Positions 1-64,000 of a stretch of DNA of 64,000 nucleotides are shown here, one piece after another. The notes beneath the pieces were generated by a model that worked only from the letters and a program-made list of their open reading frames with translations, was not told where the DNA came from and searched no databases. The number at the start of each line of letters is the position of its first letter. Within the stretch, counting starts at the first letter, position 1. The stretch spans positions 112,074 to 176,073 of the forward strand of contig PHAI01000001.1 in the NCBI GenBank assembly GCA_002840305.1, in the 5' to 3' direction. The stretch is from Candidatus Falkowbacteria bacterium HGW-Falkowbacteria-1 (lineage in GTDB: Bacteria; Patescibacteriota; Patescibacteriia; Patescibacteriales; UBA12465). A program made the translations under genes and the position numbers.

Positions 1-455
1 CGGTTAAACAGATTATTGATTTGTATGAACAGTATAAATGCCCGATTATTGGTTTATCAGAAGTTGATGAAAATAAGGTAGACAAGTTTGGTGTTATAGA
101 TGGACTTGATTTGGGAAATGGAAATTATGAAATAAAAAGATTCGTAGAAAAACCAAAAGTTGGGGAGGCTCCGTCAAACTTGGCCGCCGTTGGTCTGTAT
201 GTTATTACTCCTGAAATTTTTAAAGTTTTGTCTACTATGAAAAAGGGTAAGTCGGGAGAAATAAGATTGGCGGATGCTTTTGATATTATGTTAGAGAATA
301 ATAGACCTTTGTATGGCAAAAAAATAGAAGGAGAATGGCTTGATACTGGTAGCAAGTTTAACTTTATAAAAGCTACTATAAAGTTGGGCCTAAAAAACGA
401 GGAAGTTAAAGAGGATCTTGCTAATTTTATTAAACAAATAAGTAAGGATATATAA
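1..455 (+). CDS. galU: UTP--glucose-1-phosphate uridylyltransferase, C-terminal part (5' end lies outside the window)
   Basis: The translation contains the VEKP motif and a GalU-like C-terminus (…RFVEKPKVGEAPSNLAAVGLYV…). The ORF is open to the window edge. Confidence 0.6.
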   Translation, partial: VKQIIDLYEQYKCPIIGLSEVDENKVDKFGVIDGLDLGNGNYEIKRFVEKPKVGEAPSNLAAVGLYVITPEIFKVLSTMKKGKSGEIRLADAFDIMLENNRPLYGKKIEGEWLDTGSKFNFIKATIKLGLKNEEVKEDLANFIKQISKDI

Positions 456-465
456 TTTATTTATT

Positions 466-1803
466 ATGAACCATTTAGTTCGAAGGATAATATTTTGGTC
501 TTTTTTCTTTATTTTTATAATCTTGACTTTGTATTTGTCCTTGTTGGCTAGTGGGTATATGATTTCTTTTTCCTCTCTCAAGCCTCCATATAAGTTGAGT
601 CTTTTACAAAAGACTGGGATATTGGCTATAAACTCCGAGCCTAAGGGGGCCGAAGTGAGCTTGGTTAAAAATTTTAAGAGTTTTCTAGTCTCTCGTGACG
701 TTTTTAAAGACAAAAAAATAGAAACTCCCTATAAAGCTAAGAATTTAATTCCAGGTGAATATGTTTTAAGGCTTGAATTGGATGGATACTGGCCATTCGA
801 ACAGAAAGTGTATATAAATCAAGGTGAGACAACTTATGTTGAAAATGTGTCCCTGCTTAAGAAGTCTTTGCCTTTAATGATTTTTCCTTCAACGGTTCAA
901 GCTATAGAAGTGGATAGTAATTTTTCTAATGTATTTTTGTCGGAAGATTTGAAAATTTTTAATATAAAAAACGAAACGGAGTTTAATTTAGGCCTAGATG
1001 TTGATAGTCTCAAGTTCTTAGACAATAGTAAGCTTGCGGTCAATGATGATTTAATTTTTGATTTGAATAAAAATAAGTATATTGGATCCAGTCAAGGAGA
1101 TGGTGTCTACAGGAAAAACATAAAAATAAATAAAGACAGAATTTATTATTTAAATTCTGAAAAAAATATTTTTGTTTGTGATTTAGATTTTGAAAATGAT
1201 AGCTTATTTTTTGAAGGAGAAAATATCGATGATTATTTTATTGGTGGTGATTTTATTTTTTTAATTTCAGAAAATTTAGACAAAAAGTATTTTAAAATCT
1301 ATTCTTTTGCAGAAAAAAAACTTGTGAGAGAGCTAGAAATGCCATCTTTCGGTAATTTTCAAATTTATTCTGTTATTGGTAGTTTTGTTTTAGTTCGTGA
1401 TTCTAGCTTTTCAAGCTTGTATATACTGGAGCCGTTTTCAAAAATAAATGTGTTTAGAGGGTTTTTGACAAAAGTAGAAAACATTAATTTTGTAGATAAC
1501 AACAGTTTTGTTTACTCAAGCGGTTTTGAAATTTTTCTTTTTAATTTATCCCTATTTCAAAGCTTTCTAATTTCTCGCTTTGAGGATAATATTACCAGCC
1601 TGCTTTGGCATCCGAAAGAATATGTTATCTTCTCAAATGGCAAGGACATAAACGCTATTGATTTAAAATATAATAAGTATGTGACAAAACTTTTTTCCTT
1701 CGACAAGGTCTCCAATATTGTCTTAGATAAAAATGGCGGAATATTATATTTTACTGGTAAGATAGCCAATCAAGAGGGCTTGTATAAATTGTCTATTCAG
1801 TAG
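466..1803 (+). CDS. Membrane-anchored PEGA-domain protein of unknown function
   Basis: There is an N-terminal TM helix followed by a PEGA-like segment (INSEPKGAEVSLV…PGEYVLRLELDGYWPFEQKVYINQGETTYV). Confidence 0.45.
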   Translation: MNHLVRRIIFWSFFFIFIILTLYLSLLASGYMISFSSLKPPYKLSLLQKTGILAINSEPKGAEVSLVKNFKSFLVSRDVFKDKKIETPYKAKNLIPGEYVLRLELDGYWPFEQKVYINQGETTYVENVSLLKKSLPLMIFPSTVQAIEVDSNFSNVFLSEDLKIFNIKNETEFNLGLDVDSLKFLDNSKLAVNDDLIFDLNKNKYIGSSQGDGVYRKNIKINKDRIYYLNSEKNIFVCDLDFENDSLFFEGENIDDYFIGGDFIFLISENLDKKYFKIYSFAEKKLVRELEMPSFGNFQIYSVIGSFVLVRDSSFSSLYILEPFSKINVFRGFLTKVENINFVDNNSFVYSSGFEIFLFNLSLFQSFLISRFEDNITSLLWHPKEYVIFSNGKDINAIDLKYNKYVTKLFSFDKVSNIVLDKNGGILYFTGKIANQEGLYKLSIQ

Positions 1804-1875
1804 TATTTTGTTATAATTGTATTAAATTAGTAAGCGATATTTTCCGTATTTATTTTATTTTTTAATTGATTTTTT

Positions 1876-3135
1876 ATGTCTAAATTTATTATTAATGGTC
1901 AAAAACCATTATCAGGAGAAATAAAAATTAAAGGAGCTAAAAATTTAGCCTTAAAGGTCATTCCGGCCTCTATTTTATCAGAGAAGCCGATGACTATAGG
2001 TAATTTACCAAAAATAGAGGACATTGATAAATCTTTGCAATTGATCAGAGAGATGGGGTTTAAGGTTGAATTAAAGGGAGACAAAGTAATTATAGAGAGT
2101 AAAAATGTCAAAACTTTTGAGCTGTCAGATAAGTTAGCTGATAAATTTAGAACATCTATTATGTTCGTCGGGCCTTTGCTTGCTAGATTTAAAAAAATTA
2201 AATTTCCTCATCCTGGGGGATGTGTCATTGGTGCCGGTGGAAGGCCGATCGATCTCTTTTTGGATGGTTTTTCCGCTATGGGCGCCAAGATAAAAGCTTC
2301 TGGTAAATATTATTTTATAGAAGCAAAAAAATTAAAAGGAATGGATTTCTTTTTTCCAAAGGTTTCCGTTACCGGCACGGAGAGTTTGATGATGACCGCT
2401 TGTTTAGCTGAGGGCCAAACTATCTTAAGAAATTGTGCCATGGAACCTGAAATAAAATATTTAGCTGACTATTTAAATGAAAATGGTGCCAAGATAAAAG
2501 GTGCTGGCACGTCAATGATAGTAATTGATGGTGTAAAAAAAATGGGTGCTGGTAAAATTGAAATAATGCCAGATAGAATAGAAGCCGGATCTTTTGCTAT
2601 TTTAGCCGCAGCCACCAATTCGGAAATTCTTATAAAAGATTGTAACCCCGAACATGTTTCTGTTTTGTTGGCTATTTTTAAAAGAATAGGTGTTAATTTT
2701 GAAACAGGAAAAAATTGGATAAAAATGAAAAAAAGAAACAAAATCAAAGCTTATAGCATCCAAACTCATGAGTATCCTGGCTTTCCTACTGATTTGCAGT
2801 CTCCTTATGCGGTTTTAATGACTCAAGCTGATGGCATGTCTTTGATTCATGAAACGATTTATGACAGGCGTTTGATTTGGACGGATATGTTATCACAAAT
2901 GGGCGCAAATATTACCATGTGTGATCCTCATCGTGTGGTTATAAATGGTCCAAGTAAACTATATGGCAAAAAATTAATCAGCCCAGATATTAGAGCTGGT
3001 ATTGGTTTGGTCATAGCCGCTTTAATGGCAAAGGGTAGAACAGAGATAGACAATATTTATCAGATAGACAGAGGTTATGAAAAAATAGATGAAAGATTAA
3101 GGAGGCTGGGAGCGGATATTGTTAGAGTGGATTAA
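1876..3135 (+). CDS. murA: UDP-N-acetylglucosamine 1-carboxyvinyltransferase
   Basis: The full-length protein is MurA-like (KIKGAKNLALKVIPASILSE…). Confidence 0.9.
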   Translation: MSKFIINGQKPLSGEIKIKGAKNLALKVIPASILSEKPMTIGNLPKIEDIDKSLQLIREMGFKVELKGDKVIIESKNVKTFELSDKLADKFRTSIMFVGPLLARFKKIKFPHPGGCVIGAGGRPIDLFLDGFSAMGAKIKASGKYYFIEAKKLKGMDFFFPKVSVTGTESLMMTACLAEGQTILRNCAMEPEIKYLADYLNENGAKIKGAGTSMIVIDGVKKMGAGKIEIMPDRIEAGSFAILAAATNSEILIKDCNPEHVSVLLAIFKRIGVNFETGKNWIKMKKRNKIKAYSIQTHEYPGFPTDLQSPYAVLMTQADGMSLIHETIYDRRLIWTDMLSQMGANITMCDPHRVVINGPSKLYGKKLISPDIRAGIGLVIAALMAKGRTEIDNIYQIDRGYEKIDERLRRLGADIVRVD

Positions 3136-3254
3136 ATACAAATAGCCGTTTATTTTTTTGTTGCAATAAATTGTAAAGTTTTTAGGTTCTTATGGCTTTT
3201 GCTATTTTGCCCTAAAATATTTTAAATAAATATTTAATAATCATTATAAAAACT

Positions 3255-4676
3255 ATGCTTAATAAAAAACAAAAAGCTTTTACACTTATTGAATTATTAG
3301 TGGTAATAGCTATTATAGGTATTTTGGCTACTCTAGCGGTTGTAGCTCTACAGCAAGCCAGACAAAATGCTAGAGACGCAAAAAGAGTGGCGGACATGAA
3401 ACAGGTCTCCACTGCTTTAGAATTGTTTTTTAGTGAAAATGGTAGATATCCAACAACTGATGAGTGGAACAGTGGCGCTATAACCTCTTCTAGTACAGGG
3501 GAAATATTTATGTATAGCATTCCTGTTGCCCCAACCCCTGCTGATGGAAATTGCTCTCCCGCCTCTAATACTTATGCCTACATTCCTGTTGATAATGGCA
3601 ATAGTTATGCCATTAATTTTTGTATTGGAAAACAACTTTCAAATCTTAATGACGGAGCCAAGACAATGATCCCTGGTGGTATAGTTGATTATAGTGGCCA
3701 ACTAGAAGAAGAGCCAGGGGGTTGTTTGCCAGAATGTTCTGAGGGTTATATTTGTAATGAAGGAGAATGTGACCTTGTTGCTTGGGTTGAGCAATCACTT
3801 TCTGGTTCAAGAGAATGGTATTCTATAACCTCATCTTCTGATGGTACTAAATTGGCGGCGTGCGCTATGAATGGTTATATTTATACCTCTTCTGACTCAG
3901 GCCAAACTTGGGTGGAGAGAATTTCTGCTGGTTCAAGAAGCTGGGCGGCTATAAGCTCTTCGTCCGACGGAACAAAGCTTGTAGCGGTTAATAATTATTC
4001 TGGTGGAAGTAGTGGCGGGTATATTTATACCTCTTCTGATTCTGGACAGACCTGGGCAGAGAGAACGTCTTCTGGCGAAAGAAGTTGGGAAGGAGTAACC
4101 TCGTCTTCTGACGGAGTAAATTTGGCTGCCGTGGCTTACAATAGTGATTATATTTATACGTCAGATGACTCCGGTGTAACATGGACTGCCAGAACTTCGG
4201 CTGGAGCAAGAGATTGGGACACCATTGATTCTTCTTCTGACGGCTCTATGTTAGCAGCCATCAGTGAATGTGGGTATTTATATACATCTTCTGATTATGG
4301 GGTTACCTGGGTAGAGCAAACTTCTCTTGGGTCAAAATGTTGGAGTTCAGTTGCTTTTTCTTCTGACGGAGAAAGAGCCGTCGCCGTGGCCGCTACTCTT
4401 GATAGTGTTTATGTTTCTTCTGACTTTGCTCAAACGTGGACAGAAAAAGCATCTTCTGGATCAAGAGCTTGGTATTCAGTTTGCTCATCGTCCGATGGAA
4501 GAAAAATATTTTCCGCCGTTTGGGGTGGCTATATTTATGCATCCTATGATTATGGCGAAACATGGGTTGAACAAACTCCTTCTGGCGCAAGAAACTGGGT
4601 TGATATTTCTTGTTCAAACGACGCCAACGAAGTGTCCGCTGCCGTTAACAATGGGTATATATATACCTACAGATAA
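3255..4676 (+). CDS. Type IV pilin-like protein with a C-terminal 7-blade BNR/Asp-box beta-propeller
   Basis: The N-terminus is a prepilin domain ([30 protein letters not shown]). A Cys-rich linker follows, then about 7 repeats each carrying the S-x-D-x-G-x-T-W Asp-box (YIYTSSDSGQTWVE…SSSDG…). Confidence 0.7.
   Translation: MLNKKQKAFTLIELLVVIAIIGILATLAVVALQQARQNARDAKRVADMKQVSTALELFFSENGRYPTTDEWNSGAITSSSTGEIFMYSIPVAPTPADGNCSPASNTYAYIPVDNGNSYAINFCIGKQLSNLNDGAKTMIPGGIVDYSGQLEEEPGGCLPECSEGYICNEGECDLVAWVEQSLSGSREWYSITSSSDGTKLAACAMNGYIYTSSDSGQTWVERISAGSRSWAAISSSSDGTKLVAVNNYSGGSSGGYIYTSSDSGQTWAERTSSGERSWEGVTSSSDGVNLAAVAYNSDYIYTSDDSGVTWTARTSAGARDWDTIDSSSDGSMLAAISECGYLYTSSDYGVTWVEQTSLGSKCWSSVAFSSDGERAVAVAATLDSVYVSSDFAQTWTEKASSGSRAWYSVCSSSDGRKIFSAVWGGYIYASYDYGETWVEQTPSGARNWVDISCSNDANEVSAAVNNGYIYTYR
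3780..4673 (+). repeat. In-frame tandem repeats (~126 nt each, about 7 copies) encoding the BNR propeller blades
   Basis: Nucleotide words recur (tatatttatacctcttctga…, tcttctgacgg…) and the protein shows repeated YxSSDxGxTW…SSSDG blades. Confidence 0.7.
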
Positions 4677-4790
4677 TTTCCGCATTGTTGACAATTTATT
4701 TAGATTTGTTAATATGTATCTATTAAAGGAATATGGTTTTCCTGGTTTTTTGGTTTAATATTAATTTATATATAAATAAAGCATAAAAAT

Positions 4791-5105
4791 ATGACAAAGA
4801 TAGCGGTTATAAAAACAGGCGGAAAACAGTATAAGGTTAAAGAAGGCGATGTTATTAAGATTGAAAAACTCCCTCTCGAAGACGGAAAAAAGGTTAAATT
4901 TGAAACCTTAATGATTGCTGATACCGACGGCAGCTCTATTGAAATTGGAGCTCCTTTTTTGGGAGAAAAAGTTGAAGGAGAAACTGTTTCTCAAGGTAGA
5001 GCCAAGAAGATTTTAGTTATAAAATACAAAAACAAAACTAGATACAAAAGAACTATCGGCCATAGACAAGAATTTAGTCAAGTGAAGATTGAAAAGATAG
5101 CTTAA
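4791..5105 (+). CDS. rplU: 50S ribosomal protein L21
   Basis: The translation begins MTKIAVIKTGGKQYKVKEGDVIKIEKL…, an L21 signature. Confidence 0.9.
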   Translation: MTKIAVIKTGGKQYKVKEGDVIKIEKLPLEDGKKVKFETLMIADTDGSSIEIGAPFLGEKVEGETVSQGRAKKILVIKYKNKTRYKRTIGHRQEFSQVKIEKIA

Positions 5106-5151
5106 TATTTCAAACATATTTCTAAAAAATGAGCCAGTATTTGGCTCATTT

Positions 5152-5769
5152 TTATTTTAACTCATTTCTGTATTTTAAAGCATTACTCAGAGTAGTTTCG
5201 TCCACGTACTCCAGGCTCATTCCAGTTGACAATCCTTGAGCTAGTTTACTTATTTTTATTTTTGGGCTTTTTAATATTCTTTTTAAATAAAGAGAAGTCG
5301 TCTCTCCCTCAATAGTTGGACTTAGAGCTAATATCATTTCTATTTTTCCATTTTTTTTAATTAACTCGTTTATATGTTTTACCAATTTTTTTATATTTAA
5401 TTTTTCTGGTCCAATGTTTTCTATAGTATTTACGAGTCCATTAAGTATAAAATATTTTCCGTTATATTGTTTGGTATTTTCAATGCTGGACATGTCTTGG
5501 AAGTTGGCTATTATACAGATTAAATTTTCTTGTCTTTTGTCGTCAGAACATATTGGACAAATTTCTTTTTCCGAAAAAGCTGAACATTTTTGACAAATCT
5601 TAAAACCATCAAAAATATTATTTAAGTCTTTGGCTAATAATTTAATTTGCCCTGGGCTTTGTTTCATTATATGGAATACGTATCTTTCGGCCGTTTTTCG
5701 GCCTACTCCGGGCAATTTTGAAAATTGTTGGATCAGGTTTTCTATTGTTTTTGGGTAATGTATTGACAT
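5152..5769 (-). CDS. recR: Recombination protein RecR
   Basis: A helix-hairpin-helix N-terminus (LPGVGRKTAERYVFHI) is followed by a C4 zinc finger (CQKCSAFSEKEICPICSD) and a Toprim-like C-terminus. Confidence 0.9.
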   Translation of the reverse strand: MSIHYPKTIENLIQQFSKLPGVGRKTAERYVFHIMKQSPGQIKLLAKDLNNIFDGFKICQKCSAFSEKEICPICSDDKRQENLICIIANFQDMSSIENTKQYNGKYFILNGLVNTIENIGPEKLNIKKLVKHINELIKKNGKIEMILALSPTIEGETTSLYLKRILKSPKIKISKLAQGLSTGMSLEYVDETTLSNALKYRNELK

Positions 5770-5828
5770 TTTTTTTAAAATAGTTTATATTTCTCTAGTA
5801 GTTTTTTAACAATTAAACAAATATCTTT

Positions 5829-6197
5829 ATGGTGACATCGTTTTCTGTTCTTAAATTTCGTAAAATATCCTCCCGCAAGGTAGAGGAAAAACAGAGTATC
5901 AATTCTTTTGTTCTTCGGAACAACAATGGCCAGTTAGTTCAGATAAGGCCTGGGCTTTGCAAATCGAAACCAAAGTCCTTTTTTGAAAAAATTTTCACAG
6001 GGAAAGATGTTCCTAATAAAGTTATTTTTGTCGGAAATTTGGAGACCGCTCAAACAAGGGCGGCTAATCGGCATTATTACGAAAGGGTCTTAAAGTTGAC
6101 CGAAAGTAAAGAATATAAATTACAAGAAGTAGTTTATAATGACCCCCATCATGCTCTCGAGCAAGAGGAGAGGGGTTTTGTTTTCTCGGCCAACTAA
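5829..6197 (+). CDS. Hypothetical protein (small ORF between recR and ybaB, opposite strand to both)
   Basis: The ORF is 122 aa with no recognisable motifs and is followed by a hairpin plus T-run. It has no obvious Shine-Dalgarno sequence. Confidence 0.3.
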   Translation: MVTSFSVLKFRKISSRKVEEKQSINSFVLRNNNGQLVQIRPGLCKSKPKSFFEKIFTGKDVPNKVIFVGNLETAQTRAANRHYYERVLKLTESKEYKLQEVVYNDPHHALEQEERGFVFSAN

Positions 6198-6214
6198 TTT
6201 AAGACATTTATCTT

Positions 6215-6248
6215 CACGCGCCTTCAACAGAGGGCGCTTTTTTATTTT
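6215..6248 (+). terminator. Rho-independent terminator-like hairpin plus T-run
   Basis: The sequence GCGCC-ttcaacagag-GGCGC is followed by ttttttatttt. Confidence 0.4.
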
Positions 6249-6254
6249 CTACAA

Positions 6255-6530
6255 TTAGTTTAATCCTGGTATTCCACCCATTTCTTGCATTTTTTTGGCC
6301 ATTATTCTTTGTGTTTTTTTTATAGCGTCATTAAAAAGATCTTTAGTTGTTCTAGCAATCTCTTCTTTGCTTGAGTCGTTGTTTATAGATAGCTCCATGA
6401 TTTCCATATTGCCGTTCATTACTAACTTTATTCCATTTTTTTCTAATTCAACTTTTTCATCCGCCAAAGCATTTTGCATTGTTTTGGCTTGGCTTCTTAA
6501 ATCTTTTAATTGTTTTAGTTTATTAAACAT
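6255..6530 (-). CDS. ybaB: Nucleoid-associated protein YbaB/EbfC
   Basis: The translation MFNKLKQLKDLRSQAKTMQ… resembles YbaB (…MKQAQ.MQ…). The ATG chosen is internal to the longer ORF in the track. Confidence 0.75.
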   Translation of the reverse strand: MFNKLKQLKDLRSQAKTMQNALADEKVELEKNGIKLVMNGNMEIMELSINNDSSKEEIARTTKDLFNDAIKKTQRIMAKKMQEMGGIPGLN

Positions 6531-6612
6531 AAATTTTTTTGTTGCGCTGTAGTCAAATAAGCACAAAGTGCTTTTATATGAACAAGAGCGAATATTTGAT
6601 TATTGTTAGATA

Positions 6613-7998
6613 TTAATTATCTTCTTTTTTTGATAAATTTCTAAAGCTGGCAGTTTCTTCGGAGAAAAATAGATCTATTTTTCCGGTTGGGCCGTTTCTA
6701 TGTTTGGCTATGTGAATTTCGGCTTTATATCTTTCTTCCATTGATAATTCTTGAACATTAAAAGCTCTGTCGGCCGCTTTTCTGTATATAAACATTACAA
6801 CGTCAGCGTCTTGTTCAATGGATCCCGAATCTCTAAGATGGGAAAGCTTTGGTATTGACGAGCCTGTTTGTTGTTCGGCTGCTCTAGATAATTGGGCTAG
6901 AGCCAAAACGGGGACGTTTAATTCTCTGGCTATACCTTTTAGTCCGCGACTAATTTCTGATATTTCTTGAACGCGGTTGTCACTAAATTTTCCTCGCCCC
7001 TCCATTAACTGCAAGTAGTCGATAACTATTAACCCCAATCCCTTTTCTGATTGAAGCCTTCTGCTTTTTGCTCTTATTTCCATAACCGATGAATTGGGGG
7101 TGTCATCTATATATATTGGTGTTTCGGCTAAAATACCCATAGCTTCTCCTATTTTTTGAAAATCATTATCTTCTTCTTTGTCTGATAAATTTCCGGTTCT
7201 CATTTTCCATAGATTTACATTAGCTTGAGCACAAAGCATTCTGTCTACGAGTTGCTCCTTGCTCATTTCTAAAGAAAATAGTCCTACCCCAACTTTATTT
7301 TTTATAGCTGCCTGACGAGCAATGTCTAAAGCCAAAGATGTTTTTCCGACGCTAGGTCTGGCTGCCAAGATTACTAAATCAGATTTTTGTAAGCCAGCCA
7401 AAAGATTGTCTAAATCATGAAAACCAGTTGATAGTCCTCTTAATTTTCCGCCTTTTTTGTGTAATTCATCTATTCTTTCGAAAGCTTCGGTGAGCAAATT
7501 GTCTATTCCTGAAAATGAATTTTTTAAGTATTTCCTAGAAACACTAAACATTTTTTTTTCTGCTTGGTCAAGAATTTCATCTACATCTCTCTCTTCTTCA
7601 AAGCTTAAGTCCATTATTTCACTGGCTGATATTTGTAGTCTTCTAAGCGTTGCCTTTTTTTGTATTAAGTTGGCATAATAAGAAATATTGGCTGTTGTGG
7701 CGACCGTGTTTGATAGTTGAGCCAAATAACTTCTGCCACCTATTTCGGCTATTAATTTTTTTTCTTCTAATTTGTTAGACAGGGTTATAATATCTACCGG
7801 CTCTTGATTATTGAAGAGCTCTATCATTGATTCGAATATTGATTGGTGGTTATTGTAATAAAAGTCAATCGGATTTAGTATATCCATTACTTTAAAAATA
7901 GCCTCTTTGTCTAATAGTAAGCAACCTAGAAGGGATTGCTCTGCTTCAATATTCTGTGGAGGCATCTTGCCGAGTTGATTTTGCTTTTCTTCAGCCAT
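6613..7998 (-). CDS. dnaB: Replicative DNA helicase DnaB
   Basis: The N-terminal domain (PPQNIEAEQSLLGCLL) is followed by Walker A (ARPSVGKTSLALD) and a RecA-like C-terminus. Confidence 0.9.
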   Translation of the reverse strand: MAEEKQNQLGKMPPQNIEAEQSLLGCLLLDKEAIFKVMDILNPIDFYYNNHQSIFESMIELFNNQEPVDIITLSNKLEEKKLIAEIGGRSYLAQLSNTVATTANISYYANLIQKKATLRRLQISASEIMDLSFEEERDVDEILDQAEKKMFSVSRKYLKNSFSGIDNLLTEAFERIDELHKKGGKLRGLSTGFHDLDNLLAGLQKSDLVILAARPSVGKTSLALDIARQAAIKNKVGVGLFSLEMSKEQLVDRMLCAQANVNLWKMRTGNLSDKEEDNDFQKIGEAMGILAETPIYIDDTPNSSVMEIRAKSRRLQSEKGLGLIVIDYLQLMEGRGKFSDNRVQEISEISRGLKGIARELNVPVLALAQLSRAAEQQTGSSIPKLSHLRDSGSIEQDADVVMFIYRKAADRAFNVQELSMEERYKAEIHIAKHRNGPTGKIDLFFSEETASFRNLSKKEDN

Positions 7999-8149
7999 AG
8001 TTCATGTTTTACGTGTCTATTTTTTAGAATAATTACATAGTATCTTAAAATAGATATTTTATCAAGGTGGTTTTTGGTCTTTTGTTTAGGCAGTTTTCCA
8101 TTCTTTTTCAACTTGTTTTCCACCTGTTACTTGTCGATTGTTTATACTA

Positions 8150-8178
8150 TTGCCAAAACTTTTTTTTTGCTTTATAAT
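8150..8178 (+). promoter_or_regulatory. Putative sigma70-type promoter for the tRNA-Lys/tRNA-Thr unit
   Basis: TTGCCA, a 17-nt spacer, then TATAAT, about 50 nt upstream of tRNA-Lys. Confidence 0.35.
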
Positions 8179-8229
8179 CAAACTAATCATAGATTTTCAG
8201 TTTTATGATATTTTTTTGTTGTAATCTAT

Positions 8230-8302
8230 GCGCCTATAGCTCAGTTGGTAGAGCAGCAGCCTTTTAAGCTGATGGTCGCAGGTCCGAATCCTGCTGGGCG
8301 CA
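8230..8302 (+). tRNA. tRNA-Lys (anticodon UUU)
   Basis: I folded the cloverleaf by hand. Acceptor is gcgccta/tgggcgc, the anticodon loop is cTTTtaa, and the T-arm is gcagg/cctgc. Confidence 0.8.
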
Positions 8303-8434
8303 CATTTTTTATAGGATTATTAGGATTTTTGAAATACTTAGGGCGCTTGGGGCTTTGAAAACGTAAAAGTTTTAACAATAACATTGGTTTTAATAATCTC
8401 AAATATCCCAAGAATCTTAACAGCTCCACTTGTT

Positions 8435-8508
8435 GCCGCCTTAGCTCAGTTGGTTAGAGCGACTGTTTTGTAAACAGTAGGTCGTCGGTTCGAATCCGAC
8501 AGGCGGCT
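8435..8508 (+). tRNA. tRNA-Thr (anticodon UGU)
   Basis: Cloverleaf with acceptor gccgcct/aggcggc, anticodon loop ttTGTaa and T-loop ttcgaat. Confidence 0.85.
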
Positions 8509-8627
8509 CAGATTTTAAAAATACTCTTTTGGGTATTTTTTTATTAGAGTTTTTATTTTTTCTTTAGGTTTAATTTATTTAGAATATTCTAAAGTTTTTT
8601 TATTAGATATTTCTTGAAGAAATTAAA

Positions 8628-9572
8628 ATGAGGATATTGATTAAATATAAAAAAGCATTAGCTATTTTTTTATTAAATTTATTTATCTTATTTAGTTTTG
8701 TTTTTTGTCTCTTTTGTGATCGTCGCTTTATTGGTATTGGGCTTGTTTTTACTTGTTTGTTTTCTATTATTTTTTTAAATTCAATCGTTCTTTATTTAAT
8801 TAAAATTTTAAAGAAAGAAAGAAAAAATATTTGTTTTTGTAGAGAAGATTCAAGCTCAAAAATTAGCGCCTGTCTTAATAAGATGGCCAAAGTTTATAAT
8901 GTGATGGAAATCAGCAAAATATCCTCTGGTATTTATCATGATTTAGCTAATATCTTAACTGCTTTGAATTTGTCTGTTAATCAAATAAAATATGTTGGTG
9001 GCAATGAAAGGGACGTGGGCGTATTAGTTAAAGAAACTTTGAACATTTCTCAAAAAGCTGGCTCGCTTGTTTCTTTTTTGAAAAATCAATGTTGTAAAAA
9101 ATTTGAAATCACTAAATTTAATTTGGCCGATGAAATCAAGAATTGTTTGTCGTTGTTTAACTTTTATTTTATAAAATATGATATAACAATCGAAACGACA
9201 CTTCAAGATGATATTTATTTGTTCGCTAGTCATATAAAATTTGATCAAACTATTATTAATATCATAAGCAACGCCATCGATTCTTTAAAAAGCAAGAGCA
9301 CTAATTGTTCCAGAAAAATATTTGTAAAATTGTTCAGGGAAGCCTCTTTCATCAAAATAATTATTAAAGACGGAGGAGTTGGTATTGATAAAGATAATTT
9401 AAGCAAAATCTTTAATCCATTTTTTTCATTGAAAGATGATGAAAGTAATAATCATTGTGGTTTGGGGCTCTTTTTGGTTAGGAGTATTATTGAAAATGAT
9501 TTTTTTGGAAAAATTAAAGTAAAAAGCGATACTAATCGAGGTGCTAAGTTTATAATTAAAATTCCCGGGTGA
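8628..9572 (+). CDS. Sensor histidine kinase with no adjacent response regulator
   Basis: Two N-terminal TM helices precede an H-box (YHDLANILTAL) and HATPase N/G boxes (NAIDS…, GGVGID…GLGLFLV). Confidence 0.7.
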   Translation: MRILIKYKKALAIFLLNLFILFSFVFCLFCDRRFIGIGLVFTCLFSIIFLNSIVLYLIKILKKERKNICFCREDSSSKISACLNKMAKVYNVMEISKISSGIYHDLANILTALNLSVNQIKYVGGNERDVGVLVKETLNISQKAGSLVSFLKNQCCKKFEITKFNLADEIKNCLSLFNFYFIKYDITIETTLQDDIYLFASHIKFDQTIINIISNAIDSLKSKSTNCSRKIFVKLFREASFIKIIIKDGGVGIDKDNLSKIFNPFFSLKDDESNNHCGLGLFLVRSIIENDFFGKIKVKSDTNRGAKFIIKIPG

Positions 9573-9669
9573 TTAAATGGATCTATTTTTAAATAAATCA
9601 TATCAATATAACGATTTGATTTTTTGATTTAGTAATGTTAATATTTAGTCATATTATTATATTTTTATT

Positions 9670-10668
9670 ATGTCTGAAGATAGAGTTGTGAGTCCAATAG
9701 AAAATAACAGTGATAAAAATTTTGACCTTAGTTTGAGGCCCAAAAGTTTTTCTGAATATATTGGTCAAGAGAACATAAAAACCAATTTACAAATAACCAT
9801 AAAAGCAGCATCTAAAAGGTCGGAACCCATAGATCATGTTTTGTTTTATGGTGCTCCTGGTCTCGGTAAAACTACCTTGGCCAATGTTGTTTCCAACGAA
9901 ATTGGTGCTAATCTCAAGGTAACATCTGGCCCGGCGATAGAGAGGAGTGGGGACCTGGCAACTATTTTAACCAATTTGAGTGATGGTGATATTTTATTTA
10001 TTGACGAAATTCATCGTTTGAATAAAGTAGTAGAAGAAATTTTGTACCCAGCCATGGAAGATTTTGCGCTTGATTTAATTATGGGTAAGGGGTCCGGAGC
10101 CAGAACACTCAGAATTGATTTACCTCGTTTCACCATCATTGGCGCAACCACTAAGGCCAGTTTATTATCAGCTCCGCTTAGAGATCGTTTTGGCATTATT
10201 CATCATTTAGATTTTTATGAAGATGAACATATTCATCAGATTATAAAAAGAAGTTCAAATATTTTGGGCGTAGAAATAGATGAGGAGGCAAGTCTTTTAA
10301 TAGCCGAAAGAGCTAGAAAAACACCTCGCATCGCCAATAGACTGCTTAAAAGAGTTAGGGACTTTTCAGTCGTTGAAGGGAACGGTTTTATCGATAAAGA
10401 TATTTGTCTTAAATCATTTGAAGTTTTAAATATTGATAAATATGGACTTGATCATGTTGATAGAAAAATTTTAAACACAATTATTGAAAAATTTGGTGGT
10501 GGGCCGGTTGGTTTGAATACATTATCAGCAGCCACCGGAGAGGATATGGCTACTATCGAGGATGTTTATGAACCTTATTTAATGCAGCTAGGTTTTCTAG
10601 ATCGTTCTCCCAGAGGTCGTGTCGCCACTGATTCAGCGTTTGGTCATTTAGGATTGAAAAAACAATAA
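9670..10668 (+). CDS. ruvB: Holliday junction branch migration ATPase RuvB
   Basis: Walker A is present (GAPGLGKTTLANVV) within a RuvB-like AAA+ domain. Confidence 0.9.
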   Translation: MSEDRVVSPIENNSDKNFDLSLRPKSFSEYIGQENIKTNLQITIKAASKRSEPIDHVLFYGAPGLGKTTLANVVSNEIGANLKVTSGPAIERSGDLATILTNLSDGDILFIDEIHRLNKVVEEILYPAMEDFALDLIMGKGSGARTLRIDLPRFTIIGATTKASLLSAPLRDRFGIIHHLDFYEDEHIHQIIKRSSNILGVEIDEEASLLIAERARKTPRIANRLLKRVRDFSVVEGNGFIDKDICLKSFEVLNIDKYGLDHVDRKILNTIIEKFGGGPVGLNTLSAATGEDMATIEDVYEPYLMQLGFLDRSPRGRVATDSAFGHLGLKKQ

Positions 10669-10674
10669 ATATTT

Positions 10675-11742
10675 ATGAATTTAGCTGATTTTGACTACGA
10701 ATTACCAAAGAATCTTATTGCTCAAGAACCAGCAAATCCACGGGATCATTCCCGTCTTTTAATTTATAATCGTGCCAATGGGGAAATTGATCATCGGCAT
10801 TTTTGTGATTTGTTTAATTATTTAAATAAAGATGACGTTCTATTTATAAACAATTCAAAAGTATTTAATGCCCGTTTAATTAGTAAAAAGGAGAGTGGCG
10901 GGAAGGTTGAAATTTTTTTACTAAAAGTTGTAGAAAAGAATAAAAATATTTGGAAATGTTTGCTTGGTGGAAGAGTGGTGGTTGGCAAGATACTCAAATT
11001 GGCGCAAGGTATAAAAGCTGAAGTTTTAGAAAAAAACGAGGGAACGTTTTTGCTTAAATTTGATCTGGATTATGAAAGGTTTATAAAAAAGTTAGAAGAG
11101 ATAGGAGAAACTCCTTTGCCGCCTTATATAAAAAGAAGCGAAAAATTAAACAGGGATGTTTCAAATTATCAAACTGTGTATGCCAAAAATGAGAAGATAG
11201 GCTCATCGGCTGCGCCTACTGCGGGCCTGCATTTTAATAAAGAAATTTTAGAAAAAATAAAAAGTAAGGGAGTGGAGATAGTAGAGGCAACGCTTCATGT
11301 TGGACTGGGAACGTTCTTACCAGTTAAAACTGAAAATATTCTGGAACATAAAATGCACAGCGAGGATGTCGAAATTTCTCTTTCTTCAATTAATAAGATA
11401 GTAGAGGCAAAAAATAAAAAAAAGAGAATAGTTGCCGTTGGAACAACTTCTTGTCGCATATTGGAAAGTCTAAATAATTTTTTAAAGTATGATTGTGAAA
11501 AAAATAAATTTTTGGAATATAAAGGGCAAGATTTAAAATTTTCTACTGATATTTTTATTTATCCAGGATACGAATTCAAAATAGTAGATTCTCTTATAAC
11601 TAATTTTCATCTGCCAAAATCTAGTTTGTTAATGTTGGTGAGCGCTCTTGCCGGTCGAAAAAATATTTTAGAAGTTTACAATAAGGCAATAGAAGAAAAA
11701 TATAGGTTTTTCAGTTATGGTGACGCGATGTTTATTGTTTAG
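10675..11742 (+). CDS. queA: S-adenosylmethionine:tRNA ribosyltransferase-isomerase
   Basis: The N-terminus DFDYELPKNLIAQEPANPRDHSRLL is QueA-like. Confidence 0.9.
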   Translation: MNLADFDYELPKNLIAQEPANPRDHSRLLIYNRANGEIDHRHFCDLFNYLNKDDVLFINNSKVFNARLISKKESGGKVEIFLLKVVEKNKNIWKCLLGGRVVVGKILKLAQGIKAEVLEKNEGTFLLKFDLDYERFIKKLEEIGETPLPPYIKRSEKLNRDVSNYQTVYAKNEKIGSSAAPTAGLHFNKEILEKIKSKGVEIVEATLHVGLGTFLPVKTENILEHKMHSEDVEISLSSINKIVEAKNKKKRIVAVGTTSCRILESLNNFLKYDCEKNKFLEYKGQDLKFSTDIFIYPGYEFKIVDSLITNFHLPKSSLLMLVSALAGRKNILEVYNKAIEEKYRFFSYGDAMFIV

Positions 11743-11911
11743 GGGGTGATATTGTTTTTTTGTTTTATTTTTTTGAAAAAGGTGGCACAGAAATATATAC
11801 ATGTTGATTTTTAATCATTTTTCTGCTAAATTTTAGTTATTGATAATCAAGGTTTGTTAAAAATATTATTTCTGTTTGAATTAATATTCAAAAATAGCCT
11901 ATATAATTTTT

Positions 11912-12469
11912 ATGCTTAGAAATATATTTGAGTTTATTAAGGTGGTCGTTGTGTCTCTTTTAATAATTTTGCCAATAAGGTTTTTTGTTATTCAGCCGTT
12001 TTATGTTAAAGGGGCTTCTATGGAGCCAAACTTTCATGATCATGAATATCTTATCGTCGATGAAGTTTCTTATCGTTTTAATAGCCCAAGTCGCGGAGAA
12101 GTTATTGTTTTTAGATATCCTTTAAATCCTAAGGAGTATTTTATAAAAAGAGTCATTGCTTTGCCCGGTGAAGAAGTTGAGATTGTTGATGGTGATATTT
12201 ATATTTACAACGAGGAAAATCCTAATGGCTTTTTGTTAAAAGAGTCTTTGTATTTGGATGATAGTGTGGACACGTATAATGTCGAAGAAGGGTCTACGGA
12301 ATTAGATGGTGATGAATATTTTGTTTTAGGAGACAATCGACATGCCTCTAAAGACTCCAGAAGTTTTGGTCCAGTAAATAAAAGCTTTATTGTTGGAAGA
12401 GTTATGTTGAGGGCATGGCCTTTTAGTAGTTTTAGTCTTTTTAAACACATGGATTATTATAATAATTAA
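11912..12469 (+). CDS. lepB: Signal peptidase I
   Basis: A TM helix precedes SM (GASMEPN) and GDNRHASKDSRSFG, the Ser/Lys dyad motifs of S26 peptidases. Confidence 0.85.
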   Translation: MLRNIFEFIKVVVVSLLIILPIRFFVIQPFYVKGASMEPNFHDHEYLIVDEVSYRFNSPSRGEVIVFRYPLNPKEYFIKRVIALPGEEVEIVDGDIYIYNEENPNGFLLKESLYLDDSVDTYNVEEGSTELDGDEYFVLGDNRHASKDSRSFGPVNKSFIVGRVMLRAWPFSSFSLFKHMDYYNN

Positions 12470-12534
12470 ATATCCGCCCTTGCATACGTAAAAGCATTTC
12501 GCGCTAACGTGGCCATGGTGTGACAAATAAAAAT

Positions 12535-13902
12535 ATGGGCAGGAGAAAAAAAACCGAAAAGAAAGTTTCTTTTGTTAAAAAAAATAGTAAAATTGGCAAT
12601 AGAATTGTCAAGGAGAAGGTTACTGTCAAAAATTTTTTGCGTCTTTTGGGTATGAAGGATGTTTTACCAGTTGATTACAAATTTCTAAATCCAATACTCA
12701 AGAAAATAGAAGATACTGCAAATAGTTATAGCTTTAACAAGATAGAGGTTCCTATCATAGAAAATTTTTCTTTATATAAGAAGGCATTGGATAAAAATAA
12801 AATTAAATCTTTATTTTTCATTGAGCAAAACGGTCCGGACAGAGCATGTTTGAGGCCCGATCTTATACATGGTATAGCCAGGGCTTTAATAGAGCACAAT
12901 ATTTTGAATACTCAAGAAAGACCATCAAAGTTTTTTTCTATGGGGCCTGTTTTTAGACAAGAAAAGGTTAGGGGCGGTGTTTACAAGCAGTTTACTCAGT
13001 TTAATCTTAGTATTTTTAACGATATTAAACCATCGTCGGATGCTTTTTTGATATTTGTTATTTATAATATATTTAAAGAATTGCAAATAGATGTTCAAAT
13101 TCAAGTTAATAGCCTAGGTGACGCTCCTTGCCAGAAAGAGTTTTTGGCAAAATTTTTAAAAGCTTTTAAGGAAAAGAGTAAGAAAAATAAATTATGTCCA
13201 GAATGTAAAAAGAACTTGACGAAAAATCCTTCGTTATTATTGGAGTGTCAGGAAGAGGGTTGTTTAAATTTGAGAAATGAAATGCCGCAAATAATTAATC
13301 ATCTCTCCGAAGAAGGCAGTACTAGATTTTATAAGACTCTAGAATTTTTAGATGAAATGGAAGTTAATTATAACTTTAATCCTTATTTGATAAGTGACGT
13401 TGGTTATTATAACGACTTGATCTTCGAGGTTTGGCCAATAGAGAAAAACGGAGAACTAAATAGCAAGTTGTCCCTCGGTAGAGGGGGTAGATATGACAAC
13501 CTCTTTGGTTCTTTAACGGGTAGAGATTTACCGGTTTTAAGTTTCAATGGTGGAATCGAAAGAACCTTGATTAAGTCTAAGGAAAATAATCAGACAATAG
13601 AAGAAAACAGAGACGATGTTGTTTTTTTGGCTCAGATTGATAATCAGGCTAAGGTTAGAGCAGTATTTTTATTCAAAGAATTAACGAAGAGGGGGTTTAA
13701 TGTTTTTCAAGCTTTTCATTTGGATGATTTAAAAGGTCAGATGGAGGAGGCCAAGCAATGTAAGGCCAATATAGTTCTTATTTTGGGGAAAAAAGAAATT
13801 GCCGATGAAACAATTTTGTTCAGAGATACTGATTCTGGTGTTCAAGAAATAGTTGCTCAGAAAGATTTAATCTCAAGGCTTGAAAAAAATATTAAACTGT
13901 AG
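12535..13902 (+). CDS. hisS: Histidine--tRNA ligase (start uncertain; lysine-rich N-terminal extension before the conserved GMKDVLP)
   Basis: The translation has …LGMKDVLP…, FFSMGPVFRQE, the GRGGRYDNLFG class II / HisS motifs and an anticodon-binding C-terminus. The ORF-track start is GTG, so I used the first ATG. Confidence 0.8.
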   Translation: MGRRKKTEKKVSFVKKNSKIGNRIVKEKVTVKNFLRLLGMKDVLPVDYKFLNPILKKIEDTANSYSFNKIEVPIIENFSLYKKALDKNKIKSLFFIEQNGPDRACLRPDLIHGIARALIEHNILNTQERPSKFFSMGPVFRQEKVRGGVYKQFTQFNLSIFNDIKPSSDAFLIFVIYNIFKELQIDVQIQVNSLGDAPCQKEFLAKFLKAFKEKSKKNKLCPECKKNLTKNPSLLLECQEEGCLNLRNEMPQIINHLSEEGSTRFYKTLEFLDEMEVNYNFNPYLISDVGYYNDLIFEVWPIEKNGELNSKLSLGRGGRYDNLFGSLTGRDLPVLSFNGGIERTLIKSKENNQTIEENRDDVVFLAQIDNQAKVRAVFLFKELTKRGFNVFQAFHLDDLKGQMEEAKQCKANIVLILGKKEIADETILFRDTDSGVQEIVAQKDLISRLEKNIKL

Positions 13903-13946
13903 TATAATATTTTTAAATATAATTAAAAAAATAGAAAGGAGGTCCT

Positions 13947-14180
13947 ATGGCAGATTTAAAGAGAAAAAAAGGAGAGAGTTTTGAAGCTTTTTTAAGGCGT
14001 TTTAAGGGTAGTTTAAAAAACAACAAAAGATTAGAAACCTTTAGAGGCAAACAAACTTTTAATAAGAAGAAAACTAAAATACAGTTGAAGAAATCGGCTT
14101 TGGCCAAAATCAGTTTGGGCAAGAAGTATGAACTTCTAAGAAAAACTGGCAAACTCGAAGAAGGCAAGCGGATGAGATAG
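13947..14180 (+). CDS. rpsU: 30S ribosomal protein S21
   Basis: A GGAGG Shine-Dalgarno precedes a basic 77-aa protein with the ESFEAFLRRFK…LKK pattern typical of S21. Confidence 0.8.
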   Translation: MADLKRKKGESFEAFLRRFKGSLKNNKRLETFRGKQTFNKKKTKIQLKKSALAKISLGKKYELLRKTGKLEEGKRMR

Positions 14181-14182
14181 AC

Positions 14183-14230
14183 AAAAAAAAGTAGGCGCGC
14201 AAAATTTTGCGGGCCTACTTTTTTTTTATT
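14183..14230. terminator. Bidirectional Rho-independent terminator between rpsU (+) and the RSH gene (-)
   Basis: An A-run is followed by gtaggcgcgc-aaaatttt-gcgggcctac and then a T-run. Confidence 0.55.
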
Positions 14231-15677
14231 TTTTGAACATTTTTTTGATTTTATAAAGAGGATTTGTCTGGGAATATTGTTTTATTCTTTCTTTGGCGTG
14301 TTTCGTTTTGACAAAATCAAGCCATTCAGCATTGGGTCCTTTTCTGTTTTTTTCAATTATTATTTCTACAATATCTCCGTTTTTTAATTCTTGGCTTAGT
14401 GGTGATATTTTTTCGTTTATTAATGCCCCAGAAGCTTTATTTCCTATGTCCGTGTGAATGGCATAGGCGAAGTCAACCGGAGTTGATTTTTCTGGTAGCT
14501 CTATGACATCTTCCTTGGGGGAAAATACAAATATTCTATCCTGAAATATGTTTGTTTTTATTTCTTGAACAAATTTTTCAGTGTTTTGGTTTTCTTTTTG
14601 TATTTCCAATATTTCTTTTATCCAGCCTGGTTTATCGTAATCTTTGTTTCCACTTTTATAACTCCAATGCGATGCTAGTCCGTACAAAGACTCATCATGC
14701 ATTTCGTGGGTTTTTATTTGAAATTCAGTTGCCTTGCCGTCTGGTCCGATTATAGTTGTGTGCAAGCTTCTGTATCCGTTAGGCTTCGGTACTGCAATAT
14801 AATCTTTAAATCTCCTTGATATCGGCTTCCAAATTGAATGGATTACGCCCAATATTTTATAACAGTCCTCTATGTTGTTTACCACGACTCTTAAAGCGAA
14901 CACGTCGTAGATTTCATCAAACTTCCTATCTTTCCTTTGCATTTTTTGCCAGATACTATAGAGATGTTTAAAGCGGGCAGTTATTTCATAATCAATTTTT
15001 GCTTCTTTTAGCTCTTCTTCCAATCTATTTTTTACTTTATTAAAGAATTGGTTTCTTTCTGCTTTTTTTTCAATTTCGTACTTGTATTCTATTTTTTTAT
15101 ATTCATTTGGGTATAGGTATTTGAAGCAGATGTCCTCCATCTGCCATTTTAATCTCCAGATACCCATAAGTCCTGCTATTGGGGCATATATTTCTAGGGT
15201 TTCTTTTGCAATCCTATGTTGTTTATTTTCTGGTAAGGCATCAAGAGTCTTTAAATTATGTAAACGATCACAGAATTTTATGTATATTATTCTAACATCG
15301 TCGACAACAGCTAAAAACATTTTTCTTAAATTTTCTCTGTATCTTTCTATGCCCCTATATTTTATTTTTCCCAATTTTGTAATTCCGGCTACCAATTTTG
15401 CCACCTCTGATCCGAAGGTTTGCTCTATTTCCTCTATTGTACAAGAGGTGTCCTCCGGTACGTCATGTAATATTCCGGCCACGATAGTGCTTTGGTCTGC
15501 TCTTATTTGGGCAAGATTAAAGGCCGTATGAAGACAATGTTCAATATAGGGCTCTCCACTTTTTCTGCTTTGATCGCCATGTGCTTTTTTGGCAAAATTG
15601 TAGGCCTTTATTATCTCTGAAACATCTATATCTGGGTTAACATCCGTAGCCTTTTTTATTAGTCTTTCAATCGTCAT
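14226..15677 (-). CDS. RelA/SpoT homologue, (p)ppGpp synthetase/hydrolase; short form (HD + synthetase + TGS, no ACT)
   Basis: The HD motif (HDVPEDT) is followed by a RelA_SpoT synthetase region and a TGS-like C-terminus. Confidence 0.85.
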   Translation of the reverse strand: MTIERLIKKATDVNPDIDVSEIIKAYNFAKKAHGDQSRKSGEPYIEHCLHTAFNLAQIRADQSTIVAGILHDVPEDTSCTIEEIEQTFGSEVAKLVAGITKLGKIKYRGIERYRENLRKMFLAVVDDVRIIYIKFCDRLHNLKTLDALPENKQHRIAKETLEIYAPIAGLMGIWRLKWQMEDICFKYLYPNEYKKIEYKYEIEKKAERNQFFNKVKNRLEEELKEAKIDYEITARFKHLYSIWQKMQRKDRKFDEIYDVFALRVVVNNIEDCYKILGVIHSIWKPISRRFKDYIAVPKPNGYRSLHTTIIGPDGKATEFQIKTHEMHDESLYGLASHWSYKSGNKDYDKPGWIKEILEIQKENQNTEKFVQEIKTNIFQDRIFVFSPKEDVIELPEKSTPVDFAYAIHTDIGNKASGALINEKISPLSQELKNGDIVEIIIEKNRKGPNAEWLDFVKTKHAKERIKQYSQTNPLYKIKKMFKK

Positions 15678-15774
15678 AGGGCATTTTATTATTTTTTGTT
15701 TTTATGCTATACTCATCTATATAATACCAAATAGTATTTGAATTAGCAATTTATTAAAAATTATTTATTTAACT

Positions 15775-18279
15775 ATGTTTAATCCTAAAAAAAATCTAAA
15801 ATTGATTATTTTTTTTGTTTTTTTGTTTTCATTGGCGTTTATATTTATTGATAGCAATGCTTTATTGGCTGCTACGACTGACAGTTTGGGAATCAATGCC
15901 GTTGACAGTGAAATAGTATTAGCGAGTACTGACCCGAGGACGGTTGTTGTTAGAATAATCAATATTTTTTTGGGAATTCTTGGTATTGTAGCGGTTTCTT
16001 TAATTATTTTTGCTGGTTTTACTTGGATGACATCTGAGGGTAACGAAGAAAAAGTAAGCAAAGCCAAGGGCATATTAAAGAGCGCTGTGGTTGGATTGAT
16101 TATTGTTTTATCTGCTTGGGGAATAGTTTCTTTCATTTTTAAGGAAATAGCTGGTGGTGGTTCTGAGTCTAGTTTACAAAATAGCAATTCTTCTTTTTTT
16201 CAGAATGGCATTGGGGCGGTCGGGGCTTGTACAGTCGAAAGTGTTTATCCCGAGCCAGGTCAAAAGAGTGTTCCTAGAAATACAATGATAATGATAACCT
16301 TTAAAGAGGAAGTCTCGTCTAGCACGGTACTTGCCAATTCTTCTATATGCTTAGAGCAAGAATTTTCTTTTGAAGATCAAACATGCTCAAATCCTGTTGA
16401 TTTTAGTTTAAGCACTGAGGATAATAAAATATTTGTGATATTTCCTAATTCCTTGCTTGGGAATGAAGATGGCTTTTCTTCTTATGTTGTTTATTTCTCG
16501 AATGATGTTTTAAAGCTTGACGAAAGTGAATCAATATTTGATACTTGCGCCCCTCAATATTTATTGTGGAACTTTGAAGTTAGTAATCAGCTTGATTTGA
16601 CGCCACCAAAAATAGAAAGTATTTTTCCTCAAGCCGACAACCAAAAGGATCAGCTTGAAACAAGTTCTTTATTGGAATATGCAGAGGCTCAAATAAGTGT
16701 TGTTGGTATTCCTAATTATTTCAAACCAGCTGAAATTACTTCTGTAACTAGTGGTGGAGGAACATCCTCTAGCGCCTCTGGCGAGATTAACCCAAATTAT
16801 AACGGAGAATATACTAACTTTACAGTGACTATCCCAACTGGCGCCGACAACAAAGCTCAATTAATGGGAGGTTCAGTTAATTTAGGAGCTTTTGACATTA
16901 TAGAAAATAAGGTTAATTTTACTAATTATTTTTCTCTTGAACTAGAGGAAGGATTTTCTCCTGGCAACTCTTGGAGCGTCCAGGTCAAAAAAATGGTTCC
17001 AGCTGATAAAATAAAAGTTGGTCCATACGAGTATACTTTTATAGATGGCGATACTAATTCTTATAATATAGGAGTTAGGGCTAGTAATATTGGTCAAGCA
17101 GAGCAAATTTATATAGCTTTGAATGATCACCCGAATGTAGATGTTTCTTATTCTTCTAACGTTATAAGCTTGGTGGCTAAAACCGGAGGCTCTTCTGGAA
17201 ATTCAATAGCCCTGCAGTCCTATACTGACAAAATACAAGTCGTAGAATTTAGTGGTGGGGCTGATAGGGTGGATAGAATAATTGTTGGAGATAAAAAGGA
17301 CAAACCAATGAACGCTACTATTCAAATAAATTTTAATGAAGCTATAAACCCATTGACCGTTTCTGGCACTAGTGCAGAACTTGAAGACTATCTTAGGGTT
17401 ATTAATGTGTCAGACGGCGGATCAATAGTAAGCGGAAAATTTGTTATTTCTTCAAATTATAAAACGGTTGAATTTGTGTCAGACTTTAAGTGTGGCGCCA
17501 ATAGTTGTGGTGGCGATGTTTTTTGTTTGCCGGCTAATAGTAATATAAAAGTGGAAGTTGTGGCTGCTGGATTGTTTGATTGTGAGGGGGATGGTATTAA
17601 TTGTGCAAATAAGAGTCCGTTCGTAAATTGTCCAGTTAATATTTGTCAAAATGACGAGGGCAAGAGATACCCTTTGTCTGCAATGCCGGCAAGCGGGGCG
17701 ATGGATTCTTCCGCTAACTCTCTTGATGGAAATGGTGATGGTTATTCTTATGGACCGGCTTCTTATTATTATAAAAACCAAGCTAACCCTTTAACTGGAG
17801 ACAGTTTTTCTTGGTCTTTTTGGATAAATGATAAAATTGATTCAGAGCCGCCAGTTATTTTAGAATTTACTCCAACAACTCCCGCCAACTTATTTAGTTC
17901 AATAGAGATTATTTTTAACAAGCTTATTTCAACTGATAGTCTTAGAACCGGGCAAACCTTAATAGAAAGCGGAGAAGAAAGTGTTGCACATAATAGAATA
18001 AATATATTAAGTGGTCAGTTGGTTGGATATTGGATAAGCTTTGAAAACCAGGATACTAATCCCGTGGACGGGGATCCTGATAGAACGAAGGTCTTTATAA
18101 ATCATGCTAGATTTTTTGAGGGTGCTGGTTATAGGTCTCAAGCTGGTTCGGGGGTTAAAGATATTTATCAAAATTGTTTTAAGCCTAGTGCTAGCATAAA
18201 TTGTAATGCCAACCCCCTAAATCCGTCTTGTTGTGATGGAAGTCCTAGTTCGGGAGCTGACTGTTCGACCGCTGATTAA
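15775..18279 (+). CDS. Large secreted protein: N-terminal TrbC/VirB2-like double-TM pilin domain fused to Big_5-type Ig-like domains and a Cys-rich module
   Basis: Signal/TM, then AGFTWMTSEGNEEKVSKAKGIL, then a second TM, paralogous to the 50787..51158 protein. Downstream are PEPGQKSVPRNT…ITF and TPPKIESIFPQ (Big_5-like), then CGANSCGGDVFC…CEGDGINC…CPVNIC. Confidence 0.6.
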   Translation: MFNPKKNLKLIIFFVFLFSLAFIFIDSNALLAATTDSLGINAVDSEIVLASTDPRTVVVRIINIFLGILGIVAVSLIIFAGFTWMTSEGNEEKVSKAKGILKSAVVGLIIVLSAWGIVSFIFKEIAGGGSESSLQNSNSSFFQNGIGAVGACTVESVYPEPGQKSVPRNTMIMITFKEEVSSSTVLANSSICLEQEFSFEDQTCSNPVDFSLSTEDNKIFVIFPNSLLGNEDGFSSYVVYFSNDVLKLDESESIFDTCAPQYLLWNFEVSNQLDLTPPKIESIFPQADNQKDQLETSSLLEYAEAQISVVGIPNYFKPAEITSVTSGGGTSSSASGEINPNYNGEYTNFTVTIPTGADNKAQLMGGSVNLGAFDIIENKVNFTNYFSLELEEGFSPGNSWSVQVKKMVPADKIKVGPYEYTFIDGDTNSYNIGVRASNIGQAEQIYIALNDHPNVDVSYSSNVISLVAKTGGSSGNSIALQSYTDKIQVVEFSGGADRVDRIIVGDKKDKPMNATIQINFNEAINPLTVSGTSAELEDYLRVINVSDGGSIVSGKFVISSNYKTVEFVSDFKCGANSCGGDVFCLPANSNIKVEVVAAGLFDCEGDGINCANKSPFVNCPVNICQNDEGKRYPLSAMPASGAMDSSANSLDGNGDGYSYGPASYYYKNQANPLTGDSFSWSFWINDKIDSEPPVILEFTPTTPANLFSSIEIIFNKLISTDSLRTGQTLIESGEESVAHNRINILSGQLVGYWISFENQDTNPVDGDPDRTKVFINHARFFEGAGYRSQAGSGVKDIYQNCFKPSASINCNANPLNPSCCDGSPSSGADCSTAD

Positions 18280-18438
18280 GTCGACAGAAGAAAGTTTTTT
18301 ATGTTAAATTTATATTGGGATTAGGCTTATTTTTAGTTTAGTTTACAAGAGTAAGAGTATGTTTTATTTATTAATAATTTAATTGGTTGTTTATTATGTT
18401 TCAAAATTATTTTCTAATAAACAATTATAAAAAGTATT

Positions 18439-19473
18439 ATGTCAAAAGAAAAAAAAACAAAGGAAGTGGGAAAGTCTGGATCAAACAAGGCCGAAGCCGC
18501 TTCTTTGGCTATTGCACAAATTAAAAGTAAATTTGGAGAAGGGTCTATAATGAAGTTTGGTGAGTCCAGAAAAACAAATGTTGACGCTATTCCTACCGGT
18601 TGTTTGTCCTTGGACATAGCTTTTGGTATAGGTGGAGTTCCTAGAGGTAGGGTTATAGAAATTTTTGGTCCTGAATCTTCGGGAAAAACTACCTTGGCAC
18701 AGCATATAGTAGCAGAAGTTCAAAAGTTAGGAGGAATTGCTGCCTTTGTTGATGCTGAGCACGCTCTTGATCCTGATTATGCTGAAAAAATAGGAATAAA
18801 TATTAAGGAGATGTTGATTTCCCAGCCAGATACAGGAGAGCAGGCCTTGGAAATAGTTGAGACCTTGGTGCGTTCAAATGCCGTCGACGTTATAGTTATT
18901 GATAGTGTTGCAGCGCTTGTTCCTCAAAGAGAAATAGAAGGAGATATGGGCGATCAACACATGGGGCTTCAAGCCAGATTAATGAGTCAGGCCCTTAGAA
19001 AGCTTACCGCTATTATATCTAAAACCAAGACAGTCGTAATTTTTATTAATCAAATAAGAAATAAGATTGGTGTGTTTTTTGGCAACCCAGAGACTACCAG
19101 TGGAGGAAATGCTTTAAAGTTTTATTCGTCAGTTAGAGTTGAAGTCAGAAGAAGCGCGCAAATTAAGCAAGGAGATAAAATAATAGGCAATAGGGTAAAA
19201 GCTAAAATTGTTAAAAACAAAGTAGCGGCCCCTTTTAAATCGGCAGAGTTTGATATTATGTATAATGAGGGGATATCTCTTTCCGGCGATCTTTTAGATC
19301 TAGGTGTTGAATATGGTGTTATTAAAAAATCTGGAAATTCTTATTCTTTTGGTGCGCACAAGATGGGAGTTGGGAGAGAGAGTGCCAAGGGATATATTAA
19401 ATCACAAGAAAAATTGATGAAAGAACTTCGAGTTAAAATATTAGAAGAATATAACAAAAAAGAGAATAAATAA
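18439..19473 (+). CDS. recA: Recombinase RecA
   Basis: Walker A ([11 protein letters not shown]) and the L1/L2 loop regions are present over the full length. Confidence 0.95.
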
Positions 19474-19616
19474 TGTTGCAATTTTTATTTAGTTTTTCAT
19501 AAAATACTCTTATTTTTTAAGAGTATTTTAATTATATGAAAGCTTTATTTTTTTCTTAAATAATGCTAAAATATTGATGTTCTGATTTTATTTATAAACT
19601 TATTAGAATAAAAAAA

Positions 19617-20306
19617 ATGACTAATTTTTTTGTTTTGTCTTTGGGTGGGTCATTGGTTTCTTTGGCCGATGGTTTGAATATTGATTTTCTAAAAAAATTT
19701 AAAAAACTCATTGAAAAAAGAGTCGAAATGGGGGACAAATTCATTATTGTAGTTGGTGGTGGGTTTTTAGCCAGGGACTCAATCAAGGAGGCCTCAAGGC
19801 TTTCTAGTAATATTAGTTCTGACGAAAAAGATTGGATAGGAATATCGGCTACTCATTTAAATGCAAATATAGTTAAAGCTATTTTTGGTAATTTATCTCA
19901 TTTTAAACTAGTAGATAACCCTTATGTAAAGGTAAAAACCAAAAAACCACTTATTTTTTCAGGTGGTTATTTACCGGGGAATTCTTCCGATTTTGTTTCC
20001 GTGCTTTTGGCTAAAACTTATGGGGCAAAAGAGATTATAAATATGAGCAATATAGATTATGTTTATGATAAGGATCCGAAAAAATATCCAGAGGCGAAAA
20101 AGATAGAAAATATTTCTTGGCGCGAATTTTTATCAATAGTTGGCGACAAATGGGCGCCAGGACTTAATTCCCCTTTTGATCCGATTGCTTCCAAGCTCTG
20201 TAAAGCAGAAAAGAAAAAGGTAGTAGTTCTAAATGGTTCGAATATTGTAAATTTAAATAATTATTTTTTAAATAAAAAATTTAAGGGAACAGAAATATAT
20301 GATTAA
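19617..20306 (+). CDS. pyrH: Uridylate kinase, archaeal-type (amino-acid kinase fold)
   Basis: GGS…VVGGG…ARD…TNVDGVY-like and DPKKYPEAKKI…IVG match the archaeal-type UMP kinase pattern. Confidence 0.7.
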   Translation: MTNFFVLSLGGSLVSLADGLNIDFLKKFKKLIEKRVEMGDKFIIVVGGGFLARDSIKEASRLSSNISSDEKDWIGISATHLNANIVKAIFGNLSHFKLVDNPYVKVKTKKPLIFSGGYLPGNSSDFVSVLLAKTYGAKEIINMSNIDYVYDKDPKKYPEAKKIENISWREFLSIVGDKWAPGLNSPFDPIASKLCKAEKKKVVVLNGSNIVNLNNYFLNKKFKGTEIYD

Positions 20307-20697
20307 TAAAAATACTAATTTTCAGGGAGACGGTAATTTTTCTTTAAATAATGGGTCTATAAAAAAAATAAGTAAAATTCCAAGAGATTTTTTCAAAGGT
20401 TTATTAGAGTTTCTTAAGGAATATTCTGTTATTGGTTTGGCAATTGGTGTTGTTGTTGGCCAGGCCTCTAAAGATTTGGTCGATTCGATGGTGAAAGGAA
20501 TTTTCATGCCGTTTATTGAGCTTTTGGTGTCTAAAAATAAGTTTGAAAATTTGGTGCTGACTTTTAACGGGGTTAATTTTGACATTGGGAAGGTTATTAG
20601 TTCTTTTTTAACATTTTTAATCATAATGATCCTGCTTTATTTTGTGGTTAAGAAAATAATGAAAAAAGATAAGTTGCTGCCGAAAGGCAAGGCCTAA
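20299..20697 (+). CDS. mscL: Large-conductance mechanosensitive channel
   Basis: FLKEYSVIGLAIGVVVGQA…IFMPFIELL matches the MscL TM1 signature. The start overlaps pyrH by 8 nt. Confidence 0.75.
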   Translation: MINKNTNFQGDGNFSLNNGSIKKISKIPRDFFKGLLEFLKEYSVIGLAIGVVVGQASKDLVDSMVKGIFMPFIELLVSKNKFENLVLTFNGVNFDIGKVISSFLTFLIIMILLYFVVKKIMKKDKLLPKGKA

Positions 20698-20713
20698 TAT
20701 TGGATATTTATTT

Positions 20714-21202
20714 ATGAATAAAGGAAACAAAATAGTATTAGGAATAGACCCTGGATTTGCTGATACCGGTTTTGGTGTTTTGGAGGTTGATGGATCAAAA
20801 ATAAAATGCTTGGAGTTCGGATCAATAAAAACAGCCCCTAAAGATATTTTTGTTGACAGATTAAAGAAAATAGATAAAGCTTTACAGGAGATAGTGAACA
20901 AATATAAACCGAGTTTAGTTTCGGTTGAAAAAATATTTTTTAATAACAATGCTAAAACTGCCTTGATGGTTGGGCATGCCAGGGGGGTTATTTTATTAAA
21001 TATATCCAAAAACAACATTCCAATAGTTGAGTTTACCCCTCTTCAGTTAAAGCAATCTATTTGTAATTATGGTCGAGCTGATAAAAATCAGATAAAAAAA
21101 ATGATAAAAATATTTTTAAATTTAAAAGAATTGCCAAAATCAGATGACGCTGCCGATGCCTTGGGCCTGGCGATTTGTGCTTTAAATTTTTTAAAGAAAT
21201 AG
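20714..21202 (+). CDS. ruvC: Crossover junction endodeoxyribonuclease RuvC
   Basis: IVLGIDPGFADTGFGVL and the RNase H-like fold motifs are present. Confidence 0.9.
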   Translation: MNKGNKIVLGIDPGFADTGFGVLEVDGSKIKCLEFGSIKTAPKDIFVDRLKKIDKALQEIVNKYKPSLVSVEKIFFNNNAKTALMVGHARGVILLNISKNNIPIVEFTPLQLKQSICNYGRADKNQIKKMIKIFLNLKELPKSDDAADALGLAICALNFLKK

Positions 21203-21207
21203 AATCT

Positions 21208-22674
21208 ATGCCAAATAAAAAAATATCAGTGGTTCATGTTTCAGCCGAGGTGGCCCCATTTTCTAAAACTGGTGGCCTCGGAGACGTTGTTAAAAGTTTG
21301 CCAAAGGCTTTGTTTAAGGCTGGCCATGATATAAAAATTATCACTCCTCTTTACGGTCGAATAATTGATATTGAAAAATATAATTTAAAGTTAATTTTTA
21401 AAGATGTAAAGGTCATTGTCGATTCTGAAAATTCTGTAAAAGTTAATTTTTGGCAAGGGGAGTTGATTGAAGGCCTGCCAGTTTATTTTATAGAAAATAA
21501 AAAATATTTTTCTAAACATAAAAGAGTTTATGGTTCCGGGCAAGAAAACGTAAGGTTTTTAATTTTTAATGTAGCCGTTTTGAAATTATTAAACATTTTA
21601 GATTTAAGTCCGGATATAATTCATTGTCATGATTGGCACGCAGGTTTGATTCCTTATTATTTAAAAAGCAAATCTCGTTATACGAAAAACTTATCTAAAA
21701 CAAGAACAATTTTTACTATTCATAATCTTGCTTTTCAAATGGGAAAAAATTGGTTTAATATTCCTTTGGAAAAAAAGGATTATGGACGCAAAAAGTTGCC
21801 ATTGATAAATAATTCTGATATTGAGAATATTAACTTTGCGAAGAGGGCTATACTTTCGGCTGATATTGTCAATACAGTTAGTGAAAAATATCGCGAGGAA
21901 ATAATGACCAAAAAATTTGGGCAGGATTTAAATAGAATTTTGAAAAATAGAAGTAGACGTCTGTTTGGAATAGTCAATGGTATTGATTACAATTCTTATA
22001 ATCCCAGAAATGATTATGGTTTATTTAAGAATTTTGATGAAAAATCTCATTATCTAAAGTTAGAAAATAAAAAATATCTACAGAAAAAATTAGGATTAGC
22101 CATTAATGCCAACGCTCCAATGTTTTGTTCTACTTCCAGAATCACTCATCAAAAAGGCTTTGATTTAATTTTGAAATTATTACCATATTTGTTGAGAATG
22201 GATGTTCAAATTGTTTTCATGGGTGACGGAAGAAACGAGTACATAAAAGAAATACGAGGTTTTTGTAAAAAATTTCCAAAAAAAATAGCCTGGTTAGCTA
22301 TGGATCAAAAAAGAGAGACTCTTTTGTATGCCGCTTCTGATTTTTTTATATTGCCTTCTTATTATGAGCCTTGCGGAATAAATCAAATGATAGCTATGCG
22401 CTATGGATCTGTGCCTATAGTAAGAGAGACTGGCGGTCTTCATGATACTGTCAAAAATTTCAATCCAAACTCAGATACTGGTCTTGGTTTTACTTTTAAA
22501 TACGAAGATGAATTTTCTTTCTTTTGGGCGATAGTTAGAGCTTTAGAAAACTATAAATATAAAAATGTTTGGAATGAGCTCATTAAGAGAATTATGCTTC
22601 AGTCAAGTAACTGGGAGATTCCTGCTCAAAAATATGTTGAGCTTTATAAAAAGGCCATGAGAATTAAAGATTAA
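21208..22674 (+). CDS. glgA: Glycogen (starch) synthase, GT5
   Basis: HVSAEVAPFSKTGGLGDVV carries the KTGGL motif. The ORF-track start is TTG, so the first ATG is used. Confidence 0.85.
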   Translation: MPNKKISVVHVSAEVAPFSKTGGLGDVVKSLPKALFKAGHDIKIITPLYGRIIDIEKYNLKLIFKDVKVIVDSENSVKVNFWQGELIEGLPVYFIENKKYFSKHKRVYGSGQENVRFLIFNVAVLKLLNILDLSPDIIHCHDWHAGLIPYYLKSKSRYTKNLSKTRTIFTIHNLAFQMGKNWFNIPLEKKDYGRKKLPLINNSDIENINFAKRAILSADIVNTVSEKYREEIMTKKFGQDLNRILKNRSRRLFGIVNGIDYNSYNPRNDYGLFKNFDEKSHYLKLENKKYLQKKLGLAINANAPMFCSTSRITHQKGFDLILKLLPYLLRMDVQIVFMGDGRNEYIKEIRGFCKKFPKKIAWLAMDQKRETLLYAASDFFILPSYYEPCGINQMIAMRYGSVPIVRETGGLHDTVKNFNPNSDTGLGFTFKYEDEFSFFWAIVRALENYKYKNVWNELIKRIMLQSSNWEIPAQKYVELYKKAMRIKD

Positions 22675-22685
22675 ATTTAAAAAAC

Positions 22686-23855
22686 ATGCTGTGGATAAAT
22701 TTTCTTCATTTGTATCAGCCGGCAAATTCTGACGCTTATAAAATAAAAGAGGCCGTTGATTTGAGTTATCAAAGAGTAGTAAGTGCTTTAGAAAAAAATC
22801 CAAATACAAAATTTACTTTAAATATTTCTGGTTGTTTAGTATTGAGATTGTCAGAATTGAAATATTCTAACCTAATAAATAGAATAAACAAATTAATAGA
22901 AAAAAAACAAATAGAGTTGACTGGGTCAGCCGCCTATCATCCATTGCTACCCTTAATCAAGGAAGAAGAGGTTGTTTGTCAAATAAAGGAGAATGAAAAG
23001 ATTATGAAAGAATATTTTCCCAAGGCTGTTTTGAGGGGGTTCTTTTTACCAGAGATGGCTTACGGCCTAAAAGTTGCTAAAATTATCAAGAAGCTGGGAT
23101 ATGAATGGCTTGTGCTTGATGAAATATCGCTTGGTTCCAAAAATATTTTAAATTTTAGAGATATTTATAAAGACAAGGGGAGTGGTTTAAAAATTATTTT
23201 TAGATCAAGAGAATTTTCGAATTGCTATGTGCCAGATAAACTAAGTATTTTTATTAAAAAGAGCAAAAAAGAACAAAATGGAAAAGTTATTATAAGCGCT
23301 ACGGATGGAGAATTGTACGGGCTTAGACATAATGATCCTAGTAAAAAATTTGAAAATATTTTGACAAATAGTAAGATTGAAACAATTTTGGTGTCTGAAT
23401 ATATAAAAAGAAAAAGGACAAAAGAAGTGAAGATTAGAAACAGCAATTGGGAATCAACCGAAAAATATCTTAAGAATAATGAGCCGTATCATCTTTGGTA
23501 TGATAGAAATAATAAAGTTCATCTAAAATTGTGGGAATTTGTTTCCTTGGTAGATGAAATTATTGTTAAATACAAAAATGATGATAATCATAAATGGGCT
23601 AGGTGGCATTTTGTTAGAGGTTTGGCCAGTTGTACTTTTTGGTGGGCCAGTGGAAAGGATTTTGAACATAATTTTGGACCTACGGCCTGGAATCCGGATG
23701 AAATAGAGCGAGGCGCCAATGAATTTATCAGAGCTGTTAGATCTTTGGAATATTCAAGCAAAAAGAGTGAAAAAATAAAAGCGGAGCTCTTATTTATAAG
23801 TATAAAAAAGATAATTTGGACCAAGCATTGGTCTTATCATCAAAGTATTAAATAA
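22686..23855 (+). CDS. Glycoside hydrolase family 57 protein (alpha-glucan-acting)
   Basis: N-terminal LHLYQP (GH57 region I), PEMAYG (region containing the nucleophile Glu) and ATDGELYG (acid/base Asp region) are present. Confidence 0.65.
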   Translation: MLWINFLHLYQPANSDAYKIKEAVDLSYQRVVSALEKNPNTKFTLNISGCLVLRLSELKYSNLINRINKLIEKKQIELTGSAAYHPLLPLIKEEEVVCQIKENEKIMKEYFPKAVLRGFFLPEMAYGLKVAKIIKKLGYEWLVLDEISLGSKNILNFRDIYKDKGSGLKIIFRSREFSNCYVPDKLSIFIKKSKKEQNGKVIISATDGELYGLRHNDPSKKFENILTNSKIETILVSEYIKRKRTKEVKIRNSNWESTEKYLKNNEPYHLWYDRNNKVHLKLWEFVSLVDEIIVKYKNDDNHKWARWHFVRGLASCTFWWASGKDFEHNFGPTAWNPDEIERGANEFIRAVRSLEYSSKKSEKIKAELLFISIKKIIWTKHWSYHQSIK

Positions 23856-23862
23856 ATTTTGT

Positions 23863-24900
23863 ATGGAAAAAATAGAAAAGTTGCTTGATCATAGATATGT
23901 TTTAGATTTTTTTAACAAAAGAGTTTTGCCTTTATACCCTGATTTTGGAAAGATTAAAAAAATTAAAATAATACCGCATAAAAAATTTATCTGGACTGGA
24001 ACGTATCACGTCGTTCTTGAATTTAGAGTTTTTTTTCCCGTGAAGGTGAGTAATGGTTCAAAGAAGAAGATAAAACAATTTTCCTTTTTTTGCACGGCCC
24101 ACTCTAGTGAACCGAGAAAAAATGTTTATGATATTTTAAACTATCTTTGGTCCAATGGTTTTTCTAAGGGATTTTTAACAATTCCAAAACCGATACTATA
24201 TTCTAAATATTTTAATGCTTCTTTTTATAGAGGTGTGAAGGGAGACAGTTTATTGGAGTTTATAAAAGAAAAGAATAAACCAGAAATTGAGAAAATAGTA
24301 AAAAAGACAGCTGAATGGTTATCAAAACTTCATAAAATTGCCGAGCCCAAGGACATTAATTTAAATAAAAATAATAAAAAAATAAAAACCGTGGTTCCTG
24401 GGTATAAAAAAATAATTAAAGATATTGAAGATAAGTATGGCGGAAAATACACTCATGATCTAAGGAAGATTTATGATTGTTTGATAGACCTAGAGGAAGA
24501 CTTTTTCAAACTTACTGACAAAAGATGGCTTATCCACGGTGATGTTCATCCAGATAATATTATAAAAATTAGCAAAGACAAGATGGCCATGATTGATTTT
24601 ACCGATATTTGTCTTTCTGATTTTGCTAGAGACCTGGGGACATTTTTACAACAACTTGAATACAAGTTAAAAAGAAATAATTATTCTGGCAGCTATATTA
24701 AAAAAATTCATGATATTTTTCTTAGCAATTATTGTAAAAAAGCCAGAATCAAGTATAATATAAGATTGAGAGAGAGAATAAAGCTATATTACTATTGGAC
24801 AGCCATAAGAACCGCTGTCTATTGGCTTACTAAGCATAATCCGGACCCAGAAAGATCAGAACCGTTGATTTTAGAGGTGAAAAAGAAGTTAAAAATATAA
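23863..24900 (+). CDS. Aminoglycoside-phosphotransferase-fold kinase (possibly maltokinase-like)
   Basis: LIHGDVHPDNII and IDFTD are APH/ChoK-family catalytic motifs. The gene sits next to the alpha-glucan genes. Confidence 0.5.
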   Translation: MEKIEKLLDHRYVLDFFNKRVLPLYPDFGKIKKIKIIPHKKFIWTGTYHVVLEFRVFFPVKVSNGSKKKIKQFSFFCTAHSSEPRKNVYDILNYLWSNGFSKGFLTIPKPILYSKYFNASFYRGVKGDSLLEFIKEKNKPEIEKIVKKTAEWLSKLHKIAEPKDINLNKNNKKIKTVVPGYKKIIKDIEDKYGGKYTHDLRKIYDCLIDLEEDFFKLTDKRWLIHGDVHPDNIIKISKDKMAMIDFTDICLSDFARDLGTFLQQLEYKLKRNNYSGSYIKKIHDIFLSNYCKKARIKYNIRLRERIKLYYYWTAIRTAVYWLTKHNPDPERSEPLILEVKKKLKI

Positions 24901-24903
24901 CAT

Positions 24904-25785
24904 ATGATTATCGATTTGCAATTTCACTCAGTTTATTCAGACGGGTACTTGAATCCTAAGGACCTGGCCAGGTTTGTCGCGTCCAGAAATGTTAAGGTGG
25001 CGGCGCTGACTGATCATAATACTTTGGCCGGGATTAATGAATTTAAAGAACATTGTCAGAGATATAATATTAAAGTTATCAACGGCTTGGAGCTATATTG
25101 TAGATATAAACGAAAGACAATAAATATTTTATGGTATAATTTTGATGATAAAAATGAAAAACTTTTGGGTATTTTAGAGGAAACAAGAAAAAGACGGTAT
25201 TTAATGGTGAAAAAAGCTTTGTTGAGATTAAAAAAAAGGGGATTTAGATTGAATGTTGATGAAATATTGAGTGAATTTAAACACTATATACCCATAAATC
25301 GTTTGGCCGAGAAAATAACCAAGAATCATTTTAATTATAGTAAGATTTTTAAAGAAGTTAGAATAAAAAACAAGTTTGTCAAAACATTGAGAGAGGAAGA
25401 TATTTTGGGTGTGTTATTTTTTAATAAAAAGAGTGACAGATTAAACGAGTCCTATATAAATGTTGAGAGAGTTGTTGAATTAAAGAAAGAAATTGGAGGA
25501 CAATTAATTTTTTGTCACCCAGGTAAATATAATAAATACGCTGGTGATATTATATTAAAATTACGAGATATGGGAGTTGACGGCCTTGAGGTATTGTCAC
25601 CCCATCACACAGTTGGAGCAGTAATGCACGCTCAGTTTTTGGCAGAGACATTAGATATGATTGCTAGCGGAGGATCAGACTTTCATCGTTTTGAAGAAGG
25701 AGAAAATTTTAAAATAAGAAGTTTCGATGATTGGTTTAAAATAGATAGCAAATACTTAAGAAGAATAAAAGAAATAATATCATAA
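24904..25785 (+). CDS. PHP-domain metal-dependent phosphoesterase
   Basis: The N-terminus is FHSVYSDG…ALTDHNTL and the C-terminus is …GGSDFH, both PHP motifs. Confidence 0.65.
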   Translation: MIIDLQFHSVYSDGYLNPKDLARFVASRNVKVAALTDHNTLAGINEFKEHCQRYNIKVINGLELYCRYKRKTINILWYNFDDKNEKLLGILEETRKRRYLMVKKALLRLKKRGFRLNVDEILSEFKHYIPINRLAEKITKNHFNYSKIFKEVRIKNKFVKTLREEDILGVLFFNKKSDRLNESYINVERVVELKKEIGGQLIFCHPGKYNKYAGDIILKLRDMGVDGLEVLSPHHTVGAVMHAQFLAETLDMIASGGSDFHRFEEGENFKIRSFDDWFKIDSKYLRRIKEIIS

Positions 25786-25790
25786 TAAAT

Positions 25791-28241
25791 ATGGGCGCTG
25801 AAAAAAATAAGAAAATTAAAGACAGTAAAGATATTTCAGAAAACAAGATTAAGATTAGTATAATCTCCATGGTGATATTTGTTTTTGGTTTGATAAGCTT
25901 TTTGTCTTTATTTTCTTTGTCTGGGAATTTTGGTCTATTTTTAAGTAAACTTTTATCTTTGGGGTTTGGCTGGGGTAAGTGGTTTTTCCCAGTTTTGCTA
26001 ATAGTTTTGAGTATTGCTTTATACAAAAGAAAGTTATTTTTTTCTAAAAAAATTAATTACCTTGCTTTGTTTTTGTGTTTTTTCCTTTGGCCACTTTTGT
26101 TTCACTTTTTCTTTTCTCAGAATCTAGCTAAATTAAAAGCCTCGGAAGGGCTAGGCGGTGGTTATTTGGGCTTCTATTTTTCTTTGTTTCTAAAAAATAT
26201 TTTAGGTTTTTGGGGTGGGTTAGTTTTAATTTTTGCCTTGTTTCTTTTGTCTTTTATTTTAATGTTTAATATTACCTTGTCGGACTTGGTTGGCTCGAAC
26301 AGCCACTTGATAATGTTTTTTAAGAAGGTATCTTCTTTTTTTGGTAACAAAAAACAAGGAGAAGGGGATGAAGAAACGGGAGAAGAAGAGTATGAAGATG
26401 ATGATGAAGACGATGATGAAGACGATGACGAAGAAATTGATGAAAAAATTTTTAATAAAATTTCTGCAGTCCCAGAAAAGAAAAAAGAAGATGATTTGTT
26501 TTTTGCCAGAAAAAAAATAGGCAGTGACGATATTGAAAAAAATAAAAAGCAAGGAGAGTTAAAAATAAATTGGAAGACTAAAAAAGTTAAGATTGATTTA
26601 CCCCTTGAATTATTAAGTGGTGAAATCGGCAAAGCGACTAGTGGTGATATAAAAAGCAATATTTTGATCATTCAAAGAACTTTGGAAAACTTTGGTATTT
26701 CGGTTGAGATGGGAGAAGTTAATGTTGGGCCAACCGTAACTCAATATACGTTTAAACCGTCAGAGGGAGTCAAACTTTCAAAGATAACAACCCTTAGTAA
26801 TGATTTATCTTTGGCTTTAGCGGCTCATCCGATTAGAATCGAAGCACCGATACCTGGCAAATCTTTGGTTGGGATTGAAGTTCCTAATAAATCTAAAGCA
26901 ATCGTTGGTTTGAGGGAAATTCTAGAAGATAGAGACTTCAAAACTAGAACCAGCAATTTAATGGCCGCCCTAGGTAAAGATGTTTCGGGCAAAAACATTG
27001 TTTATGATATTGCCAAGATGCCTCACTTGCTAGTTGCTGGGGCTACAAATTCGGGGAAATCAGTTTGTCTAAATGCTATTATTATTGGCTTGCTTTATCA
27101 AAATAATCCGGAAGATCTTAGATTTATTATGGTTGACCCTAAAAGAGTGGAACTGCCATCTTATAACAATATTCCTCATCTTTTAACGCCCGTTATAACT
27201 GATGTTAATAAAACGGTTAATGCTTTGAGATGGTGTTTAAATGAAATGGATAGGCGCTATGAAATTTTGAATCAGGCCGGTAAAAAGAACATACAAAGTT
27301 ACAACGAACTAAGTAAAGAAAAAATGCCCTTTATAGTTTTTGTTATTGACGAATTAGCCGATTTGATGATCTCGGCCGCCAAAGAAATAGAGAGCAGTGT
27401 TATTCGTTTAACGCAAATGTCTCGAGCTGTTGGAATCCACTTGATTTTAGCAACTCAAAGACCGAGCGTTGATGTTATAACCGGTTTAATTAAAGCCAAT
27501 ACTCCTTCCAGGATAGCCTTCTCAGTGGCTTCGGTGGTAGATTCGAGAACTATTTTGGATTCATCTGGAGCTGAAAAACTTTTAGGCAAAGGAGATATGC
27601 TTTTTAGTACAGCTGAGTTGTCCAAACCAAAAAGAATACAGGGCGCTTATTTAAGTGATCAAGAAATTTTGTCAATTGTTGGCTATATAAAAGAAAAATA
27701 TGGCACCGCTGATTATTTGGAGGGAATAGTTGAGAGACAAAAGGTCAGCGGTATGGGTGGCGTTGGGCTTGATGGCAATTTTGGTGATGAAGATGAGCTT
27801 TTAGAAGAGGCAAAGGAGGTCATAGTTAACGCCGGCAAAGCATCAACTTCATTGCTTCAAAGAAGGCTCAGAATAGGATACTCTAGAGCTGCTAGCATTT
27901 TAGACATGCTGGAAGATTCAGGAATAATTGGCCCTTCAAACGGTTCTAAGGCTCGTGAAATACTTATATCTAGAGAGCAATTTCAAGGTCCTGCAAGTAA
28001 TGCATTTCCTTCAGCTGGAATTCATAATAAGGCGGAAAGCAAAGCCCCTGATCATTATTTATATGAAGAAGAAGAAAGTCCTTTGATTTTTAGTGACGAT
28101 ACTAGCGAGAAAGTTGAGAACGTAATTGCAGAAGTCGAGGAAGACTCTGACATTGAAGACGGCGAAGTAAAGAATAAAAGTGATATTAAAAAAGAAAAAG
28201 ATAAATCAGATGATGATTTTGGTTTATATTTTTCCAAATAA
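25791..28241 (+). CDS. ftsK: DNA translocase FtsK/SpoIIIE
   Basis: N-terminal TM helices, an acidic low-complexity linker, Walker A (GATNSGKSV) and a winged-helix gamma domain C-terminus. Confidence 0.9.
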   Translation: MGAEKNKKIKDSKDISENKIKISIISMVIFVFGLISFLSLFSLSGNFGLFLSKLLSLGFGWGKWFFPVLLIVLSIALYKRKLFFSKKINYLALFLCFFLWPLLFHFFFSQNLAKLKASEGLGGGYLGFYFSLFLKNILGFWGGLVLIFALFLLSFILMFNITLSDLVGSNSHLIMFFKKVSSFFGNKKQGEGDEETGEEEYEDDDEDDDEDDDEEIDEKIFNKISAVPEKKKEDDLFFARKKIGSDDIEKNKKQGELKINWKTKKVKIDLPLELLSGEIGKATSGDIKSNILIIQRTLENFGISVEMGEVNVGPTVTQYTFKPSEGVKLSKITTLSNDLSLALAAHPIRIEAPIPGKSLVGIEVPNKSKAIVGLREILEDRDFKTRTSNLMAALGKDVSGKNIVYDIAKMPHLLVAGATNSGKSVCLNAIIIGLLYQNNPEDLRFIMVDPKRVELPSYNNIPHLLTPVITDVNKTVNALRWCLNEMDRRYEILNQAGKKNIQSYNELSKEKMPFIVFVIDELADLMISAAKEIESSVIRLTQMSRAVGIHLILATQRPSVDVITGLIKANTPSRIAFSVASVVDSRTILDSSGAEKLLGKGDMLFSTAELSKPKRIQGAYLSDQEILSIVGYIKEKYGTADYLEGIVERQKVSGMGGVGLDGNFGDEDELLEEAKEVIVNAGKASTSLLQRRLRIGYSRAASILDMLEDSGIIGPSNGSKAREILISREQFQGPASNAFPSAGIHNKAESKAPDHYLYEEEESPLIFSDDTSEKVENVIAEVEEDSDIEDGEVKNKSDIKKEKDKSDDDFGLYFSK
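26380..26445 (+). repeat. Short in-frame GAT/GAA tandem repeat encoding EDDDEDDDEDDDEE
   Basis: gatgatgatgaagacgatgatgaagacgatgacgaagaa lies inside ftsK. Confidence 0.6.
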
Positions 28242-28250
28242 GTTTATTTT

Positions 28251-29690
28251 ATGAATATGTTTTCGTCTTTTATAAAAAAAATAATCCCCAAATCATTTTT
28301 AAATAGATTCAGGCCAATCTATCATTATCTTTTTTCATTTTTGGCTCATGTTTTTTACGGCAAGGCTAGTAATAAAATTATAGTTATCGGTGTAACAGGA
28401 ACATCGGGCAAGACCAGTTCTGTTTATTTAATGGCCAAAACTTTAAATAATGCTGGATATAAAACGGGATATACCTCCACGGCCATGTTTAGTGATGGAA
28501 ATAATGAATGGTTGAATAACAAGAAAATGACCATGCTCGGCAAGTTTTTTACTCAAAAGATGTTGAACAAAATGGTTAAAAATAAATGTGTGTATGCTGT
28601 GATAGAAACAACATCAGAGGGTATTAAACAATTCAGACATCGATTTATTAATTACGATGTAGTTTGCTTTACTAGTTTATACCCAGAGCATATAGAGTCT
28701 CATGGTAGCTTTGAAAACTATAAACAGGCTAAGGCCAAGCTTTTTTCCCATTTGAAGAATTGCAAGACAAAATATGTTGACGGAAACAAGAGGGTTGTTA
28801 AAATAAAAACTAATTTATCAAAGATAAATTTTAATAAAGTAAAGAAAACTATAATCGTAAACGGAGACGACGAACATTCATTTTTCTTTTCTGGTTTTTG
28901 GGCCGAAGAAAAATTGTTTTATTATAAGGGAGATTTCGCGGATAAAGACGAGAACGTTATTTTTTATAATAATATTTTGGTTGATAAAAATGAAATTTCG
29001 TTTGACGTTTTATTTAAACAAAAATTATCAAGCGATAATGGTATGACAAACAAGAGGGTTTCTTTATCACTTTTAGGAGAATTTAACGTGTTAAATTCTA
29101 TGCCCCTCTTGGCCTTGTCGGTAAATCAAGAAATAAACCTGGACTTGATTTTAGATAAATTAAAGGAAATAAAGAATATCCCCGGAAGATTGGAAATTGT
29201 AGATGCAGGGCAAAAGTTTCTGGCCATCGTTGATTATGCTTATGAACCGGTAGCTATGAAAAAACTTTATAACACTATTGATTTTATAAGAGAAAATAGA
29301 AAGGAAAAGGGAAAAATAATTCATATTCTTGGTTCGACTGGTGGCGGTAGAGATAAGAGTCGACGCTTTACTTTGGGGGAGATAGCGGGAGAAAAGGCTG
29401 ATTTTGTTATTATTAGTAACGAGGATCCTTATGACGAAAATCCTTTGGATATTATAAATCAGGTTGCATCCGGTTCTAAGGCTGTTGGGAAAATAGAGGG
29501 TGAAAATTTATTTAGAGTTTTAGATAGAAGAGAGGCTATAAAAAAATCACTAAGTTTAGTCGGCGATAACGATATCGTTCTTTTAACTGGCAAAGGAAGC
29601 GAACAAGCAATTTGTGTTGCTGGTGGGAAAAAGATTAAATGGGACGACAGAGTCGTTTTGAGAGGAGAAATTATTAACAAAGTTGTTTAA
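28251..29690 (+). CDS. Mur ligase family protein (MurE-like UDP-MurNAc-tripeptide ligase)
   Basis: The P-loop VIGVTGTSGKTS is followed by Mur ligase central and C-terminal domains. Confidence 0.7.
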   Translation: MNMFSSFIKKIIPKSFLNRFRPIYHYLFSFLAHVFYGKASNKIIVIGVTGTSGKTSSVYLMAKTLNNAGYKTGYTSTAMFSDGNNEWLNNKKMTMLGKFFTQKMLNKMVKNKCVYAVIETTSEGIKQFRHRFINYDVVCFTSLYPEHIESHGSFENYKQAKAKLFSHLKNCKTKYVDGNKRVVKIKTNLSKINFNKVKKTIIVNGDDEHSFFFSGFWAEEKLFYYKGDFADKDENVIFYNNILVDKNEISFDVLFKQKLSSDNGMTNKRVSLSLLGEFNVLNSMPLLALSVNQEINLDLILDKLKEIKNIPGRLEIVDAGQKFLAIVDYAYEPVAMKKLYNTIDFIRENRKEKGKIIHILGSTGGGRDKSRRFTLGEIAGEKADFVIISNEDPYDENPLDIINQVASGSKAVGKIEGENLFRVLDRREAIKKSLSLVGDNDIVLLTGKGSEQAICVAGGKKIKWDDRVVLRGEIINKVV

Positions 29691-29725
29691 TTTTTTAAGG
29701 ATTAATTCTCCCTATATCGCGGATA

Positions 29726-29754
29726 TTGACCGAAATGACTTATTGGTATATAAT
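29726..29754 (+). promoter_or_regulatory. Putative sigma70-type promoter upstream of the pilin gene
   Basis: TTGACC, a 17-nt spacer, then TATAAT. Confidence 0.35.
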
Positions 29755-29847
29755 ATAGATATAATAATATAAGTTTATTTATTATAATTTTATCGTGACT
29801 ATAGCTCGTTTTTTGATGATCTATATTTGCGAACTTTTAAAAAATTT

Positions 29848-30312
29848 ATGACAAAACAAAAGAAAGGTTTTACCTTGATTGAGTTGTTAGTAGTTATTGC
29901 CATTATTGGTATCTTGGCTACTTTAGCTGTTGTAGCATTACAACAAGCTAGAAAGAATGCTAGAGACGCAAAAAGAATTGCAGACGTTCGTCAAATGCAA
30001 ACTGCATTGGAATTGTATTTCAATGATAATCAGTTTTACCCTCCGACAGATGAGATTGCCGCTGGTGGTGAAATCGCTACTAATGGAGTAACTTATATGA
30101 ACATCGTTCCTACAGCCCCTACACCGGCTGATGGTACTTGTGACGCTGGTACAAACGCTTATACTTACACAGGCACCGGAACAGCAGTTGGCGATGCTTG
30201 GGGAAGTTATACTGTTGATTTTTGTTTAGGTGGTCAAACTGGTGGTCTTGCAGCAGGTGAAAAATGTGCTACACCTGGTGGAATCATCGATGATGCTTGT
30301 GAAAATCTATAG
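29848..30312 (+). CDS. Type IV pilin-like protein (prepilin with short leader)
   Basis: MTKQKKG|[28 protein letters not shown] is the prepilin leader and N-terminal helix. The body is paralogous to the first ~150 aa of the 3255..4676 protein. Confidence 0.7.
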
Positions 30313-30332
30313 TAAATAGTTAGCTCAAAGAA

Positions 30333-30368
30333 ATAAAAAAAATAAGCCCTTTCGGGCTTATTTTTTTG
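30333..30368. terminator. Bidirectional terminator hairpin
   Basis: An A-run is followed by aagccc-tttc-gggctt and a T-run. Confidence 0.55.
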
Positions 30369-30441
30369 TGCGCCGTGTCGGATTCGAACCGACGACCATC
30401 TCCTTAAGAGGGAGCCGCTCTACCAGCTGAGCTAACAGCGC
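30369..30441 (-). tRNA. tRNA-Lys (anticodon CUU)
   Basis: The reverse complement folds as a cloverleaf with anticodon loop ctCTTaa. Confidence 0.8.
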
Positions 30442-30454
30442 GTTTTTTTATTTC

Positions 30455-30531
30455 TGGTGGCTGAGGAGGGGCTTGAACCCTCGACCTTAGCGTTATGAGT
30501 GCTACGCTCTAACCAGCTGAGCTACCCAGCC
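30455..30531 (-). tRNA. tRNA-Met (anticodon CAU; elongator-like, could be tRNA-Ile2), CCA encoded
   Basis: The reverse complement gives ggctggg…ctCATaa…ttcaagc…ctcagcc-a-cca. It has a G1-C72 pair and no GGG/CCC anticodon stem, so it is not an initiator. Confidence 0.75.
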
Positions 30532-30670
30532 ATATTAATTAGTATTTTTAAGATTATTAGGATTTTTATGACTTTTGGAATATCAAAATACAATAGTCAT
30601 CTATAAAGTATGGTTATTTTTAATCCTGAAAATCTTAAAAATCTTAATTATCCTAACAATCTTAATAATG

Positions 30671-30744
30671 TGTGCCCAGCAGGATTTGAACCCGCAACCT
30701 TCTGGTCCGAAGCCAGATGCTCTATCCAGTTGAGCTATGGACAC
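30671..30744 (-). tRNA. tRNA-Arg (anticodon UCG)
   Basis: The reverse-complement cloverleaf has anticodon loop ctTCGga. Confidence 0.75.
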
Positions 30745-30817
30745 TAAACACTAAAAGACAATCAGTTAATATTAATTGAAAACAATAAAAACATTATAAT
30801 AAAAAAACATTTTTTAA

Positions 30818-31129
30818 TCAAGCTTTCAAAGAATCTTTTAGTTTTTTTCCACTTTTAAATTTTGCTACTTTTACGCTTGGAATTTTTATTCTTTCTTTCG
30901 GATTTCTAGGATTTACTCCTCCGCGCGCATAACGAGTTTTGACGCTAAAAGTACCAAAACTCGTTAACTTTACAGAGAAGTCTTTGCCTAGTTGTTCAAT
31001 TATTTCATCTATAGCAATCTTTAATATCTTTTCTACTTCTTTTTTTCTGATGTTGGGATTAGAATGCTTTTTACTTACAATCTCGGCCAAATCTTTTTGG
31101 TTGATAGTTTTGTTGATATTTCTTTTCAT
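30818..31129 (-). CDS. hup: DNA-binding protein HU/IHF family
   Basis: KTFGTFSVK…RNPKTGE-like arm: …FGTFSVKTRYARGGVNPRNPKERIKIP. Confidence 0.85.
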   Translation of the reverse strand: MKRNINKTINQKDLAEIVSKKHSNPNIRKKEVEKILKIAIDEIIEQLGKDFSVKLTSFGTFSVKTRYARGGVNPRNPKERIKIPSVKVAKFKSGKKLKDSLKA

Positions 31130-31140
31130 ATAGCACTTTT

Positions 31141-32655
31141 TTATTTAGCGTATTCTATCACTCTTAGTTCTCTAATAACATTAACTTTTATTTCTCCTGG
31201 ATATTTTAATTCTTGTTCTATTTTTTTGGCTATATTTCTGGCCACTTCGTATGATTTAAGATCGTCTATTTTTTCAGGAGAAATAAATATTCTTACCTCT
31301 CTTCCGGCTTGGATGGCGTAACTTTTATCTACCCCTTCAAAGGAGTTGGCTATCCTTTCCAATTCTTCTAATCTTTGAATGTAATTTTCAAAAGAATCAT
31401 GTCTGGCTCCTGGGCGAGCAGATGATATAGCGTCAGCAGTTTTTACTATTACAGCCAAAAGTGTTGGTGGGTTATCATCATGATGCGTGGCCACTGGTAT
31501 TATAATTTCTTCTTGAATATTGAATTTCTTTAATATATCCCTTCCTATTTCAGTATGGTTTCCTTGAACTTCGTGATCAACGGCTTTGCCGATGTCATGA
31601 AGCAAGCCAGCTTTTTTAGCTAAAACTGGGTCGGCTCCAAGCTCCTGAGCTAACATTCCTGATAGATGGGCGACTTCGATAGAGTGCTCTAAAGCGTTTT
31701 GTCCGTAGCTGGTTCTGTATTTTAGCCTTCCTATTATTTGAGTTAATTTAAGATCAAAGGCTGCCACGCCTATGTCATAAACAGCATTTTCTCCGGCTTT
31801 ATTTATATCTATAGTTATGTCTTCTTTAGCTTTTTTGACAGCATCTTCTATTTTTGTTGGATGAATTCTGCCGTCTTTTATTAAATATTCCAAGGCTTTT
31901 TTGGCAACATGTCTTCTAATTAATGAGAAGCCAGAAATGGTTATTGCGTTAGGTGTGTCATCAACTATAATTTCAACTCCAGTCATCTGCTCTATCGATT
32001 TAATATTTCTTCCTTCGCGACCGATAATTCTGCCTTTCATTTCGTCACTGGGCAGGTCGACAGTGGTAGTTGTCAATTCGGCCGTGTAATTTGGGGCCAA
32101 TCTTTGAATCGCAAAGGCTAAAAGGCCTTTGGCTTTTTCGTTTACTATTTCATTTGATTGATTTTGTAGCTTAGCTATTCTAGATACAAGGTCTTCGCTA
32201 TTTTTTTCTTCAATATTTTTCAAAAGTATCTCCTTAGCTTCTTCGGGGCTTAAATTGGCAATTTGTTCTAATTTTTTGATTTGGTCCTCTTTAATTTCCT
32301 TAATTTTTTCCTTTATTTCCTGGACCTCGTTTACTTTGTCGTAGAGCTTTTGTTGTTTTTCTTCTAGGGCTAGTAATTTTTGGGAAAAAGCGGTTTCTCT
32401 ATCTTCTAGTCTTTTTTGTAAGCCGTTTATTTCCTTTCTTCTGCTTGCTTCTTCGTTTTTTGCCTCTTCTATTATTTTTAAAGCCTTTTCTTGAGCTTCA
32501 AGTTCGTATTTTTTTTGTTTTGCCCTTGCCTCGTTTAATATTTTTTCAGCTTTGTTTTCAGCCCCTTCAATTTTTTTGGATGAGGATCTTTTTTGGTATA
32601 AAAAACCAACAAAAACACCACCAATCAATAGTATAGCGTAGATTGCGTATTCCAT
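31141..32655 (-). CDS. rny: Ribonuclease Y
   Basis: An N-terminal TM and coiled coil precede a KH domain and an HD domain (HSIEVAHL…LLHDIGK). Confidence 0.9.
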   Translation of the reverse strand: MEYAIYAILLIGGVFVGFLYQKRSSSKKIEGAENKAEKILNEARAKQKKYELEAQEKALKIIEEAKNEEASRRKEINGLQKRLEDRETAFSQKLLALEEKQQKLYDKVNEVQEIKEKIKEIKEDQIKKLEQIANLSPEEAKEILLKNIEEKNSEDLVSRIAKLQNQSNEIVNEKAKGLLAFAIQRLAPNYTAELTTTTVDLPSDEMKGRIIGREGRNIKSIEQMTGVEIIVDDTPNAITISGFSLIRRHVAKKALEYLIKDGRIHPTKIEDAVKKAKEDITIDINKAGENAVYDIGVAAFDLKLTQIIGRLKYRTSYGQNALEHSIEVAHLSGMLAQELGADPVLAKKAGLLHDIGKAVDHEVQGNHTEIGRDILKKFNIQEEIIIPVATHHDDNPPTLLAVIVKTADAISSARPGARHDSFENYIQRLEELERIANSFEGVDKSYAIQAGREVRIFISPEKIDDLKSYEVARNIAKKIEQELKYPGEIKVNVIRELRVIEYAK

Positions 32656-32953
32656 ATTTTTATTTTGTTTTAGGAAGCTTTTAGCGAATTAAAAGAAACA
32701 AAAAAAGACTCGTTTTTAGTTTTTTGAGAAAAAGAGTTTGTCTTTATTTTTATGTAAGATTTTATTTTACTTATTTTGTTTAAAATGCTCATAATTGCTG
32801 AGTTTCCTAATAACCTTTTAATTTTAAATTTAAACTGTTTTTATTATAGCAAAGGCTTTTATTTTTGTAAAGAAGCTTTTTTGGGGCGCTTTTATTTATT
32901 TTATTTTTGTGGTATATTACTGTTGTGTTGTTTATATAATTAATGTTAAACAT

Positions 32954-35134
32954 ATGTTCAAAATGCCTAATTTTAAGCTAAAGCCGTTTATTATTATTTT
33001 TTTTATCGTTGTTATCGCTGTTTCTTTCTTGTTTTTGAAAATACAGCAAAAATATCAGGCTAGAAACTTTGTTGATAGTAATCCTAGCGGTGATAACTCC
33101 CCGGAGGTAGCCAGTCTGAGTCCCAAATATTCTTCAAAAATAAAGAAATTTGCTGATGTTGCCGATTTTAGCTCTTTCATTGAAAAAAATCAGGTTAATT
33201 TTGAAAATAATTATCTAAAAAGATCGGACATGGCCATGGACATAGCCTTTGCTTCGACAGAGTCTCTTGATTCTTCTCTTGCCAACAATGAAATGGTTGG
33301 CGGAACCGATTTTTCTTTAACGAACGTTCAAGTCCAGGGCGTAGACGAGGCCGATATTGTTAAAACTGACGGATCTTATATTTATTATGTCTCTGAAAAA
33401 ACTTTATATATAGTTGAGGCTTACCCAGTAGAAAATAATAAAATTTTAAGTAAATTAGAATTTGATTCTTATTTGTCGGATATTTATATCAAGGGAGACA
33501 GTTTGGTTGTTTTTGGTAACGAAGGCTTTAATTATGGTATGCCGAAAGATAGACTAGCGATGAGCATAGGTATAATGCCACCAATGTCCAACAGTGTTTT
33601 TTTACAGGTTTTTAATATATCAGACAAAACTAATCCTATAAAAGAAAAAGATTTGAAAATGGATGGATCTTATTTTGATTCTCGCTTGATAGGCGATTAC
33701 CTTTATTTCCTTGTTAACAATTATAATTATTATGGTCAAGGATTGCCAAGAGTTTCATACCAAGACAAAGAGTTAAATTTTAATTGTCAGGATGGTTTAA
33801 AATGTGCTCCTTCGAATATCTATTATTTTGATAATTATTATGATAATTTTAATTTGACTAGTGTAACCTCCTTAAATATAACAGATTTTAATAAAGAGCC
33901 AGAAAGTAATTTTTATTTGCTTCCTGCCGGACAAAATCTTTATGTGTCTCAAAATAATATTTATATTACTTACACTAAATATTTAAACGAGTATGAAGTA
34001 GAAACTGATGCTTTGTTGGAGATCATTTATCCTCGTCTATCAGAAAATGACAGAAAAATTGTTGATGAAATAAATTCTGCTTCAGAAAATATTTTGACTT
34101 TAAGTGAAAAAAGAAGCAAAGTTAGAAGGATTTTGGATTTATATATCAATTTTTTAAGTTTAGCCGAAAGAGAAGCCTTGCAGAAAGATTTGGATAATAA
34201 AATAATGGAAAAATATCCTAATATTTTGGAAGAGCTGGAAAAAACTGTTATTCATAAATTGGCTGTTTTTGAAGGTGCCGTTGAACCTATTTTTATGGGC
34301 GAGGTCTCTGGGTCTGTTTTAAATCAGTTTTCGATGGACGAATTTGATGGTTTCTTCCGAATGGCCACAACTAAAAATAGAAGTTGGTCAAGATTCGCAA
34401 GCCTTGAAACTGATTCTTATAACAATGTATATGTGTTAGATTCAAATTTAGAATTAACTGGTGAAATAAAAGGATTGGCCGAAGGCGAAAGGATATATTC
34501 TGTTCGATTCATGGGTGACAAGGCCTATGTTGTAACATTTAAGCAGGTTGATCCATTATTCTCAGTTGATTTAAGAGATCCTTATAATCCGAAAGTTTTA
34601 GGCGAATTAAAGATTCCAGGATTTTCTAACTATCTTCATCCTTATGACAATAATACTTTGATTGGTTTTGGAAAAGAAACTCAAGAAGAGTCAGACGGAA
34701 GAGTTATAACCGGCGGTCTAAAGTTGTCGTTATTTGATGTTTCTTCTGATGAGCCCAAGGAACTTGATTCTTATGTAATCGGTGACCTTGGTAGTGATTC
34801 AATAGCCTTATACGATCATCGAGCCTTTCTCTTTTCGAAAGACAAGAATCTACTTGCTGTTCCGGTTGTCTTAAGAGAGAGCGCGGGCGATAATTCGTGG
34901 GGCGATATTTCTTTTAACGGTTTGTTGGTCTTTAATATTATTGATAACAAATTTGTTTTGAAGGGACAAATAGATCATTTATTGTCGGAAGGAACAAACG
35001 AGGCTTATAATTATGAAGACTCTGTTAAAAGAGGACTCTATATTAAAGAGTATTTTTATAGCTTGTCCGATAATTTTATCAAAATAAACGAGATCAAAGA
35101 TCTAAAGGAAGCCTTGTCTATAAAACTAAAATAA
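32954..35134 (+). CDS. Secreted/membrane-anchored beta-propeller domain protein
   Basis: A signal/TM segment is followed by repeated strand-rich segments (GVDEADIVKTDGSYIYYV, …YIK…) typical of the Beta_propel-type family. Start moved to the first ATG. Confidence 0.45.
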   Translation: MFKMPNFKLKPFIIIFFIVVIAVSFLFLKIQQKYQARNFVDSNPSGDNSPEVASLSPKYSSKIKKFADVADFSSFIEKNQVNFENNYLKRSDMAMDIAFASTESLDSSLANNEMVGGTDFSLTNVQVQGVDEADIVKTDGSYIYYVSEKTLYIVEAYPVENNKILSKLEFDSYLSDIYIKGDSLVVFGNEGFNYGMPKDRLAMSIGIMPPMSNSVFLQVFNISDKTNPIKEKDLKMDGSYFDSRLIGDYLYFLVNNYNYYGQGLPRVSYQDKELNFNCQDGLKCAPSNIYYFDNYYDNFNLTSVTSLNITDFNKEPESNFYLLPAGQNLYVSQNNIYITYTKYLNEYEVETDALLEIIYPRLSENDRKIVDEINSASENILTLSEKRSKVRRILDLYINFLSLAEREALQKDLDNKIMEKYPNILEELEKTVIHKLAVFEGAVEPIFMGEVSGSVLNQFSMDEFDGFFRMATTKNRSWSRFASLETDSYNNVYVLDSNLELTGEIKGLAEGERIYSVRFMGDKAYVVTFKQVDPLFSVDLRDPYNPKVLGELKIPGFSNYLHPYDNNTLIGFGKETQEESDGRVITGGLKLSLFDVSSDEPKELDSYVIGDLGSDSIALYDHRAFLFSKDKNLLAVPVVLRESAGDNSWGDISFNGLLVFNIIDNKFVLKGQIDHLLSEGTNEAYNYEDSVKRGLYIKEYFYSLSDNFIKINEIKDLKEALSIKLK

Positions 35135-35161
35135 TAAAGTTATTTTTTCGTTAGTTACTAT

Positions 35162-35914
35162 ATGAAAATAAAAAGACTTTTTATCGTTTGCCATCTTTTA
35201 ATATTTTTGTTATTTTCCGTGGCCGTTGTAAAACCTACTTTTTTCTATTGGGTGTTACTTTCTTCCAATCTTATCCTAGTCTTTATTTCTTATAGGATTA
35301 TAGCCCTTCGTTCTGATAAAAGTTTCTTGAGGTATTTAATTTTGCCAGTTTTTTTTATTAATTCTTGTTTTTTTTATTCTAGTTTATTGGTTAGTAAATT
35401 GTTTATTTTCTTAATTTTATTTTCTGCCGTTTTGTTGCTTTATTACTACTACAAAAGTGCATTAAAATATTATTTTATAGAATCTGATAGAAAAAAAAAT
35501 TTGCCCTTTTGGTCTAATTTGTTTGGTTTTTTGACTGTTTTTTTGGGATCCTCGTTTATTTACGGTTTATCTTATTTTATAAAGATCAACAATTTAATTT
35601 TGACCCTTTTATTACTTGTAATTCTTTTTTTGTCTTTTTTCCAAAACATTTTTATTGAGAGATATTCAGGAAGGGCAAATTTATTTTTTTCTTTTTTGTT
35701 TCTGTTTTCTTTAGCACCTTTATCTTGGTCAATATTTTTGTTACCGTTTAATTACAACGTTTCTGGTTTAATAATTTCTCTTATCTACTACAGCGCCTTG
35801 AGTTTTGTTATTTTTTATTTTAAAAAAGAATTGACGGTTAAAAAAATAAAGTATAATCTTTTGTTCGTCGGTTTTGTTTTATTGGTAACTCTTATAAGCG
35901 TAAAGTGGAGATAA
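35162..35914 (+). CDS. Polytopic membrane protein of unknown function
   Basis: Around 7 hydrophobic helices with no other motifs. Confidence 0.4.
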   Translation: MKIKRLFIVCHLLIFLLFSVAVVKPTFFYWVLLSSNLILVFISYRIIALRSDKSFLRYLILPVFFINSCFFYSSLLVSKLFIFLILFSAVLLLYYYYKSALKYYFIESDRKKNLPFWSNLFGFLTVFLGSSFIYGLSYFIKINNLILTLLLLVILFLSFFQNIFIERYSGRANLFFSFLFLFSLAPLSWSIFLLPFNYNVSGLIISLIYYSALSFVIFYFKKELTVKKIKYNLLFVGFVLLVTLISVKWR

Positions 35915-35939
35915 ATTTATAAATTACTTTTTGATTTTT

Positions 35940-37064
35940 ATGGAAAAAAAAGAAAAAAAAATAAAGACATGGTTATTAGTTTTATTGTTTTCGCTTATTC
36001 TTGGTTTTTTGGGCGGAGTCTTTTCTTATATTTATTCCTATAAGAATTTTTACAGCTTATTTCCTTTTTCTCAAGAGCTTGATCTTAATTCTTGGGATTA
36101 CGGAGGAACTAATTTTATTATTCAGGATGCAAAAAAGGTTGTTATTAATCAGGATTTGAAGATAGAAGAAAACATTGCTTACCTCAGTGAGGCCACGGTT
36201 GGTGTTTTTAAAAAAAATGAAGTTAGCCAAGATTTATATTTTTTTGAAGACAGCATCTTAAATGGCCTGGTAATAAGCAGTGACGGCTGGGTCTTCGTTA
36301 ATATAGTCGGTTTGCCTAGTTTTGATAAAAATATTTTAAAAAATGAAGATGAATATGTCATAATATCAAAAAAAAATAAAAAGATTTACGAGATAGAAAA
36401 TCTGACTTATTCTGAAAAAGATGCCCTCTTACTTTTAAAGATAAAAGGTATTGATAATTTTCCTGTTAAGTCTTTTTACAATTTTTCTGATTTGAAAGTA
36501 GGGCAATCTCTTTTGTCGTATACTTTTTCTGGCCAAATAGATCCAGTTTTTTTAATGTCTAAAAATCAACAGTCGGGCATTGTAAATATTGATAAATTTA
36601 GCAATAGTTTGATTTTTAACAAAAAACAGGATGATTTTTTTAGAAATTCTTTTGTTTTTGATTTAAATGGCGATTTAGTTGCTCTTACTTCATTTGATTT
36701 AGAGGTTTATCCTATGAGCGACTTCAAACCCTTAATATTTAATTTTTTCAAAAATAAAGAAATTAAAAAGGCAAAATTTGGTATAAGCTATATAAATATT
36801 TCAAATGTGTTAAGCACTGATAATGATTTTTACTCGGAAGGTGCCTGGGTCTATAACAATGGTTTGTCCGCAGTTGAAAAAGGGGGTTTGTTTGACTTGG
36901 CTGGCCTTAAAACCGGGGATATAATAATCAGAGTAAATGATTATAAAGTTGATTCCAATAATGATCTTTTTGATATTTTGAATAATTTTGTTATTGGCGA
37001 CAAACTTTCCCTTTATGTTTTAAGAGATGATAGTTTTATAGACTTGAAAGTTGATTTGAAATAA
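35940..37064 (+). CDS. Membrane-anchored HtrA-like protein with C-terminal PDZ domain; protease motifs not conserved (likely inactive)
   Basis: A TM helix precedes a trypsin-like region lacking the His (…FVNIVGL instead of NNHV) and GNSGGPL motifs. The PDZ domain is GLKTGDIIIRVNDYKV. Confidence 0.5.
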   Translation: MEKKEKKIKTWLLVLLFSLILGFLGGVFSYIYSYKNFYSLFPFSQELDLNSWDYGGTNFIIQDAKKVVINQDLKIEENIAYLSEATVGVFKKNEVSQDLYFFEDSILNGLVISSDGWVFVNIVGLPSFDKNILKNEDEYVIISKKNKKIYEIENLTYSEKDALLLLKIKGIDNFPVKSFYNFSDLKVGQSLLSYTFSGQIDPVFLMSKNQQSGIVNIDKFSNSLIFNKKQDDFFRNSFVFDLNGDLVALTSFDLEVYPMSDFKPLIFNFFKNKEIKKAKFGISYINISNVLSTDNDFYSEGAWVYNNGLSAVEKGGLFDLAGLKTGDIIIRVNDYKVDSNNDLFDILNNFVIGDKLSLYVLRDDSFIDLKVDLK

Positions 37065-37130
37065 TTTTTTTGTTTGTCCATCCTTGTTGATTTAAAATAA
37101 TAACAATAAATTATTTAATAATAAAAAAAT

Positions 37131-38309
37131 ATGAAGCTTAATAAAATAAATAAAAATAAAATAACCAATAAAAAAGTTTTACTCAGAGTTGATTTTAATG
37201 TTTCTATTTTAAATTCAAAAGTGAAAGAGGACTTCAAAATTAGACAGGTTATAGAAACTATAGACTTCCTTTTAAAGAATAATTGTCGGATAATTTTGCT
37301 TAGTCATTTAGGTCAACCAAAATCAGGTTTTGAAAAAAAATATTCTATGAAACCAGTGGCCTTGCATTTATCAAAAATTTTAGCTAGAAAAGTAGAATTT
37401 CTACCTTTTGATAAGTATTCTAAATTTCAAGATATTAAAAAGAGAATAGAAGCGGACATAAAAAAAAGTGATAAAAAACTATTTCTGTTGGATAATATTA
37501 GATTCTTTGATGGAGAGGAAAATGACAGCTTGAGCCTAGGCAAGTCCTTGGCCGGTTTGGCCGATGTTTATATAAATGATGCTTTTGCCGTGTCCCACAG
37601 GGCTAACTCTTCAGTTTCGGCAGTTAGAAAATACATACCATCTTACGCTGGTTTTTTATTGGAAAAGGAGCTAGAGAATTTAAATAAAATATTAAACCCT
37701 AAAAAACCATTGGTGCTTATAATGGGAGGAGCAAAGATTGCTAGCAAAGCACCTATAATTGAAAGATTGTATGACAAAGCTTCCTTTGTTTTATTGGGTG
37801 GGGCGTTGGTTAATAATTTTTACTTAGCTAAAAAATATAATATAGGAAAATCCTTGTATGATCCTGGCTCAGAATCTTTGATTAAGAAGTTTTTGAACTT
37901 AAAAAAAATAATTTTACCAGTTGACTTAATTGTAGCTTCGAAAAATAACAACGATAAATCCATAAAGAAGATAAAGAAAGTAACCGAAGTTTGTAGTGAC
38001 GAGTCTATTTATGATATTGGCCCAGAGACTATTAGTTTATTCGCTAAGTATATCAAAAAAGCGAAGACTATTGTTTGGAATGGGCCTATGGGTAAATTTG
38101 AAGAAAATGGATTTAAGAGGGGAACCGTTGCGATTGCGAGCGAAGTTGCCTCTTTGTCCAAGGGAAAGGCTTTCGGAGTTGTTGGTGGCGGTGAAACAGT
38201 AGAAGCCTTAAACTTATCTGGCATGAGATCTTATATAGACTGGGTTTCAACTGGTGGCGGCGCCATGCTCGATTATCTGTCTGGAAAAAAAATGCCAGGA
38301 ATTGATTAA
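37131..38309 (+). CDS. pgk: Phosphoglycerate kinase
   Basis: VLLRVDFNV, …GGAKIASK… and GGGA motifs are present. Confidence 0.9.
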   Translation: MKLNKINKNKITNKKVLLRVDFNVSILNSKVKEDFKIRQVIETIDFLLKNNCRIILLSHLGQPKSGFEKKYSMKPVALHLSKILARKVEFLPFDKYSKFQDIKKRIEADIKKSDKKLFLLDNIRFFDGEENDSLSLGKSLAGLADVYINDAFAVSHRANSSVSAVRKYIPSYAGFLLEKELENLNKILNPKKPLVLIMGGAKIASKAPIIERLYDKASFVLLGGALVNNFYLAKKYNIGKSLYDPGSESLIKKFLNLKKIILPVDLIVASKNNNDKSIKKIKKVTEVCSDESIYDIGPETISLFAKYIKKAKTIVWNGPMGKFEENGFKRGTVAIASEVASLSKGKAFGVVGGGETVEALNLSGMRSYIDWVSTGGGAMLDYLSGKKMPGID

Positions 38310-38345
38310 AATTATTTTGTTATATTTATAATTAATCATAATAAT

Positions 38346-39605
38346 ATGTCAAAAATTAAAGAAATAAAAGCTCGAGAAATTTTGGACTCTCGTGGTAACC
38401 CAACGGTTGAAGTTAAGGTTTCTCTTGATAATGGCTTATGGGCCAAAGCTAGTGTTCCGTCTGGAGCGTCCACTGGAGTTCATGAAGCTCATGAGCTTAG
38501 AGATGGAGATAAAAAAAGATATAGCGGAAAGGGCGTACTTAAGGCCGTGAAAAATGTTAATAGTGTTATAGCCAAAAATCTAAAAGGAGAAATTGTATTT
38601 AATCAAGAGAAAATAGATAAGAAAATGTTGCTTCTTGATGGTACTAAGAATAAAAAAAAGTTAGGAGCCAACGCTATTCTGGGCGTTTCTATGGCTGTTG
38701 CCAGAGTAGCCTCTCTAGCCAAGGGCCAAGAGTTATATGAATATCTAGCAGAAACCTTTGATTTTGATAAAAATTATAAATTACCAACCCCGTCATTTAA
38801 CATTTTTAATGGTGGAAAACACGCTGATACCAATCTAGATTTTCAAGAATTCATGATCGTCCCTAATTCTAATATAGAGAAGTTTTCAGAAAAATTGAGA
38901 ATGGGCTCAGAAATATTCCATGAATTAGGCAGAGTTTTAAAAGATGCCGGCCTTGATACTGATGTTGGTAATGAAGGAGGTTATGCTCCAAATATTACTT
39001 CTACTATTTGTGCTATAGAATATATTATTTTAGCGGCTGAGAGAGTCGGTTACCAACCGGGTGTAGATGTTTTTTTGGGAACGGACGTTGGGTCTTCTGA
39101 ATTATATAACGCTAAAGAGAAAAAGTATATCTTTACTTTAGACAATACTAAAATGGGAGCTTATGATTTAATAACTCTTTATCATGAATGGGTCAGAAAA
39201 TATCACATGATGTTTATAGAGGACGGTTTAGCCGAAGATGATTGGGATAATTGGAAAATACTTAGCAAAGAGTTGGGAGATAAAATTATGTTAATTGGCG
39301 ATGATTTGTTTGTGACAAATGAAGAAAGGCTGAAGAAAGGAATAAAAAACAAAGTGGCTAACTCAATCTTGATAAAGTTAAATCAAGTAGGAACAGTAAG
39401 CGAGACCATGAAGACTATCAAGTTGGCCCAAAAGAATAATTATAAATTAATGGTTTCTCATCGTAGCGGAGAAACATGTGATGATTTTATCGCTGATCTT
39501 TCGGTGGCGGTTGGGGCGGAGTTTATTAAATCTGGCTCATTGTCTAGGGGCGAGAGACTTGCTAAATATAATAGATTATTGGAGATAGAAGAAAATTTAG
39601 CTTAA
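38346..39605 (+). CDS. eno: Enolase
   Basis: The protein is full-length with IKAREILDSRGNPTVEV at the N-terminus and SHRSGETED-like …SHRSGETCD. Confidence 0.95.
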   Translation: MSKIKEIKAREILDSRGNPTVEVKVSLDNGLWAKASVPSGASTGVHEAHELRDGDKKRYSGKGVLKAVKNVNSVIAKNLKGEIVFNQEKIDKKMLLLDGTKNKKKLGANAILGVSMAVARVASLAKGQELYEYLAETFDFDKNYKLPTPSFNIFNGGKHADTNLDFQEFMIVPNSNIEKFSEKLRMGSEIFHELGRVLKDAGLDTDVGNEGGYAPNITSTICAIEYIILAAERVGYQPGVDVFLGTDVGSSELYNAKEKKYIFTLDNTKMGAYDLITLYHEWVRKYHMMFIEDGLAEDDWDNWKILSKELGDKIMLIGDDLFVTNEERLKKGIKNKVANSILIKLNQVGTVSETMKTIKLAQKNNYKLMVSHRSGETCDDFIADLSVAVGAEFIKSGSLSRGERLAKYNRLLEIEENLA

Positions 39606-39614
39606 ATTTTGTTT

Positions 39615-40472
39615 ATGGATAATACAAATAAAAAAAAGACAGTCGTTCTCTTGACCATAAATGCCTGGGGAGTTTCTTCTGATGTCGAAAACAATGCGAT
39701 AAGAAAAGCTAAAATTGAAGATTTTAAAGATTTGGTTGCCAGTTATCCTTCGACAATAATCAAAACCTGTTCTGATAAGTTGAGTGAAAATTATAGAATC
39801 TTGGGTCTGGGGTTGAAGAGTGATAATTATTTTTATAACAAAAACTCTTTATCTAAAATTATTGATCAAAATAATTTTAGTCAAATAAAAATAGCTGATA
39901 GTGAAAATTTCCCATTAGTTTCAGTTTTTTTTAATAATCAAGAAGAGAAGTTTATTAATGAGGATTGGAAAATAGTAAAAAATAAAAAAGCCCTGTCCGA
40001 TCTTTTTTTTAGTGTTGATGAAAAGATAATTAAAGAAACCGTTAGTACTATCAAGTCTGGCAAATACGATTTTATTTTTTCTAATCTGTCCGAAATGGGC
40101 GATGCGGCCTTGTCTGGTGATTTTGGTCAAACAATTTCGGCCGTAGAAAAAACCTCTCTTGGTCTAAAAAAAATAGCCAATGCAGTTCTAGAAGAAGAAG
40201 GAACCTTGATCGTGCTTGGAGCTTATGGAGCGGCTGAGGATGTTTTTAATGTTAATACCAAAATTTCTAATTTTTCCAAGACTTCGAATCCGGTCCCTTT
40301 TTTGATCGTGGGGAAAGATTATCAAGGGAAAACTATAGGCCTAGAAGAAGCGCCCAACAATGACTTGAGCTTAATAAAAACTCAAGGTGATTTTTCTGAT
40401 ATTGCGCCAACAGTATTAAAAATAATGGGCCTGGATATTTATCCAGAGATGACAGGTGAGAGCTTTGTATAG
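39615..40472 (+). CDS. Domain-minimised homologue of 2,3-bisphosphoglycerate-independent phosphoglycerate mutase (phosphatase-domain remnants only; catalytic residues substituted)
   Basis: The N-terminus VVLLTINAWG parallels iPGM VxIILDGWG with Asp replaced by Asn. The MGNSEVGH Ser motif is absent. C-terminal AYGAAE (vs ADHGNAE), NPVPFLIV and GDFSDIAPTVLKIMGL…EMTGESFV match the iPGM C-terminus. Confidence 0.5.
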   Translation: MDNTNKKKTVVLLTINAWGVSSDVENNAIRKAKIEDFKDLVASYPSTIIKTCSDKLSENYRILGLGLKSDNYFYNKNSLSKIIDQNNFSQIKIADSENFPLVSVFFNNQEEKFINEDWKIVKNKKALSDLFFSVDEKIIKETVSTIKSGKYDFIFSNLSEMGDAALSGDFGQTISAVEKTSLGLKKIANAVLEEEGTLIVLGAYGAAEDVFNVNTKISNFSKTSNPVPFLIVGKDYQGKTIGLEEAPNNDLSLIKTQGDFSDIAPTVLKIMGLDIYPEMTGESFV

Positions 40473-40490
40473 TATTTATTAATCATAAAA

Positions 40491-40949
40491 ATGAAAAAAA
40501 CAGATTTTAAAAAGTTAAATAAAGTTCAACAGGAGCTTCTCGAAAAAGCTTTTGAGGCGATGAAAAATTCTTATAATCCCTATTCCAATTTTTATGTTGG
40601 AGCGGCCATTTTAAGTGACGACGAAAGGATGGTTGGTGGAGCAAATGTAGAAAATGCGGCTTATGGAACTACTGTCTGTGCCGAGTGTTCGGCCTTGGTT
40701 AGGGCTAGAGCTGAAGGTATAAAAAAAATAATTAAGGTGGCCGTAATCGGCAGAAATAGTAAGCAGCTAGTGTCCGATCCAGTTTCTCCTTGTGGTGCTT
40801 GTCGCCAAATGATATTTGAATTTTCTCAAGTTTCAGATTTCGATATTGAAGTAATTATGTCGAATACCAAGATGGATAAAATTATTATTGCTAAAATAAG
40901 CGAACTTTTGCCACTGGGCTTTGGTCCAAAAAGTTTTGATAAAATATAA
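40491..40949 (+). CDS. cdd: Cytidine deaminase
   Basis: CAECSA and PCGACRQ zinc-binding motifs are present. Confidence 0.85.
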   Translation: MKKTDFKKLNKVQQELLEKAFEAMKNSYNPYSNFYVGAAILSDDERMVGGANVENAAYGTTVCAECSALVRARAEGIKKIIKVAVIGRNSKQLVSDPVSPCGACRQMIFEFSQVSDFDIEVIMSNTKMDKIIIAKISELLPLGFGPKSFDKI

Positions 40950-40994
40950 CAATTTAGTTTATAATTTGGATTGTTTTTGTTTTTTAAATTAAAC

Positions 40995-41026
40995 AAAAAG
41001 AGAGGCAATTTTGCCTCTCTTTTTTA
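40995..41026. terminator. Bidirectional terminator
   Basis: aaaaa-gagaggca-attt-tgcctctc-tttttt. Confidence 0.5.
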
Positions 41027-41066
41027 TATCGAGTTTGGTTGTTGAATATTTTTAATGATTGTTGTT

Positions 41067-41510
41067 TTATGAAAATAATAAATACAATGAAATCGCGATC
41101 ATTATTCCCAACATTGATCCAGCCAAAACTTCTATTTTTGTGTGACCGATTCTTTCCTTCATTTTTGGATATTTTTGGTCTAAGAATTGATCCTCGCTTA
41201 AGTCTTCAACTAATATATTTATTATTCCACCTTGTTGGCCTAAGTACATTCTTAATTTTAGAGCATCGTTTATAACTATTACGGCGAAGGCCAATGACAT
41301 GGCGAATAAACCAGAGTCGAAGCCCTCTACTAAGCCGATTATAGTAACCAAGGAAATAACGAATGCGCTGTGTCCTGATGGCATTCCGGCGTAGGTAAGG
41401 GCGAAAAAATCTTTCCATTTCATCTTGTTTTTTTTATTTAGGATTATTTTTAGAGCCTGCGCCGTTATCACTGCCACAAAAGGAGTGATTAGAATTAAGT
41501 AAGAATTCAT
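41067..41510 (-). CDS. Divergent PAP2 / acid-phosphatase-vanadium-haloperoxidase-related membrane protein (YuiD/DUF212-like)
   Basis: GMPSGHSA is present and about 4 TM helices are predicted by eye. Confidence 0.65.
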   Translation of the reverse strand: MNSYLILITPFVAVITAQALKIILNKKNKMKWKDFFALTYAGMPSGHSAFVISLVTIIGLVEGFDSGLFAMSLAFAVIVINDALKLRMYLGQQGGIINILVEDLSEDQFLDQKYPKMKERIGHTKIEVLAGSMLGIMIAISLYLLFS

Positions 41511-41540
41511 ATTTTTTTATTATAATATTTTTGAATATAT

Positions 41541-43580
41541 TTAGATGTCTAGATTTGAAACATTTTTGGCGTGTGTTTGAATAAAATTCTTTCTTTTAGA
41601 AACATCATCACCCATTAACATGTCAAAGACTATATCTGCTTTGCCGGCGTCTTCTACTGTTACTTGTTTTACTATTCTGCTGGCCGGATTCATAGTTGTC
41701 TCCCATAATTGTTCTGGATTCATTTCACCTAAACCTTTGTACCTCTGAATAAATAATTTTTTGCTCTTTTTTTCTTCATCTTTATCAGCGGATTTTTTAG
41801 ATTTTTTATTTTTTGTTTCTTCCTCTGTCCCTTCTCGACTTTCCTCTGTCTCTTCGGCCGTCTCTTCTTCTTTCACGTCTCCCCCTAATTCTTTAATTAT
41901 TTTGTTTTTTTCTTCTTCAGTGTAGGCATATTTAGAAGAAGATCCTTTCTTGATCTGATAAAGGGGGGGCTGAGCGATATAAATATTACCATTAGTGACG
42001 AGCGGATTGAAGTATCTGAAAAATAGAGTCAGGAGCAGGGTCCTGATATGCGAACCATCAACATCGGCATCGGTCATAATTATAATTCGACTATAACGAA
42101 GTTTTTCTATATCTATTTGGTCCCCAATATTTGTGCCTAGGGCTATGACTAAATTTTTGATTTCGTTGTTAACTAGCATTTTATCCAAACGAGCTCTTTC
42201 TACGTTCAAGATTTTTCCTCTAAGTGGCAATATAGCCTGAAATCGTCGATCCCTGCCTTGTTTAGCACTACCTCCAGCCGAATCACCCTCTACTATATAT
42301 AATTCGCATTCAGCAGCTTTATTGCTTGAGCAATCAGCTAATTTTCCCGGCAAAGTCATTCCCTCTAAAGCGCCTTTTCTTAGAATACTAGCTCTAGCTG
42401 TCCTGGCCGCTAATCTGGCCTGGGCTGATAAGAAGCATTTGCCAATAATACTTTCGGCTTCTTTTGGATTTTCTTCTAAAAACATCGAAAAAGATTCACC
42501 AAAAATTTGCTCAACATAAGTTTTCATTTCTGCATTACCAAGCTTACCCTTGGTTTGTCCTTCAAATTGTGGGTCTGGTAATTTTACACTTACGATAGCA
42601 GTTAATCCCTCGCGCACGTCTTCTCCTGTTAAATTTTCATCTTTTTCTTTTAAAATATTTTTGCTTCTAGCATAGGAGTTCAGAGTTCTGGTGAGAGCTG
42701 TTTTAAAACCAATCAGATGAGTTCCGCCGTCGACATTGTAGATGTTGTTGGCAAAAGGGAGGGTGGTTTCATTGTATTCATCGTTATATTGTAGGGCTAC
42801 TTCTATTTTGCATTCGTTAATTTCTTTTTCAATATAAAAAACAGTGTCATGTTTAACATTTTTTTGTCTATGAAGTGATTTGATGTATGACTTTATACCA
42901 CCTTCAAAATAAAATTTATATTTTTTGGGGCTATGTTTTGGTCTTTCATCGCTTATATTTATTGTAATTCCTTTGGTTAAATATGTTTGTTGTCTTAAGC
43001 GATCTAAGATTTTTCCCCAATCAAATTCTGTTTCAGTAAAAATACTCTGATCAGCTTTAAAACTTATTATTGTCCCTGTTTTTTTTGTTGTACCAACGGC
43101 CTTGATGTTTTTTAAGGGTTTCCCAATTTTGTATTCTTGTTCCCATATTTTACCATCACGGTGTATTTCAGCTTTTAAATATTCACTTAAAGCATTGACA
43201 ACAGAAACTCCTACGCCATGAAGACCTCCGGAGATTTTGTATCCACCTCCACCAAATTTTCCACCAGCGTGCAATTTTGTTAAAACTGTTTCTAAGGCTG
43301 AGAGGCCGGTTACCTTATGTCTTTCAACTGGGATACCACGACCATTATCGGCTACTTCAACTATACCGTTGTTTAAAAGTCTTACGCTTACTTCGTCGGC
43401 ATATCCAGCCATAGCTTCGTCTATGCAATTGTCGACAACCTCCCAGATTAAGTGGTGTAGTCCGGCCGAAGAGGTAGAGCCAATATACATTCCGGGTCTT
43501 TTTCTGACAGGGTCTAGGCCTTCAAGGACGGTGATAGAATCGGCTCCGTAGTCTGATTTAATTTTTTTCTTGTCTTCCAT
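41541..43580 (-). CDS. gyrB: DNA gyrase subunit B (type IIA topoisomerase B subunit) with an acidic insertion near the C-terminus
   Basis: GLHHLIWEVVDNCIDE (GHKL), LHAGGKFGGGGYK, the Toprim EGDSAGG motif and PLRGKILN are present. The insertion is EETAEETEESREGTEEETKNKKSKK. Start set at MEDKKK. Confidence 0.9.
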   Translation of the reverse strand: MEDKKKIKSDYGADSITVLEGLDPVRKRPGMYIGSTSSAGLHHLIWEVVDNCIDEAMAGYADEVSVRLLNNGIVEVADNGRGIPVERHKVTGLSALETVLTKLHAGGKFGGGGYKISGGLHGVGVSVVNALSEYLKAEIHRDGKIWEQEYKIGKPLKNIKAVGTTKKTGTIISFKADQSIFTETEFDWGKILDRLRQQTYLTKGITINISDERPKHSPKKYKFYFEGGIKSYIKSLHRQKNVKHDTVFYIEKEINECKIEVALQYNDEYNETTLPFANNIYNVDGGTHLIGFKTALTRTLNSYARSKNILKEKDENLTGEDVREGLTAIVSVKLPDPQFEGQTKGKLGNAEMKTYVEQIFGESFSMFLEENPKEAESIIGKCFLSAQARLAARTARASILRKGALEGMTLPGKLADCSSNKAAECELYIVEGDSAGGSAKQGRDRRFQAILPLRGKILNVERARLDKMLVNNEIKNLVIALGTNIGDQIDIEKLRYSRIIIMTDADVDGSHIRTLLLTLFFRYFNPLVTNGNIYIAQPPLYQIKKGSSSKYAYTEEEKNKIIKELGGDVKEEETAEETEESREGTEEETKNKKSKKSADKDEEKKSKKLFIQRYKGLGEMNPEQLWETTMNPASRIVKQVTVEDAGKADIVFDMLMGDDVSKRKNFIQTHAKNVSNLDI

Positions 43581-43904
43581 ATTTATATAATAAAATAATA
43601 ATAAAAAAAGCAATAACAAACAAAAACAAGAGTTTTTATTTGCCTAACTCCATTAATATTGTAACAAATTAATTGGGGGGAGTAAAGGGGATGGGGTGGG
43701 ATTCTTGAGATTTTTAAGATTCTTGAGATCCTTGAGATTTTAGAAAAGCGCTGTTTGTGGGTAGGTGGGATGGCCAGGATTAATATTCAAGGGAGCCAAT
43801 GAAATCTGGCATGAAACTGGCTTGACTTTTGCAAGAAAGTGTGCCATAATTGCAAGTTAGTTTCAGGACTTTAAAAAATAAGGGGCTTTAAGTTAATTGT
43901 TAAG

Positions 43905-43975
43905 CTAATCTTTTTCTTTTGTCATCTTGACCGAATGAGGAGAGTGGCGACAAGCGATCAAAGAGATCTGTAAAC
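43905..43975 (+). repeat. Partial copy (5' arm) of the small repeat element family A
   Basis: ctttttcttttgtcatcttgaccgaatgagg…gagatctg matches the 5' half of the 47745..47866 element. Confidence 0.45.
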
Positions 43976-44026
43976 TAGATTGATTTAGCAATTAACTTAA
44001 TTATAAACCTTCAAAAATTAAAAAAC

Positions 44027-44419
44027 ATGAAAACAAAAGAAGTTTTTTCGGCGGAGTTAGTTGAAACAGTTAAGCACGATTTGAAGTGGGAGAGGGGCTC
44101 TGCTGTAATATTTGTTTGTGCATTTTTAGGGATTGGGATATCCGTTTTATTATTTCATTTCCATCTTTTGCTAGGAATAGATCCTTCCTGGCTTTATCTA
44201 TTTATTGTGTTGTGCCCAGTTATTGGCATGATTGTTAACTCTTTTTTTCCTTATTCTAATGATAAAAAAATTAAAAGGAGGCTCGAACGAATTATATCTC
44301 AAAGAAAAAGTTTTAATTCCGACCAAATTGCTTCCTTGATAATAGAGATTGAAGAAAAAAAGGATGAGTTAGAAGAGCTTCGACACGAAACGATGCTCTT
44401 GGGTGAAATTGATTATTAA
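44027..44419 (+). CDS. Small membrane protein of unknown function
   Basis: Two hydrophobic helices with a charged C-terminus. Confidence 0.35.
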   Translation: MKTKEVFSAELVETVKHDLKWERGSAVIFVCAFLGIGISVLLFHFHLLLGIDPSWLYLFIVLCPVIGMIVNSFFPYSNDKKIKRRLERIISQRKSFNSDQIASLIIEIEEKKDELEELRHETMLLGEIDY

Positions 44420-44442
44420 TTTAAAAACAGGAGGAAGTCAAA

Positions 44443-44826
44443 ATGCCGATAATTATTGTGTATGGAATTTCAGAAAAAGAAGATTCTGCTTTTCTCGAAA
44501 TGTTTATTGATCTTGTGCGGTCCAAAGTTGCCAGTATTGAAGAACTGAAAATTAAAAAAGAACAAGTTTCAGTTTTTCTCCAAAGAGATCTTGTGGTTAA
44601 AGGATTGGGCGAAGAAATAATCATTTTCGTTGAAGGTTTGATTAGTAGACCGGAAAGGACGGAGGAAGTGAAAAAAAAATTAGCCATGGAATTGGTTATT
44701 AAAGTGAACGAATCTTTTCCTAAAACTCTTTTTGTTGATTGTATTATCAAACCTTTAAGTTCTGGCGACATTTGCGCTTACGGAGAAATAAAGGGGAATA
44801 TGTTTTTTACCGATTTTAGAGATTAA
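44443..44826 (+). CDS. Hypothetical protein
   Basis: 127 aa starting MPIIIVYG. A good hairpin terminator lies downstream. Confidence 0.4.
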   Translation: MPIIIVYGISEKEDSAFLEMFIDLVRSKVASIEELKIKKEQVSVFLQRDLVVKGLGEEIIIFVEGLISRPERTEEVKKKLAMELVIKVNESFPKTLFVDCIIKPLSSGDICAYGEIKGNMFFTDFRD

Positions 44827-44845
44827 TTTTTTAAATTGGTTTATT

Positions 44846-44876
44846 AGCTGGCATTATAAATTGCCAGCTTTTTTTA
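44846..44876 (+). terminator. Rho-independent terminator
   Basis: agctggca-ttataaat-tgccagct followed by ttttttt. Confidence 0.55.
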
Positions 44877-44895
44877 GATTTAATGTTTAAGATTT

Positions 44896-45050
44896 TTTTA
44901 AAATGCGAACATTGGAAAAATTTTGAAAAAATCATAAGCGTAAAAAGCGTGTAAAATTTAATTGTTTGAGGCTGGATGAAATTTAGCCGAGCCTTAAAGT
45001 TTGCCAGCTTTTATAGTGATTGTTACGAAATCTTGAGTTGCTGGCGATTT
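44896..45050 (+). repeat. Conserved intergenic element family B, copy 1 (candidate structured ncRNA or repeat)
   Basis: By eye this is about 70-75% identical over ~170 nt to the reverse complement of 54318..54510. It shares the exact 23-mer cgtaaaaagcgtgtaaaatttaa. Confidence 0.5.
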
Positions 45051-45096
45051 CCTGCCTGCCGGCAGGCAGGTTGTGCCACTTTTTTAAAAAAGTGGC
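45051..45096. repeat. Two adjacent perfect palindromes (GC-rich 10+10 and 11+11)
   Basis: cctgcctgcc|ggcaggcagg, then ttgt, then gccactttttt|aaaaaagtggc, about 80 bp upstream of the epimerase gene. Confidence 0.8.
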
Positions 45097-45174
45097 TCGA
45101 GAAAAAATGTTTTTTGACTTTTAGGCAGTTTTAATATAAAATTTAAGTATAAATAAAAAAATATAACATAATTT

Positions 45175-46107
45175 ATGTTTAAAATTTTAGTTACAGGTGG
45201 GGCCGGTTTCATTGGTTCCAATTTAGTTAATAAACTGCTTGATTTGGGTCATGAGGTTGTTGTCATTGATGATTTATCTAGTGGCAAAAAGGAATATTTA
45301 AATCCTGTGGCCAAATTTTATCATATTGATATTAACGATAAAAAAGTAAATGACATTTTTAAAGCAGAAAGTTTTGACTACGTTTGTCACTTGGCAGCTC
45401 AAATAGATGTTAGAAAATCGGTAGAAAATATGACTTTTGATAATCAGGTTAATGTTTTGGGCGGGATAAATATTTTAAAAAATTGTCACAATTTTAATGT
45501 TAAAAAAATAATTTTTTCTTCTTCTGGTGGAGCGGCCTATGGCTTTCCTGATAAAATTCCGACCAAAGAACATCATCCAACCTATCCCGTTTCTCCTTAT
45601 GGTATAAATAAAATCTGTTTTGAAAAATATTTAAATTATTATTATAAAGTTTTTGGTCAGAAATATATTGCCCTTCGTTTAGCTAACGTTTATGGTCCGA
45701 GGCAGTACAAAGGAGGAGAGGCTGGGGTTATTGCTAATTTTACCAGCAATGCCATAGCTCAAAAAAAGAGTTTTATTTACGGAGATGGTTTGCAGACCAG
45801 GGACTATATTTATGTTGATGATGTAGTAGAGGCTTTTGTTTTGTCGATTCAGTCTGATTTTATAGGAGAGCTTAATGTTGGTACAGGAATAGAAAAAAAT
45901 CTCTTGGAAGTTGTGGAGGCCATAGAAGCTTCTTTGGGAAGTAAATTAGAAATAGAATATCAAGAAGCAAAATTAGGTGAAGAAAGAAGGAGTGCTCTCG
46001 ATGCTTCACTGGCTAAAGAAAAATTAAATTGGGAAGCAAAAATTGATCTAAACGAAGGAATAAAAAGAACTATTGAGTGGGCAAGTAATAACAATTTTCC
46101 CTCGTAA
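45175..46107 (+). CDS. NAD-dependent epimerase/dehydratase (UDP-glucose 4-epimerase-like)
   Basis: The Rossmann motif TGGAGFIGSN and the YxxxK region (…SPYGINK…) are present. Confidence 0.85.
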   Translation: MFKILVTGGAGFIGSNLVNKLLDLGHEVVVIDDLSSGKKEYLNPVAKFYHIDINDKKVNDIFKAESFDYVCHLAAQIDVRKSVENMTFDNQVNVLGGINILKNCHNFNVKKIIFSSSGGAAYGFPDKIPTKEHHPTYPVSPYGINKICFEKYLNYYYKVFGQKYIALRLANVYGPRQYKGGEAGVIANFTSNAIAQKKSFIYGDGLQTRDYIYVDDVVEAFVLSIQSDFIGELNVGTGIEKNLLEVVEAIEASLGSKLEIEYQEAKLGEERRSALDASLAKEKLNWEAKIDLNEGIKRTIEWASNNNFPS

Positions 46108-46187
46108 CTGAAATTACTACGGAAAAACAAGTTAAATTAATAATAGCTGGATTCCAGCTTTTGCTGGAATGACAAGGCTTTGGGTAT

Positions 46188-46949
46188 ATGTCTAAAAAAA
46201 TAATTGCTGGAAATTGGAAAATGAATTTGGATTACAAAAATTCTTTAATTTTGGCGGAAAAAATTAGCAAAATTTTGGCCTTTAAAAAATCTAGGAATGA
46301 GATTATAATTTTTCCTGATTTTTCTTCTTTGCTTTCCATTTCTCAAATCGTAAAAAAGAGTCAGATAAATATTGGAGCTCAAGACGTGGCCGCTTTTCCG
46401 CTTGGAGCCTATACTGGAGAGATATCGACAGAGACTTTAAAACAAATAAATTGTAAATATATTTTGATTGGACATAGTGAAAGGAGACAATATTTTGGTG
46501 ATAATAACTTTGTTGCTGATAAATTAGAAAATGTTATAAAAAATAGCAAAATTACTCCTATTTTATGTATTGGTGAAAGCTTGGTAGAAAGAAAAAAGGG
46601 TGAAACCTTTAAAGTCTTAAGCAAACAGTTAAGTGATGCTTTTTCCAAAATTAAATTAGAAAATATCGTAAATAGAAAAATAATAATTGCCTATGAACCA
46701 GTTTGGGCAATTGGGACAGGTTTGGTCGCTGAGGTAAATGATATAATTTTGGCACACAGAGAAATAAAAAAATGTTTTTCTAAAATGTTTAAGGGCGATA
46801 AAGTAAGAGAGGTTCAAGTTTTGTATGGTGGCAGTGTAAACGTTAACAACTTTTTAGATTTAGAAAATTTAAAAGAAGTTGATGGCCTATTGATAGGAGG
46901 AGCTAGTTTAAAGGCTGGTGACTTTCTTGATATAGCTTTTAATTTTTAA
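46188..46949 (+). CDS. tpiA: Triosephosphate isomerase
   Basis: AGNWKMN, IGHSERR and …YEPVWAIGTG… are present. Confidence 0.9.
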   Translation: MSKKIIAGNWKMNLDYKNSLILAEKISKILAFKKSRNEIIIFPDFSSLLSISQIVKKSQINIGAQDVAAFPLGAYTGEISTETLKQINCKYILIGHSERRQYFGDNNFVADKLENVIKNSKITPILCIGESLVERKKGETFKVLSKQLSDAFSKIKLENIVNRKIIIAYEPVWAIGTGLVAEVNDIILAHREIKKCFSKMFKGDKVREVQVLYGGSVNVNNFLDLENLKEVDGLLIGGASLKAGDFLDIAFNF

Positions 46950-46953
46950 ACAT

Positions 46954-47739
46954 ATGTATAATATTTGGCCACTTATAATAATTTTAATTAGTTTGTTGGT
47001 TGTTTTGTTTATTGTCATGAGGCGATTTCCTGCTTTGGCAGTGCTAGACGTTGATAACATCCCGGAAGAAAAAGAACAGCAGATAAAAGAAAAAATAATT
47101 AAAAGCAGAATTAAAAGAAAGTTTTCTTATTTAGACAAATTTTTTGCTTTAGTGGGTAGACTCTTTCTTAAAATATCTAAATATATTTGGGATAGTTTAG
47201 ATAATTTTAAAAAAAAGCAAGAAAAAAAAATAGAAAGTAGCATGTTGTCTGGTGTTGGCGAAGGAGAACAGTTAAGGTTTTTGTTTAATCAAGTGGAGAC
47301 TTTAATCAAAGAAGAAAAACTGGAAGAAGCTGAACAAAAATTAATTGAAATGATAAGTCTTGATGATAAAAATTTGTTAGCCTTTTCTGAATTGGGAAAA
47401 CTATATCATTTTGAGGGTAAGCTTCAAGAGGCTAGACAGACCTTGCTTTACGCTTTAAAATTAGCTGAAGTAGAAAATTTGAAAACCGACCAAGCTGAAT
47501 TAAATTATAATCTATCTTTAATAGCCAAGGATTTGAAAGACATAGATGGTGCAATTTTGAGTTTATTGAAAGCCCTAGATAAAGATGCTAAAAATCCTAG
47601 GTATCTTGATTTAATGTTAGATTTGTGTATAATTAAAAAAGATAAAAATCTAGCATTGGAATATTTAGTGAGAATAAAAGAAGTAAATCCGGAGAATCAA
47701 AATATTTTGGAATGGGAGAGAGAGGTAGGAAATCTTTAG
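46954..47739 (+). CDS. TM-anchored TPR-repeat protein
   Basis: An N-terminal TM helix is followed by TPR-like helical repeats (AFSELGKLYHFEGKLQEARQ…). Confidence 0.45.
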   Translation: MYNIWPLIIILISLLVVLFIVMRRFPALAVLDVDNIPEEKEQQIKEKIIKSRIKRKFSYLDKFFALVGRLFLKISKYIWDSLDNFKKKQEKKIESSMLSGVGEGEQLRFLFNQVETLIKEEKLEEAEQKLIEMISLDDKNLLAFSELGKLYHFEGKLQEARQTLLYALKLAEVENLKTDQAELNYNLSLIAKDLKDIDGAILSLLKALDKDAKNPRYLDLMLDLCIIKKDKNLALEYLVRIKEVNPENQNILEWEREVGNL

Positions 47740-47744
47740 GATTT

Positions 47745-47866
47745 TTCTTTTGTCACCTCGACCGAATGAGAGGCGAAGCGACGAATGAGTGGAGATGGTT
47801 AAAACATCAAGAAGCAGATCTCTCTATTCGTCATCCGCAGGATGGCTCAGTCGAGATGACAAAAGG
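47745..47866 (+). repeat. Small repeat element family A, complete copy with terminal inverted repeats (MITE-like or structured RNA), immediately upstream of tRNA-Thr
   Basis: The 5' arm ttttgtcacctcgac pairs with the 3' arm gtcgagatgacaaaa at 14 of 15 positions. The inner pair is gacgaatgag/ctattcgtc. Confidence 0.55.
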
Positions 47867-47875
47867 GATAAAATG

Positions 47876-47948
47876 CCGAGATAGCTCAGTTGGTAGAGCA
47901 TTTCCATGGTAAGGAAAAGGTCGCGGGTTCAAGTCCCGCTCTCGGCTC
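47876..47948 (+). tRNA. tRNA-Thr (anticodon GGU)
   Basis: Cloverleaf gccgaga…atGGTaa…ttcaagt…tctcggc. Confidence 0.8.
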
Positions 47949-47986
47949 AGTTTTTTAAAAACTATTGTTGAACTAAAACTTTCAGA

Positions 47987-48547
47987 ATGGCCAAAGAAAA
48001 AAACAGAAGTGGTCTCTCTAAAAAAAATACGAGAGGAAGAAAAAGAAGCAGTAAACATCCTAAAGCAATTTCTGTCCATCACATCCTTCCGCGTAGTAGG
48101 GGTGGTGGTGACGGGCTTGAAAACAAAGCGAAGATTGTAGCATGCGATCATGAAAAGTTTCATAAACTTTTTAAGAACATGACTCCATTTGAGACTTTAG
48201 CCTGGTTGCAAATTTACTTTTGGGGCTTACAGATTGATTACGTAAGCGAGTACTGTTTTAACCGGGATAAATTTCTTTTTAACAATGGTAGATATAATCT
48301 ATCAAAAAGATCCAGAGATAAAAGCCAAAGAGTTACCTTGAGATTTCATAAGGCTCCATTTATTCGTTATGTTTTTCACGAACCAACCGTGATTCCTTAT
48401 CATAGTGAAATATATTACGAACTTTTTGGCAGTATGACACAATATGAAATTCTGGCCTGGCTCGAGGTGTATTTTTGGAAAAAACAAACCCGTTGGATAA
48501 ATGAATATGTATCCAATAAGGATTATTTTTTGTCCAATTTGGATTAA
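47987..48547 (+). CDS. HNH-endonuclease-like protein with an internally duplicated C-terminal domain
   Basis: HHILPRSRGGGDGLENKAKIVACDHEKFH is the HNH core. It is followed by two similar segments (TPFETLAWLQIYFWG… and TQYEILAWLEVYFWK…). Confidence 0.55.
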   Translation: MAKEKNRSGLSKKNTRGRKRSSKHPKAISVHHILPRSRGGGDGLENKAKIVACDHEKFHKLFKNMTPFETLAWLQIYFWGLQIDYVSEYCFNRDKFLFNNGRYNLSKRSRDKSQRVTLRFHKAPFIRYVFHEPTVIPYHSEIYYELFGSMTQYEILAWLEVYFWKKQTRWINEYVSNKDYFLSNLD

Positions 48548-48742
48548 TGTTTTTAAATTGAGTATTTAGTATTAGATAATTCACCGTCAACACAATAGTT
48601 GGCGGTTTTTTTGTTTATTTTTAGTAGATATTGACATTTTTTTAAAAATATGCTATAATACCGAAACAGTAGCGATTAGCGCTACTAAGCACCTTGAAAT
48701 TTGAATAATATTATAAACTAAAATAAATAGGAGGATTAAATC

Positions 48743-49924
48743 ATGAAATTTTCTGATCGATTTGTCGGCAAAGCGCAGTGGAATGCTTTTTTTGCCATTA
48801 CTTTCTTGCTTGTTTCAATTGCATTACCTGTTATTTTCTTGTTGTTTGGGCTCAATTTATTAATTGGCCTGGCTATAGGATTAGCTCTTTTTCTTTTTAT
48901 TTCTATCATCGCCCTGTTTAAAGGATATCGTTTCTTTTTTAACAATTATCCTGATTGCAAGGACATGGAACTTCGAAGATTTTATTCTGTTCCTGAAAAG
49001 CATGCTGCTTTGGTGGAAATAAATGGACTTTATCCAGAAAAACCTCTTCATGCCGGTTATTACTTTGTTTTTCCCTTTTTTGAAATTGTTACTTTCTCCC
49101 AAACTATTTTCTTGGGTGATTTTAACGGAGTAATTTTTGATGGAGGGGAAGAAAATAAGATTGATTTTAGTAATGGGATATCCACTCCGATAGAGGCTAT
49201 GTATGTAGCTCATCTTTATTCGGGACCAGAATTAGGATTTGACTTAACGGTGGTGGGTAAGACCAAGGAAGAAATTGAAGAGATAGAGGATGTTGTGTCC
49301 ATATTAGCTTCAATGTTGGATAAGGAAAAAGACGAAATTAGAGCGATGAAGACAGTAACGCGCGAATTGAAAAGTGTTATCCTTGACAACAGTATTAAAA
49401 GGTATGCAAAAGAGGAAAATGCTGACGATAATATTCGTGAAATGTTAATGTCTCTCTTGCGTTTAACTTTGGGCAGTCAAGATTCTAATAAAGCCCGAAA
49501 AGATAAGATTGGCTTGGATAAGTTGAAGGAAGAGGATCGTTGTGTTTTTAATTCCATAATAAAACACTACGGTGTAGATATTCGTTCGATAAATATTTCT
49601 GACATCAAGTTGGCGCCAGAAGAAATAGAAATCAATCGCGCCAAATACCAATCTGGACTTAATGTTGAAATTGCTGAAGACAAGAAAAAAACAGCCATTA
49701 TTGACGCTGAGGCTAAAGCCAAGGTTATGGAATTAGAAGGAGACGGTTTGAAAAATCAGATAAAGAGTATCGTTGATGCTGGTGCTTCCGCCGAGAAAGT
49801 TTTGGAATATTTAACCAAAATGAAACAGTGGGAGTCCATGAAGCCAAGCGACAAATCATTTATCATTGATAATGGCGGAACGATTGCCGGAATACTCGCG
49901 GCTATTGGTAGTGTAAAACCTTAA
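48743..49924 (+). CDS. SPFH/band-7 (stomatin/prohibitin-like) membrane protein
   Basis: TM helices precede VPEKHAALVEINGLY…HAGYYFVFPFFEIV and a coiled-coil AEAKAK region. Confidence 0.55.
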   Translation: MKFSDRFVGKAQWNAFFAITFLLVSIALPVIFLLFGLNLLIGLAIGLALFLFISIIALFKGYRFFFNNYPDCKDMELRRFYSVPEKHAALVEINGLYPEKPLHAGYYFVFPFFEIVTFSQTIFLGDFNGVIFDGGEENKIDFSNGISTPIEAMYVAHLYSGPELGFDLTVVGKTKEEIEEIEDVVSILASMLDKEKDEIRAMKTVTRELKSVILDNSIKRYAKEENADDNIREMLMSLLRLTLGSQDSNKARKDKIGLDKLKEEDRCVFNSIIKHYGVDIRSINISDIKLAPEEIEINRAKYQSGLNVEIAEDKKKTAIIDAEAKAKVMELEGDGLKNQIKSIVDAGASAEKVLEYLTKMKQWESMKPSDKSFIIDNGGTIAGILAAIGSVKP

Positions 49925-49936
49925 TAATTAGAAAAA

Positions 49937-50683
49937 ATGAGCGGAGGAAAGACAAAGGGAATACCTTTACCGAAAAAGATTGAGCAGGTTCAAGATCAAA
50001 ATCAAGAACCGGCACAAAACGATAAGCCAAAATCCAGCCCGAGAGAGCCAAATAAAACACTAATGTCTATTAGAAATGTTTTTTTAGCTTTTCTGATAGG
50101 AGTTGTTCCATTTGTTCTAGTTTGGATCTTCATGTACTTTTTTAATTTTGATTGCCCTGAAAAGCTCAAGTATTATTTAAGTTATGAGGAATGGCGGTTT
50201 TGGACAAGGCTTCTAATTTCTCTATTGCTAACCGGAATAACATTAAAATTGCTTGATTCCGTAGCAGAAGAAAAAAACAAGTTTGCCGATGGAATTTCAA
50301 AGGCATTATTACTGACGCTTATCGTGTTTATCTTGTGGTTCTATGGTATTTCTAAGCCATCAAGAGAGCCACAACTGGCAAGAGAGGCGAGCGAAGTTAG
50401 CTGCTTCAATCCGAATCCCTTTAAGGATTTGATGCCAAAGTATGTTTTTACTCTTAATAGAGGAGAAAAAAGTCTTTGGATCGATTTTCCGGCGGGATAT
50501 AATCTAAAAAATTGGGGGAATTTAAACTACTACAAAATCATCTATAAAGATGGTAGCGTGGTTACCATAGACGGTAATAGAGTGGTAAAACTCCCAGATT
50601 TAAACGAGAGTACTCAAGTTCGCTTTGAGTCTTTGTCGGACGGACAAACAATATATGTTTATCTGACAAGAATCAAAAGATAA
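49937..50683 (+). CDS. Membrane protein of unknown function
   Basis: Three hydrophobic helices and a C-terminal soluble domain. Confidence 0.4.
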   Translation: MSGGKTKGIPLPKKIEQVQDQNQEPAQNDKPKSSPREPNKTLMSIRNVFLAFLIGVVPFVLVWIFMYFFNFDCPEKLKYYLSYEEWRFWTRLLISLLLTGITLKLLDSVAEEKNKFADGISKALLLTLIVFILWFYGISKPSREPQLAREASEVSCFNPNPFKDLMPKYVFTLNRGEKSLWIDFPAGYNLKNWGNLNYYKIIYKDGSVVTIDGNRVVKLPDLNESTQVRFESLSDGQTIYVYLTRIKR

Positions 50684-50786
50684 AAGATAAACTTAAAGGA
50701 CGAAGAAATTCGTCCTTTTTTATTTGCTTTTTTTTGAAAATATTGTTATCATATTAATAGATTTTAAATTTTTTAAACTTTATAAT

Positions 50787-51158
50787 ATGATTAAAAAAAT
50801 ATTTTCTTATTTTTTGTTGATATCATTTTTCTTTTTGGCCTCTTCTAGTTTGGTTTTTGCACAAGCCGATCAAAATAACCCCCCTGCATCAACGGCGGTT
50901 AGTCTTTCTAATCCTTTAGGCGCAGGAGCTACAGCTCAAAGCGTTATTGGAAATGTTATCAGCCAGGTATTGGGCGTTGTTGGAGCCCTGGCCTTAATCA
51001 TGTTTATTTATGGAGGTCTTACTTGGATGACTGCGATGGGCAATGAACAACAAATAAAAAAAGGTAAAGATATTTTGATGTGGGCTACATTAGGGTTGGT
51101 TATAATTTTCTCGTCATACGCTTTAGTTAAATTTGTTTTACAAGCCATCGGCGCATAA
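50787..51158 (+). CDS. TrbC/VirB2-like pilin-domain protein (signal peptide + two TM helices)
   Basis: The signal peptide MIKKIFSYFLLISFFFLASSSLVFA is followed by GGLTWMTAMGNEQQIKKGKDIL and a second TM. It is paralogous to the N-terminus of 15775..18279. Confidence 0.55.
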   Translation: MIKKIFSYFLLISFFFLASSSLVFAQADQNNPPASTAVSLSNPLGAGATAQSVIGNVISQVLGVVGALALIMFIYGGLTWMTAMGNEQQIKKGKDILMWATLGLVIIFSSYALVKFVLQAIGA

Positions 51159-51236
51159 CTTTAGTTGACATTATTTTTTTTTATTGTAAAATATTGAGGT
51201 TACTTATTTTAGGTTTTTTAAAAATCTTTTTTTATT

Positions 51237-51319
51237 GGGTCGATACCAAAGCGGTCAACTGGGGCAGACTGTAAATCTGCTGGCATTCGCCTTCGTAGGT
51301 TCGAATCCTACTCGGCCCA
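51237..51319 (+). tRNA. tRNA-Tyr (anticodon GUA), long variable arm
   Basis: gggtcga…gcaga-ctGTAaa-tctgc, a long variable arm, and gtagg-ttcgaat-cctac-tcggccc. Confidence 0.7.
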
Positions 51320-51428
51320 CATATGTTAATTCATCCTGACAAAATTGGCAGAAGTTTTATCAAAATATTTTTGGTTTTATTTTTAATTCTGCTAGTCGTT
51401 GGGGCGATATTAATGCTTATTTAAGTTT

Positions 51429-52307
51429 ATGCCAGAATTACCAGAAGTAGAAACAATAAGAAACGGCCTGAGCCGTTTTGTTTTGTTTAAAGAGATAAAA
51501 AAGCTAGTCTTGCTCGATACCAATCTCTTTAAAGGGGCTGAAAATGATTTGTTAAAATTGAGAAAGGATGAATTTTCTCAAATAGATCGTTTAGGCAAGG
51601 CCCTTGTTTTTTCTTTTAAAAAGAGTGAGAAAAAAATGATTATTCATTTGAAGATGACTGGTCAATTAGTTTATTTTTCTGGAAAAAATTTGAAGGAACA
51701 GGCCATGCTGGCTGGTGGCCATAGTGAGAAAGGGCAAAATAATTTAGATATTTCAAAATTTAAACATCTTAGATTGAGAATAGAGTTTTTTGATAATAGC
51801 TTTTTGATTCTAAATGATACTAGACGATTTGCCTATCTCAAGCTACTAAACATCAAAGAATTTGAAGAGGTGAGTGGCAAATTGGGAGTAGAACCACTAT
51901 CAAAAGGCTTTAGCCTTAGTTATTTTTTAAAGATCTTAGAGAAGAGAAAAAAGAATATTAAAGCCTTTTTGCTTGACCAGAGCTTTGTAGTCGGAATGGG
52001 AAATATTTATGCCGATGAAATCTTGTTTGCTTCAAAGCTAAGTCCGTTCAGGAGTGTTGACTCGCTTGATTTAAAGCAGAAAAAAGTTCTCTATAATAAT
52101 ATAAAGAAAATATTGAAATTAGCCATAAAAAAAAGAGGGACCACTTTTAGCGATTATGTTGATGCTGATGGTAAAAGCGGTAATTTTTCGAGCGTGCTAA
52201 AGGTTTATGGTCGTAAAGGCCAAAAATGCAGGAGTTGTAACGGTTTGGTGGGAAAAACAAAGCTTGTTGGGCGCGGGACTCATTATTGCCCTAAATGTCA
52301 GAATTAA
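51429..52307 (+). CDS. mutM: Formamidopyrimidine-DNA glycosylase
   Basis: MPELPEVETIR is the N-terminal Pro. A C-terminal zinc finger (CRSCNG…CPKCQ) is also present. Confidence 0.9.
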   Translation: MPELPEVETIRNGLSRFVLFKEIKKLVLLDTNLFKGAENDLLKLRKDEFSQIDRLGKALVFSFKKSEKKMIIHLKMTGQLVYFSGKNLKEQAMLAGGHSEKGQNNLDISKFKHLRLRIEFFDNSFLILNDTRRFAYLKLLNIKEFEEVSGKLGVEPLSKGFSLSYFLKILEKRKKNIKAFLLDQSFVVGMGNIYADEILFASKLSPFRSVDSLDLKQKKVLYNNIKKILKLAIKKRGTTFSDYVDADGKSGNFSSVLKVYGRKGQKCRSCNGLVGKTKLVGRGTHYCPKCQN

Positions 52308-52316
52308 AATATAAAG

Positions 52317-52385
52317 AGCAGATCTCTCCATTTGCCCTTCTCCGCCAAAAGGCTACGGCGGGCTCAGTCGAGATGACAAAACTAA
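52317..52385 (+). repeat. Partial copy (3' arm) of repeat element family A
   Basis: gcagatctctc…gggctcagtcgagatgacaaaac matches the 3' half of 47745..47866. Confidence 0.5.
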
Positions 52386-52388
52386 TTA

Positions 52389-52416
52389 TTGACTTTTAAT
52401 CTTTGTTTGCTATAAT
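52389..52416 (+). promoter_or_regulatory. Putative sigma70-type promoter for rpmG
   Basis: TTGACT, a 16-nt spacer, then TATAAT. Confidence 0.35.
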
Positions 52417-52506
52417 ATAATAAATTGCTTGGTAGAGCAGTTTATTTATAATTGTAAATGAAGGGATAGTCATCAAATCAGATATTTCGTGACGGCCCAA
52501 AAAAAT

Positions 52507-52665
52507 ATGTCTCAAGATAACATGATAAAATTGGAATGTACAGAGTGCAAGATGGTCACTTATCATTCTCATAAAAATAAAAAAACTTTAAAAGCTGTTC
52601 GTTTGGAACTGAAAAAGTTTTGTAAATTTTGTCGCAAACACACTCCTCATAAAGAAACAAAATAA
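52507..52665 (+). CDS. rpmG: 50S ribosomal protein L33 (absent from the ORF track, under 60 aa)
   Basis: My own translation is [52 protein letters not shown], with a C4 zinc ribbon in an L33-like layout. Confidence 0.75.
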
Positions 52666-52683
52666 TTATTTTAAAATAAAAAT

Positions 52684-53718
52684 ATGAAAAGTAACAACTT
52701 GGCTAAACCATTTTTAATTTTTTTATTAATTTTAGCTGTTGTTGCTTGTTATTTTATTTTTAAACCCTTTTTAATAGAAATAATAATCTCGGCCGTTTTG
52801 GTTTCTTTTTCTTATAGACCATTTCTTTGGCTTACTAAATTTTTTAAAGGTAAAAAAATCGCCGCTGCTTTAGTGATGTCTTTACTTTTTCTTTTGATTG
52901 TAATTATTCCTATTAGTAATTTGATAATATTTTCAGGTAAAAAATCTTTAGTAGCTTATTCGGAAACGGCAAAATTTATAAATAACGCTGATGTTAATCT
53001 GAAAAATAGTGTCTTATCAAAATTAGATTTTATAAACTTTGAAGATGCTAATGTCAAAAATTTTATATTAGAAACGACAAAGATTATAAGAGATTGGATA
53101 GGCAAAGGAGCCACTCTTATCGTTAAGGGGACAACTAGCTTTTTGGTTTCTTTGATTATGATCGTTTTAACTATGTTTTTCTTCTATATTGATGGAGAAA
53201 AAATGGTAGAAAAAATAAAACATTGGTCACCGTTACCAAACAAGTACGATGTAGAGATATTTAAAAAATTTAGAGAAGTTAGTTATGCGGCTGTAATTTC
53301 CACTTTCGCCACAGCAGGTGTTCAAGGTGTTGTTGGTGCTATTGGTTTTATGATCGTGGGACTCCCATCTTTTTATGCCGGAATATTAATCGCCTTTTTC
53401 TCTTTGATTCCTTATATTGGATCAATGATAATATATATCCCAGTTGGAATTTATTTAATAGTAGTAGGTGAAATTTTTAAGGGTGTGTTCATATTAGCTT
53501 GGGGATTTATAATCATAGGCAATACCGACAATCTTTTAAGAGCCTATCTTCTAAAGGGAAAATCGAATATCAATCCTATTTTTATAATATTTGCCTTGAT
53601 GGGCGGAATTGCCTTGTTTGGTTTCTGGGGTTTAATTATTGGTCCGTTAATTCTAGCTTTGACCAGTACGATTTTTCATATTTATGAACTAGAGTATGGC
53701 AAACAACTAGAGGAATAA
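52684..53718 (+). CDS. AI-2E family transporter (PerM/YhhT, UPF0118)
   Basis: About 8 TM helices with the characteristic topology and a conserved C-terminal region. Confidence 0.75.
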   Translation: MKSNNLAKPFLIFLLILAVVACYFIFKPFLIEIIISAVLVSFSYRPFLWLTKFFKGKKIAAALVMSLLFLLIVIIPISNLIIFSGKKSLVAYSETAKFINNADVNLKNSVLSKLDFINFEDANVKNFILETTKIIRDWIGKGATLIVKGTTSFLVSLIMIVLTMFFFYIDGEKMVEKIKHWSPLPNKYDVEIFKKFREVSYAAVISTFATAGVQGVVGAIGFMIVGLPSFYAGILIAFFSLIPYIGSMIIYIPVGIYLIVVGEIFKGVFILAWGFIIIGNTDNLLRAYLLKGKSNINPIFIIFALMGGIALFGFWGLIIGPLILALTSTIFHIYELEYGKQLEE

Positions 53719-53744
53719 TGAATTTATAATTGATTTAAATATTT

Positions 53745-54275
53745 ATGTTGGGAGAAAAAACAAAAAAAAATCTAGAAGAAGCTTTTGCGGGCGAATCAAT
53801 GGCTAGAAATAAATATGATTATTTTGCTTCCATTTTTAGAAAAGCCGGTTATGTGCAAATTGCTAATATTTTTGAAGAAACAGCCAGAAATGAAAAAGAA
53901 CATGCCAAATTATGGGCTAAACAATTAGGTTATATTCATGAAAATATTAATGATAATTTAAAAGCGGCTATAGAAGGTGAAAATTATGAGCACACCAGTA
54001 TGTATCCTCGCATGGAGAAGGAGGCTCTGGAGGAAGGTCATGACGACATTGCTAAACTTTTTAAAGAGGTTGCCGAAGTAGAAGAGGCTCACGAAAAACG
54101 TTATAAAAAATTATTAGAAAATGTAGAAAAAGGAGTAGTATTTAAAAGAGAAGAGACTAAAAAATGGAAATGTAATAACTGCGGTTATATTCATGAAGGA
54201 ACTGAGGCACCAGAAGTTTGCCCAGCCTGTAGTCATCCTCAAGCTCATTTTGAAATTTTCATTGAAACATATTAA
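53745..54275 (+). CDS. rbr: Rubrerythrin
   Basis: A ferritin-like diiron domain (E…EKEH…E…EEAH) is followed by a C-terminal rubredoxin (CNNCGY…CPACS). Confidence 0.9.
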   Translation: MLGEKTKKNLEEAFAGESMARNKYDYFASIFRKAGYVQIANIFEETARNEKEHAKLWAKQLGYIHENINDNLKAAIEGENYEHTSMYPRMEKEALEEGHDDIAKLFKEVAEVEEAHEKRYKKLLENVEKGVVFKREETKKWKCNNCGYIHEGTEAPEVCPACSHPQAHFEIFIETY

Positions 54276-54317
54276 TATATAAATCTATTTTATACTACTT
54301 TTTTAGAAAAAGTAGCC

Positions 54318-54510
54318 AAAAATCGCCAGCAGCTTAAAACTTCGGGCCAGCTACTATAAAAGCTAGTAAAATTTAAAACTCGACTAAACTTCGTTTAGTC
54401 TTAAACAGTTAAATTTTACACGCTTTTTACGTAGCTGTCTTGTCCGAAATTTTTTCAATGCTGGCATTTATTTTTTAAAATTGTTTGCAATGTTTGCATT
54501 TTTAATGAAA
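54318..54510 (-). repeat. Conserved intergenic element family B, copy 2 (inverse orientation to copy 1)
   Basis: Its reverse complement aligns to 44896..45050 and includes the identical cgtaaaaagcgtgtaaaatttaa. Confidence 0.5.
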
Positions 54511-54590
54511 AGTATAATAAAAAGTATAATAGCATTGAAAAAAATAAATTTTTTGTATATAATAAAGCACATACAATATTAATGAATTTT

Positions 54591-54661
54591 GCGGGCGTAG
54601 TATAATGGTAGTATAAGGGTCTCCAAAACCTTTGGCGTGGGTTCGATTCCTACCGCCCGTG
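54591..54661 (+). tRNA. tRNA-Trp (anticodon CCA)
   Basis: gcgggcg…agggt-ctCCAaa-acctt…gtggg-ttcgatt-cctac-cgcccgt. Confidence 0.75.
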
Positions 54662-54671
54662 CAGGTATTAG

Positions 54672-54700
54672 TAAAAAAGAGCGGACGCTCTTTTTTGTTT
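54672..54700 (+). terminator. Terminator-like hairpin plus T-run after tRNA-Trp
   Basis: aaaaaagagcggacgctc followed by ttttttgttt. Confidence 0.4.
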
Positions 54701-54748
54701 GACTTTTGATTCGCCAGATTATAGAATTAAGATATAAATTTTTATATT

Positions 54749-55294
54749 ATGGACCCAATTAAAATTATTCAAAAATTTTATAAAACTGATTCACTGGCGT
54801 ATAGCTTTTTAGTTCCTCATAGCCAGTCAGTCGCTAAAAAAGCCATAGAAATAGCTATTCGAGTACCTCATCTTAGTCCTGATTTAAAGTTTATTGAAGA
54901 GGCTTCTATGTTGCACGATATCGGTATTTTTTTAGTCAGTTATCAGAAAATTGGTTGTTTTGGCGATGAGCCATATATTTGTCATGGTTATTTAGGCAGA
55001 GAACTCGTAGAAAAAGAGGGTTATCCTAAACATGCGCTAGTGTGCGAAAGACATATAGGCTTGGGTATTTCCATGAAAGATATTAAAATGCAAAAACTAC
55101 CGTTGCCATGCAGAGAAATGATGCCAATTTCAATTGAAGAGAAAATTATTTGTCTGGCTGACAAATTTTTTTCCAAAAATAAAGAATTTTTAACTAAGGA
55201 AAAAAGCATTGATCAAATCAGAAAGGATCATTTGGGGTTTGGAGAAGATAAAATACAAAGGCTAGATGAATGGTTGAGTGAATTTAAAATTTAA
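54749..55294 (+). CDS. HD-domain phosphohydrolase
   Basis: The LHDIG motif is present and the size matches YqeK-like HD proteins. Confidence 0.6.
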   Translation: MDPIKIIQKFYKTDSLAYSFLVPHSQSVAKKAIEIAIRVPHLSPDLKFIEEASMLHDIGIFLVSYQKIGCFGDEPYICHGYLGRELVEKEGYPKHALVCERHIGLGISMKDIKMQKLPLPCREMMPISIEEKIICLADKFFSKNKEFLTKEKSIDQIRKDHLGFGEDKIQRLDEWLSEFKI

Positions 55295-55411
55295 TTTATT
55301 TTTTTGACATAAATTCGCCCCTTATATTATAACGTGTCATTTTGAGTTGTTCTTATTGGGCGGTGTGATTGACAGAAGCATGTTGCGAATGATATACTTT
55401 TTTGTTGTTCA

Positions 55412-55840
55412 TTGAAATTATTGTTTAACCAAAACATGTGGGAAATGAAAAACCTAAAAACAACTGTTTTTTTATCCTGGGCTTGTGACCAGTACTTGAA
55501 GAAAGAAGAATTTCGAGCTGTTTTTATGAAATTTAAATTCGGGGAAGGAAAGGACTCAAAAGAACTTAGTTTTATTGGTCTGAGAGACGACTCTTGGGGG
55601 ATAATCTATGGATGGAGTAAAGCTTGTCCTCCCTCGTGGGACTTTGCTGAAGTTTATTATTGTTGTCACGCTCCTATTGATTCAATCGAATCGGAAGAGT
55701 ATCTTGGCAATATTTTACTCAAAGAAATTGATGAAAAACTTGATTTTTTCCCATCTCCAAATGAACTCGCCACTTCGAAAACTCTAAAGTACGATATTGT
55801 AGCTTTGGGAGAGGGCGCACATGCAATAAAATTATCTTAA
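55412..55840 (+). CDS. Hypothetical protein (ORF-track start is TTG; first ATG at about 55436)
   Basis: There are no recognisable motifs. A terminator hairpin follows (agcggtc…gatcgct + T-run). Confidence 0.35.
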   Translation: MKLLFNQNMWEMKNLKTTVFLSWACDQYLKKEEFRAVFMKFKFGEGKDSKELSFIGLRDDSWGIIYGWSKACPPSWDFAEVYYCCHAPIDSIESEEYLGNILLKEIDEKLDFFPSPNELATSKTLKYDIVALGEGAHAIKLS

Positions 55841-56033
55841 TAAAAACTTTTACTAGCGGTCTAATTTAGATCGCTTTTTTATTTTTTGAATATTTTTAGT
55901 AGATTAGCCCTTATTTTATAGTGTCTTTTATAAAGTTGACTGGCATATAACTAAGTACCTTGCATAACATAGTAATATGTGTTACACTATTTTTATTACC
56001 TGTGGATAAGTATAAAATAATTAAAATTATAAT

Positions 56034-56381
56034 ATGAATATCAAAACACAAAATGACACCGAAAATACTAAGGCTCAGATGCGAAAAGGGTTTTTAGAAT
56101 TCTTAATTCTTTTAATGATATCAAAAGAAAAAATGTATGCATCTGATATTTTAAAAAAACTTAAAATGGCCGACCTGATTGTGGTCGAAGGGACGCTGTA
56201 TCCGCTCCTGATGAGATTAAAAAACTCGGAATTACTGGAGTATGTTTGGGAAGAATCAAAAAGTGGACCACCTCGAAAATATTATACAATAACGAAGGAC
56301 GGCCTGGGAGCGATTAAAGAGTTAAGTAAAACATGGTTTTGTTTGTATAAAGCCATAAACATTTTAATAAAAGATAAATAA
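56034..56381 (+). CDS. PadR-family transcriptional regulator
   Basis: FLEFLILLMIS…YASDILKKL…EGTLYPLLMRLK…PRKYYTIT forms a winged helix-turn-helix. Confidence 0.8.
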   Translation: MNIKTQNDTENTKAQMRKGFLEFLILLMISKEKMYASDILKKLKMADLIVVEGTLYPLLMRLKNSELLEYVWEESKSGPPRKYYTITKDGLGAIKELSKTWFCLYKAINILIKDK

Positions 56382-56402
56382 TTTATAAAATAATTTAATA
56401 GT

Positions 56403-58193
56403 ATGAAAAAAACAATACCAGTGACACTTAGTAACTTCGCCTACATCTTGGATGAGGATGCTTATAAAAAATTAAATGAATACATAGAGGGCATAAGAAG
56501 TCACTTTAGTATCACTGATTCAAAAGAAACCACCGATGAGATTATAGGTGACATTGAAAGCAGCATCGCGGAGAAGTTCAGCTCCAAATTAAATGACTCG
56601 AAACAAGTCATAAGCATTGAGGACGTAGTTGAGCTCGTAAAATTAATGGGCTCTGTGGAAGACATTGCTGGTGACAGAGAAGATGTGCGAGATAAGATTG
56701 GCGAAAGTAATTATAATAAAAACGAAGAAAAAACAGAGAAGGGAAAGAAAAAAAGATTATTTAGAGACACAGATGATGTTATTATAGCCGGTGTAGCCTC
56801 TGGACTGGCTAGTTATTTCGGAGTCGATTCCGTTTTTGTTAGGTTGTTATTTTTCGTTTCAATGTTTTTTGGTGGTGCTGGCGTCGTGATTTATGTTATT
56901 TTATGGCTTGTGGTGCCAAAAGCAAAAACTTCAACTCAGAAACTTGAGATGCAAGGCGATTCTGTAACATTAAAACAATTAGAGAAATTAGCCAGAGAAA
57001 AGACCGAAGAATTTAAGAATATTGACAGGGGCAAAATAAAGAATTTTATAAATTCTATATTTGAAATAATTGGCAAGATACTCAAGGCCTTTTGGAAAGT
57101 TTTTATGATTTTTTGGGCCGCACTTGGTTCTTTTATTGGTGGCGTAATCATAGTGGTTTCAACGCTTGCGCTCACCGTTGTCGGTTTTGTTTTAGCTGCT
57201 ATGGTTTTTAACTCAGACTCACCTTTTATAAATATGCCCGAAGGTTTGATTGAAACTATGGGGCGCGGTATTTTGCCATTGGCTGCTTTTTTTGTAGTGT
57301 TCGTGCCAATAATATTCTTAATATTATTAGGGGCATCTCTTGTTGGAAGAAGAAATGTTTTTAATTTACCAACTAGTTTAACGCTAATCGCTATTTGGGT
57401 GACAGCCACCATTGTTTTTGGAGTTGTAGGGATTGATACGATTCCAGAAATAAAGAAACAAATAGAATTATATGATTCAGATATAAACCTTATTACCAAT
57501 GATGTTGAGGTGAGCAGTTTTGATAGAATAAAAGTGGGCGCTGCGTATAAGGCAAATATTACAGCCGGGGATGAATATAAGGTAACCGCGAAGGGAAGAG
57601 AAGATGATTTAGAAAAAATGAACGTGAGTGTGATTGAAGGAGAGCTGATTATTAAAAGAAATCAAAACGAAATCTGTTTGTTTTGTCACAAAGGAAATAA
57701 TGTGACTTTCGAAATAACCACGCCCAGTTTAAACAATCTAGAGGCCAGTGGCGCAAGCAGTGTTGATGTAATTGGTTTTAGCGGAGAGCTTATACAAGCA
57801 AAATTTTCTGGCGCTTCGAAAGGCGTTCTTGATTTAAATTATGGCAAATTCGATATGGATTTAAGTGGGGCCTCAAAATTAATATTAAATACCGCGACTT
57901 CAACCGAATTGAAAATAAAGTTAAGTGGAGCTTCAAACGCAGAAATATCAGGAGTGGCAGATGTATTTAAAGTTTATATGTCTGGTGCATCAACATTAAA
58001 TTCGTATAAACTTAAAACAATGAGTGCCAAGCTTGAGCTCAGTGGGGCTAGCAAGGCGGAACTTAGTGTTTCTAGAGATTTAGATGCAAATGTTTCGGGT
58101 GCTAGCACAGTTTACTATGAGGGAAATCCTGAAATAAATACAAACGAAGAGAGGTCAATCATTTTAAATAAAGAATATTCAGAGCTATATTGA
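56403..58193 (+). CDS. PspC-domain membrane protein with a C-terminal DUF2807-like (putative adhesin/beta-helix) domain
   Basis: The PspC motif is DDVIIAGVASGLASYFGVDSVFVRLLFFV. It is followed by multiple TM helices and repeated GAS…L segments. Confidence 0.65.
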   Translation: MKKTIPVTLSNFAYILDEDAYKKLNEYIEGIRSHFSITDSKETTDEIIGDIESSIAEKFSSKLNDSKQVISIEDVVELVKLMGSVEDIAGDREDVRDKIGESNYNKNEEKTEKGKKKRLFRDTDDVIIAGVASGLASYFGVDSVFVRLLFFVSMFFGGAGVVIYVILWLVVPKAKTSTQKLEMQGDSVTLKQLEKLAREKTEEFKNIDRGKIKNFINSIFEIIGKILKAFWKVFMIFWAALGSFIGGVIIVVSTLALTVVGFVLAAMVFNSDSPFINMPEGLIETMGRGILPLAAFFVVFVPIIFLILLGASLVGRRNVFNLPTSLTLIAIWVTATIVFGVVGIDTIPEIKKQIELYDSDINLITNDVEVSSFDRIKVGAAYKANITAGDEYKVTAKGREDDLEKMNVSVIEGELIIKRNQNEICLFCHKGNNVTFEITTPSLNNLEASGASSVDVIGFSGELIQAKFSGASKGVLDLNYGKFDMDLSGASKLILNTATSTELKIKLSGASNAEISGVADVFKVYMSGASTLNSYKLKTMSAKLELSGASKAELSVSRDLDANVSGASTVYYEGNPEINTNEERSIILNKEYSELY

Positions 58194-58579
58194 GACAAGC
58201 GATTGGTTGGAAGCGTCTGCCCGAGCCCTTTCTAAATTGTAACAAAAGGGCTATATTTTCGTATACTATTATGTAGAGTATTAATATTACGATAGAGAAT
58301 ATGTACAATAATTTTTATAAAAATCAAATCCATTTAATCGACAGAAATACTGGCGCTTCTTTTGTTTGTCCAATGAATTTGGCAAATAATCGTGGAAATG
58401 GTTTTTATAAATATTATGAACAAAATCAAATTACTAAAACATTCAAACATAAATTGAAAATATAGCTTAAATTGATAGGTGTTAAGATGAAGAATATTTA
58501 CAAGGGCCATCTCCATGAAGGGGGTGGCTCTTTTGTATAAATTTGTTCATTAACAATAAGAATCTTAAACCTATCAGCC

Positions 58580-59767
58580 ATGACAAAAAAAATAATTAGA
58601 AACTATGCAACATTTATGTTGCTTGAAGGATTAGCTCTTAGCTTTTTCTTTGGTACTTATCAGCTATTTCTTTTAGAGAAAGGCTTGAGTTTATTAGAGA
58701 TAAATCTCCTTAATTGTGGATTTATGATTGCTAATTTTTTACTCGAAATTCCTACTGGTGCGATTGCCGATTTTTTTGGGAGAAAGCGCTCGGTTATTAT
58801 TGGTCTTTGGATTTATGCTTTATCGTTTTTTCTTTATTTTCTTTCACAAAATTTTTGGCAATTTTTAGTAGCAGAAATTATTGGTGCAGTAGCCATAACT
58901 TGTATTTCTGGCGCTCTTGAAGCTCTGGTTGTTGATTCTTTGAATCACTATGGTTATGATGGAAAATTAGAAACGATTTTTCGTCGGGGTGAAATTAGAA
59001 GCTTGGGCGTCATTGTTGGAGCGGTTATTGGCTCTTTTGTTGGTCAGATTAATTTGGCTTGGCCTTGGTTGCTCAGTTCTTTGGCTTACGTTTTTTTAGC
59101 CATAGCATCAAATTATTTTTTTTATGAAGATTATTTTATTAAGCCAGAAAAAATAAAATTTGGGCTAGAACCAATGAAAAAGATTGCCAAAGAAAGCATT
59201 GTTTATGGCCTTAAAAATCGTCCCTTAATGTTTGTTGTTGCTTTTTCTGCTATCTTGTCTCTGGCCGTCCAGCCGGTAAACATGTATTGGCCAATTGCTT
59301 TCAAAAACATTTTCGATGTACAAACCAAATACATGGGATTAATTTTTGCTGCTATAGTGATTTCTGCTTATGTTGGTTCTCAATTTTCAAAAGTTTGGCA
59401 GAAAAAAATTAAATGTCAAAAAAATGCAATTTTCTTTTCACAGATTATTACATTGCTGGGAATTTTAGGGGCTTGTTTCTTTTCTAGGTTGCCATTATTT
59501 TTAGCTTTTTTCTTGATTCACGAATTTGGCCGTGGTTTATTTAATCCTCTTAGTCGCGCTTATATAAACGAGAATATTGAAAGCAAAAATCGCGCCACTG
59601 TTTTGTCGTTTGAATCTATGGTCGTGAAAGCTGGAGCTGGAGCTGGTTTAATCTTGAGCGGGTTGATAGCTGATAATTTTGGTATTTTAAACTCTTGGCT
59701 AATAAGCGCTTTGATTTTGGTAATTGGGATTTTTATTTTTTGGAGAAAAAATGGAACAAAAAATTAA
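58580..59767 (+). CDS. MFS transporter
   Basis: About 12 TM helices and the G-x-x-x-D-R/K-x-G-R-[KR] motif (DFFGRKRS). Confidence 0.8.
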   Translation: MTKKIIRNYATFMLLEGLALSFFFGTYQLFLLEKGLSLLEINLLNCGFMIANFLLEIPTGAIADFFGRKRSVIIGLWIYALSFFLYFLSQNFWQFLVAEIIGAVAITCISGALEALVVDSLNHYGYDGKLETIFRRGEIRSLGVIVGAVIGSFVGQINLAWPWLLSSLAYVFLAIASNYFFYEDYFIKPEKIKFGLEPMKKIAKESIVYGLKNRPLMFVVAFSAILSLAVQPVNMYWPIAFKNIFDVQTKYMGLIFAAIVISAYVGSQFSKVWQKKIKCQKNAIFFSQIITLLGILGACFFSRLPLFLAFFLIHEFGRGLFNPLSRAYINENIESKNRATVLSFESMVVKAGAGAGLILSGLIADNFGILNSWLISALILVIGIFIFWRKNGTKN

Positions 59768-59921
59768 AATTCCTAGGAATAGTTTTTATTAAGGAAGTCT
59801 GTAATAGTCTTCCTTTTTTATTTTTGTATGCTTATTTTAGCTTTTAGGCTTTTTGTTTTTAATGACTTAAGGCATTTTATGGTTAATAAAAAAAGAAGTT
59901 TGCACTTCTTTTTGTTTTTGT

Positions 59922-60284
59922 TTATTTTTTGTATTTATAATATTTCTTTTTTCCAACAAAATAAAAAATAATTGAAAAAAGACTGTTCGTCACAAAACCG
60001 GCTAAAATTAAATACCAAAATGTTTCCGGATTATGAAAATGGACAGCGGCTCTGGTTATCAAGGCTATAATTGAGAAAAAAATAATTTCCCCGATTATAA
60101 TAGATGATATCAGACTTTTTCTCCGAATTCCGTAATATTTTTTCCATCTATACCTGTTATAGCCGATGGCATAACCGATTACGCTTGGCCCTGCTATTGG
60201 AATGACGTTGGAGATGGTTACAAGAACAGACAGAAGAGACATGGACATTCTGATGAAAGTTTGATTGGAGTTTCCTTTTGCCAT
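59922..60284 (-). CDS. Small membrane protein of unknown function
   Basis: Three to four hydrophobic helices. Confidence 0.4.
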   Translation of the reverse strand: MAKGNSNQTFIRMSMSLLSVLVTISNVIPIAGPSVIGYAIGYNRYRWKKYYGIRRKSLISSIIIGEIIFFSIIALITRAAVHFHNPETFWYLILAGFVTNSLFSIIFYFVGKKKYYKYKK

Positions 60285-60489
60285 TTTTTATAAATTTTAA
60301 AGTTCGACATCGTTTGATTTGTTATATTATAATAATTATTTATTTTTGTCAATAAATTATTATGAATGATTTCTTTATAAACAAAGAAGTAAGAAATGTT
60401 TTTTATAGCCGGCAAAAAGTGTAATGCATTTTGTCTAATGAGGCTGTTGAAATAAAAAAAGGCCTACTCTTTAAGCCTTTTTGGTTCTT

Positions 60490-61074
60490 TTATAAAATTT
60501 CAATAACTGCCTGGTCAAGCACTCTTTTCAAAATCGGGTGTTTAATTTTATCACCATCTTCTTTAATAAATTCTTCGACTTTTATCGGTTGCCCTTCTTT
60601 TTGGTATTTAGCGGCTCTTACAATCATTTGGAGTTTGTCTAACTGGTGGGCAATCTGGGATCTTTCTGTTTTTTTTTCTTCAAACTCTAGCCACAGTTTA
60701 AATATTTTTTTGCCCTCAATTCCAAGCTCCAAACATATTTTTTTCATGGCAGTTAGTTCTGCTTGATATTTTTCGTCTTTTGTCCAACGTGTGCTTTTAG
60801 GGCAACTATTATCAGTTCTTCTGTCGCCGACATTTTTATCAGATTCTGGCCAATCATGAATCTTGAGCATTTTATTGAGCCCTGGGATATTAAATAATTT
60901 TTCTGCTAAAAAAACAAGTTCGTCGGTATGTTCTCCGACTGTTTCCGGATCCTTAACCTTTCTGTCAACCCAGCCGGTACGTGGCGTTTTGTGAAGAACA
61001 TCAATGACTTTTACAACTTTCGTTAAAGATTTTCCTTGAAAATTTAACGGGTATTGATAGTTTTTGTTTGACAT
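60490..61074 (-). CDS. HD-domain hydrolase (YfbR-like 5'-deoxynucleotidase family)
   Basis: HTDELVF…, LKIHDWPE, and an HD…D pattern are present. Confidence 0.6.
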   Translation of the reverse strand: MSNKNYQYPLNFQGKSLTKVVKVIDVLHKTPRTGWVDRKVKDPETVGEHTDELVFLAEKLFNIPGLNKMLKIHDWPESDKNVGDRRTDNSCPKSTRWTKDEKYQAELTAMKKICLELGIEGKKIFKLWLEFEEKKTERSQIAHQLDKLQMIVRAAKYQKEGQPIKVEEFIKEDGDKIKHPILKRVLDQAVIEIL

Positions 61075-61139
61075 GCTTATCGTTTTTTAAGGTTCGACAT
61101 TAATTAGCCTATTATATTTATTTTTTATTAGCTTGTCAA

Positions 61140-61215
61140 TGAAGTCGCTATTACGTAGTTGACAAATTAGCAAAAAATAATTAGTATAGAGAAAAGTACT
61201 TTGAAAACTAAATAA
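61140..61215 (+). promoter_or_regulatory. Putative promoter with an overlapping 7-bp inverted repeat upstream of the radical-SAM gene
   Basis: cTTGTCAAtgaagtcgctattacgtagTTGACAAa, in which TTGACA is followed by a 17-nt spacer and tagtat. Confidence 0.35.
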
Positions 61216-61226
61216 ATGTCTATGAT

Positions 61227-62327
61227 ATGATAAAATTAAGGAATCCGTTGAAAGCGCAGTTAAAAATTGCGTATCTTGTCGTTACTTATGCGTGCAATAA
61301 CAAATGTAATTTTTGTTATGCCCAAAGTATGCTTAAAAAGTTTATTGAGGGCGAAGAATTAGTTCATATGCCCTTAGAGTTTGCTTATCAAATAGTGAGC
61401 GAGTTGAAGTCTTTAGGTGTTAATAGATTTCATTTAATCGGTGGCGAGCCTACCGTTTATCCTTATTTGCTTGATCTTGTAAGGTTTATCAAACAAGACC
61501 CAAGAGTCTATGTGGCCATAGTGACTAATGGTAGAAAAATTGGAGACGAAGCTTATTTGAAAGACTTAGTTGATGCTGGGGTTAATGGATTCCAGATCTC
61601 GATTCAAGGAGCTGACGCCGAAAGACATAATGCCGTGACTGGTAGTTATAGTTTTGACATGACTTATAAGGCCTTGTTGAATCTGGCTAAATTAAATTTT
61701 CCGCAATTTTCTGCAGCCATCACGGTTAGTAAGGACAATTGCGACCAGATTGAAGGATTTATTCATACCATGAAAAAAGAAATTTTTAATGGTGGCCATT
61801 CTGGAAAAATTTTTATCAATTTTGCTGCTCCAAGTATCAATTTTAATTCAAGCACTTCCGTTAATGGAGAGTATGCTTTAAATCCCAGAGAAGTTGTTGA
61901 TCTTATTTTGAAGATTGACTCTCTCTTTCCAGCAGAGCTGTATTCTGAAATTATTTTTTCTAGTCGCGTCCCTATTTGTATGTATCCGTCTGGATCCTTA
62001 GAAAGACTGAACAAAAATAATCGAATGAGTGCAGGTTGCTCTTGCGGTTTGCATAATGGCAATATTATAACTATTGATCCCAGAGGAGACGTTCTTCCTT
62101 GCACTAACTTTGCCGGGACAAGACTTTTCAATTGTCGTGGTGAAAATAATGTTTTTGATAAAGATTCTTTTATTAATGGGATTAATAGATATTTCCCTAA
62201 GATAAAAGAACTAGCTCATTCTTATCCATCAATTAAATGTAAAGGATGTAGCAAAATTCATCGCTGTTTTGGAGCTTGTTTGTTCTGGTGGTTTTACTTT
62301 AATCCTGATCATTTTATAAAACCTTAA
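61227..62327 (+). CDS. Radical SAM enzyme with a C-terminal SPASM/twitch auxiliary Fe-S domain (anSME/peptide-maturase-like)
   Basis: CNNKCNFCY is the CX3CX2C motif, followed by GGEP. The SPASM region is CSCGLHNGNIITIDPRGDVLPC and CKGCSKIHRCFGAC. Confidence 0.8.
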   Translation: MIKLRNPLKAQLKIAYLVVTYACNNKCNFCYAQSMLKKFIEGEELVHMPLEFAYQIVSELKSLGVNRFHLIGGEPTVYPYLLDLVRFIKQDPRVYVAIVTNGRKIGDEAYLKDLVDAGVNGFQISIQGADAERHNAVTGSYSFDMTYKALLNLAKLNFPQFSAAITVSKDNCDQIEGFIHTMKKEIFNGGHSGKIFINFAAPSINFNSSTSVNGEYALNPREVVDLILKIDSLFPAELYSEIIFSSRVPICMYPSGSLERLNKNNRMSAGCSCGLHNGNIITIDPRGDVLPCTNFAGTRLFNCRGENNVFDKDSFINGINRYFPKIKELAHSYPSIKCKGCSKIHRCFGACLFWWFYFNPDHFIKP

Positions 62328-62329
62328 TT

Positions 62330-62542
62330 ATGGTAAATTCATTAGATTTCCTCGATGAAAAGATTGGTAATCGGCAAAGGATGAGTAAAGCTGATTTAAT
62401 TGGCCTTGTTTTGTTTAAAAAGATAAGAAGGTTCAAAAAAGCTTTTATTTCTTTTTTATCAAAACATAAGTTTTTTTCTTTTTATCTTTTAGCTTTGCTA
62501 ATTTATTTGTTTATTAAGTTTGTTTTTCGTTATATTGTTTAA
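62330..62542 (+). CDS. Small hydrophobic/cationic ORF translationally coupled to the rSAM gene
   Basis: Its ATG lies 3 nt after the rSAM stop codon. The 70-aa product has an amphipathic basic segment and then a TM helix, and contains no Cys. Confidence 0.3.
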   Translation: MVNSLDFLDEKIGNRQRMSKADLIGLVLFKKIRRFKKAFISFLSKHKFFSFYLLALLIYLFIKFVFRYIV

Positions 62543-62561
62543 CCTTTTAAATTGCTTTATT

Positions 62562-62726
62562 ATGGGTCCTTTAACTGGTGGTTTAATTATTGGTGCCATC
62601 GTCGGAATTGTCAAAATTATCAAAGGCGATGATGATAAAAAAGGAAAAGGAAATGAAGGTGGAAAGGGAAAAGAAAAAGATAGTGATTATGACAGCAGTT
62701 GTAACTGTTCCATTGATCAAAATTAA
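62562..62726 (+). CDS. Small peptide: glycine-zipper helix + charged linker + C-terminal SSCNCSIDQN (candidate rSAM substrate)
   Basis: MGPLTGGLIIGAIVGIVKIIKGDDDKKGKGNEGGKGKEKDSDYDSSCNCSIDQN. A terminator follows. There is no clear Shine-Dalgarno sequence. Confidence 0.3.
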   Translation: MGPLTGGLIIGAIVGIVKIIKGDDDKKGKGNEGGKGKEKDSDYDSSCNCSIDQN

Positions 62727-62799
62727 TTTTCCAAACTATTCCATTCTTAAAACTTTTTCTAGAAACTTTATTTTTTAAGCGAAGCTTAAAAGCTTAATT

Positions 62800-62830
62800 C
62801 CCCCTTGTGTAAACGAGGGGTTTTTTATTT
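62800..62830 (+). terminator. Rho-independent terminator ending the rSAM operon
   Basis: cccctt-gtgtaaac-gagggg followed by ttttttattttt. Confidence 0.5.
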
Positions 62831-62902
62831 TTAATTAAAAATACCGTTGTTAAAGCTATTCGATGTTTTGTTTTTCATTCTTTGCTGTGTTATAATTATT
62901 TT

Positions 62903-63244
62903 ATGAATGATTACGCCACTAAATTTCTAGATAAAATAGTTAAAGTAAAAATAGATAGACCTTTAGGCTCTAAGCATCCTAAACATAGTATCTATTATTC
63001 TGTTAATTATGGTTATGTTCCTGGAGAAATGGCGCCTGATGGAGAAGAATTAGACGCATATGTTCTAGGCATTTTTGAGCCGGTAAAAGAGTTTGTTGGC
63101 AGATGCATTGCGGTTGTTTATAGACTTAATGACGACGATGATAAGTTAATAGTTGTTCCTGATGGAATTAGCTATACAAAAGATCAAATTTCGTCCTTGG
63201 TTGAATTTCAAGAGAGATTTTTTGAGTCAATAATTATAAAATAA
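62903..63244 (+). CDS. ppa: Inorganic pyrophosphatase (family I), compact form
   Basis: NYGYVPGEMAPDGEELDAYVLG…VGRCIAVVYRLNDDDDKLIVVP parallels E. coli Ppa NYGYI…DGDPVDVLV…[26 protein letters not shown]. Confidence 0.6.
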   Translation: MNDYATKFLDKIVKVKIDRPLGSKHPKHSIYYSVNYGYVPGEMAPDGEELDAYVLGIFEPVKEFVGRCIAVVYRLNDDDDKLIVVPDGISYTKDQISSLVEFQERFFESIIIK

Positions 63245-63249
63245 ACATT

Positions 63250-63825
63250 ATGAAAATTGAATACGAAGCAACTTTTATTAATGTTAATAAAGATGAGATA
63301 CGCAAAAAATTAAAAGAAATAGGAGCCTCTTTAATTAGACCAGAATTTTTTCAAAAAAGACTATCCTTTGATCTTCCTTCTGGTCATGAAAAAAAAGGGG
63401 CATGGCTTAGGGTGCGAGACGAAGGTGATAAAAATACTTTAACTTTAAAAATAATTGACGGTGAGAAAATAGAGGACCAAAAAGAGATACTTTTAAATAT
63501 TGACGGTTTTGATGAGGCTACTGAAATGTTGTCTCTTATGGGTTGCCGTCAAAAGGCCTACCAGGAGAGTAAGCGAGAGCTTTGGCTTCTAGACGAAGTT
63601 GAGGTTACAATTGATGAGTGGCCATATTTAGAACCCTACGTTGAAGTTGAGGGCGAATCCGAGGAAGTCGTTAGAAATGTTAGCCATAAGCTGGGTTTTG
63701 ATTATTCTAAGGCCTTGTTTTGTTCTGTCGATAAGCTGTACGAGATGAAATACGGTGTCCCCAGAGAAATTATTTGCCAAAATACTAAGAGAATAACTTT
63801 CGATGACCCAAATCCATTTTTATAA
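63250..63825 (+). CDS. CYTH-domain (triphosphate tunnel metalloenzyme) protein
   Basis: The N-terminus is EYEATF (the ExExK-like motif) and the size is CYTH-like. Confidence 0.6.
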   Translation: MKIEYEATFINVNKDEIRKKLKEIGASLIRPEFFQKRLSFDLPSGHEKKGAWLRVRDEGDKNTLTLKIIDGEKIEDQKEILLNIDGFDEATEMLSLMGCRQKAYQESKRELWLLDEVEVTIDEWPYLEPYVEVEGESEEVVRNVSHKLGFDYSKALFCSVDKLYEMKYGVPREIICQNTKRITFDDPNPFL

Positions 63826-63852
63826 TTTTATATTCATAAAAAAATATTTTTT

Positions 63853-64000
63853 ATGTTAAAAATAATTGCTATTGGTGGTGGCGAAATTAGAAGACCAAAA
63901 AAAGAGGGTGGTTTTTATAAAAATGAAACTTTAAAAATAGACAAAGAAATAGTTTCTTTCTCTGGTAAGAAAAGCCCAAAACTTCTTTTTATTCCGACGG
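63853..64000 (+). CDS. Peptidase S51 (PepE/cyanophycinase-like), N-terminal part; continues beyond the window
   Basis: IAIGGGE and LLFIPT motifs are present. Confidence 0.4.
   Translation, partial: MLKIIAIGGGEIRRPKKEGGFYKNETLKIDKEIVSFSGKKSPKLLFIPT

Follow-up and report, generated by a model that had tools for sequence, protein, structure and literature searches.

The window, that is, the whole 64,000-nucleotide stretch of DNA that was analysed, comes from Candidatus Falkowbacteria HGW-1, a tiny-genome bacterium from groundwater. Positions 61159 to 62830 form a single transcription unit, which consists of a promoter-like site, a radical SAM (rSAM) gene, two small genes (ORF2 and ORF3) and a terminator. 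The features are as follows.

61139..61111, minus strand: divergent promoter of the HD-domain gene (12/12 consensus), back-to-back with the operon promoter
61159-61187, plus strand: sigma-70-like promoter (pattern scan, 10/12 matches), with -35 box TTGACA at 61159-61164, a 17-nt spacer and -10 box TAGTAT at 61182-61187
61193..61202, no strand assigned: palindrome AAAGTACTTT, just 3' of the -10 box
61227..62327, plus strand: radical SAM enzyme of 366 aa with a SPASM-type C-terminal domain
61293-61316, plus strand: rSAM cluster motif C23-N-N-K-C27-N-F-C30-Y
Within 61977-62279, plus strand: auxiliary-cluster cysteines C251, C273, C292, C338, C341, C347 and C351 (cluster binding predicted)
62330-62542, plus strand: ORF2, 70 aa, translationally coupled, with its ATG 2 nt past the TAA of the rSAM gene
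62562..62726, plus strand: ORF3, candidate substrate peptide of 54 aa, start ATG at 62562
62685-62723, plus strand: invariant C-terminal motif of ORF3, D42-x-D44-x-x-C47-N-C49-S-[IV]-D52-Q-N54 (alignment)
62801..62830, plus strand: intrinsic terminator (pattern scan), CCCCTTGTGTAAACGAGGGG followed by TTTTTTATTT, with the hairpin part at 62801-62820 and then a T-run

The first-pass annotation had credited this unit with its own TTGACA…TAGTAT promoter and a clean terminator, and both were found. The number of promoter-like sites in the AT-rich stretch showed no excess (6 compared with 9.6 in shuffled sequences), and the operon promoter is supported not by such counts but by its preservation in the homologous cassette of lineage L001. 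There, 59 of 74 nucleotides between the -35 box and the ATG were identical (shuffled null 46 ± 2.7, maximum 53), and the segment was kept though the upstream neighbour gene differs from that in the window. The 7-bp inverted repeat (TTGTCAA/TTGACAA) in which the promoter was said to be embedded is present, but it merely represents the two -35 boxes of the divergent promoters. The core of the palindrome, AAGTACTT, occurs once in the 64-kb window and lies at the same position in L001; the palindrome may be an operator or part of the 5'-UTR machinery, and it matched no Rfam family. Only sub-threshold chance matches to riboswitches or other known RNAs were obtained in the 5' region and the operon. 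An analogous terminator lies 3' of each peptide copy in L001.

The radical SAM enzyme

The 366-aa product carries the CX3CX2C motif (CNNKCNFCY) already recognized in the first reading, and Pfam Radical_SAM (PF04055) matched it with 90.5 bits against a cutoff of 29.5, which places it in the superfamily. C23-X3-C27-X2-C30 was invariant among 101 relatives. As this motif begins at residue 23, the enzyme has no N-terminal extension and thus no N-terminal RRE domain.

The SPASM motif consists of CX9-15GX4C, a gap, CX2CX5CX3C, a further gap and a final Cys, plus one upstream Cys, as seen in the anSME structure. In the window enzyme, GCSCG...DPRGDVLPC and CKGCSKIHRCFGAC were both found as C-terminal motifs that homologs conserve. 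The enzyme has C251, C273-X13-G287-X4-C292 and C338-X2-C341-X5-C347-X3-C351, all at least 97% conserved in relatives; the family-conserved residue in the second position is C273, not C271. The eighth and final SPASM Cys is absent, the enzyme ending 15 residues past C351, and a Cys anywhere after C351 was present in only 15 of 56 relatives, at variable positions. Pfam SPASM (PF13186) did not match at E <= 0.01 with the whole protein or at E <= 10 with residues 251-366. The same model was matched by 38 of the 101 homologs (best E 2.9e-7), and the domain is therefore regarded as homologous but divergent. The earlier description of a SPASM/twitch-type C-terminus thus stands for the motifs and their conservation, but not for the last Cys or a match to the Pfam model.

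None of the curated NCBIfam cutoffs was reached among the 25 best matches considered, all of which scored at least 40.4 bits. The scores and cutoffs were 86.8 and 265 bits for MftC (TIGR03962), 71.3 and 284 for MoaA (TIGR02666), 64.9 and 381 for PqqE (TIGR02109), 55 and 500 for AhbD, and 49.7 and 500 for NirJ2. The anSME model (TIGR03942) was outside these 25 matches and hence scored below 40 bits against a cutoff of 349. Membership in the anSME, MftC, PqqE, MoaA and heme-pathway (NirJ/AhbD) families was rejected on these scores; clustering with a housekeeping family, which would have spoken against the original proposal, was not seen. The sactipeptide maturase StsB (NF045574) reached 67.6 bits compared with 625 and aligned to the rSAM core only; neither an above-cutoff score with StsB or SkfB (TIGR04403) nor an N-terminal RRE was found. 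The PapB-family ranthipeptide maturase model (NF047865) aligned over residues 16-352 with 47.9 bits compared with 340. When the 101 family representatives were compared with NCBIfam at 1e-40, none matched any model.

A first AF2 model built from 6 sequences had pLDDT values below 50 at residues 332-358, the cluster-binding loops, and was superseded by a model built from 101 sequences. The latter had a pLDDT of 93, and its best structural matches were the peptide-modifying SPASM enzymes ChlB, anSME, SuiB and CteB, which were about equally close.

The two small genes and their conservation

Genomic context was obtained from three lineages (the window, L001-type and L023-type), all related Patescibacteria. 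The order rSAM-ORF2-ORF3 was identical in all close-clade loci. ORF2 was intact in 13 of 13 loci covering its position and the Cys peptide was found in 17 of 17, so that the small genes are indeed conserved beside orthologous rSAM genes. Synonymous change was saturated and non-synonymous change low (ORF2, pS 0.77 and pN 0.33; ORF3, pS 0.71-0.83 and pN 0.12-0.24), and both small genes are thus under purifying selection. Word-indexed searches of 5.8 billion proteins returned ORF2 only from this cassette and ORF3 as only four clusters, every one beside an rSAM gene. Protein searches of this kind and a metagenome DNA scan for further lineages of either product led to the known lineages only. The peptide gene has been duplicated and is polymorphic in copy number, and the copies keep both the N-terminal helix and the C-terminal motif. 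In L001 the paralogous peptide copies had a pS of 0.79 and a pN of 0.12, and the duplicated peptide gene was intact, whereas the duplicated 3' part of ORF2 had decayed. No peptidase or transporter was conserved with the cassette in the close-clade neighbourhoods.

ORF2 lies directly behind the rSAM gene, as first described. Its alignment showed a conserved N-terminus, M-x-N-S-[LF]-D-F-L-x-E-K, then a basic segment and, at the C-terminal end, a hydrophobic helix, with the highest conservation in the N-terminal 20 residues. The helix has a KD value of 2.5 and is preceded by a charge of +8, and the prediction for ORF2 is a protein that crosses the membrane once, with its N-terminus in the cytoplasm. 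It contains no Cys.

ORF3 was correctly described as having a glycine-zipper helix, a Lys/Asp/Gly linker and a two-Cys tail, but it starts at ATG 62562 and not at TTG 62520, because its homologs begin with MDP or MEP, aligned to MGP in the window. The hydrophobic glycine-zipper helix comprises residues 3-20 and is followed by a linker of variable length; the peptide contains GPLTGGLIIGAIVGIV and has the C-terminal end DSDYDSSCNCSIDQN. Its topology prediction is ambiguous because the tail is net acidic. No NCBIfam model matched. The idea that ORF2 and ORF3 are one frameshift-split or programmed-frameshift gene was discarded, as the frame offset varies by lineage and, in L001, the ORF3 frame is closed by stops at 7303-7305 and 7318-7320, past the end of ORF2 and ahead of the ORF3 ATG.

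A wider branch of related enzymes

The branch to which the enzyme belongs comprises at least 454 clusters (50% identity, E <= 1e-30), with hosts among Clostridia, Bacilli, DPANN archaea and Patescibacteria including Saccharibacteria. Distant homologs aligned over the full length with 24-31% identity. They share with the window enzyme the seven conserved Cys and a short C-terminal tail, W..(F/Y).NP..YI, and an adjoining small Cys-containing peptide is typical of the branch. In 39 of 78 distant loci an adjacent small ORF had at least three Cys in its tail, and in the other half no obvious Cys-rich neighbour was seen. Small ORFs with Cys tails numbered 42 of 118 near the rSAM gene and 155 of 2464 elsewhere (OR 8.2, p 2e-19), so that those with Cys/Asp-rich tails are enriched 8-fold beside the branch enzymes. 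No description of this branch, or of rSAM RiPPs from CPR or DPANN organisms, was found in the literature. It is a sizeable rSAM branch paired with Cys/Asp-rich peptides, absent from NCBIfam and only partly recognized by Pfam SPASM. Much new peptide chemistry comes from maturases of the radical SAM/SPASM type.

The window cassette differs from these loci in several respects. The branch peptides share a leader, M..L.ELL..YKGT.I.AP..G, which ORF3 lacks; both the leader HMM and hhalign comparison with the wider-branch precursor family were negative for ORF3, and its homology to these precursors was rejected at an hhalign probability of 1%. What the two have in common is just the Cys/Asp/Asn composition and a CNCxxD-like string, some distant cores containing CNCVD, which resembles CNCSID in the window. 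Several branch loci have a protein with an HExxH motif beside the precursor and none have an ORF2 homolog, whereas the window cassette has ORF2 and no HExxH protein.

In many distant relatives the precursor occupies the slot coupled to the enzyme, overlapping or abutting the rSAM stop codon in L011, L081, L091, L038 and L084. ORF2 holds this position in the window and has a conserved N-terminus, which might make it, rather than ORF3, the true substrate or a co-substrate. This is very improbable. ORF2 is devoid of Cys while the family peptides are Cys-rich, and it was the peptide gene, not the 3' part of ORF2, that survived duplication in L001. The likeness of the ORF2 N-terminus to the wider-branch leader exists by eye only: an HMM built from 38 leaders scored -3.4 bits, below many shuffled controls, and hhalign gave a probability of 0.4%.

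The enzyme might also act on a non-peptide substrate or a distant protein (in the synthesis of a cofactor or lipid, or in sulfatase maturation), in which case the small genes would encode unrelated small membrane proteins, or membrane anchors or subunits of the enzyme, and C-N-C could be a binding motif for a metal or an Fe-S cluster. Its weak and partial resemblance to MftC, MoaA, PqqE, NirJ and Tes-type enzymes would fit this explanation, as would the lack of a leader, RRE, peptidase or exporter, but the scores with those families were 3- to 10-fold under the cutoffs. A nucleotide-metabolism pair (PPase-like and CYTH) that adjoins the cassette in both lineages would also fit; it does so on opposite sides, however, the terminator lies between the operon and the PPase gene, and CYTH occurred near the rSAM gene in only 3 of 78 distant loci. 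The pair is tentatively treated as synteny rather than as part of the system. No sulfatase-like gene was present among the neighbours examined from 49.9 to 64 kb, in line with what had first been noted. Given also how strongly the enzyme family is associated with peptides rich in Cys, and a peptide that is exclusively co-inherited with the enzyme and duplicated beside it, action on a non-peptide substrate seems improbable.

Candidate peptide maturation

On balance, the locus is likely to be a minimal, self-contained three-gene operon for the maturation of a ribosomal peptide, a RiPP-like candidate that probably forms a thioether. As in RiPP clusters, the putative precursor gene is adjacent to and co-inherited with the modifying enzyme; a recognizable leader and core with a leader-removal or export function was not found in the cassette. 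The original proposal of a candidate RiPP-like modification system is thus supported by adjacency, a non-housekeeping enzyme and coding conservation, and since the modification is putative and ORF3 has no classical leader, this wording gives the right strength of claim.

The ranthipeptide class is defined by an rSAM-installed thioether between a Cys sulfur and a non-alpha carbon of the acceptor residue (PMC8326336). NxxcB forms a bond between Cys and an Asn that precedes it by three residues, with Asp also tolerated (PMC9389541). In PapB products the Cys and the Asp to which it is joined may be 0-6 residues apart (PMC9413430). The prerequisites for such a bond are visible in ORF3, where Cys47 and Cys49 are flanked by the invariant residues D42, D44, N48, D52 and N54. 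D44-x-x-C47 and C49-x-x-D52 are the candidate crosslink motifs, the former resembling the NxxC of NxxcA and the latter the CX0-6D accepted by PapB.

With PapB (freyrasin) and NxxcB the window system shares a SPASM-type rSAM enzyme and an adjoining small peptide whose core contains Cys and Asp/Asn. Its enzyme is nevertheless not a member of the PapB family by score and lacks the RRE and the eighth SPASM Cys; its peptide has no leader, two Cys and an N-terminal glycine-zipper helix, and the operon includes a conserved membrane protein. In the auxiliary cluster of CteB a substrate Cys binds at an open iron site (PMC8326336), to which the incomplete Cys ligation in the window enzyme is analogous. 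CteB, however, is longer (about 450 aa) and carries an RRE domain at its N-terminus, and SCIFF precursors (thermocellin) combine a leader with six Cys in about 45 residues; the SCIFF-type NCBIfam models (TIGR03973/TIGR03974) matched neither the window peptide nor the enzyme. In contrast to the window enzyme, anSME has all eight auxiliary Cys and is paired with a sulfatase substrate, whereas the conserved partner here is the 54-aa peptide.

In the proposed mechanism, the enzyme would cleave SAM at the CX3CX2C cluster and abstract a hydrogen atom from the invariant motif at the C-terminus of ORF3. The sulfur of one or both Cys would then bond to carbon in a nearby residue, the likeliest acceptor being an Asp or Asn side-chain carbon as in ranthipeptides. 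The auxiliary cluster would lack a full set of ligands, as the eighth Cys is absent, and the substrate thiolate could be held there. The glycine-zipper helix of ORF3 occupies the usual leader position, and ORF2 may be a partner with a recruiting, scaffolding or protective role.

Fold and sequence cannot separate thioether formation from other radical chemistries. The near-equal structural neighbours include enzymes forming a cyclophane (ChlB), an oxidation product (anSME), a Lys-Trp C-C bond (SuiB) and a thioether (CteB), and the enzyme matched no curated family. The peptide could accordingly be matured by Cys oxidation (anSME-like formylglycine or thioaldehyde), epimerization, a C-C or C-O crosslink, or modification of the Asp/Asn tail. 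We consider these outcomes unlikely, as the invariant residues of ORF3 are Cys, Asp, Asn, Ser and Gln, and the cores in the wider family are mostly Cys/Asp-rich, a composition typical of Cys-to-Asp/Asn thioethers (PMC9413430, PMC8326336). Triceptide or cyclophane chemistry was rejected, because Tyr43, the sole aromatic residue, is replaced by Arg in lineage P0014.

For the favoured peptide-maturing operon, the glycine-zipper helix, the membrane protein ORF2 and the lack of a linked peptidase or exporter suggest that the product probably stays membrane-associated. A more specific arrangement, which we regard as speculative and decidedly improbable, would have the C-terminal helix of ORF2 and the glycine zipper of ORF3 form a two-helix membrane complex. 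The conserved cytoplasmic N-terminus of ORF2 would dock onto the maturase as a leader in trans (a naturally split precursor). The crosslinked product would never be cleaved or exported free, and would work as a knot anchored in the membrane, at the surface of the CPR cell or on its inner face.

The Falkowbacteria cassette appears as an extreme minimal offshoot, without leader, RRE, peptidase or exporter and with a hydrophobic peptide helix and a dedicated membrane protein. Should the peptide be modified, the enzyme must recognize its substrate in some way other than by the leader/RRE model. Such a system would be a rare case of a CPR organism with an ultra-small genome that has retained specialized peptide chemistry, and this suggests a function in the cell envelope or in host interaction. 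Comprising three genes in 1.6 kb, it is directly testable by co-expression.

Cassette layout and promoter region

Reading of the sequence bore out the anatomy described in the first-pass annotation, in which a radical SAM (rSAM) gene and two small ORFs lie between a promoter-like site and a terminator.

Features of the cassette and the adjoining divergent gene
60490-61074, minus strand: HD_3-domain gene
TTGACA (61159), 17 nt, TAGTAT (61187), plus strand: promoter-like site, from sequence reading
61227-62327, plus strand: rSAM gene, 366 aa
62330-62542, plus strand: ORF2, ATG 2 nt past the rSAM stop codon
62562-62726, plus strand: ORF3, 54-aa peptide
62801-62830, plus strand: terminator, hairpin and T-run

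The 366-aa protein was 100% identical to hypothetical protein CVU82_00840 of Candidatus Falkowbacteria bacterium HGW-Falkowbacteria-1. Homologs of ORF3 opened with MDP or MEP, aligning to MGP in the window, and the true ORF3 start is therefore the ATG at 62562, giving a peptide of 54 aa.

The 7-bp inverted repeat said to surround the promoter is present (TTGTCAA/TTGACAA), but it consists of the two -35 boxes of back-to-back divergent promoters (61111-61187, 19 nt between the boxes). The minus-strand promoter (61139..61111), located ahead of the HD_3-domain gene, is a perfect 12/12 consensus, TTGACA-17-TATAAT. Promoter-like matches were no rarer in shuffled sequence (6 found, 9.6 expected). Between the -35 box and the ATG, the homologous cassette L001 had identical bases at 59 of 74 nt (shuffled null 46 +/- 2.7, maximum 53), despite a different upstream gene and saturated synonymous sites. 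The operon promoter is thus supported by this conservation rather than by match frequency. The conserved stretch contains the palindrome AAGTACTT, which occurs only once in the 64-kb window; a search of Rfam gave no family match. An antisense 11/12 promoter-like site (TTGACA-17-AATAAT, 62586-62614, minus strand) inside the ORF3 coding region may be due to chance in AT-rich DNA.

The enzyme and its relatives

The canonical rSAM cluster was confirmed by a Pfam Radical_SAM match of 90.5 bits, with C23, C27 and C30 forming the CX3CX2C motif. The window enzyme did not match Pfam SPASM, even with the C-terminal 116 residues alone at E <= 10, but 38 of 101 family representatives matched PF13186 directly, and the family profile aligned with the rSAM and SPASM regions of the SCIFF maturase CteB and full-length with PqqE and the anaerobic sulfatase-maturating enzyme (anSME). 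The pattern C251 ... C273-X13-G287-X4-C292 ... C338-X2-C341-X5-C347-X3-C351 was at least 97% conserved in the family, C273 and not C271 being the conserved residue. Because of these three observations the domain is regarded as SPASM-type. In the anSME structure an eighth cysteine completes auxiliary cluster II. This residue is absent from the window enzyme, which terminates 15 residues past C351, and cysteines beyond this position are also missing in most relatives; one auxiliary cluster therefore probably has an open or non-Cys coordination site.

The enzyme also fell outside the housekeeping families: every NCBIfam match was far under its curated cutoff, and at 1e-40 none of the 101 relatives matched any model. 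No RRE was found in the window enzyme. The window system belongs to no curated family.

An exhaustive HMM search at E <= 1e-30 gave 454 cluster representatives, a single one of which stands for the window's clade. In addition, 185,579 species genomes were scanned with a degenerate pattern, which yielded 80 loci. The full-length homologs at these loci (24-31% identity) occurred in Clostridia, Bacilli, DPANN archaea, Saccharibacteria and other Patescibacteria, Gammaproteobacteria and actinomycetes. A Cys-tail ORF (ATG start, 30-100 aa, at least 3 Cys in the last 25 residues) was present within 300 bp of the rSAM gene on the same strand in 39 of 78 distant loci. Such ORFs made up 42/118 of the nearby ORFs versus 155/2464 of those in the remainder of these loci (odds ratio 8.2, p = 2e-19). 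The peptides of the distant loci have a leader in common, M..L.ELL..YKGT.I.AP..G, and behind it lie cores rich in Cys and Asp, among them NYDCDP, NNLDCNCVDGDCSTETYEY, (CHCSSDDC)n and CDCDCNC; NCBIfam contained none of them. Taken as a whole, the enzyme family therefore behaves as RiPP maturases do.

The leader HMM scored ORF2 at -3.4 bits, and hhalign against the distant precursors gave probabilities of 0.4% for ORF2 and 1% for ORF3, so that neither ORF has a detectable relation to the leader-bearing precursors by these methods. Relatives thus support the reading through architecture and composition, not through homology of the substrate. A non-peptide substrate, with the small ORFs as unrelated proteins or subunits, is unlikely given the enriched Cys-tail neighbours in the family.

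The precursor family beside the distant homologs (L026-L100, e.g. L034 7010-7237, L042 7021-7281, L076, L079, L081, L091, L029 and L041) is large and apparently uncurated, with repetitive Cys/Asp-rich cores such as (CHCSSDDCxxxCYD)n; its members come from gut Clostridia and Bacilli, DPANN archaea and CPR bacteria. In the homologous loci L011 (2491-3105) and L051 (1609-2043) a small HExxH protein (AHEIIH, RHEISH), possibly a leader peptidase or tailoring enzyme, directly follows the precursor, whereas the window cassette has none. L011 also carries, a few kb from its first rSAM-peptide pair, a second, larger rSAM/SPASM-type gene (5070-6904, 473 aa); ahead of this gene is an 83-aa ORF whose product has DnaJ-like CxxCxGxG zinc-finger repeats. 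In L005 (1-9000) a 29%-identical homolog adjoins prophage-like genes (Bro-N/ANT, DnaB, RusA), and after it come genes for a small signal/TM protein, a Y_phosphatase3 fragment and a Ser/Thr kinase. The 64-aa Cys-rich peptide of this locus is encoded upstream of the enzyme rather than downstream. Six family members (P0040, P0063, P0069, P0134, P0137, P0149) of about 900-1300 aa, with 3-4 separate profile matches each, appear to combine several rSAM/SPASM modules in one polypeptide.

Conservation of the small ORFs

A word-indexed search found only three close enzyme homologs (72, 68 and 59% identity). The small ORFs, whose conservation beside orthologous rSAM genes the first-pass annotation proposed as a check, were intact in 13/13 loci (ORF2) and 17/17 loci (peptide), and the order rSAM-ORF2-peptide held wherever downstream DNA was available. 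ORF2 had 68-70 aa in these loci and overlapped or abutted the rSAM stop codon; the peptide had 46-54 aa. Profile searches of 5.8 billion proteins gave four peptide clusters and two ORF2 clusters, all in this cassette, and a metagenome DNA scan revealed no further lineage of it.

Codon-level comparison, window versus L001 unless stated
rSAM gene: pS 0.72, pN 0.18
ORF2: pS 0.77, pN 0.33
Peptide: pS 0.71-0.83, pN 0.23-0.24
Two peptide paralogs within L001: pS 0.79, pN 0.12

Coding conservation of the small ORFs was thereby upheld (pS 0.71-0.83, pN 0.12-0.33), and the high pS and low pN indicate that both are protein-coding and under purifying selection.

In the L001 lineage a segment of about 630 bp has been duplicated in tandem (7196-8437; also in L017, L018 and L025). 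The duplication produced another intact peptide gene, which has a separate promoter-like site and terminator and 76% amino acid identity to the first copy. The unit extends to the next gene, of which it includes the promoter and the start; the terminator copies are 93% identical, and the co-duplicated 3' half of ORF2 has decayed. L013-L016 have a single copy. Copy number thus varies between closely related strains, and this variation centres on the peptide gene.

ORF3 begins with a hydrophobic helix bearing a G-x3-G-x3-(G/A) zipper (Kyte-Doolittle 2.3-2.6), continues with a Lys/Asp/Gly linker of variable length and ends in the invariant tail D-x-D-x-x-C-N-C-S-[IV]-D-Q-N. In ORF2 the N-terminus is conserved (M-x-N-S-[LF]-D-F-L-x-E-K...R-Q-x-M), and the protein further contains a basic stretch (net +7/+8) and, at its C-terminus, a hydrophobic helix (Kyte-Doolittle 2.2-2.5); it is predicted to be a single-pass membrane protein with a cytoplasmic N-terminus. 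ORF2 is itself conserved and coupled to the rSAM gene, but it contains no Cys, and it is very improbable that ORF2 is the substrate.

Candidate modification of ORF3 and neighbouring genes

All computational tests proposed in the first-pass annotation supported its reading of a candidate RiPP-like system. NxxcB joins Cys to the beta-carbon of Asn three residues upstream, where Asp is tolerated (PMC9389541; PMC8326336), and D44-x-x-C47 of ORF3 resembles this target. PapB forms Cys-to-Asp links with spacings of 0-6 residues (PMC9413430), resembled by C49-x-x-D52 and C47-x4-D52. As the invariant tail residues are Cys, Asp, Asn, Ser and Gln, these resemblances favour one or two intramolecular thioethers, which the enzyme would install in the ORF3 tail. 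The missing eighth cysteine could leave an open iron site like that of the auxiliary cluster by which CteB binds the substrate Cys (PMC8326336). Of the steps in this reading the chemistry is the least certain, and there is a small but appreciable probability that the enzyme performs some other radical chemistry on ORF3. A conserved cyclophane is argued against by the replacement of Tyr43, the sole aromatic residue, by Arg in one lineage.

No peptidase or exporter was conserved with the cassette. Together with the hydrophobic helices, this lack of leader-processing and export genes suggests that the product would remain membrane-associated with ORF2 as its partner. A split precursor assembled in the membrane, its leader function supplied in trans, is a further reading, though quite unlikely. 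The window system would work most like the ranthipeptide and sactipeptide maturases, although without their leader/RRE logic and with an added membrane partner.

A small pyrophosphatase-like (PPase-like) gene (62903-63244) and a CYTH gene (63250-63825) form a tightly coupled pair (window 62882-63825) that adjoins the cassette in both lineages, but on opposite sides: in the window it lies downstream, whereas in L001 (4878-5809) it is upstream. CYTH proteins are class IV adenylate cyclase/triphosphatase-like. In L051 (Saccharibacteria, 2018-2623) the rSAM-precursor pair likewise has a CYTH gene, 40% identical, some 500 bp downstream. Upstream of the cassette, the window encodes a TrbC/VirB2-type small protein (T4SS pilin-like, 50724-51158) and, at 56034-58193, a PadR regulator with a 596-aa membrane protein of the PspC-domain/DUF2807 type behind it. 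Genes for an Fpg glycosylase, an AI-2E transporter, rubrerythrin and an MFS transporter are also found near the cassette.
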